A stretch of DNA of 38,696 nucleotides from Squatina squatina (lineage: Eukaryota): positions 9,245,060 through 9,283,755 of the forward strand of contig JARFOE010000162.1 in NCBI GenBank assembly GCA_031763465.1, given 5' to 3'. A model generated the notes under the pieces. That model saw only the letters and a program-made list of their open reading frames with translations. It made no database searches and was not told where the DNA came from. Numbering within the stretch: the first letter of the stretch is position 1; every line of letters starts with the position of its first letter. Made by a program: the position numbers and the translations under genes. Shown piece after piece: positions 1-38,696 of the stretch.

Positions 1-500
1 TAATTAGTGCTGCAGCATTTCAAGCGTGGCGACAGCCAATTTAGGCCCTATGCCTCTATATTTATAAAGCCCAGGATCCCGTATGCTTTTGTAACCGCTT
101 TCTCAACTGGCCCTGCCACAGTCAATGATTTATGCACATATACTCCCAGGTGTCTCTGTTTATGCATCCACTTTAGAATTGTACCCTTAATTTATATTGC
201 CTCTCCTCGTTCTTCCTACCAAAATGTATCATTTTGCACTTTTCTGCTTTAAATTTCATCTGTAATGTGCTCCGCCCACTTCACCAAACTGTCTGTCCTC
301 TTGAAGTCTATCACTATCCTCCTCATGGTTCACTATACTCCTAAGTTTTGTGTCATCTGCTGATGCTGAAATTGTGCCCTGTATACCCAAGTCCAAGTCA
401 TTAATATCTCAAGAAAAGCAGTCGTCCTAGTACCAACCCCTGGGGAAAACCACTTTATACCGTCCTCCAATCCAAAAAAACAACCATTCACCACTACTCT
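1..500 (-). mobile_element. CR1-clade LINE, degenerate reverse transcriptase fragment
   Basis: The minus strand reads as decayed CR1 RT: RVVVNGCF..SGFPQGLVLG..INDLDLGIQGTISASADDTKL (degenerate FADDTKL), with frameshifts. Confidence 0.85.
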
Positions 501-791
501 NNNNNNNNNNNNNNNNNNNNNNNNNNNNNNNNNNNNNNNNNNNNNNNNNNNNNNNNNNNNNNNNNNNNNNNNNNNNNNNNNNNNNNNNNNNNNNNNNNNN
601 CAGTATTGGTATGTCCGACCTTCCTCATCACCCGCCTATGGCCAAGATTGCCACTCCTGGGGAATTTCCCATCTTTGATGCAGTGTTTTTCTGGGACCAC
701 ACACCATGTAATTGTTCCCCACCCATATTCCCAGTACAGATAGGGTGTTCCAATTGGAGGTAAGCTCTGAATATATTCTTGCTTCCTCCAG

Positions 792-970
792 CTCTGAAGA
801 TGAGTTAGACATTCTCCTCCATGGTACGCCTGAACGCAAACGCAAACTGATCAAGGAGTACTTAACGGGGGAAAGCGAGTCCAGTGATGATGAATTTGAG
901 AAAGAGATGGCAGCAGAGCTGGATTCCACCATGAAGGTCATCGAGGGCAGCTGGGCATTAGCAGCTGAAG
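792..970 (+). CDS. EAPP: E2F-associated phosphoprotein, internal exon (exon 2-like)
   Basis: cag acceptor at 789-791 and gtatgg donor at 971. Encodes SEDELDILLHGTPERKRKLIKEYLTGESESSDDEFEKEMAAELDSTMK, matching human EAPP SEDEVDVLLHGTPDQKRKLIRECLTGESES. Confidence 0.93.
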
Positions 971-1358
971 GTATGGTCACAGCTTTTCCTGTAAATTAAA
1001 ATAATGTGATCGTAATATTTTATGTCATTCCCTTGCCTTCAATTTTACTCTGGTTTTAATAAATTAGACTCCAGAGACTTATTGTTCTGAGCGAGTGTTG
1101 AAGTGGATTTTTAAATTTTTTTTNNNNNNNNNNNNNNNNNNNNNNNNNNNNNNNNNNNNNNNNNNNNNNNNNNNNNNNNNNNNNNNNNNNNNNNNNNNNN
1201 NNNNNNNNNNNNNNNNNNNNNNNCACGCATGCTTGAAACTGGCTGGTGATTGCACCAGCTCATTTGACAGGCATGAGAGGGAAGTGTTCAACACTGAAAT
1301 TAAAAAAAAAACTCCACATTGGTGTCGTAATGATGTCCCCTTTATATTGTTCCTTCAG

Positions 1359-1641
1359 GCACGACTTGTACAAAGAGCAGTACAGGGCTATGTTTGTGAT
1401 GAATTGTATCATTAACAGAGGAGAAGTTCTCAAATACAAGGAGCCAGCAAACAGAAAGAGAAGGAACAGGTACAAGAGGGTGAAAGGTCCAACAGGAGCG
1501 ATCTCGACTGGCTCACAGCAGGATGTGGAGAAAGACGAGATATACCATCCAGTGCGCTGTGCAGAGTGTTCAGTGGAAGTGGCCGTGTTTGACAAGGATG
1601 AAGTGTATCATTTCTTTAATGTTCTAGCCAGCCACTGTTAA
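1359..1641 (+). CDS. EAPP: E2F-associated phosphoprotein, terminal coding exon
   Basis: ttcag acceptor. Encodes HDLYKEQYRAMFVMNC...EIYHPVRCAECSVEVAVFDKDEVYHFFNVLASHC*, the EAPP C-terminal domain. Confidence 0.95.
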
Positions 1642-1771
1642 ATCTGATCACGTTTCTTTTTTGTCAAGAAGTAGCTTAAATTCTGCTTGCTAATTTTTTT
1701 AAATAATTCTCACGTTAACTATTGTAGAAGTGGATACTGCAAGCCCACTCTGCTGAGATGGAACAATGAGC

Positions 1772-1777
1772 AATAAA
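1772..1777 (+). terminator. Candidate polyadenylation signal for EAPP
   Basis: AATAAA 130 nt after the stop codon, with an ATTAAA variant at 1806-1811. Confidence 0.45.
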
Positions 1778-2156
1778 GACCAGCTTATTGCTCAACTGTC
1801 CTGACATTAAATAGCACTATTCGATCCCCCAACTTCACGTGTGTAACTGAGCCATACAGAGCAGCGGGTCCCAAATGTGACTCCTGCTCTGTGCTGAGTG
1901 ATCTCAGCAGGTATTGCTGCACTAGTCAGAGTTCCCACTCCTGCATGAGAACAGGATCTGGTCCTCTTTGTGCTGTGCTCAGTTGGCCCACTTGCCAGTC
2001 TGGCATGGAAAGAACATCCGTGTTAGATACTGAGGGCCTCGGCCTTCCCCCGCGGCNNNNNNNNNNNNNNNNNNNNNNNNNNNNNNNNNNNNNNNNNNNN
2101 NNNNNNNNNNNNNNNNNNNNNNNNNNNNNNNNNNNNNNNNNNNNNNNNNNNNNNNN

Positions 2157-2788
2157 TGCTTACTAATCCTTTGTGAAAGATTTGTGAAAAACCTAAGTGG
2201 AAGAAAAGAAAAACAGCAAAAAATGGAATCCATATGGATTGAAATAAGGGATCGATCACACTAGTAGGACCATACTACAGATCGCCTAATAGTGGAAAGG
2301 AGGTGGAGGAAGAAATATATAACCAAATAAGTGAAATGAGTAAAGGACATAGAATAATAATCTATGTCAATTATATTATAGAGATTTTAACTACCCACAA
2401 ATAAATTGGCAAGAGCTGGTAGTGAAAGGGGTTCAGGGAATGGAATTTTTACAATGTGTACAGAACTCCTTTCTTACCCAAAGCCCAACAAGAGAACGAG
2501 CACTGTTGTAATTAGTAATGGGAAATGAACAGGAATAGATAAGAGAAGTAAGCTTCGGGGAACATCTAGGAAATAGCAATCACAACATAATAAGGTTTAA
2601 GATAAAGATTGAAAAGAACATAATTAAGACAAATGCCAAAGCAATGAATTGGAAAAAAGCTGGTTTTAAGTGGATGGGAATGGAACTAGGGAAAATAAAG
2701 TGGAAAATTTACTGACATACAAAGAAATAGAACAGCAGTGGGATACATTTAAAATGGTGATCAATAGAGTCCAATAGAAATATATCCC
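2157..2788 (+). mobile_element. CR1-clade LINE, degenerate ORF2 endonuclease/linker fragment
   Basis: Purine-rich decayed coding sequence with TLVGPYYRSPNS, DFNYPQINW, EFLQCVQNSFLTQ and HLGNSNHNIIRFKI motifs typical of the CR1 APE domain. Confidence 0.8.
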
Positions 2789-2888
2789 NNNNNNNNNNNN
2801 NNNNNNNNNNNNNNNNNNNNNNNNNNNNNNNNNNNNNNNNNNNNNNNNNNNNNNNNNNNNNNNNNNNNNNNNNNNNNNNNNNNNNNNN

Positions 2889-2967
2889 CGGCGGTGCGGT
2901 GGTTAGTCTGCGGCGCTGCGGGGTCTGTGGTGTTTAGTCTGGTGGTGTGGTGTTTAGTCTGTGGTAG
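2889..2967. repeat. Degenerate minisatellite (GTGGTGTTTAGTCT-like unit)
   Basis: About 3-4 imperfect copies of (g)tggtg(t)ttagtctg next to a gap. Confidence 0.55.
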
Positions 2968-2989
2968 CCAGTTAACTGGAGGGGTCTGA

Positions 2990-3180
2990 CATAAAAACAG
3001 AAAATGCTGGAAATACTCAGTAGGTTAGGCAGCATCTGCGGAGAGAGAAACAGTTAATTTTTCAGGTCAGTGACCTTTCCTCAGAACTGGAGAAGTTAGA
3101 GATGTACCGGGTTTTTAAGCACGTGTAGCGGCAGGGAAAAGGGGTAGGGGAGGAAAGAACAAAAGGGAAGGTCTGTGATC
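2990..3180 (-). mobile_element. Penelope-like element terminal (pLTR) fragment
   Basis: TGCTGGAAATACTCAG..GGCAGCATCTG.GGAGAGAGAAACAG..CAGGTC..GACC..TCAGAAC is the shark Penelope-type terminal repeat as I recall it. Partial sister copies lie at about 4790-4859 and (inverted) 16128-16161. Confidence 0.65.
3051..3089 (-). ncRNA. Minimal (type I, stem-III-less) hammerhead ribozyme motif within the Penelope-like terminus
   Basis: Minus strand reads CAGUU-CUGAGGA-A-AGGUC(ACU)GACCU-GAAA-AA-UU-AACUG: core boxes CUGANGA and GAAA, a 5-bp stem II hairpin, and a 5-bp stem I (CAGUU/AACUG) closing after UH. Confidence 0.6.
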
Positions 3181-3595
3181 CTGTCTTTACCTGACGTGTG
3201 TGTGTGTACGTTGTTCCATACCCCCACCACATGGCTGGCTCCTAATGCCCTCTGAATTGGCCCAGCAAGCTATTCAGTTATTTCTCAGGGCAACTCGGGA
3301 CAGGCAGTAAATGCAACCTTACCATCCACGTTCCGAGAGCACGTTAATTAAAAGTGTAGAGCTCCCACTGTTGCCCTGGCTGTGACTGGCTAATCTAGTG
3401 CAGAGCAGGGATTGAATCTGGGACTTTCCTGTCTATGGTTTAGACAGGGATTTTGCCATGATTTATTGGGGAGCTCGATCATAGCATCTATTATATCAGG
3501 TTTGAAGCAGTGGGTAATGGAAGTGTTGAGCTGGGACTGGTATTAAATGCATTGTGTGCTGGTGGCTAACTCGTGCTGTTGCTATCTTTTCCCAG

Positions 3596-3736
3596 GATGC
3601 CTTTGTGGCGCTGTATGGGAACAATGCTGCTGCACGTAGCCGTCAGTTGCACGAGTCAGTCGTGAATTGGATTATGGCACTAACGGCTGTGGGTGTGACA
3701 CTGGCCATTGCTGCATTCCTGGCCCGGAGAAGTTAA
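3596..3736 (+). CDS. Anti-apoptotic BCL-2 family (BCL-xL/BCL2L1-like) terminal exon: BH2 end + TM tail
   Basis: Polypyrimidine tract plus cag acceptor at the conserved phase-0 intron after GGW. Encodes DAFVALYGNNAAARSRQLHESVVNWIMALTAVGVTLAIAAFLARRS*, versus BCL-xL DTFVELYGNNAAAESRKGQERFNRWFLTGMTVAGVVLLGSLFSRK. Confidence 0.85.
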   Translation, partial: DAFVALYGNNAAARSRQLHESVVNWIMALTAVGVTLAIAAFLARRS

Positions 3737-3907
3737 CGGCTGCGAGACTACATGAAGAGGCAATCCTCGGTCAACAACCGCTGCATTGGAAGAATATTTT
3801 ATCCAACNNNNNNNNNNNNNNNNNNNNNNNNNNNNNNNNNNNNNNNNNNNNNNNNNNNNNNNNNNNNNNNNNNNNNNNNNNNNNNNNNNNNNNNNNNNNN
3901 NNNNNNN

Positions 3908-4010
3908 AGGGAAAGATGTGTTTGGTGGTGGGATCACGCTGGAGGTGGAGGAAATGGCGGCGGATGATCCATTGAATATGGAGACTGATGGGATGAAAGG
4001 TGGTTCTGGG
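3908..4010 (-). mobile_element. Penelope-like element ORF fragment (between RT and GIY-YIG)
   Basis: TTFHPISLHIQWIIRRHFLHLQRDPTTKHIFP resembles the PLE linker motif (TFHPTSLHIQRIIxRHFxxLQxDxTTxxIFP). Confidence 0.7.
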
Positions 4011-4977
4011 AGGGAGGAGAAGGGGTGAGAGCAGAAGTACAGGAAATAGAACGGACATGGTCCAGGATATCCCTCTTTTTGGCCATGAGAGATGATTCCT
4101 GGAATCTCACCCTTCCTTCCAATTTTACAATCAGAGCAAGAGTTACTTGTGAGGGTCACAAGGTGTAGCGTTTGAGTCTGTTACCATGAGTAAGAGGCAG
4201 TACACTTGCACACTGGCGTGGTCTTTAGCAAAGCCTTTAATATAGCAGGCACATTGTATAGGATTAGTGTACTTTATAGTAATGTGTATGAAGGACTACG
4301 TGGACTAATGTAGGGTTACATGTATGGAGTGCGACATGGGATGTGTTGTGCAGTGCTGTACACAGTGTAATCCATGAGCATGTTGTTTAGGACTAAGGTG
4401 ACAGAATTGTTCAACTGTTTCACATCAGACTTTACCAAACCTGGAAAACAGATTAGTATAAATAGTTAGCACTCAGGAGACGTTAGTGTGCTACTAGATT
4501 ACCCACCATGTAGTTTTTCATAGTCTCATTGATGAGGTCAATTCCCTCCGGGAGTGGAATCTGCACTCCTTCCAGAGTTCGCTCTGAGCAGAGAAAGAAC
4601 AAAAACAGCTGGACAGTGAGCATCTGTGTGGGACGGTGGGCTCGCATTAGCACCACTTACATATTCCTTACTGTCGGCTTGGGGTTGAAGGTGCTGCCAG
4701 GTGAAGTACTGAACCACATAGAGTTTAACATTCTAGACTACATTCAGCGTATAGTCAATCAAGGTTACAATGGGCACACTACATACTGCAGAAGCGAAAT
4801 ACTCCGGATGCTGGAATCTAGAATACAAACAAAAAAAGCTGGAAAAACTCAGCAGGTCANNNNNNNNNNNNNNNNNNNNNNNNNNNNNNNNNNNNNNNNN
4901 NNNNNNNNNNNNNNNNNNNNNNNNNNNNNNNNNNNNNNNNNNNNNNNNNNNNNNNNNNNGACCCCTGGAAAATTCCG

Positions 4978-5078
4978 GCCAGAGAGAGAGCAGGAGCGCG
5001 AGCAGGAGCGAGAGAGCGCGAGCAGGAGCGAGAGAGCGCGAGCAGGAGCGAGAGAGCGCGAGCAGGAGAGAGTGAGAA
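4978..5078. repeat. 20-bp minisatellite (AGCAGGAGCGAGAGAGCGCG)n
   Basis: Three perfect copies at 5001-5060 plus degenerate flanks. Lies in a PLTP intron. Confidence 0.9.
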
Positions 5079-5118
5079 GAGCAATAACAGTCTCTGTCAT
5101 TTACTGTAAGTTACTTAC

Positions 5119-5178
5119 CATCAGAATGATTGCAGCAAAGAACGTAGTCCGGAGCAAATAAGCAAGGTCCGCTGACAT
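5119..5178 (-). CDS. PLTP: Phospholipid transfer protein, 60-nt internal exon
   Basis: ttttcag acceptor and gtaagt donor. Encodes MSADLAYLLRTTFFAAIILM versus human VPHDLDMLLRATYFGSIVLL; in phase with the 177-nt exon across a 90-nt intron. Confidence 0.85.
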
Positions 5179-5268
5179 CTGAAAACAAATTGAAAATGAG
5201 TTGGTTAAGTAACTGTTGTCAGTGATTTGTTTTGTAAGACATGAGGCTGTAATGATTCAGAGCCATAC

Positions 5269-5445
5269 CTTGTTCTCGGGGATCTCTGTCCGCAGCACTC
5301 CAGCTTTATAATAGGAGTACATGGCAGAATCAAAGAAGTACTCAGACAGGGAGATGTGCACCATTCTCTCTTTGCCCTTCAGAAGAGGTGAAATTGCATT
5401 GTTCGGCAGTGTATCATTCACATTCTCGAGAGCGTAGAACATCCC
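5269..5445 (-). CDS. PLTP: Phospholipid transfer protein, 177-nt internal exon
   Basis: tttcag acceptor and gtatgg donor. Encodes GMFYALENVNDTLPNNAISPLLKGKERMVHISLSEYFFDSAMYSYYKAGVL versus human ERMVYVAFSEFFFDSAMESYFRAGAL. Divergently oriented to PCIF1, as in human. Confidence 0.9.
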
Positions 5446-5569
5446 CTGAAACAGGAGCAGAATTAAGCAAGGGGGAAGGAAGTTAGCAGTGCAGAGTGTG
5501 GCCACAATCCAGGGCTTTCCATCACAACAAACATCAGGAATAAAATCAGATCAAACCCACGATCCCAAC

Positions 5570-5680
5570 TGTTGTGTTTCCTACATTACAACAGCAATGA
5601 CACTAGACATTGACCCTTTGGCTGTGAGCTACTTTGGGACATCTTGAGGATGAGAAAAGCTACATAAATGCATCTCATTT
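5570..5680 (+). mobile_element. DeuSINE/SacSINE1-like SINE 3' tail fragment
   Basis: TTTCCTACATTACAACAG..GGCTGTGAGCTACTTTGGGACATCTTGAGG..AAAAGCTACATAAATGCA matches the tails of the copies at 30480-30832 and 17765-18130. Confidence 0.6.
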
Positions 5681-6322
5681 TCCAGTACAAAGCAGGAGGG
5701 GACAGGGTATTGTAAAGAAAGACTGCAGACATGTGTGAAATGGTTTAAGTGGTGCGCACANNNNNNNNNNNNNNNNNNNNNNNNNNNNNNNNNNNNNNNN
5801 NNNNNNNNNNNNNNNNNNNNNNNNNNNNNNNNNNNNNNNNNNNNNNNNNNNNNNNNNNNNGAAAGTGGCTGGGGAACGCGCCGAAGTCGGAGACGCAGAG
5901 GTTTACTCAATTGTATTCATCCGTTTACTGCCAGCCTGCCAATTTGGGAAAACCAGCTGCAGGAAGAGATCTGTGATCGCAGCAGGTGGGCATTGGGTTT
6001 AGGTGACATTGCCTTGGAAGCCTTTGTAGATTTTGTGACAGGAAACGAGTTGCACCTTCATTAGAGAGAGGTTGGGGTTGCAATTAATGAAACCAATGGA
6101 AAAGAATGTCGGGTGGGGTGTAAAACGGACTGTCGATTCGCTATTGCCATCAAAAAGCAAATTCAACCCTTCTTTCTAACATAAACCTATAGCTGAATGT
6201 TGCAATGGGTTAAGCTTCTCAGGTTCAGAGTACAATTTTTCTTGGGCCTAACTGGTGCAGAATGCTGTGACTGAAACTGTTGAACATAATATATTAATTC
6301 TCCTTCTTACTTTTTTCTACAG

Positions 6323-6579
6323 ATAGATGCGCCATTAACTCCCACAACTCCGACAATTCCTATTTCTCCCATTGCTGTTGGCACTCCTAGCACACCTGTA
6401 TCCCGAACAAGTGGATCCAATTCGGCTGATGAAAAACCACAGCCATCGCCGTCACCAGCACCGACACCGACACCACCAGCAGCAGCAGCAGCAGTAGCAG
6501 CATCAGCATCATCATCATCATCCTCCTCCTCCTTGTCTTCCCCATCTGTGCTTGCAGCTACACCTATCCGTCCGACAGC
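6323..6579 (+). CDS. PCIF1: PCIF1/CAPAM internal exon (Pro/Ser/Ala-rich linker, expanded)
   Basis: ttttttctacag acceptor and gtaagt donor. Open frame IDAPLTPTTPTIPISP...DEKPQ...PIRPT versus human IEIPVTPTGQSVPSSP...EDKQQAALLRPT. Its phase-2 end joins the next exon in frame (GC|T GTG TAC TGG). Confidence 0.85.
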
Positions 6580-7207
6580 GTAAGTGCATATCCTCAAATT
6601 CCGACTGCAGGAGGGTGGGAATCTTGAGGATTTTTAATGGTTAAATTAGTTGCACAGAGCTATATGGAGTTTATTCATTGTAGTAATGGTTAAAATCTAC
6701 CAGCCCTCCGACAAAGACTCCTGCACGCAATTGCTGTCCACTCTTGATGGATTAAAAATCAGCCCTGTTACTACTAAAATCCAGCGGGAGAAGTATTGGG
6801 AATCAGGTCCAAGCTGAAGTAGTGTCTGCGATCAGTGCTCATATTCAGATGTAAGTTGGTGTAACATCATTGCTCAAATCCAATCTAGNNNNNNNNNNNN
6901 NNNNNNNNNNNNNNNNNNNNNNNNNNNNNNNNNNNNNNNNNNNNNNNNNNNNNNNNNNNNNNNNNNNNNNNNNNNNNNNNNNNNNNNNCAGGAATGAATA
7001 GCCGAGGTTCAGCTATATGCCTGTAATATCAGCAGAGTTTAAGTGAGGGGGGTTTGATTTGATTTTAGCAGTGATATTGGACTATATGGAGTTCAGCCAT
7101 GTGCATTTTATAAACTAAGAGGACCCATATTGAGAGGTATCTAGATGTCAGTGATTGTCACTAAAAACTTGGATTATGTGAATCACAAATTAAAATCTCT
7201 GTTGCAG

Positions 7208-7362
7208 TGTGTACTGGGACCTTGATATTCCAACTAACGCAGTGATTAAGGAGCGCGCTCCGATAGAAATGCTTCCGCCACACCCGGACGTGGAGATATT
7301 ACGAGCACAGCTGACAGTGAAACTGAGACAACACTATCAGGAGTTGTGCCAACAGAGAGAAG
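7208..7362 (+). CDS. PCIF1: PCIF1/CAPAM internal exon
   Basis: Encodes VYWDLDIPTNAVIKERAPIEMLPPHPDVEILRAQLTVKLRQHYQELCQQRE, with cag/gtaat boundaries. Confidence 0.95.
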
Positions 7363-8050
7363 GTAATCTTCACAGCTGGCATGGGTGCAAACGTGTTCTG
7401 TTCCATGCACTGATGTTGGTCATCTTGATGAGCGCACAAAAAATTCAAAAAGAATAAAAAGATAAGCATACATGCTTCATATTTCAGGCTGTAGGTTTTA
7501 TTCCAGTGTAGAAAGCTTTATTTTTCTATCTGCCAAAAGGGATTTGGGGCCTTTGACAAATGATGCATGTTCTTGAGAAAGATCAAATAGCCTGTGGTGT
7601 TGTTGGGACACGATCTCCACTTAACTTTGTGCTAAAATGCTTCTTTAAATGCTAAAATCTATTCAAAACCTGTGTATTTTCCTCCATTAACTACTAATGG
7701 GCCTATGTAACCTGAGCTTTTCCCGTGTTCGCTGCCTCCTTACGAGCAGCAACCCCAACTGTCCCATCTCTCACCGACCTTCCCGCCCAGCGCGCCCACT
7801 GGGGACTAATCATGCCAATCCCCTCCCCGTCCATCTCTTTCCCCNNNNNNNNNNNNNNNNNNNNNNNNNNNNNNNNNNNNNNNNNNNNNNNNNNNNNNNN
7901 NNNNNNNNNNNNNNNNNNNNNNNNNNNNNNNNNNNNNNNNNNNNACAAGGATCTTGACTCGTCCTGTTGTGTGCTCAGTAAATCTATGTCTGTGAGTAGC
8001 AAGCTTGCTGCTCATTTTGCTTTGCTCATTACATATGGTGCTTCCCCCAG

Positions 8051-8150
8051 GAATGCTACCCCAGATGTCAGGAAAACCGTGAAGTGGAATGTTGAAGATA
8101 CTTTCAACTGGCTGCGAAAGGAACCGTCTGCCACAAAGGAAGATTACATG
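8051..8150 (+). CDS. PCIF1: PCIF1/CAPAM internal exon
   Basis: Encodes [33 protein letters not shown], with cag/gtaagg boundaries. Confidence 0.95.
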
Positions 8151-8289
8151 GTAAGGGGCATATTATACGGTAAGGGGTGGGTTACAGAGCAAGGAGACAG
8201 TGATACGGGAAGGGGAAGATTACAGGATAAAGGAAGAATATACAGCAAAGGGAAGATTACACAGTAAAGTTGACGCAGTAGTTCTTTGA

Positions 8290-8672
8290 AGTAATGCAGA
8301 GGGTGATGAGGGTAGTGGTTGTATATGGACTTTCACAAACCATTTGATAAAGTACTTCATAATAGACTTGTTAGCAAAATTGAAGCCCAATGGGATTAAA
8401 GGGACAGTGGCAGCATGGATATGAAATTGGCTAAGAGACAGAAAGCAGAGAGTAGTGGTGAACGGTTGCTTTTTCAGTCTGGAGGGAAGGATACAGTGCT
8501 GTTCCCCAGGTGTTGGGACCCCTGCTCTTATTGAAGTATATTAATGATCTGGATTTGGATACGTAGGCATAATTTCAAAGTTTGCAGATGACGCGAAACT
8601 CAGAAATGTAATAAACAATGAGGAGGATAGTAACCGATTTCAGGAAGTCATTGACAGACTGGTGAAATGGGC
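8290..8672 (+). mobile_element. CR1-clade LINE RT fragment (PCIF1 intron)
   Basis: VYMDFHKPFDKVLHNRLVSKI, RKQRVVVNGCF, YINDLDL and SKFADDAKL motifs, with stops and frameshifts. Confidence 0.85.
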
Positions 8673-9096
8673 NNNNNNNNNNNNNNNNNNNNNNNNNNNN
8701 NNNNNNNNNNNNNNNNNNNNNNNNNNNNNNNNNNNNNNNNNNNNNNNNNNNNNNNNNNNNNNNNNNNNNNNNAGATTTCTCCCATTTTGCACTCAAGCGT
8801 GGACATCCATGCATCCACACAAACTCAGAATTACCTACAGCCTCATGTAGGTTTGAAAGCCACTAGTACACATAACTGTAGAATCCCTTTTCCAGATCCA
8901 TATCGTGAGAGAGTACAGCAGAAGGATAAAAGCCTGGTACTGAGAAACTGGAAACCACTATTGAAGAGGCATAATGACAGGGAGAATGGAAATGGGTGGA
9001 TTGTTTAAACACCATTTACAGAAGCTGGTTTGTAGATGTATGCAGTCACCTGAGCTGTTCGACGAATTCCTGAATCAGTCTTTTATCTGTTTGCAG

Positions 9097-9259
9097 GAGA
9101 GACTCGAGCACTTGCGGAAACAGTGCGGGCCCCATGTGGCAGCAGTGGCTAAAGATTCTGTGGAAGCAATCTGTGGGAAGATCTACTACATATCTGGTGA
9201 CTACGTGAAGCGAGTCCGAGAGAAGCATTTAGCCTTGCTCAAAGAGTGCAATATATCAG
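9097..9259 (+). CDS. PCIF1: PCIF1/CAPAM internal exon
   Basis: Encodes ERLEHLRKQCGPHVAAVAKDSVEAICGKIYYISGDYVKRVREKHLALLKECNIS, with cag/gtgaga boundaries. Confidence 0.95.
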
Positions 9260-9879
9260 GTGAGAGAGACACACCGGCAGGATGCTGCTGTTGAAACTGA
9301 GATCATGTTGCAAATAGTCACGTTTCAATTCGAACAGTAAACTTGTGTCTTTGTAAGTCAGCCACTGAGATTCAAATTTTATTTAAATTCAGTCTCGTGT
9401 GTGGCGTTACTGGCAGGATTAGTAGTTATTGCACATGTCCAGTTGAGCTGTTGGCTTGTTGGGCCACTTCAGAGGCAATCATGTTGCACTCACATATCGG
9501 CCCGGCCAGATAAAGACATTAGTGAACAATTGGGGTTTNNNNNNNNNNNNNNNNNNNNNNNNNNNNNNNNNNNNNNNNNNNNNNNNNNNNNNNNNNNNNN
9601 NNNNNNNNNNNNNNNNNNNNNNNNNNNNNNNNNNNNNNTTGGGAGAACAAATAATTAGACATTTTCAGAGAAATTCAGCAGCGTTGCATTCACCACTGTA
9701 CTCTTCTGTTCCCATCTCCAACTCGCGCTCTCATCTAACCTAGTGAGGCTGCTGTACGGGACATCGAGAAAGGTTTCCCATTCCAGCAGTTCCCTTGTGC
9801 AACCTTGCTGGTTTTGCCACTGGATGTAAGTCAACAGAAAAGTGATTTGGTTATTAAGTATTTGTCCTTTTTTTTTTAG

Positions 9880-9966
9880 GAACAGCTCTATAGGTACAGT
9901 TGTATTGATGACGTACGGTTTGAAAAATTCTTGGCACGAGTCTGGTGCTTACTCAGGAGATACCAG
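9880..9966 (+). CDS. PCIF1: PCIF1/CAPAM 87-nt internal exon
   Basis: Poly-T plus tag acceptor and gtaagc donor. Encodes [29 protein letters not shown] versus human [29 protein letters not shown]. Confidence 0.95.
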
Positions 9967-10239
9967 GTAAGCTGTAAACCCATTTTAGTTCAGTGAGAAA
10001 CATTTATTCCCTGAGTGGTTTAAGCTCCACATAGAGACATGTTTTTCCCACTGTGCCCTGGGTACTCTTCACTCAACATGAAGCCGTTTACTGGAGTGTT
10101 TCCTTTGCTGTTTTCCTCCCATTGTCAGAAGTTGATTCNNNNNNNNNNNNNNNNNNNNNNNNNNNNNNNNNNNNNNNNNNNNNNNNNNNNNNNNNNNNNN
10201 NNNNNNNNNNNNNNNNNNNNNNNNNNNNNNNNNNNNNNA

Positions 10240-10510
10240 GGTGGAGAGTCTGAGAGATTTAGAGAGGGAATTTCAGAGCTTTAGGGCCTGGCAGCTAAAC
10301 GCATAGTTGCCAGTCGAAGGGCGAAAGAAGTCAGGGGTGCACTAGACTTCAGAGTTGGAGGAGTGCAGAGGTCTCGGAGGGCTGGAGGAGGTTACTGAGA
10401 GGGAGCGGCGAGGCCATAGAGGGATTTGAATACAAGGATGAGAATTTTAAAATTGATGTGTTGGTGGACGGGAGCCACTGCAGGTCTGCGAGGGCAAGGA
10501 TGATAGTTTG
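10240..10510 (-). mobile_element. L2-clade LINE 3' ORF2 fragment
   Basis: The minus strand gives LADLQWLP..(TTTAAAATTCTCATCCTTGTATTCAAATCCCTC), the same family as 24150-24350. Confidence 0.75.
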
Positions 10511-10794
10511 CAAGGAAGAGGGATCGAGGATCAGTTTTCACAGTGAGGGAGAGATTACGCAGTGAGCGGAGGGGGGGGCAGTGGTTTAATGCCGTTAGAT
10601 AGGGTCATATCCCTGGGTTTGTGCTGTGGGTGTTGGATCGCTGTGTTTGCTGAAGATGAGGGTTGGATTGTGCTGTGTGTAAGTGCCCTGTGATTGTTCC
10701 ACACTGAGGGACCATGACCTCTGTGTGTTGTACACCTGTCTGTAGAGCTGATGCTGAACAGTGTGAAAGCTGCTGCTTGTTTTCTCCTTTACAG

Positions 10795-10888
10795 CTCATT
10801 CTTGACTTTCTCACCAGTCAGCGGCTCCTTTGAAGCAAACCCTCCGTTTGGTGAAGAGCTGATGGACACTATGGTCACACATATGGAG
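10795..10888 (+). CDS. PCIF1: PCIF1/CAPAM exon with the NPPF catalytic motif
   Basis: Encodes SFLTFSPVSGSFEANPPFGEELMDTMVTHME (NPPF at 10838-10849), with cag/gtgagg boundaries. Confidence 0.95.
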
Positions 10889-11049
10889 GTGAGGGTCTGA
10901 GGTGTTAGCCTGCACTGTCAAAATAGACCGAGTACAGGGCAAGGCTTGTNNNNNNNNNNNNNNNNNNNNNNNNNNNNNNNNNNNNNNNNNNNNNNNNNNN
11001 NNNNNNNNNNNNNNNNNNNNNNNNNNNNNNNNNNNNNNNNNNNNNNNNN

Positions 11050-11260
11050 CTCTACAGCTCTCATCTTCCTGCAGAATGATGCCGGGTTTGCCAAATGGGA
11101 GCCAGTGCAGGAGCGGGTCCAGGAGCTAATGGCAGCCTATAAAATGACAGGAAAGTCATCATCATCTTCCTCCTCGTCCTCCTCGTCCTCCTCAGTGACA
11201 GCTGGTGAAAAAGACCAGGAGCAGAGTCGGGACCAAAGCAGCAACACCGAGCACCTTTAA
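11050..11260 (+). CDS. PCIF1: PCIF1/CAPAM terminal exon (5' part lost in gap)
   Basis: Encodes TALIFLQNDAGFAKWEPVQERVQELMAAYK...(S)13...TEHL*, versus human TAVLFLQNDPGFAKWAPTPERLQELSAAYR. Confidence 0.92.
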
Positions 11261-13943
11261 ATTGGGATTGAGGGTGTATGCAAGATAAGAGGAGCGCAGA
11301 GCAGTTAAAACTGTGGTTTTAAACAGACGGACTCGATACAAGCTGCAGAACCATTGTCATCACCAGCAAGTAATGTACATATGTATAGTGTCTTTCTAAA
11401 CAGAACCAGAGTCCTGGGTTCTTATTGTTTCTGTTTGTTGTTTTTATTTTTAGGAGGTGTTTAGGGGAGAGAAGCAGAATATGTCTGTGTAATATATTCT
11501 ATGGAAATATTTCATAACAGAATACCATGTCAGTTTTATCAGCTTTTTTTTGAGATTATGCAATTCTGCCTAATATTTTTTTAAACTTTGTGAATAGTGG
11601 CTGCAGACATTCTCCATTTTAACGCAGTGAGTATAGGAATTTCTTTTCAATGCTGAGAATTACGTGTAAGTGTATAAACTGATGGATAGGAATTGATGGG
11701 TGTCTCTGTATGAAGTGTTGCTTCTTGTTGACCTGTGTAGACTGTATCTCCGAATTGTTCAAAGGCAGCTTCACGCACTGAGCGTTTGAATGTCCACCAT
11801 ACAGAGGGCATTNNNNNNNNNNNNNNNNNNNNNNNNNNNNNNNNNNNNNNNNNNNNNNNNNNNNNNNNNNNNNNNNNNNNNNNNNNNNNNNNNNNNNNNN
11901 NNNNNNNNNNNNNNNNNNNNNNNNNNNNNNNNNNNNNNNNNNNNNNNNNNNNNNNNNNNNNNNNNNNNNNNNNNNNNNNNNNNNNNNNNNNNNNNNNNNN
12001 NNNNNNNNNNNNNNNNNNNNNNNNNNNNNNNNNNNNNNNNNNNNNNNNNNNNNNNNNNNNNNNNNGCAGCATCCGACTCAGGAAAGGAACGGGAGCCCTC
12101 TGCCAGCGATGAACTTTTAGAGATCATTATAGAGTCACCAGAATTCAGTGCCAGTCTCAGCTGGCCCGGCCAGCAATGGGTTAAATACAAGATTGCCCCA
12201 CCTCGAAGGAGTGGCTTCATAAGATGTCCTGTTAAAGAGCAACTGAGACTAAGATATTGTGTGCCATGCATTGCCTCAGCAAGGATAAGCCACCAGGGAT
12301 CTGGGTTCTTGACTTTCGCCATAACGAGCGCAACAGTAAGATAAACCACTGCGAGGAGCCGATGTCACAGTGGCAGGACCGCGCTGGTTACCCATAATAC
12401 CAGCTACACTGAGGATTGTGGGTGAAGCTTCACGCTGAAATGCAGCCCAGGCTTGGTGAGCCTGAGACAGGACACAACCCAGGCAGACTGGACAGAGCAC
12501 TTGCAGGTACGGTCACACGTGGAGACCTGGCTAATCTGTGCAAGGCTGTAATCCAAGCAATGTCTGACAGTCTTACTGTAACAGTACACAACATCACGTC
12601 AAGATAATTTCTAACTAATAGAGTCCATGGAGCCCATGCAGGTTGGATATGCATCTTCCTACTACAAAACTTTAAAACAGCAACTGTGCAAAGTGAAGGG
12701 CTGAGTGTGATTGTAGTTATTGATTGTTAATGTGTGTGACTAAAGAGAGCATCAGGGGATGGCTGAAAAGGAGTAGACTGTGCTACAAAGAGATTTCTTA
12801 AAATGTCCAAGTTGGCCAAAACCAGTCAATATGTCGAAAGGCGGAGAAGGCAAAAAGAAAATTCCTTAGAAATAAAAACCGTGTCAGGTTTCAGAATATT
12901 ATTTNNNNNNNNNNNNNNNNNNNNNNNNNNNNNNNNNNNNNNNNNNNNNNNNNNNNNNNNNNNNNNNNNNNNNNNNNNNNNNNNNNNNNNNNNNNNNNNN
13001 NNNNAGAAGATGCAGAAATACATGATGGCTGTACGGACAGAGAAGGAGTAGGGAGTGGAGCAGAGCTGAGCCAGGGAGCAGACGCCAGGAGAGAAACCTT
13101 TATCTCCAGGAGTGGCCGAGTGTCTGGTGGTGTAATTAGCTCTTTTGGGGACTTATTGTTTGCAGTTTCTAGCACTGGTGTTCCTGAAAGTGACACTTGG
13201 CACGGGAGACTAATACTTATCTCAGGAACTGCAAACAAGCATGAAGCACCGAAGAGACCAGACTTGATTATTGTTGTACTGTGTGAGTCAAGTGAGGCTG
13301 GTTACCTATTAAAAGTGCCTGTGTATTCCTGTAATCTGTAGAGATTATGCCTCACAGTCCCTGAGATGGCCGACTGGACCTTGCAGGAATCTCGGCTGTG
13401 AGGGGACTGTCCTCCGCCACTGTTTGAGTTACAAGGTCTTTGTGAATTGCAGCTTCTCTTCCATACCCTAGGTGCTGGGAACCCTGTGTACTGCCTGTAC
13501 CTCAGAGAATGAGTGTGAAATGTGACAGTATCCTGGGCTCAAGGGCTTATGAATGATGTGCATTTGATAAGCAGCACAGCCCANNNNNNNNNNNNNNNNN
13601 NNNNNNNNNNNNNNNNNNNNNNNNNNNNNNNNNNNNNNNNNNNNNNNNNNNNNNNNNNNNNNNNNNNNNNNNNNNNNNNNNNNTGTGAGCCCAGTCTGTC
13701 GGCGGGAGCGATTTGTCTGAACCTTTTTTCTAGATCCACGGGCAGAGTCGAGACCCCACATTGGGTCTGGGTGAGGACAAGTGTGGAGGTGGGACCCGCC
13801 CAGTCGAGGCTGTCAGCAGACTGTACTGGTGGTAAGAGGAGTGTGGAGTAGGTGCCAATCCTGCCAGATCTGCTTTTTGTTAGGGTGTTTTCTGAAGTTA
13901 TACATGAATTTACTGAGGATGGTTTCGTGTTTTTGACTTTCAG

Positions 13944-14030
13944 ATGTCCGGTAACAAAGGAATTTCTGCTTTCCCTGAATCGGATAATCTCTTCCGGTGG
14001 ATTGGCACCATTGAAGGGGCTGCAGGAACG
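13944..14030 (+). CDS. UBE2C: Ubiquitin-conjugating enzyme E2 C, 87-nt exon
   Basis: Encodes MSGNKGISAFPESDNLFRWIGTIEGAAGT, with cag/gtgagc boundaries. Confidence 0.95.
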
Positions 14031-14866
14031 GTGAGCTGTCGGAGTGGGGTTGGGTGGACAGGATATGGGCCATCTCTCTGCTCTGTTCACTGTCACAGTC
14101 TCTGCTCTGGTTCTGATGGAGTCAGCAGGGACGGGGACATTCCTGCGAGCCCTGTGCCTGGCCTGCAGTGATACCTGCAAGACTCAGGTTTTGAGTTGAT
14201 ACCTTCAACTCCTCAAACTGATGGGTTACTGTGTGATTCTGAGCAAAATCTGTAAACCCGCCTGCTCTTTGCCAGAATGTGTTGCTCTGCCTGTTGTGAA
14301 TTCACTTACCCTTCCCACCCACGGGATTAACAGCCCTGGGGCGGAGATAATTCATATAAGCACCGGCCTAGAACGGGAAAGGGTTTACAACAATAGTTTT
14401 GTGATGGATTTGAACGCCGTGGTTTTCATTTCCTCTTGGGTCCTGAGCTCATCTCTGATTGCTGTTCTGGCTAATGCCAAGTACACTGCACTAACTCTCG
14501 GAGTTATACCAGCTGACAGGCTGTGAGTCAGTGTCTCCTTCACACAGGAGACTATTGGGCTCACCCTGTGCAGTACATGGCCTGATCAGTAAAGTTAGGG
14601 GTGGGGGCAGAGGACTGAGAGATCACCTATCTATGAGAAAGTGATTAATTGTCTTCAAATTGACTAATTTGAAGGACACTGGGTTGTCCCAATTTTATCT
14701 CAACAAAAGTGCCCCTTTCTTGGAGGGACGCCAGCAATAAACATCCAAATACTGCAAAAGAAAGGAAACTTAATATTAAATCATAATATCGACAATGCCT
14801 TGTAGTGCATGCCGGTTGCAGACATTGCTCGAGTAGTGAATGGGTTGTGCTTTGTCTGGTTTGCAG

Positions 14867-15071
14867 GTTTATGAAGGTTTGAGGTACAAGCTGTCGCTGG
14901 AATTCCCCAGTGGGTATCCGTACAACCCTCCCACCGTGAAGTTCCTCACTTCCTGCTACCATCCCAATGTAGATGGAGAAGGGAACATTTGCCTGGATAT
15001 TCTCAAGGACAAATGGTCAGCACTTTACGATGTCAGGACAATCCTGCTGTCAATTCAGAGTTTATTGGGAG
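14867..15071 (+). CDS. UBE2C: UBE2C 205-nt exon with HPN motif and catalytic Cys
   Basis: Encodes [68 protein letters not shown], with cag/gtaaga boundaries. Confidence 0.96.
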
Positions 15072-15469
15072 GTAAGAATACTTGAGTCTTGTACTGGAGG
15101 GGACTGCTGGGTCACTGGTGTTGGCGACATTAACAGTACACAACTAAGGAATGCCTTCACGTGCCCAACACTGTCCCTGGTGTGACGTGTACACCTCATT
15201 GGCTGGAGGTCTCCAGTGGGGTGAGTGAGACCTCCTTCGGCCCTGTGTCTGAATCCTGCCTTTCCAAGGGTCTGTCCTGTGGTACCTTTTTATCTGTGTG
15301 AGCCCTGCAGTCTGGGATTCCCTTCCCCTCTCCAAGCTTTATCATCTCCTGTGGTTTTTTTGAGTCTGATTCCTGTTGAGTGCCATGTGGTGGTTTTTCT
15401 ACATTGTATAAATTCAAGTTGTGTTGGTTTCCTTTATCTGAATCACCGATTGGATGGGGTGGTGCTTGG

Positions 15470-15712
15470 TGCTCTGGAGGTCAAATGGCATCCTGTGTGA
15501 CTGAGCGTGGTAAACTATCCCTCTTTGACCTTCTCGTCCCGTCTGCAGCTTTGACACGGTTGACCACTCCATCCTCCTCCAACACCTCTCCGCTGTCGTC
15601 CAGCTGGGTGGGACTGCCCTCGCCTGGTTCCATTCTTATGTCTCTCATCGTAGCCCAAGAATCAACTGCAATGGCTTCACTTCCAGCTCCCGTGACGTTG
15701 CCTCTGGAGCAA
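15470..15712 (+). mobile_element. L2-clade LINE RT fragment
   Basis: Frameshifted RGKLSLFDLL..SAA/FDTVDHSILLQHLSAVVQLGGTALAWFHSYVSHRSPRINCNGFTSSSRDVASG. Confidence 0.8.
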
Positions 15713-16261
15713 TTTTCCCATACAGGTGTTCGGTGAAATCCGATTTATTTTAAATTAAATTAGCCTGATTAGTTCATTTTCGTTTTTAATCAATTTTTTT
15801 AAATGAATCAAAGTATTGGCATGCCAGTCGGCTGGATTTCATCTTGTTCCCATTGGACGTGATTTTTGGTTTTCTCCTTTTCTATTCAGAATGACTTTAA
15901 CCTTTCCGACCCGTATCTTTCATTTACTCGGCAGCTCTGTTTACAGCCTGAGTATCCCAATCGTGCTCTTATTAATTTTTTACTGCATTAAACTACCTTT
16001 AAATTAAATCATCTGTAGAATGTCAAGCAGCTGTGTGGAATGTTGAGTCACACAGAAAAGGAATGTAAAAGAAGGCAGAACGAATAACGTCCTCAAATGT
16101 GATTGTCTACAGCCAACAATAATCGACCCTGTTTCTCTCTCCACAGATGCTGTCTGACCTGNNNNNNNNNNNNNNNNNNNNNNNNNNNNNNNNNNNNNNN
16201 NNNNNNNNNNNNNNNNNNNNNNNNNNNNNNNNNNNNNNNNNNNNNNNNNNNNNNNNNNNNN

Positions 16262-16336
16262 TACACCGCGGGCAGGGGACGGGCAGAGAGTGGGATACAC
16301 CGCGGGCAGGGGGCGGGTTACACCGTGGGCATGGAG
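16262..16336. repeat. Minisatellite (TACACCGCGGGCAGGGG core)
   Basis: Three imperfect copies next to a gap. Confidence 0.7.
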
Positions 16337-16392
16337 TGAGTTTGGGAAACTTCCCTCCCTCCCTTGTGCCTACTTGGTCTGCATTTTCTCAC

Positions 16393-16578
16393 CGGTTTCA
16401 TAATCCAGGTGATTCCAGGGTTTCTTTTGAACTCCTCCACGAACAGGTGGTACTCAACAGGCAGTTCGAATGTCTTTGGAAAAAAGTCACATTTGGCTGC
16501 CTCCAGCTTTCCCTGCTCACGCTCCAGCTGCTTGCGAAACCTCTTTAGGTTTTTCACCATGAAGTTTTTCCGTGTCAG
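16393..16578 (-). CDS. TTLL9: Tubulin polyglutamylase TTLL9, 186-nt internal exon
   Basis: Encodes [62 protein letters not shown], near-identical to human TTLL9. aag acceptor and gtgaga donor. Confidence 0.95.
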
Positions 16579-17247
16579 CTTCCATGTAAAGAAAGAAGAA
16601 AAATGTCAGAACATCTACATCTTGGGTGTTGGACACGCAGACTTACACAAAAAGAGCCGTGTAAGAGCCAGTTCAGCTGCTGTCTCTCGACAACAATTCA
16701 CCACCGCACATTTCTTAAACTGTGGGGCACACACAATGTGGGGAATCCAGAGTTAGTTGAGAGCAAGGTGCTGGTACAAGGTCGGGGCAGGACGACCCTG
16801 CAGGTGTGCAGGGTAAACACCTCCATGAACCTAACAGCCTGTTTCTCACAGGGTTGTAGGCCAGGAGGTGGTTACAGAGATAAGGAGGGCCAAGGCCATG
16901 GAGGGATTTCAACATCTCCTTCATGACGGTTCTTAAAACTCAGCTCTTTGACCAAACCTTTGGTCACTGCCCCGACCACAGCCTCCACCACAGCCCGCTT
17001 GACTTAAGGCAGTGGATTAAATTGTGACTTTGTGCAGCCGGGCGAGGGCGAGGGGATGTAAAATGGGCTGCGAGTGAATTGTAAACCACTTTACACAATC
17101 ATACAAAATCAACATCTACCCCAGAGAGCGCAAAATTGTCTTTCTGCCAATTCCCATATCACCTAAAACAGGTATAAGAGGGAAACCATCCGAAGACAGA
17201 ATTGGGGTGAAATTAGTCTTAGGCAGGAGCCGAAAACAGGCAAATCT

Positions 17248-17379
17248 CCCACACCCCGACCTCCACACCCTGACCGTCGCCCCTCCCCACCCCTCCACAC
17301 CCCGACCGTCGCCCCTCCCCACACCCTGACCGTCGCCCCTCCCCACCCCTCCACACCCCGACCGTCACCCCTCCCCACC
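17248..17379. repeat. C-rich minisatellite (CACACCCYGACCGTCGCCCCTCCC[CACCCCTC])n
   Basis: About four variant 24/32-bp units running into a gap. Confidence 0.85.
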
Positions 17380-17764
17380 NNNNNNNNNNNNNNNNNNNNN
17401 NNNNNNNNNNNNNNNNNNNNNNNNNNNNNNNNNNNNNNNNNNNNNNNNNNNNNNNNNNNNNNNNNNNNNNNNNNNNNNNATGATTACACTGTGGGAGGAC
17501 ACCATGCCATCCATCGCTGTGCACCGGGACACCAACCATTTGCTAGATGTTCACCTTGATTTCTTGGGCGGTATAGTGGTGGAGTGGGCCACCCGACTAC
17601 TTTAGGATGTGGCCTGATTTTCATTCTCATTGACCTCCATGAGCGCGTTCTATAACTGGCGGGCAATCCGCTGCACCACAGTACCGCTTATGCCATGAAG
17701 CTGAAAATCTATCTCTATATGTGGAACAGACCCGACTCCAGGAATTTCACCTGTGTATATTATA

Positions 17765-18130
17765 AAGAAAGAGCAAACATGTACTTCATCATCTCAGGAT
17801 GTCCCAAAGGGTTTCGCAGTCAGTGAATTACTTTGGAAGTGCAGGCACTATTGTAATGCAGGGAAACCCAGCAGCCAATTTCTGCACAGCAAGGTCCCAT
17901 AACAGCTTGAAATAATTATGTTTTTTGAGAGATAAATATTGGCCAGGACTCCGGGGAGAACTCCCCTGTTCTTCTTTAAATAATCCCACTGGTGCCTTTA
18001 CAGCCACCTGTCTTGGTTTAACGTCTCATCTGAAAGACAGCACCTCTGACAGTGCAGCAATCCCTCAGTATTGCACTGAAGGGTCAGCTTGGATTATGGG
18101 CTCAAGTCTTTGGAGTGGGATTTGAACCCC
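17765..18130 (-). mobile_element. DeuSINE/SacSINE1-like tRNA-derived SINE
   Basis: Minus strand has B-box-like GGGTTCAAATCCC, then CAGTGCAATACTGAGGGATTGCTGCACTGTCAGAGGTGCTGTCTTTCAGATGAGACGTTAAACC (Deu-domain-like), and the family tail. Confidence 0.75.
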
Positions 18131-18417
18131 ATAATGTTATTACTTGTTAGACAGTTTAGCTTTTGTATAATTCTACATTTATTGATGTCTCTGAGCACAC
18201 AGCAGTTTACTGCACAATCATTTTCAAAACGAGCCCTAACATCCTGTGGGATAATTTTGACTTTCTGCGATTAATGTAAAAAATGTTGCATTACTGTTGT
18301 ACATTATCGCACAACGGCAAAATTCCACCATGCCCCATAATGCTTCAGAATACAAGGAAATGCTGCATATATTTTATACTAGAAAGCTATAATATCAAAG
18401 ATAAAACCTTTTCCTAC

Positions 18418-18653
18418 CAGGGAGATTGGGCTTAAAACAGGTGAGAAATCTGAGGCGAACGTTGCCTTTGCTGCTGATGACAGTGGCGTTGCTGTTTTCA
18501 CAAAGCTTCTCATTGATTTGCAGGATTTCACAACCGTTGTTGAAGGAGTGGGAGATTGTAAAGGTTCTGGTGATGCCTCAGACTGAATGGAAGACTCAGG
18601 TTCAAGTGGAGATGAGGGTCTAGTTAAAACCACTGGCTCACACATCCTTTCAT
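18418..18653 (-). CDS. SYCP2: Probable SYCP2 internal exon (Ser/Pro-rich C-terminal half)
   Basis: ttttag acceptor, gtagga donor and an open frame ERMCEPVVLTRPSSPLEPESSIQ...ATFASDFSPVLSPISL. Position and orientation fit the SYCP2 series, but similarity to human (..CASESCSPIPRPLFL) is weak. Confidence 0.5.
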
Positions 18654-19355
18654 CTAAAATTATATATTTGAGCAAAAATACAAAATGACTTGAGTTTCAG
18701 AATTGGCTGCAACCTTCTCCGCAATCACCTGATACTTCACAGCACACAAGGCATCAGCACCTGACCACATTGTTGAGCGGAGGCCAGGGATGGCCTCACC
18801 AAGGCCACATTTACTTCACTTGATGCTGTGCACCCTAGTGGCCACATGATGTGTCAGGTTTGCATCACCCCACCCCAACATCATTAAGCTTCCCAACAAT
18901 ACCCAAGCCATTCCTTTCACACTCACCAGCATTGCGGGGTAGGTGTGGGGTGNNNNNNNNNNNNNNNNNNNNNNNNNNNNNNNNNNNNNNNNNNNNNNNN
19001 NNNNNNNNNNNNNNNNNNNNNNNNNNNNNNNNNNNNNNNNNNNNNNNNNNNNACACATAAATGGGTGGATGTGACAACTGTATTCACTCAAGTATCACTG
19101 TAAACGGGGAACAGCAACTTTTTTATTGCAGTAAGGAATGTCTTGTTTATATACAGTACTTCCTGGGTCATCTTAAGACCTTTTATGGCTTTAATTAGTC
19201 TATGTCAAGTGGCTTAGAAGATTTTGATGGCTTAATTGTCTGTGAACTACCAAGGCTGGTGGTGGTTTGAATTAGCCTGCTTCCAGCCACTTCCCAGCAT
19301 TCAGTTCCACAGCTGGGGAAGTGTGAGATCATCCACTCTGGATCTNNNNNNNNNN

Positions 19356-19548
19356 AAGACAAATCAGAATATTTTCTTAATGGTGAGAGAACAGAAGCTG
19401 TGAAGGAGCCAAGGAATTTTGGTGTCCATATGCAGAAATCACGAAAAGCTAGTGCACAGGTATTAAAAGTAATAAAAAAACTAAAACCATGATCTAATTG
19501 AATGGCAGAACAGGCTCGAGGGGCTGAATGAAATATCTCTGCTCCTAG
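19356..19548 (+). mobile_element. CR1-clade LINE fragment + 3' tail
   Basis: YFLNGERTEAVKEPRNFGVHMQKSRKASAQV followed by the GAATGGCAGAACAGGCTCGAGGGGCTGAATG tail. Confidence 0.7.
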
Positions 19549-19863
19549 GTTTTTATTTTGTGGACAAGTTTTAAGCTGCACTACATTTTAAGCACATTTC
19601 AGACAGTTTATAAGGCATTCCCACTATGAATCTTGAAGGCATTCTTCATGCAATTTATGGGGCATTATTCCTACATGGAGTACCCATCTCCTGTTGGGAA
19701 TGGGTGAACTAGGTTTATGCTCAATCTAGGTAAGTATTAATACACACTGTGGTCCTGGTAACCTCCAGGATTGTTGACCAGAAGGGCAGGGGGGCAGGGC
19801 AGAGCAGGGTTATGACCAGAATGTATGCAGCAGATTTAATAATCAGTCTATGGTCAGCTATAC

Positions 19864-19924
19864 CTTCGACATCATAACTTTCTACATCCTCTTCAGGCAA
19901 ACAGACAGTCTCCCACATTGGTTC
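19864..19924 (-). CDS. SYCP2: SYCP2 61-nt internal exon
   Basis: ttctag/gtatag boundaries. Encodes EPMWETVCLPEEDVESYDVE versus human DHQWEAVTVPEEKVQIYSIE. Confidence 0.75.
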
Positions 19925-21013
19925 CTAGAATTAAAGGGGAAAATTAGCCTTAGTATAAAACATTCATGTCCAGTTCTGACATATTCAAAGTTCACTTGAA
20001 TATAAGCAAGCTGCATCACCCCGTAACCACAACCTCCTTTCAAAACATAGAAAATATCACATCTACCTCTAGCCTTGAAAATCCTATCGCCACAACTCCT
20101 GCTCACATCTAATCTGCTGAGTTATATCAAATTTTGCAAAACTCACCCTTACCCCAGATCTCTGCCTTCTTTGCTTCTCAACTACTTGCTGAATATTAAA
20201 CTTTTCAAATGGTTAACATTACCATACTTGAGTTCTAAGCTGCACATGGCATTACCAGTTATTGCTGCACAATTTAGGGAGCTTTGAAGAACAGATNNNN
20301 NNNNNNNNNNNNNNNNNNNNNNNNNNNNNNNNNNNNNNNNNNNNNNNNNNNNNNNNNNNNNNNNNNNNNNNNNNNNNNNNNNNNNNNNNNNNNNNNCAGA
20401 TATCAGACCAGCAACAGGCTGGCATCATTTAAATAAGGAATGGGTGCTGTGCTTCCCCACCAGGGGCACATAGTAGAAATCCAGTTACACACTGCCCATG
20501 ATTTCCTTGCCAACTGAGCAGCAATATGGACTACACTGGTCCTTTTTGGTCTGTACAATCTTATGTTCACGAAACCCTTCAATGAAAGCTAAAATTGGTG
20601 ACAAGAATGGCTACTGACAGTACAAAAGAACTACTGGCAATTAGAACATGCTGGGATACAAAAATCATATTTATTTTTGATAAAGCAATGAATCAAATGC
20701 TACAGTACAATTTTTTGGATGAATAATGAAATATTGAGTTGTCTCAAACATAACATTGCATAACAAACATCACATTGCCACATAAAATTGGAGTCATGGA
20801 CAAACATACCAATGAGGCAGTACTAAACACTTGACAATGCCCAGAAGAGGCACAAACGTTACACCACAGAAAGAAGATTGATGTCCTGACACTGATAATA
20901 TCTTAAAGGGCATCACTTCCAACTAGCAAACATACTTACCATATATACAGGAGATTAAGGAATATTGCACTAACATAGGCAGCTTTACTCATTACAATAC
21001 ATGACCAGCTTAC

Positions 21014-21059
21014 CTCATGTTTACCAAGAAACACTTCCAAACACGGGAATGTGGAAACA
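21014..21059 (-). CDS. SYCP2: SYCP2 46-nt internal exon
   Basis: ctgcag/gtaagc boundaries. Encodes VSTFPCLEVFLGKHE versus human VFTFPCLSAFLDKYE. Confidence 0.8.
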
Positions 21060-21997
21060 CTGCAGATGAAAAGAAAAAGAAATGTTCAAGTTCGAAGTTA
21101 CAGCAGCTTATCACTAAGTCCAGATTCCTATTTGTGAGAGCGGTAAGAATGATAGAATCTTACAGCACAGGAAGTCCATCATGCCTGTGCCAGCTCTTTC
21201 AAAGAGCTATCCTATTAGTCTTACTCCCAACCCTTGCCTAGAAATTGGACTGTACCCGAAGTGGGTTGCAATCCAGGTGCCAGCGCACACTGTCGGCCCC
21301 TAAAGAGGCAGGCAGCAGGACCACGCAAACTAGTCCACCTGTCTCTTTAGAATGTTACCGACAAGCTGCAAGCACCAGCCAGAGGCAGTTCACTGGTGGT
21401 GAAGCTGAGCAAGGTCAACCGACAGTTTGAAGCGGGTATCCTTCGTCTCCTAGCAGCCACCCTTTAAGTCTGCTTGCAGGTCCAAAGACGTCAGGGAGCT
21501 TGTACTGCCGCAGGACGAAATCATCTTGGCAGCTCCCTGGGANNNNNNNNNNNNNNNNNNNNNNNNNNNNNNNNNNNNNNNNNNNNNNNNNNNNNNNNNN
21601 NNNNNNNNNNNNNNNNNNNNNNNNNNNNNNNNNNNNNNNNNNGGTACTTTATATGCAAAGTAATTTTATTGCTTTACAATAATCCTCGTCTCACTAAAAT
21701 GTTTTTTTCCTCCCAAAAGATTGGAGAAACATGTGACGACATGTGTAGGTTCACAGTATCCAATACACATAATGGTGTCTCCTACTGTTACAGCAACCTC
21801 CCACCCCAAGTCATACTATCGGTAAAGGTACATCTTCAGATCAGACAGGGTACAGGGACCCTTACAGGAGTAACCCCAGAGAATTATCTCATGCAAATCC
21901 AAAATTGTAATAATACTGTTTCTGCAAGATCTACTTACCTCTACATATCTATCCATTATTGAAACATGATACGATTAATCCTGAAAATATTTCTTAC

Positions 21998-22135
21998 CCG
22001 CTGGATGAGTTTGTTCAGTTTGTTTATCATCTGCTTGCTGCATTTGCAAGACACAATCTCATCATTTTCTTCTTGCAATTCTTCCAGTGACTTAAAAGTA
22101 CTTCTTTTAATAGCATCATCTATTAACCTTTCCAG
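21998..22135 (-). CDS. SYCP2: SYCP2 N-terminal (ARM-like domain) exon
   Basis: ttttag/gtaaga boundaries. Encodes LERLIDDAIKRSTFKSLEELQEENDEIVSCKCSKQMINKLNKLIQR versus human LEKCIDDALRKNDFKPLKTLL..VKIKCSKQFFHKVDNLICR. Confidence 0.85.
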
Positions 22136-22556
22136 CTAAAATACAAAGAAATAACTTTCATAAAAATCAAAATTGATCATTTGAATCTATCATATAATTT
22201 AAATAATTCTCTATTTATTAATATATAAAATCATACTGCACAGAAAGCCATTTAGCCCATCGTGCCTGTGTCGGCACTTTGCAAGTTATCCAACTANNNN
22301 NNNNNNNNNNNNNNNNNNNNNNNNNNNNNNNNNNNNNNNNNNNNNNNNNNNNNNNNNNNNNNNNNNNNNNNNNNNNNNNNNNNNNNNNNNNNNNNNATCA
22401 CACACACAGCCCGATCATTATAAATATCTAAAACCCGCAATAGTGCCACGTCACACAAACACTCAAAGACCGTTGCTCCTGGTCACATTTATCCACGGTG
22501 GGCTGTGTGACAGATCTTTACCCAGATGTTATTGTTGTATTTACTAATCTCCTTAC

Positions 22557-22784
22557 CTTATATCGGAAGGTTGTGTTGATGAGAGAGTTGCTGAGAGTGA
22601 CTCATCAAGTTCATGTCCTTTGTAAAGATCGAGTGAGCAAGGGAGTGTGTTTAACCGACAGGAACCGTCGACGCACGGCAGCCCAGTATCATCAAACCAT
22701 CGCCAACCTTCGCTTGCTGCTCCTGAACGGGCCACAGGAGCACGGGGCACTGTAACTTCAGCAAGGCTGTGTCTCGTGTTCTCA
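22557..22784 (-). CDS. Unassigned candidate 228-nt internal exon
   Basis: gtttcag acceptor, AG|gtaagg donor and a single open phase-2/2 frame (ENTRHSLAEVTVPR...WRWFDDTGLPCVDGSCRLNTLPCSLDLYKGHE...). Family not recognised. Confidence 0.4.
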
Positions 22785-23734
22785 CTGAAACTCAAACACG
22801 ATGATGGGTGATGAACGAGTGAATGACAGAGCTGCTGGCAAGACTCTCCAAAGGCATTTATGAAAATTCAGGCAGCAAATATCGTTTCTGAAAAGTGGTT
22901 ACTGCGTATTACTGTGAAATGACAATGTGTAGGCGGTGAGCAGAAGTGACATGAGATATGGAGGAAGTGAGCTAACCTCAGCCTCGTTAAATGGGAAGCT
23001 GTTACAGAAACTGCAGTTTGCATTGCAGGACAGGAATATTATGTTTTTAAACATAAATTTTATATTTAGAGATCGTGAGTATCCCACCTGTACCATCCTA
23101 ACACCTTCCTTCCATCATCTGCACAAAGCACAGAGATCAAAAATCATTACTTACAGTTTCTCAAAAACAAAAAGGAATGGTCCACAGAGGAGGGATAAAC
23201 TCTGAGCCCCTCCCATAGTCGGCAGAAAAATAGAAGCACAAACTACCTCAACAATAGGTGCCAGCCTGCTACACATGGCAGGTATATCACTGGCTAGTTC
23301 ACCACAGACTGGAACTCCTACCTGGGCCCTGCTGGCATACACTGAGCAAAGACTAAAAATTCAAGCTGNNNNNNNNNNNNNNNNNNNNNNNNNNNNNNNN
23401 NNNNNNNNNNNNNNNNNNNNNNNNNNNNNNNNNNNNNNNNNNNNNNNNNNNNNNNNNNNNNNNNNNNNGCTGGCGGCCGCCATCGTTAAACGTCGGCCGG
23501 CGTTGGTGTCGGCTGATGTTTGCCGGACGATCGCCCCAGGAAAAAGCATGGGCCTCCTTGATCCTTCATAGGCTCCCTCGGTCCCTGGTTGTCCAGTGGG
23601 CCCTAGATCCCTGCCCGATCCGCAAGCCAGTGGCCCTTGCCTTTAAGGCAGGGGGCGGGGCTGCGACCTGTGCATGTGCGGTTGCACCGGCAATGTGGCT
23701 AACGCCACGCTGCTGGTGTAACCCGGCAGTCACG

Positions 23735-24505
23735 CGGAGTTGGACTGCTTGACCGACGTCCAGTCCTGGATGAGCTGAAATTTTCTCAAATATTGTCTTT
23801 GTCACCCCATCATAAACTCCATTCTCCAGCCATCGATTCCATTCATCTCCAGGGCCACTGTTTCAGGCTGCACCAGACTGTGCTCAACCTCCTCAGCCTA
23901 TATGAACCTGAGCTGAGCTTCTGACCCCATATCTTCTCCATCACAAAGACAGCCTGCATTCACATCCCTAATATCGCCCATTTCCACCCCTGCCTCAGAT
24001 GAGCCTGCCTGCTACTGAAACCCTCATCCATGCTTTTGTCACCTCCAGATTCGGCTGTTCTGGTGCTCTCGTGGCCGGCCTCCCATCTTTCTCCATAAAC
24101 TTGAGCTTATCCAAAACGCTGCTTCCCATGTCCTAACTCACATTAAGTCCCGTTCACCCATCGCCCCTGTGCTTACTGACCTACACTGGCTTCTGGTCCC
24201 TGAACACCTCCATTTTAAAATTCTCATCCTCATGTTCAAATACCTTCTTGGCCTCACCTCTCCCGATCTCTGTAACCTACTCGAGCCCGACAACCCTCTG
24301 AGAACTCTGCATTGCACTAATCTTCGCCCCACCATTCATAGCCGTGCGTTCAGTTGTCTATGCCCCTTAAAACCTACCTCTGATCAAGCATTTGGTGTCC
24401 TGTTCCAATATCGCCTTCTTTGGCTCTGTATCATTTTTTTCTGATTATGCTCCTGCAAAGCACCTTGGGATGATTTACAACATTTAAGGCTCTATATAAA
24501 CGCGA
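23735..24505 (+). mobile_element. L2-clade LINE 3' portion
   Basis: LDCLTDVQSWMS*NF, ETLIHAFVTSRF, KLELIQNAASHVLT, SPIAPVLTDLHWLLVPEHLHFKILILMFK, then an AAAGCACCTTGGGA..TATATAAA tail. Confidence 0.88.
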
Positions 24506-24788
24506 GTGGTTGATGTTATTTTTGGAGATCTGAGCTCTCAATGACTTGTCTCGTAATCATGCTCAGTTGTCCTATGTAATCTCTTTATTACCCTCTAGAG
24601 ATTATGGAATAAGATTCTAACAGCATTAACACTCAGGGCCCGAAATTTATCTGTGCTGCTTCAGGGCGGGAGCTGGCAATTTTCGCGCNNNNNNNNNNNN
24701 NNNNNNNNNNNNNNNNNNNNNNNNNNNNNNNNNNNNNNNNNNNNNNNNNNNNNNNNNNNNNNNNNNNNNNNNNNNNNNNNNNNNNNNN

Positions 24789-24930
24789 GCGCTCCCCCAG
24801 TACTGCTCCTCTGACAGTGCGGCACTCCCTCAGCACTGCTTGGAATGTTAGCCTAGATGTTGTGCTAGAGTGGGACGTGATCCCACAACTTTCTGCTTCA
24901 GAGGCGAGAATGCTAGTGACAGAGCCATAG
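24789..24930 (-). mobile_element. DeuSINE/SacSINE1-like SINE 5' head fragment
   Basis: CTCTGACAGTGCGGCACTCCCTCAGCACTGC..GAGTGGGACGTGATCCCACAACTTTCTGCTTCAGAGGCGAGAATGCTA is the reverse complement of the family head. Confidence 0.7.
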
Positions 24931-25226
24931 CTAATGCTACACTGAAATGTCCTGCCACTGAGTCAAACTTAATAGCCCTGGTGAATCAAGCATCATTGCC
25001 TCCCCCTCTGGAGTGATGTGCGACGTTTCAGTTTCCTGCTTCAGCCAGAGAGTGAGCCCAAAGGCAGAACAGGCCCCGTGGTGAATCGACGATGTGTGTG
25101 CATACCCGACAATGACACTCGGCGTTTTGGAGTATGAGTGCAGCGGACTAGCGTGCCTCCGCACACAGACACATCCCCGCTCACTGGTTCCGATCAACCT
25201 CTAATTGCCGTTTTGCCTTTCCACAG

Positions 25227-25469
25227 CGGTGGCAGATGCCATCAAGTGCCAGCACGAGCGTGCCATCCACCTATTCATCGACTCCCTCGTCAACGGAAAC
25301 TACCCGAGCATGGCGTACCGCTGCTCCAACCAGGAGACTTTCGAGAAGGGCATGTGCCTCAGCTGCCGGAAGAACCGCTGCAACACACTCGGCTACGATG
25401 TCCGGAGGATCCGGAGCAGGAGGAGTGGCCGCATGTATCTGAAGACTGGGGCAGACATGCCCTTCCGAG
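25227..25469 (+). CDS. LPL/LIPG/LIPC-family triglyceride lipase, 243-nt exon 6 (catalytic His), copy A
   Basis: cag/gtaggc boundaries, phase 1/1. Encodes [55 protein letters not shown]; the length equals canonical LPL-family exon 6. Confidence 0.93.
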
Positions 25470-26461
25470 GTAGGCATCGAACCCAACGTCGCCCTCTCCA
25501 CCTGGCACATCATTAATACATAGACCAGGGCCAGAAATTAAACAGAAATAATCTGTGTTTATTATATGGAAACCCCAGCTCACATACTTCCAGCAAGGTC
25601 TCTCTCCATTGGCTGTTATTGGCTGTAAGCTGATGAGGTTTATATTGACAATATCATTTCATTATTCATTAAGGCTCAGTCCCCTCAGTTCCTGAAATTA
25701 GCACCTCCAAGGTTTATAATTCATAGGGGGTCCAATTGGAGAGCGCNNNNNNNNNNNNNNNNNNNNNNNNNNNNNNNNNNNNNNNNNNNNNNNNNNNNNN
25801 NNNNNNNNNNNNNNNNNNNNNNNNNNNNNNNNNNNNNNNNNNNNNNAATTTTAACCTGCTCTGCTGAGCAAGCGTCTGGGGTACCCGCCTCAGGCTGCTA
25901 GGGTCCTTCCTTAAATGTGCAGATCGGGCCCCGACCCCAATTTTAACTCTGCCCTGAGTGGGTAAACTGGGAGGACAGGAGCTGGGACCAGAAGAGGTAG
26001 AACAGACCAGTGTAGTTTACCTTCCTTGTAGCGAGGGTGACCAGATGTCCCAGTTTTGAGGAAATATCCCGGTGTCCCGACACTTACCTCAAAATTGATT
26101 AAATGTCCCTTTTTGTTGTGCCCACCTGGCAGAGAATGGACTGCGCAGTCCCAGGGAAGAACGGGCGGTGCATGCGCAGGCTGTTTGTCCTGGTTTGCCT
26201 CTGTTCAGATCTGGTCTCCCTACTTGTGGGGCTAGGACTGAGGTGCAGGTGAGCTGCTCCTGGTCCCGCAAGGAAAGTTAGGCTTCCCATAGCCCAGGCC
26301 CACCCCATTCCCTCCTGCGAGATCCTCTCAATACCCATTCCCTACGACTTCGGTCGGACCACTGACCTGGGAGACAAGATCACCCAGGCCACACGAGGAC
26401 ACTGAGTGCCCCCCCTCCCCCGCCCAGATCCTGCTCCCATTAGCCATCGGCCCCGGCCTAC

Positions 26462-26704
26462 CTCGGAAGGGCATGTCGGCCCTGGTCTTCAGGTACATCT
26501 TGGTGCTCCTCTTGCTGTGGACCCGGTTGGCGTTGTAACCCAACGTATTGCAGCGATTCTTGCGGCAGTTCAGACACATCCCTTTCTCGAAAGATCTGTG
26601 GTTGCTGCAACGATACGCCATGCATGGCTGATCCTTGTACAATAGGGAATCGATGAATAAGTGGATTGAACGTTCGTGCTCGCACTTCACAGCTTCCGAA
26701 AATG
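26462..26704 (-). CDS. LPL/LIPG/LIPC-family triglyceride lipase, 243-nt exon 6 (catalytic His), copy B
   Basis: cag/gtaggc boundaries, phase 1/1. Encodes [66 protein letters not shown]. Confidence 0.93.
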
Positions 26705-26917
26705 CTGCGGGAAGAGAAGAAGATGTTGAATAAATCCTGCTTACTTTGTGCTAGGCATCAACTCAGGTCCTGTGGTGTCGGTCACTCCTTTAAATGGTCT
26801 GGACCACCTGCTTTATTACAGACATTAACTCCTACTGCCCTCTGTCTGCTAGTGTGGTAGCAGGACAATGAAACTCCCTTGTGATCGGGACCAGATCTCC
26901 ATGTCTTCAGCATGTTA

Positions 26918-27154
26918 GGAACATAGAAACATAGAAAATAGGAGCAGGAGTAGGCCATTCGGCCCTTTGAGCCTGCACCGCCATTCGATATGATCATGGC
27001 TGATCATCCAAATTCCGTACCCTGTCCCTGCTTTCTCCCCATATCCCTTGATCCCTTTAGCAATAAGAACTATGTCTAACTCTTCTTGAATATATTTAAT
27101 GACTTGGCCTCAACAGCCTTCTGTGTCGAGAATTCCACAGGTTCATCACTCTCT
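26918..27154 (-). mobile_element. CR1-clade LINE 3' end (elasmobranch HER1-like tail)
   Basis: (GAAACATA)n microsatellite tail, GGAGCAGGAGTAGGCCATTCGGCCC, and RVMNLWNS..AVEAKSLNIFKK on the minus strand. Confidence 0.85.
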
Positions 27155-27254
27155 NNNNNNNNNNNNNNNNNNNNNNNNNNNNNNNNNNNNNNNNNNNNNN
27201 NNNNNNNNNNNNNNNNNNNNNNNNNNNNNNNNNNNNNNNNNNNNNNNNNNNNNN

Positions 27255-27629
27255 CCCTGGTGTGTCTGCAGGCTGGACAATTGACTGAATCTCTTCCCAC
27301 ACACAGAGCAGGCAAATGGTTTCTCCCCGGTGTGGCTACGTCGATGAGTTTCCAGCTCGGAAGGATAGCTAAACCCCTTCCCACAGTCCCCACATTTATA
27401 GCGTTGCTCCCCAGTGTGGTTTCGCTTGTGTCTCTCCAGATTGAATGACCGGCTGAAGGTTCGTCCACACACCAAACACATGTACGGTTTCTCCCCGCTG
27501 TAAATGATGCATTTACCTTCCATATTCAAAGGCTGATGTTCAGGTGCTGATGAATCGAGCGACTCTGGCAGATCTTGCCGTGAAGTTTGATTTGAGATTC
27601 CTGTCTGTAAATCCTCCATGTCTAATACT
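27255..27629 (-). CDS. C2H2 zinc-finger protein exon (3 fingers visible, truncated by gap)
   Basis: tttcacag acceptor. [38 protein letters not shown] with Kruppel-type linkers. Confidence 0.9.
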
Positions 27630-29429
27630 CTGTGAAACAGGTTGATAAAGATCATTACTTAGAGCACAGGACATAAATTCAGAACAAAGTTCAAGTTTCT
27701 CTGGAACATTCTTCCCTGCTGTGTCCCTCCGAAACTGTAAATCCCCCATTCCACACACTCTCCTGCCTCTCTGCATCTTCAGAGTTTGGATTAAGCACTC
27801 TTCCGTCCACAGGCTCATACTTTCGTCCCTTCCCTCCCTGAAGTGCTGACTCTGGCTGGGGGACAGCTCCAGAGACATGGGTTGCCCTGGAGACAAGTGA
27901 CTATTCTTCACGCATGAGCTGAGACAGTAACTAATGTCGGGATATTTGACTACAGGGGCCCGCAGTTTCCACACGAGCACTTTCCAGCCTATCACTATCA
28001 GGAGCAGGAGCTCTGGCTGATTTAGTGCAGCGACAAAGGCCAATTGTCCTGGACCCAACTGCAGTCCCCACCATAGAGCTGGACTGTCCTGGTCTGCAGT
28101 GAAAGGGTCTTAAAGGCAGCGAAGAACTAGAGAATATTTTAACAGAAATGTGTGCACTGAATTAAACAAAGCTGTGTAAAGATTCAGTTTAGGAATGAAA
28201 AGGGGATTACAGTGGCTCTTTAACAGCCAGGTAGTTTAGGAAGGCGCCAGTGCCATTGTTGAGAGAGCTGCTACTCACAGGAGCTGTTGCTGCAGGTAGC
28301 CCCTGCTCTGGTGCCCCGCCCCGNNNNNNNNNNNNNNNNNNNNNNNNNNNNNNNNNNNNNNNNNNNNNNNNNNNNNNNNNNNNNNNNNNNNNNNNNNNNN
28401 NNNNNNNNNNNNNNNNNNNNNNNTGCAGCTTTCATCACCAGGGGAGGAAACAAGTCATTGAAGAGATCTGTAACAGGACAGCGAGTATTAATCTGACAAA
28501 ATCATTGCATGCAGAGGAATCTCCAGCATTCCAGTCAGTGCCCTGCTCAGGGTGTGGGGGCAGTTCACACGTGCAGTATTCCCTGTCTGTGAACATCTCC
28601 TTGATCCTCCAGTATTCCCACTCCCCCTGGCGAGCAGGGATGGGAGAGCAGGATCCATCGGGTATAGCAGCCACATCGAACAACAAACACGTGTTTTGTA
28701 CAGGTCCAAGTGTGACTGGGTACTGCCTGTTCCTTCCCTCTCATTCTATAAATTCATGATGAACTTTCTTCCCCTATTCACGTTCGATCAGAGGGAGGGC
28801 CAGTGTGTCCTGATGGCTGATGTGTGCTCGCCCTGCCAGCGAGCCTCAATCACACAATCAAACTCCTGCACTGCGAGAGGCTGGGATCATTTCACTCTTT
28901 ATATCACAGCCACATGTTTATTTCCAGGGGCACAGTTAAAACTCCAGTCAGTGAAGAGTTACACAGCCAGGTAACCGCTGATGAACAGAAAAAGAACTCT
29001 GAAGGACGATGGGAACAGGAAGTGTCTCGGAATCCTTTGGTCTTTCCTCGGTTGGAAACTTCTTCCGCTCCCACACGATCTGGAGACAATGTCTGGTAGA
29101 AGCAGCGAGTTTGGATCTCTTTTAAGGCAATGGCCCTTTCTATTGTGGATGAGATGCTGGTATTTTCAGTAGCGCATTGTACGTCAGAGTTAACACTGAT
29201 CAGAGAAGACCTGGGCCCAAGCATTGTCCAATCTCTTCCACTCCAGTCAGTGCAAGCTGAGGATTCCATACTGATTCCAGATTCAAATCACACAAAGTCC
29301 GGAGTAATCAGGGAACTTGATACCAACCCCTAGAAACACAAACGCACACAAGTAGGCTGAGCCAGCTTCAGGATCGCCCAAAGAATTACTTTTTCCACCT
29401 CTTTGTTGACCATTTTTCCACAGGAATGA

Positions 29430-29653
29430 TTTACATAGAATGCACACCACAGAAACAGGCCATTCGGCCCAACTGGCCTATGCTGCTGCTTAAGCTCCTT
29501 ATGAGCCTCCGCCCACCCGACTTCACCTCACCCTATCAGCTTAACTATTCCTTTCTCCCTTGTGTTTATCCAGTTACCCTTTGAATGCATCTATGCTCTT
29601 CACATCAACAACTCCTTCTGATCACGAGTTCCACATTCGAACCGCTCTCTGGG
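29430..29653 (-). mobile_element. CR1-type LINE/SINE 3' tail
   Basis: ACATAGAA..CACAGAAACAGGCCATTCGGCCCAACTGG..GAGTTCCACATTCGAACCGCTCTCTGGGT is a reverse-complemented CR1 3' end. Confidence 0.7.
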
Positions 29654-29889
29654 TCCTACAAGCTGAATATAGGGAGTTAGGAGGTAAATTAAAAAGTCAG
29701 ACCTCAAAGGTAGTAATCTCAGGATTACTCCCAGTGCCATGTGATCCCGAGAGTGGAAGTAGGAAGATATACCAGATGAATACGTGGCTGGAGAGATGGT
29801 GCAGGGGGGAGGGATTCAGTTTCCTTGGGCATTGGGGCCGGTTCTGGGGAAGGTGGGACCAGTTCAAACTGGACGGGTTACACCTGTGC
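29651..29889 (+). mobile_element. CR1 LINE ORF1 SGNH-esterase fragment
   Basis: VLQAEYRELGGKLKSQTSKVVISGLLPVP..MNTWLERWCRGEGFSFLGHWGRFWGRWDQFKLDGLHL, ending in the SGNH DxxH motif. Confidence 0.85.
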
Positions 29890-29989
29890 NNNNNNNNNNN
29901 NNNNNNNNNNNNNNNNNNNNNNNNNNNNNNNNNNNNNNNNNNNNNNNNNNNNNNNNNNNNNNNNNNNNNNNNNNNNNNNNNNNNNNNNN

Positions 29990-30070
29990 TCTGCTCTCCA
30001 CCGCCTTCCCAAGTCACTCTCACCCACAGCCACCCTCTGCTCTCCACCGCCTTCCCAATTCGCTCACAAG
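29990..30070. repeat. Tandem ~46-bp duplication/minisatellite end
   Basis: CTGCTCTCCACCGCCTTCCCAA occurs twice, next to a gap. Confidence 0.7.
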
Positions 30071-30176
30071 CAGCAGCACATGCACAGCCTCCAGCTTCCA
30101 ATCAATATTTCTCAAAGCCTTGAAGAGATGCAGTGAGAAGATTGTCGTGGGCTAAGCTGCAAAAAAAACTACTCAC

Positions 30177-30272
30177 CTTTTCGTACTTGTGCAGGAAGGT
30201 GTACCTCTCGATGGTGCTTTGCGACGCTCCATGGTTTAAATCACTAAACTGATCCTCCAAGTGCAGCAGATC
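30177..30272 (-). CDS. Arkadia-family E3 ligase (RNF111/RNF165-like) 96-nt pre-RING exon
   Basis: Encodes DLLHLEDQFSDLNHGASQSTIERYTFLHKYEK versus RNF111 [32 protein letters not shown] and RNF165 [32 protein letters not shown]. Strong AAG|gtgagt donor; polypyrimidine tract ending in gag. Confidence 0.82.
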
Positions 30273-30479
30273 CTCAAAAGTGAAAGAAGAGATCAGGTCA
30301 CAAAGAAATTCTGAGCTGCAGTGTCCAGTGAGGAAAAACCCACCAACCTGGCAAGTCTATGTGTACACAGAATATCACCACTCGCCCAATTACTGCACTG
30401 TTCAAGGTATTGCAACAATGGAACGAGGCAGCAGGACAGATGCACATAAACTACGGATTGGCCATTTATCGCTCAATAT

Positions 30480-30832
30480 TGGTGCAGTCACTGTGGCACA
30501 CTCAACTGAGTCAGAACTCAAATGGGTTTAGGCCACACTCCAGACACTTCAGCACATTACCCAGGCTGACACTCCCAGTCCAGTACTGAGGGACTGCTGC
30601 ACTGTTGGAGGTGCCATCTTTCAGATGAGACATGATGCCAAAACTTTCTTCTCAGGTGAATGTAAAAGATCTCACAGCACTGTCACTTATCTCATTGCTG
30701 TTTGTGGGATCTTGCTGTGCTCAAATTGGCTGCTGAGTTTCCTAAATTCCAAAGTGATGACACTTCACAAGGACTTCATTTAGGATGTGCTGAGGTGATA
30801 AAAGGTGCTACATAAATGCAAACTCTTTCTTT
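30480..30832 (+). mobile_element. DeuSINE/SacSINE1-like SINE (internally deleted)
   Basis: GGCTGACACTCCCAGTCCAGTACTGAGGGACTGCTGCACTGTTGGAGGTGCCATCTTTCAGATGAGAC core and AAAGGTGCTACATAAATGCAAACTCTTTCTTT tail. Confidence 0.75.
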
Positions 30833-31532
30833 AATCTGAGCCTGTCCTGCTCACCCCACCCAGACACGATGCCCCACTGGGAGCACTGGGCTTTGTAATT
30901 ACAATGGGTGAAGGGAGACCTGTTCAGCAGGGACCACTCTTTAAAAGCTGATCCTTTCTCTACAGTTGTTAAGGATGGAGTTGTACCTAAGCCGCATGTA
31001 ACGATTCCGCAGTTCTTTGTTCCCGACCCAACTTCATCCATCGGTTTCTGTTTTTTGTTGTTGAAGTGTGTGTTCACCTAGGAGAAGGATGTCCGTGCTG
31101 GAATATGGAACACGAGCACCTCTCAGCGTCAAAAAACATCTCCAGGTTCAGTATAGCACAGCCAGCAGCAGAATACAGTTTCCTCTATTCTGCCCCAAGC
31201 TCAGAGCAGAGTCCCTACACAGCAGTGCAGCAAGTCCCATTCCCATCACCCGCATGATCGTTCATTTAGATTCTCACACCGCCAGCGTAGCCTCGATACA
31301 AACCTTGGCAGAATGAGAGTGAATGGATCGTGTGGTAAACCCCGCTGCCCTCAATGCCCCTATTTGAAACATTGTCAGGTATAAACCATCTCATTTCATC
31401 TGTTTTTAGAAACTAGATTCCGAGCCCTTCTANNNNNNNNNNNNNNNNNNNNNNNNNNNNNNNNNNNNNNNNNNNNNNNNNNNNNNNNNNNNNNNNNNNN
31501 NNNNNNNNNNNNNNNNNNNNNNNNNNNNNNNN

Positions 31533-32086
31533 CAACGTCCGAGATGAGCTGAGACTCCAGGATGGACTGATATTCAGAGGAGAACGAGTTGTCATTCCAG
31601 CGTCACGGTGGAGAGAGATGAAAGAAACATTCCACACATCACATCTAGGAGTAGAAAGCTCTCTGAGACGAGCTTGAGAATGCCTCTACTGGCCTGGGAT
31701 GAACTCAGACATCAAGCACTATATCTCCACATGCTATGCATACAGGACGTATGAGCAGCAAAACCAGAAGGAGACGCTGATGCCCCATGATCTTCTTGAC
31801 CGACCGTGGGAAAAGATTGGAACAGACCTATTTGAGCTTGATGGTAAACATTACCTCATCACAGTGGACTACCTCTCAAACTTCTGGGAAATAGACAGAT
31901 TGTATGATAAAACCAGCAAGACTGTCATCAAGAAGCTGAAGAGTCACTTTGCACGGTATGGAATACCGAGAACAGTGATAAGTGACAATGGCGGACAATT
32001 TACATCAGAGGACTTCATCAAGTTTACAAATAAATGGGAGTTCAATCATCTCACCGTCTCTCCAAAACACAGCCAAATGAATGGGA
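31533..32086 (+). mobile_element. Ty3/Gypsy LTR retrotransposon integrase fragment (inactive)
   Basis: DGLIFRGERVVIP, HTSHLG, YWPGM, RPWEKIGTDLF, ITVDYLS and FARYGIPRTVISDNGGQF motifs. In-frame TGA at 31675; truncated after SPKHSQMNG. Confidence 0.92.
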
Positions 32087-32479
32087 ACACTGGTTCTCTA
32101 TCCGGAAATGGGGGGGTGGTTCTGGATCAGGCGGGGTCTAGGCCTGGCGATCAGTATCACCAGTTTCATGCTCAGGTGGAGAGTTAAATATCTAGTCCAG
32201 AGTCTCTATCGGTTTGGTCCGTATATTGTGGTGTATGTGCTCTCTGTAATGAGAAATTATTGCTATTAAATGCACCTTCAACACGTCTTTACCTGGTAAC
32301 CCCTGTGCATCGTGACATGGCTTTGCATCCCTCGCAGTCCATGATGGGGAAACACTTGCAAATGTGGGTGCATGAAGATGTCGGGCATCACCTGGCACAA
32401 TGAGAGAAAGGAAGAGCCATTGTATATTCCCCATGGTTTCACAGCCATACATCCAAACACACAAAACATTCAGCTCAAA

Positions 32480-32790
32480 CTGGAATAAGACCTCAGTTAG
32501 AGTACTGTGTGCAGCATTGGACTCCACACTGTAGGGAGGATATTGAGGCTTTTGAGAGGGTACAACACATTAATGATGCTGTCTGCTTTTGAGAAAATAC
32601 AAATACAAAGGAAGACCAAAAATTGGATCCTTTATCAGTTAAAACAATGCAGATTATGGGGCGAAACGATAAAGGTATTTAAAATTTAAGAGAAGATGCG
32701 ACAGTGTAGATAGAAGCAGATTGTTTCTACAGGTTTAAAGGTAAAGAACAAGGGGCCACAGATACAGTGATTTAGAACAGAGGGCAGGAG
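32480..32790 (+). mobile_element. Degenerate CR1 LINE 3' ORF2 fragments
   Basis: IRPQLEYCVQHWTPHCREDIEAFERVQ, GETIKVFKI and DSVDRSRLF..RTRGHRY motifs. Confidence 0.7.
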
Positions 32791-33610
32791 AATAGGATCA
32801 AAATTACCTATAAAAGCAACATTTTTGTTGAAGAAATGCTTTTCTTACGAGGTCTGTGCTTCCCAGACCCCAGTACTGTCAAGTGAACAATAAGACTGCA
32901 GTTCTCAAAAGGCAAACTTACAATTTCCATTCACACAAAGCCAGAAGCTGCAATTTGCAAGCTCCGTCCCTCCTCCTGAAAATCAGTGAGTACGAAAGCC
33001 CAGAGAAACCATGGTTAGGGGCAGTAACTGTACTTAGTATAAAACATCAGAACTATTGCTAATGAGGTAACTCTGCTGAAAGCAATAATATATAATATAT
33101 TCAAGGACCGCTCCGTATTTAGCAGATGCAGCACATTACATGTGACCAATGACTGCACCTTGAAACTGGTGTTATTCAATCTTTATAGTCTGTAAGACAG
33201 ATACCGAATGGTTATGTTTATCTTGGAACCCAAACAGCAACCAGCTAACAAACAATGGACAGTGGAAAGTCTGCGGCTGCGATACATTGTTCAAATTTAA
33301 GGGATGTTCTCAATTACTGACCCAAGTGTAAACTTGGCCATTTAAGCAAATCCACACCTCAATCAGATGGACAGTAAAGATCCCCCATGTTACATTACAG
33401 TTTGATTTATGTGAAGGGAACACATTTTTTCATCTCCTTCAGCTGGCTGAGAAAAACACCATTTTGCAGGAACACTTACTTCACTACTCCTAAGACTTCT
33501 TGTAAATCTCNNNNNNNNNNNNNNNNNNNNNNNNNNNNNNNNNNNNNNNNNNNNNNNNNNNNNNNNNNNNNNNNNNNNNNNNNNNNNNNNNNNNNNNNNN
33601 NNNNNNNNNN

Positions 33611-34425
33611 CTGCCTCCCCCCCGGGCCCGCTTCGCTTCACACAAACAGCCCGACTCTCACCTCACTTCCGGAATCGCTGACACACACACACACAGGAGG
33701 CAAGAGGCGCCGCCGCCGCCGCCGCCGCGCTCTCGGAGGACGGGCCCGGTCCTCCCAGCCGCTCCCATTCACCGCCAGCGCTCGGGAAGCCCGCCGGTTT
33801 GGCGCTGTCGCTGGGAGCGGGGGAGGCCTGGTGCGGGAGCCGGGGCCCAGGAGTCGGTGCGCCGCCGCCGTCCCTCTGCCGCCACCGTACGGTTCCCGGC
33901 GGAAACGGTTGTCAAAGCGAAAGGGAGTGCGCCCTGCTTGTGACGCCCTTGATTGGCGGTGGCGCCCAACCAATCGGCTGCGAGCGGGAGGGCGTGACGG
34001 GTCGGGCGGACCAATGGGCGGCGGAGCGTGGCCGGCGCGGACCAATGAGCGGGCGGGAGGCGGTACTTCCTGCCGAGCGGGGCGCGGGAGGCGGGCGGAG
34101 CGGCCATGGCGAAGACCTACGACTATCTCTTCAAGCTGCTGCTGATCGGCGACAGCGGCGTCGGCAAGACCTGCGTCCTTTTCCGCTTCTCCGAGGATGC
34201 CTTCAACACCACCTTCATCTCCACCATCGGTACGGCCCGGGGCCGGGGCGTGCGGCTGGTTCCGGGGTGCTGGGCCCAGGCTGGGTGGGAGAGGAGCGCG
34301 GGCTCCGGGGGGGAAAGAGGCCCGGGGCTCGAGTCGTTGCACTGGCCGGGCGGCCGCTCACCGGGTCCCCCGCCTCCTGAGCGCCCTGCCTCCGGGAGTT
34401 GGGGTGCTGGTGATTATTCCCGGGG
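33611..34425. promoter_or_regulatory. CpG island promoter of RAB8A (probably bidirectional)
   Basis: Very GC- and CpG-rich. CCAAT at 33970, 34011 and 34042, reverse ATTGG at 33952, GC boxes, TGACG half-CRE at 33941 and 33995, ETS-like ACTTCC at about 33665 and 34066, and a (CCG)n tract. Confidence 0.85.
34106..34229 (+). CDS. RAB8A: Ras-related protein Rab-8, coding exon 1 (RAB8A most likely)
   Basis: Kozak GCCATGG. Encodes [41 protein letters not shown]; 124-nt coding exon with gtacgg donor; P-loop GDSGVGKT. Confidence 0.85.
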
Positions 34426-36893
34426 NNNNNNNNNNNNNNNNNNNNNNNNNNNNNNNNNNNNNNNNNNNNNNNNNNNNNNNNNNNNNNNNNNNNNNNNNNN
34501 NNNNNNNNNNNNNNNNNNNNNNNNNCACTTTTAGTTGACGAGCAATGATTGACAGTTGTCACCTGCGTAGTGTTTTGAATGTGGAACAGGAGAGATTTGC
34601 AGAGTGGGTATACCAGCAGGTTTGCCTCTTGTTTGCTGCATTCTAAACTTCTGAGCCAGTCTCGAACTATTGCTGTATAAACTTAAGCAGCGGGTAGTAA
34701 ACTGTACCAGACTTTGCTGATAAAACCATTATTCTGAGCCCTTTAAGTTCAGGTATTGATGGAAGGATTTGTTTTGACGGTCCCACAAAACCAGAGTGTC
34801 GCTGTGATGCTGATGACGGACAAAAGAGAGAGGGTTTGAATTTTTAGTTGTTTTTAGTTACTAGAATGTTGTACAAGAAAGCAATGAAAGGCAACAGTTT
34901 CTGTTCCGATCTCTCCCTCCCCGACCCCCGTTCCCCAATATTTGAGGAGGGTGATGTATCCTTGTGTCAAACCACTGTTCCTAAACCAGAAAGGAAAACC
35001 AGGAATGAAGGGAAAAGATGGATATTCAGAGCCTTTTGAACAAAGTACTTGGAATTCTCTAATCCTAAAGGTTAAAATCCGACTTTGCCGCTACAGTGAG
35101 ATGTTCTGCGTGGTTACTACACAGACAGCAGTGAAGGAGGATGGAACAAAGGTGGCCAACCATTGATATCGCTGTGTACAACCGCCTGTGTGTTAACTGC
35201 ACCGTCTCCGTATCTGCAGCGGGCTAGTTTAACAGGTGCTGTGCACAGACAGACCCGAATGTCTTTCCTTGTGAAGTTTACTAAGCACTTTGTGTAGCTC
35301 AATGAGAGGAGGAGTGAGAACACTTCCCCCTTAAACTCTGCCAGAGAANNNNNNNNNNGAGAAACGAACCCATTATTGAAATGTGTCGGCCTTGTGCAAA
35401 TCATGTCACCTGTTCAAATACCCAGTTTGACTAGTTCACCAGAATCGCCTGCCGGGGGATGCACTATAAATACACAGCAGGTCCATCCCACCCAGTCAAA
35501 GATAGACTTGCATGGCCTCCCAGCCGAACCCGGCTAGTGTGCCCTGACATCAACAGGTGCACTTATTACTTTCCCTCTTTAACAGGAGTAACAGCCCTGC
35601 CACTGTGCTAACCGAGTGTAGCTNNNNNNNNNNTGACCCATGCCCAGGTTCTTCTGACCAATACCACACTGGGGACTGAGTAAAGCTTCCCTGAAGCTCT
35701 TCACAATTTGCAGATGAGCCTCTTGCCACTTTACTATTTTTTTTGGACAGTCCCCGAATAACTTTACAACTGTGTGACGGCGGGTGTTTCACACGTGTTT
35801 AGTTGGAAGGAAAAGATTATTTATTCACTTCACATGTGACGCCCTGTTTTGGGCTGATCATGGCCGCAGTCTCCAGAAACACACTGGCGCTGTCCTCAGG
35901 AAACGACCCTGAGCTCCACGACAGAAAGCGCCAAACTGCCTCGCCAATGAAAGCTGCCTCCAGCTCCCATCCATCTCATCATCCACCACCGCCCACTTCC
36001 ACTTGCAAAGTGCAGGTTTTATTCTATTTGTTTTAAAGTGTTATANNNNNNNNNNNNNNNNNNNNNNNNNNNNNNNNNNNNNNNNNNNNNNNNNNNNNNN
36101 NNNNNNNNNNNNNNNNNNNNNNNNNNNNNNNNNNNNNNNNNNNNNGTACGAACTCACATCAGACAATAATTGACTAGATTGCACACCGACGCAGCGCACT
36201 GAGGCTGGGCTTCTCACATTATTGTATAATTTACTGGGGATTTAGGACCTCTACTGATTTTTTTTAATGGACAAATGATTGCCGTACATAGGGTGTAATC
36301 AGCCTTTTTACATCGTGACTGCCAGATTCATTTGTTTGTTTTAAATCCTGTGTAACACTAAATGGTTTTGTATTGTTAATGTATAAGACTCTAATGACTG
36401 ACTGGGTTTAAACTGTGTTAGTGGCTGATTTAGAAGGCAAGAGATAAGATTACTCATTACACAAAATAAACCCGTCACCATTAAACTGCTTTCAATAAAA
36501 ACACTTGTTGGAATAAGTCGCTGAACAGGAGCTTGTGACTTGTTTGTGAAGAATCTAGTGCCTGGTGGGTGGCTGCGTCGGTTGTTCCCTGCTGATGCAC
36601 TCTACATACACCAGCAACACTCTGGATGCTGCCACTGCTGGTGATCCTGTAACTGACTGTCACCCAGATCAGCATCCAGGCCATGCATAGGCCTCTTCTT
36701 GGTCCAGCAGCTTCAACACATTNNNNNNNNNNNNNNNNNNNNNNNNNNNNNNNNNNNNNNNNNNNNNNNNNNNNNNNNNNNNNNNNNNNNNNNNNNNNNN
36801 NNNNNNNNNNNNNNNNNNNNNNTGTTTTTTTGAATATGGAATACTTATACTTGGGCAGATTGAAAATTTACTGAGTTATTTTTTTTCATGTAG

Positions 36894-36969
36894 CGGGGGT
36901 CTGACGAGCTTCTATCTGCTTGTGCTACTAACGGTCCCTTTATCATGAGCAACTCTACCCCCTCTGCTG
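36894..36969 (+). CDS. PTBP1: PTBP1 76-nt exon (alternative donor at 36978)
   Basis: tag acceptor. Encodes [25 protein letters not shown] versus human [25 protein letters not shown]. Confidence 0.92.
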
Positions 36970-37280
36970 GTGAATACAGTAAGTATATCTCCATTTTACT
37001 TGCTGTACTTTCTGCTCCATAAACTTGCACTAACAAGGAAAGAATTGGGAAGCTGGGAATGCTGACATTTGCAAGTGTTGGAAATGCACATCAGCTGAAT
37101 GATTTGTGGGGACTGGAAGCTGCTGTAGGTCCATATTATAACAAGTTAACTTTTGGACTTAACTGAAGAGAACTTTTGTTCTTGCTTTGTGTACATAGCA
37201 CAAGCTGTTCATTAATAGTGTGCATTCATGATGCCATGTTTGGAGAATGCTAGTGTCCTCACATTGTTAAACTTTTCTAG

Positions 37281-37424
37281 CCAATGGCAACGACAGCAAA
37301 AAGTTCAAAGGAGAGAACAGAGCTTCAGGAATAGTACCTTCCAGAGTCATTCACATCCGCAAACTTCCCAACGACATCACCGAAGCAGAGGTCATCTCCC
37401 TGGGCTTGCCTTTCGGCAAAGTAA
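37281..37424 (+). CDS. PTBP1: PTBP1 exon (NLS + start of RRM1), truncated by gap
   Basis: Encodes [47 protein letters not shown]. Confidence 0.95.
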
Positions 37425-38020
37425 NNNNNNNNNNNNNNNNNNNNNNNNNNNNNNNNNNNNNNNNNNNNNNNNNNNNNNNNNNNNNNNNNNNNNNNNNNNN
37501 NNNNNNNNNNNNNNNNNNNNNNNNNNNNNNNNNNNNNNNNNNNNNNNNNNNNNNNNNNNNNNNNNNNNNNNNNNNNNNNNNNNNNNNNNNNNNNNNNNNN
37601 NNNNNNNNNNNNNNNNNNNNNNNNNNNNNNNNNNNNNNNNNNNNNNNNNNNNNNNNNNNNNNNNNNNNNNNNNNNNNNNNNNNNNNNNNNNNNNNNNNNN
37701 NNNNNNNNNNNNNNNNNNNNNNNNNNNNNNNNNNNNNNNNNNNNNNNNNNNNNNNNNNNNNNNNNNNNNNNNNNNNNNNNNNNNNNNNNNNNNNNNNNNN
37801 NNNNNNNNNNNNNNNNNNNNNNNNNNNNNNNNNNNNNNNNNNNNNNNNNNNNNNNNNNNNNNNNNNNNNNNNNNNNNNNNNNNNNNNNNNNNNNNNNNNN
37901 NNNNNNNNNNNNNNNNNNNNNNNNNNNNNNNNNNNNNNNNNNNNNNNNNNNNNNNNNNNNNNNNNNNNNNNCTTACTGTTAGCATAATTTCAATTGACCA
38001 CTGAATCTCCAAATCTGCAG

Positions 38021-38167
38021 GCTTTTATAGAAATGAATACTGAAGAAGCTGCTAACACAATGGTGAGCTACTATAGTACAGTCACTCCCTATCTGAGGAG
38101 CCACCCTATCTACATCCAGTATTCGAACCACAAGGAGCTGAAAACTGACAACTCTCCTAATCAGGCC
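38021..38167 (+). CDS. PTBP1: PTBP1 147-nt exon (RRM1)
   Basis: Encodes [49 protein letters not shown]; [15 protein letters not shown] is PTBP1-diagnostic versus PTBP3 AFLEMASEEAAVTMV. Confidence 0.95.
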
Positions 38168-38674
38168 GTGAGTACTTTTTGTGCATCTAAAGATGTACCT
38201 GGATTATTACAAACTTGCATCAAGAGGCTCCATCTGTTAAATTCAGATGAAGTTTGGATTTGGGCTGGAGCTGATTTGATCCCTTTTCCAAGGCTATTGT
38301 TTTTTACTGGACATTAATAAGTAGTAGCAGCTCCAACATGAGAGCAGTGCATGGGTTTCAGGTATCTCAAGTGCCATTCTTTAGAGTTGAATGTAGAAGT
38401 GTTACGCCACTAGTGCTGCTTTTTGCTTTCCCCACAAACCTGTTTTTGCCTCTGCATCTCCTGCTCCCTGGGTAGGGTAGGGAGATGCATAGTATCAGAA
38501 CTCTCTGGAGGACAGGAGTTTGAGAGTGGAGTGACATCTGATCAGTTGGGAAGGTCCACTATCCTCCATGACTTGGATTTAGTGCGCACTGTGTATACCA
38601 AGTGAAGGATTGTACCCTGAGCAGCAATGTGCATGCTGTATTGTGGCTTGATTTCCTGTTTGATTCCTTTTCAG

Positions 38675-38696
38675 AGAGCACAAGCAGCTCTTCAGG
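38675..38696 (+). CDS. PTBP1: PTBP1 next exon start (cut by window end)
   Basis: ttttcag acceptor followed by RAQAALQ. Confidence 0.88.

Follow-up and report, generated by a model that had tools for sequence, protein, structure and literature searches.

LPL is defined by ApoC-II-activated, heparin-releasable triglyceride hydrolysis. Two related genes have been named in fishes, LPL1 and LPL2, and in the elephant shark the two lie side by side (Paixao et al. 2025, PMC12111056). According to the same paper, they arose by a tandem duplication in the ancestor of the cartilaginous and bony fishes, and LPL2 was lost in tetrapods. Teleosts have adjacent genes of the orthologous clades, lpl1a and lpl2a, and rab8a is a listed neighbour of fish lpl1 (PMC12111056). 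Mammalian LPL uses GPIHBP1, a protein that chickens and other lower vertebrates, and non-mammals in general, are reported to lack; in the hearts of chicken and zebrafish, LPL is made by the capillary endothelium (PMC11529983).

We describe here two lipase exons, copies A and B, found in a stretch of 38,696 nucleotides (the window) of a genome scaffold of the shark Squatina squatina. With a probability of about 0.9, the two copies are exons of shark LPL1 and of its published tandem paralog LPL2, both of which are predicted to be secreted lipoprotein-triglyceride lipases. The pair is already known, as LPL1 and LPL2, their presence in a chondrichthyan and the tetrapod loss of LPL2 have all been published (PMC12111056); what the window contributes is a further shark species. 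The closest described pair is that of Callorhinchus milii (XP_007899209.1 and XP_007899210.1; PMC12111056), with which the window pair has in common the exon, the assignment to two clades and probably the linkage, and a RAB8 gene lies nearby in the window scaffold. The C. milii pair differs in that it comes from another species, and the opposite strands of the window exons may be a further difference. The features of the window are collected in Table 1.

Table 1. Features of the window around the lipase exons (positions are those of the window)
Feature	Position	Strand	Details and evidence
EAPP, LBP/BPI/CETP-family exon, SYCP2	left part, 601-22296		Pfam scans
Contig with exon A, otherwise flanking intron only	24789..25746	+	window contig map, tblastn
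Copy A, internal coding exon of the probable shark LPL (LPL1)	25227..25469	+	243 nt, AG/GT, open; end of lid, catalytic His, Cys-rich and basic clusters
Scaffold gap of 100 N between the contigs of A and B, true size not fixed	25747..25846	.	N run
Contig with exon B, otherwise flanking intron only	25847..27154	-	window contig map, tblastn
Copy B, same exon of the predicted shark LPL2	26462..26704	-	243 nt, AG/GT, open; extra Cys at exon residue 27
Codon of the extra Cys (QPC) of copy B	26622-26624	-	
C2H2 zinc-finger array fragment, directly after the LPL2 contig	27257-27658	-	Pfam scan
Retrotransposon-type integrase fragment	31678-32184	+	Pfam rve, Integrase_H2C2
First coding exon of a RAB8 gene (RAB8 A and B paralogs not told apart)	34106..34230, end approximate	+	best PDB matches Rab-8A, E 4e-22
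Two PTBP1-like exons, downstream of the lipase pair	37023-37163, 38015-38170		

Two lipase exons on separate contigs

Each copy is flanked by AG and GT and contains no stop codon, and we take it to be the counterpart of exon 6 of the human LPL gene. The copies are identical at 55 of 80 residues and at 173 of 243 nucleotides. Both match the Pfam Lipase family (PF00151) with an E value of 1e-23 and 84 bits against a cut-off of 27. Both can also be aligned without gaps to the solved chains of mammalian LPL (PDB 6oau, 6e7k and 6u7m). In this alignment, the His of the C-x-H-E-R motif coincides with His241 of the chain, five cysteines of each exon fall on positions 239, 264, 275, 278 and 283, and the basic clusters of the copies are matched with those of the mammalian enzyme. 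The motifs CRKNRC, RxxSxRS, AYRCS..FEKG, MAY, CNTLGY and A-x-MPFR are each found in A and in B. Statements about the intactness of the two genes in this animal extend to one exon each of LPL and LPL2. The motifs of the catalytic Ser (GYSLG) and Asp (GLDP), whose exons lie outside the window, are present in the five shark orthologs that were inspected. Orthologs from sharks, rays and chimaera combine these motifs with a 22-residue lid and ten cysteines.

The two copies differ at 11 of 18 four-fold sites. When their contigs are compared with each other, a single inverted match of 259 nt with 72% identity is found, which comprises the exon and about ten further bases and ends at the splice sites. 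Because the four-fold sites have diverged to this extent and the similarity is confined to the exon, A and B are old paralogs and not alleles. An allele pair or a recent duplication is ruled out, as the comparison of the contigs gave the exon match only, with no shared repeat or intron.

The window is made up of 38 contigs with a median length of 828 nt and contains 37 runs of N, 32 of which are exactly 100 nt long. Neighbouring contigs carry isolated exons from unrelated genes. Such a pattern is what would be expected of a short-read scaffold that has been ordered along a reference. Neither a tblastn search of the 38 contigs with six full-length shark lipases nor a search of the window with the two exons themselves turned up another lipase exon. 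The room between exons A and B is 992 nt, the gap included. Convergent genes would have to fit both of their 3' halves into these 992 nt, and no other lipase exon is present there; the spacing of about 1 kb is therefore not real, but is the product of a gappy scaffold that holds one small contig per gene.

These results agree with several points of the initial annotation, which had described two intact 243-nt exons on opposite strands with 55 of 80 residues identical (confirmed by our recount), had called them paralogs rather than alleles, and had seen the catalytic His, the cysteine pattern and the basic clusters preserved in both. It had also spoken of a convergent pair. The opposite strands are indeed present in the scaffold; the 1-kb unit is not upheld, as the exons sit in separate contigs across a gap of 100 N with no 3' exons between them, and convergence is unproven.

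Probable assignment of the copies to LPL1 and LPL2

Among the matches listed, copy A is closest to an 'LPL-like' protein of the sawshark Pristiophorus japonicus (P0003; 79/80 residues, 98-99%), followed at 85-92% by proteins of catshark, rays, skate, white shark, bamboo shark and elephant shark. Copy B is closest to a second 'LPL-like' protein of P. japonicus (P0018/P0019; 76/80 residues, 95%); the next matches listed are another group of chondrichthyan proteins, with coelacanth behind them. Over the exon, the elephant-shark protein P0007 is the same as the XP_007899209.1 (LPL) rows in the supplement of PMC12111056, and it is identical to A at 70/80 residues and to B at 58/80. The elephant-shark protein P0064 corresponds in the same manner to the XP_007899210.1 (LPL2) rows of that supplement, with 69/80 residues identical to B and 53/80 to A, and its six N-glycan sequons are those given for LPL2 in Table 2 of PMC12111056.

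Phylogenetic trees were calculated from hand-picked proteins of named source only (61, 26 and 39 rows out of 287 stored), the rows being without lamprey, hagfish or shark LIPG. In the 61-row tree, for which a mixture model was used, shark A is grouped with the LPL of bony vertebrates (99/94) and shark B with LPL2 (97/95), and the LPL and LPL2 groups stand together, apart from LIPG and LIPC, at 100/95. The same three groupings are found in the 26-row tree (97/92, 91/93 and 83/73, respectively) and in the 39-row tree (99/94, 98/97 and 96/92). The latter includes fish LIPG as well as both window exons, each of which nests in its own shark clade. The LPL2 clade that shark B joins contains coelacanth, lungfish, bichir, paddlefish, bowfin and teleosts. 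Trees calculated with LG+G4 carried a long-branch warning on the LIPC and LIPG rows. The orthologs of copy A have a lid of 22 residues in 8/8 cases, and each of ten Cys columns is occupied in 7-8 of the 8.

Copy B is thus found inside the LPL2 clade and copy A is grouped with LPL in the trees, so that the initial annotation, in which neither copy was a clean ortholog, is not followed here. Judged from the sequences, the identification of copy A as the ortholog of LPL (LPL1) is moderately secure. The proposed duplicated, possibly unnamed vascular lipase lineage is retained as a pair of paralogous vascular lipases and loses the adjective 'unnamed', as the pair has been published as LPL1 and LPL2 (PMC12111056).

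The signal that joins A to LPL is modest because shark LPL is without the many changes that accumulated on the long stem of bony LPL. This stem amounts to 0.34-0.43 changes per column, and its substitutions are absent from shark LPL. Over the exon, A is 62% identical to bony LPL1, 61% to bony LPL2 and 65% to shark B. In the full alignment, two columns unite A with bony LPL, in one column A, B and LPL2 stand together against an LPL that resembles the outgroup, and in ten columns A, B, LPL2 and the outgroup agree against bony LPL. The mixture of LPL-, LIPC- and LIPG-like residues that had been pointed out is present in full, but it is not diagnostic, as the motifs are spread over the groups. MAY is found in 13/23 LPL1 of bony vertebrates and 5/8 LIPC; CNTLGY in 8/8 LIPC, 6/23 bony LPL1 and 2/7 bony LPL2; and A-x-MPFR in 7/7 bony LPL2 and 2/6 LIPG. 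On the evidence of the alignment, the 'mosaic' residues of A and B are retained ancestral states.

It could be argued that copy A represents a third lineage, namely a sister of LPL2 that was kept only in cartilaginous fish, and that true LPL was lost in sharks. The small number of columns uniting A with LPL would fit such a history, as would the A-x-MPFR motif common to A and LPL2 and the CSHER motif of bony LPL, which occurs in no chondrichthyan among 17 A/B rows. A tree in which A, B and LPL2 are joined is the one alternative not firmly rejected: its AU p value is 0.078 under LG+G4, which is no rejection, and 0.035 under the mixture model, a marginal rejection. All four trees, however, favour the union of A with bony LPL. 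Furthermore, the residues that A shares with LPL2 match the outgroups in ten columns versus one, which marks them as ancestral. Two reciprocal losses would also be required, and A is LPL1 in the published phylogeny as well (PMC12111056). Such a third lineage is very unlikely, and copy A is treated below as LPL1.

LIPG and LIPC belong to the same family, have the same exon and share some ancestral residues with the two copies, but they form separate clades (100/100). The case that the initial annotation had itself set against its reading is that the copies are an LIPG and either an LIPC or an LPL, brought together from unlinked loci when the scaffolder stacked them on one reference exon. The fragmented scaffold with its gap of 100 N would be in keeping with stacking, the CEHER motif is common to B and LIPG (6/6), and no shark LIPG is found among the matches listed. 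AU tests nevertheless reject every such placement: B with LIPG (p 0.012 and 0.006), A with LIPG (p 0.017), A with LIPC (p 0.008) and B with LIPC (p 0.011). All 17/17 shark A/B proteins have a 22-residue lid, like LPL (including that of mammals) and most LIPC, versus 19 residues in the four parsable LIPG rows out of six. Distinct LIPC proteins are present in sharks (P0106, P0116 and P0151), the records that carry the orthologs of A and B have equal listed lengths in 7/7 species, and stacking on a single reference exon should have placed both contigs on the same strand. An origin of the pair by stacking of LIPG and LIPC or LPL is highly improbable.

A duplication restricted to chondrichthyans, with A and B as an unnamed mosaic lineage, is hardly credible: MPFR and CNTLGY are common to both and over the exon A is slightly nearer to shark B than to the bony groups, but the monophyly of A and B is rejected by AU tests (p 0.0004 and 0.0008; LG+G4 on 61 rows and mixture model on 26 rows), the full alignment has 0 columns in which A and B stand together against the two bony groups, and the four-fold sites bear no trace of recent conversion.

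Linkage, orientation and neighbouring genes

Within the scaffold, the LPL1 and LPL2 exons adjoin each other across the gap. In 7/7 chondrichthyans with data, the orthologs of A and B are carried, among the matches listed, by chromosomes or scaffolds of equal listed length (gene coordinates were not used); Pristiophorus, the eighth species with both genes, has no listed length. The paddlefish proteins P0035 and P0140 have equal listed record lengths too, and the lengths for whale shark LPL2 and LIPC differ. The equal record lengths argue indirectly against unlinked loci, and LPL1 and LPL2 are probably true chromosomal neighbours in sharks.

Two fused teleost models (P0001 and P0002) consist of an LPL1-type half followed by an LPL2-type half. 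This order implies that the two genes are on the same strand in teleosts, whereas they are opposed in the window. The arrangement of LPL (+) and LPL2 (-) in the window may represent either an inversion between lineages or a scaffolding error. PTBP1 and similar neighbouring genes that extend over several contigs keep a consistent strand in the scaffold, and the opposed order of A and B may therefore reflect the reference genome.

The window contains 376 stop-free stretches with a length of 45 aa or more, and Pfam scans of 147 and 30 of them yielded context only (EAPP, the LBP/BPI/CETP exon, SYCP2, the C2H2 zinc finger, the integrase and a Ras-family exon). The LBP/BPI/CETP exon is presumably part of PLTP, and further exons in the left part of the window are taken to be PCIF1-like. 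We assume that EAPP, PLTP, PCIF1 and SYCP2 belong to other linkage groups than RAB8A and PTBP1, so that there may be a break in synteny within the scaffold ahead of the lipase pair. The placement of the C2H2 fragment may be driven by repeats. The position of RAB8 and PTBP1 downstream of the lipase pair fits the published location of rab8a near fish lpl1.

Predicted function and chondrichthyan features of the pair

By combining the trees with the published account (PMC12111056), it is possible to outline a likely history of the pair. One duplication before the split of cartilaginous and bony fishes would have produced LPL1 and LPL2, and LPL2 would have disappeared later, in tetrapods. From the established biology of LPL, both proteins would be secreted alpha/beta-hydrolases. 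As in other members of the family, they may use a Ser-Asp-His triad to hydrolyse the triglyceride of VLDL and chylomicrons at the capillary wall, and the basic clusters encoded by the exon of A and B would anchor the enzyme to heparan sulfate. The 22-residue lid of LPL2 leans towards a triglyceride substrate, without deciding the matter. By analogy with chicken and zebrafish, synthesis may take place in the capillary endothelium without GPIHBP1. A comparison of the GPIHBP1 interface is likely moot for the shark copies, as non-mammals are reported to lack GPIHBP1 (PMC11529983). Enzymological or activity data on shark LPL or LPL2 were not found in the literature searched, the scope of which did not include subscription papers and bioRxiv supplements. 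As shark LPL has kept ancestral residues that are changed in bony LPL, it is a good reference for the specialisation of LPL.

The extra cysteine of copy B is found in 9/9 chondrichthyan LPL2 proteins and in 0/52 other lipase rows, and bony LPL2 has it in 0/7. It is located at the position of Ser286 in full-length primate LPL. The alignment of 9 chondrichthyan B rows and 52 other rows contains no second B-specific cysteine that might serve as a partner, and the residue is possibly a free thiol. The accessible part of PMC12111056, in which ten cysteines are counted, does not mention it.

The protein searches revealed no chondrichthyan LIPG among the named rows in the best 120 of 295, 745 and 1269 matches. 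With axolotl LIPG as the query (best 120 of 1269 matches), 13 rows were without a name, and LIPG of teleosts and sturgeon was among the matches. This result is no more than suggestive of an absence of LIPG in sharks. It might be speculated that cartilaginous fish break down blood lipids with another set of enzymes: that they have no LIPG, that LPL2 with its free Cys took over the phospholipase role, and that copy A might belong to a third lineage and not be true LPL; we consider this combination quite unlikely, and retain A and B as LPL1 and LPL2. The chondrichthyan-specific cysteine of LPL2 and the question of shark LIPG are small leads that can be tested.

A further observation concerns a protein of Discoglossus pictus annotated as 'endothelial lipase' (P0121, 1030 aa). 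Its length is about twice the normal one and it scores like the fused models with two domains; it is possibly a fused model of two lipase genes.
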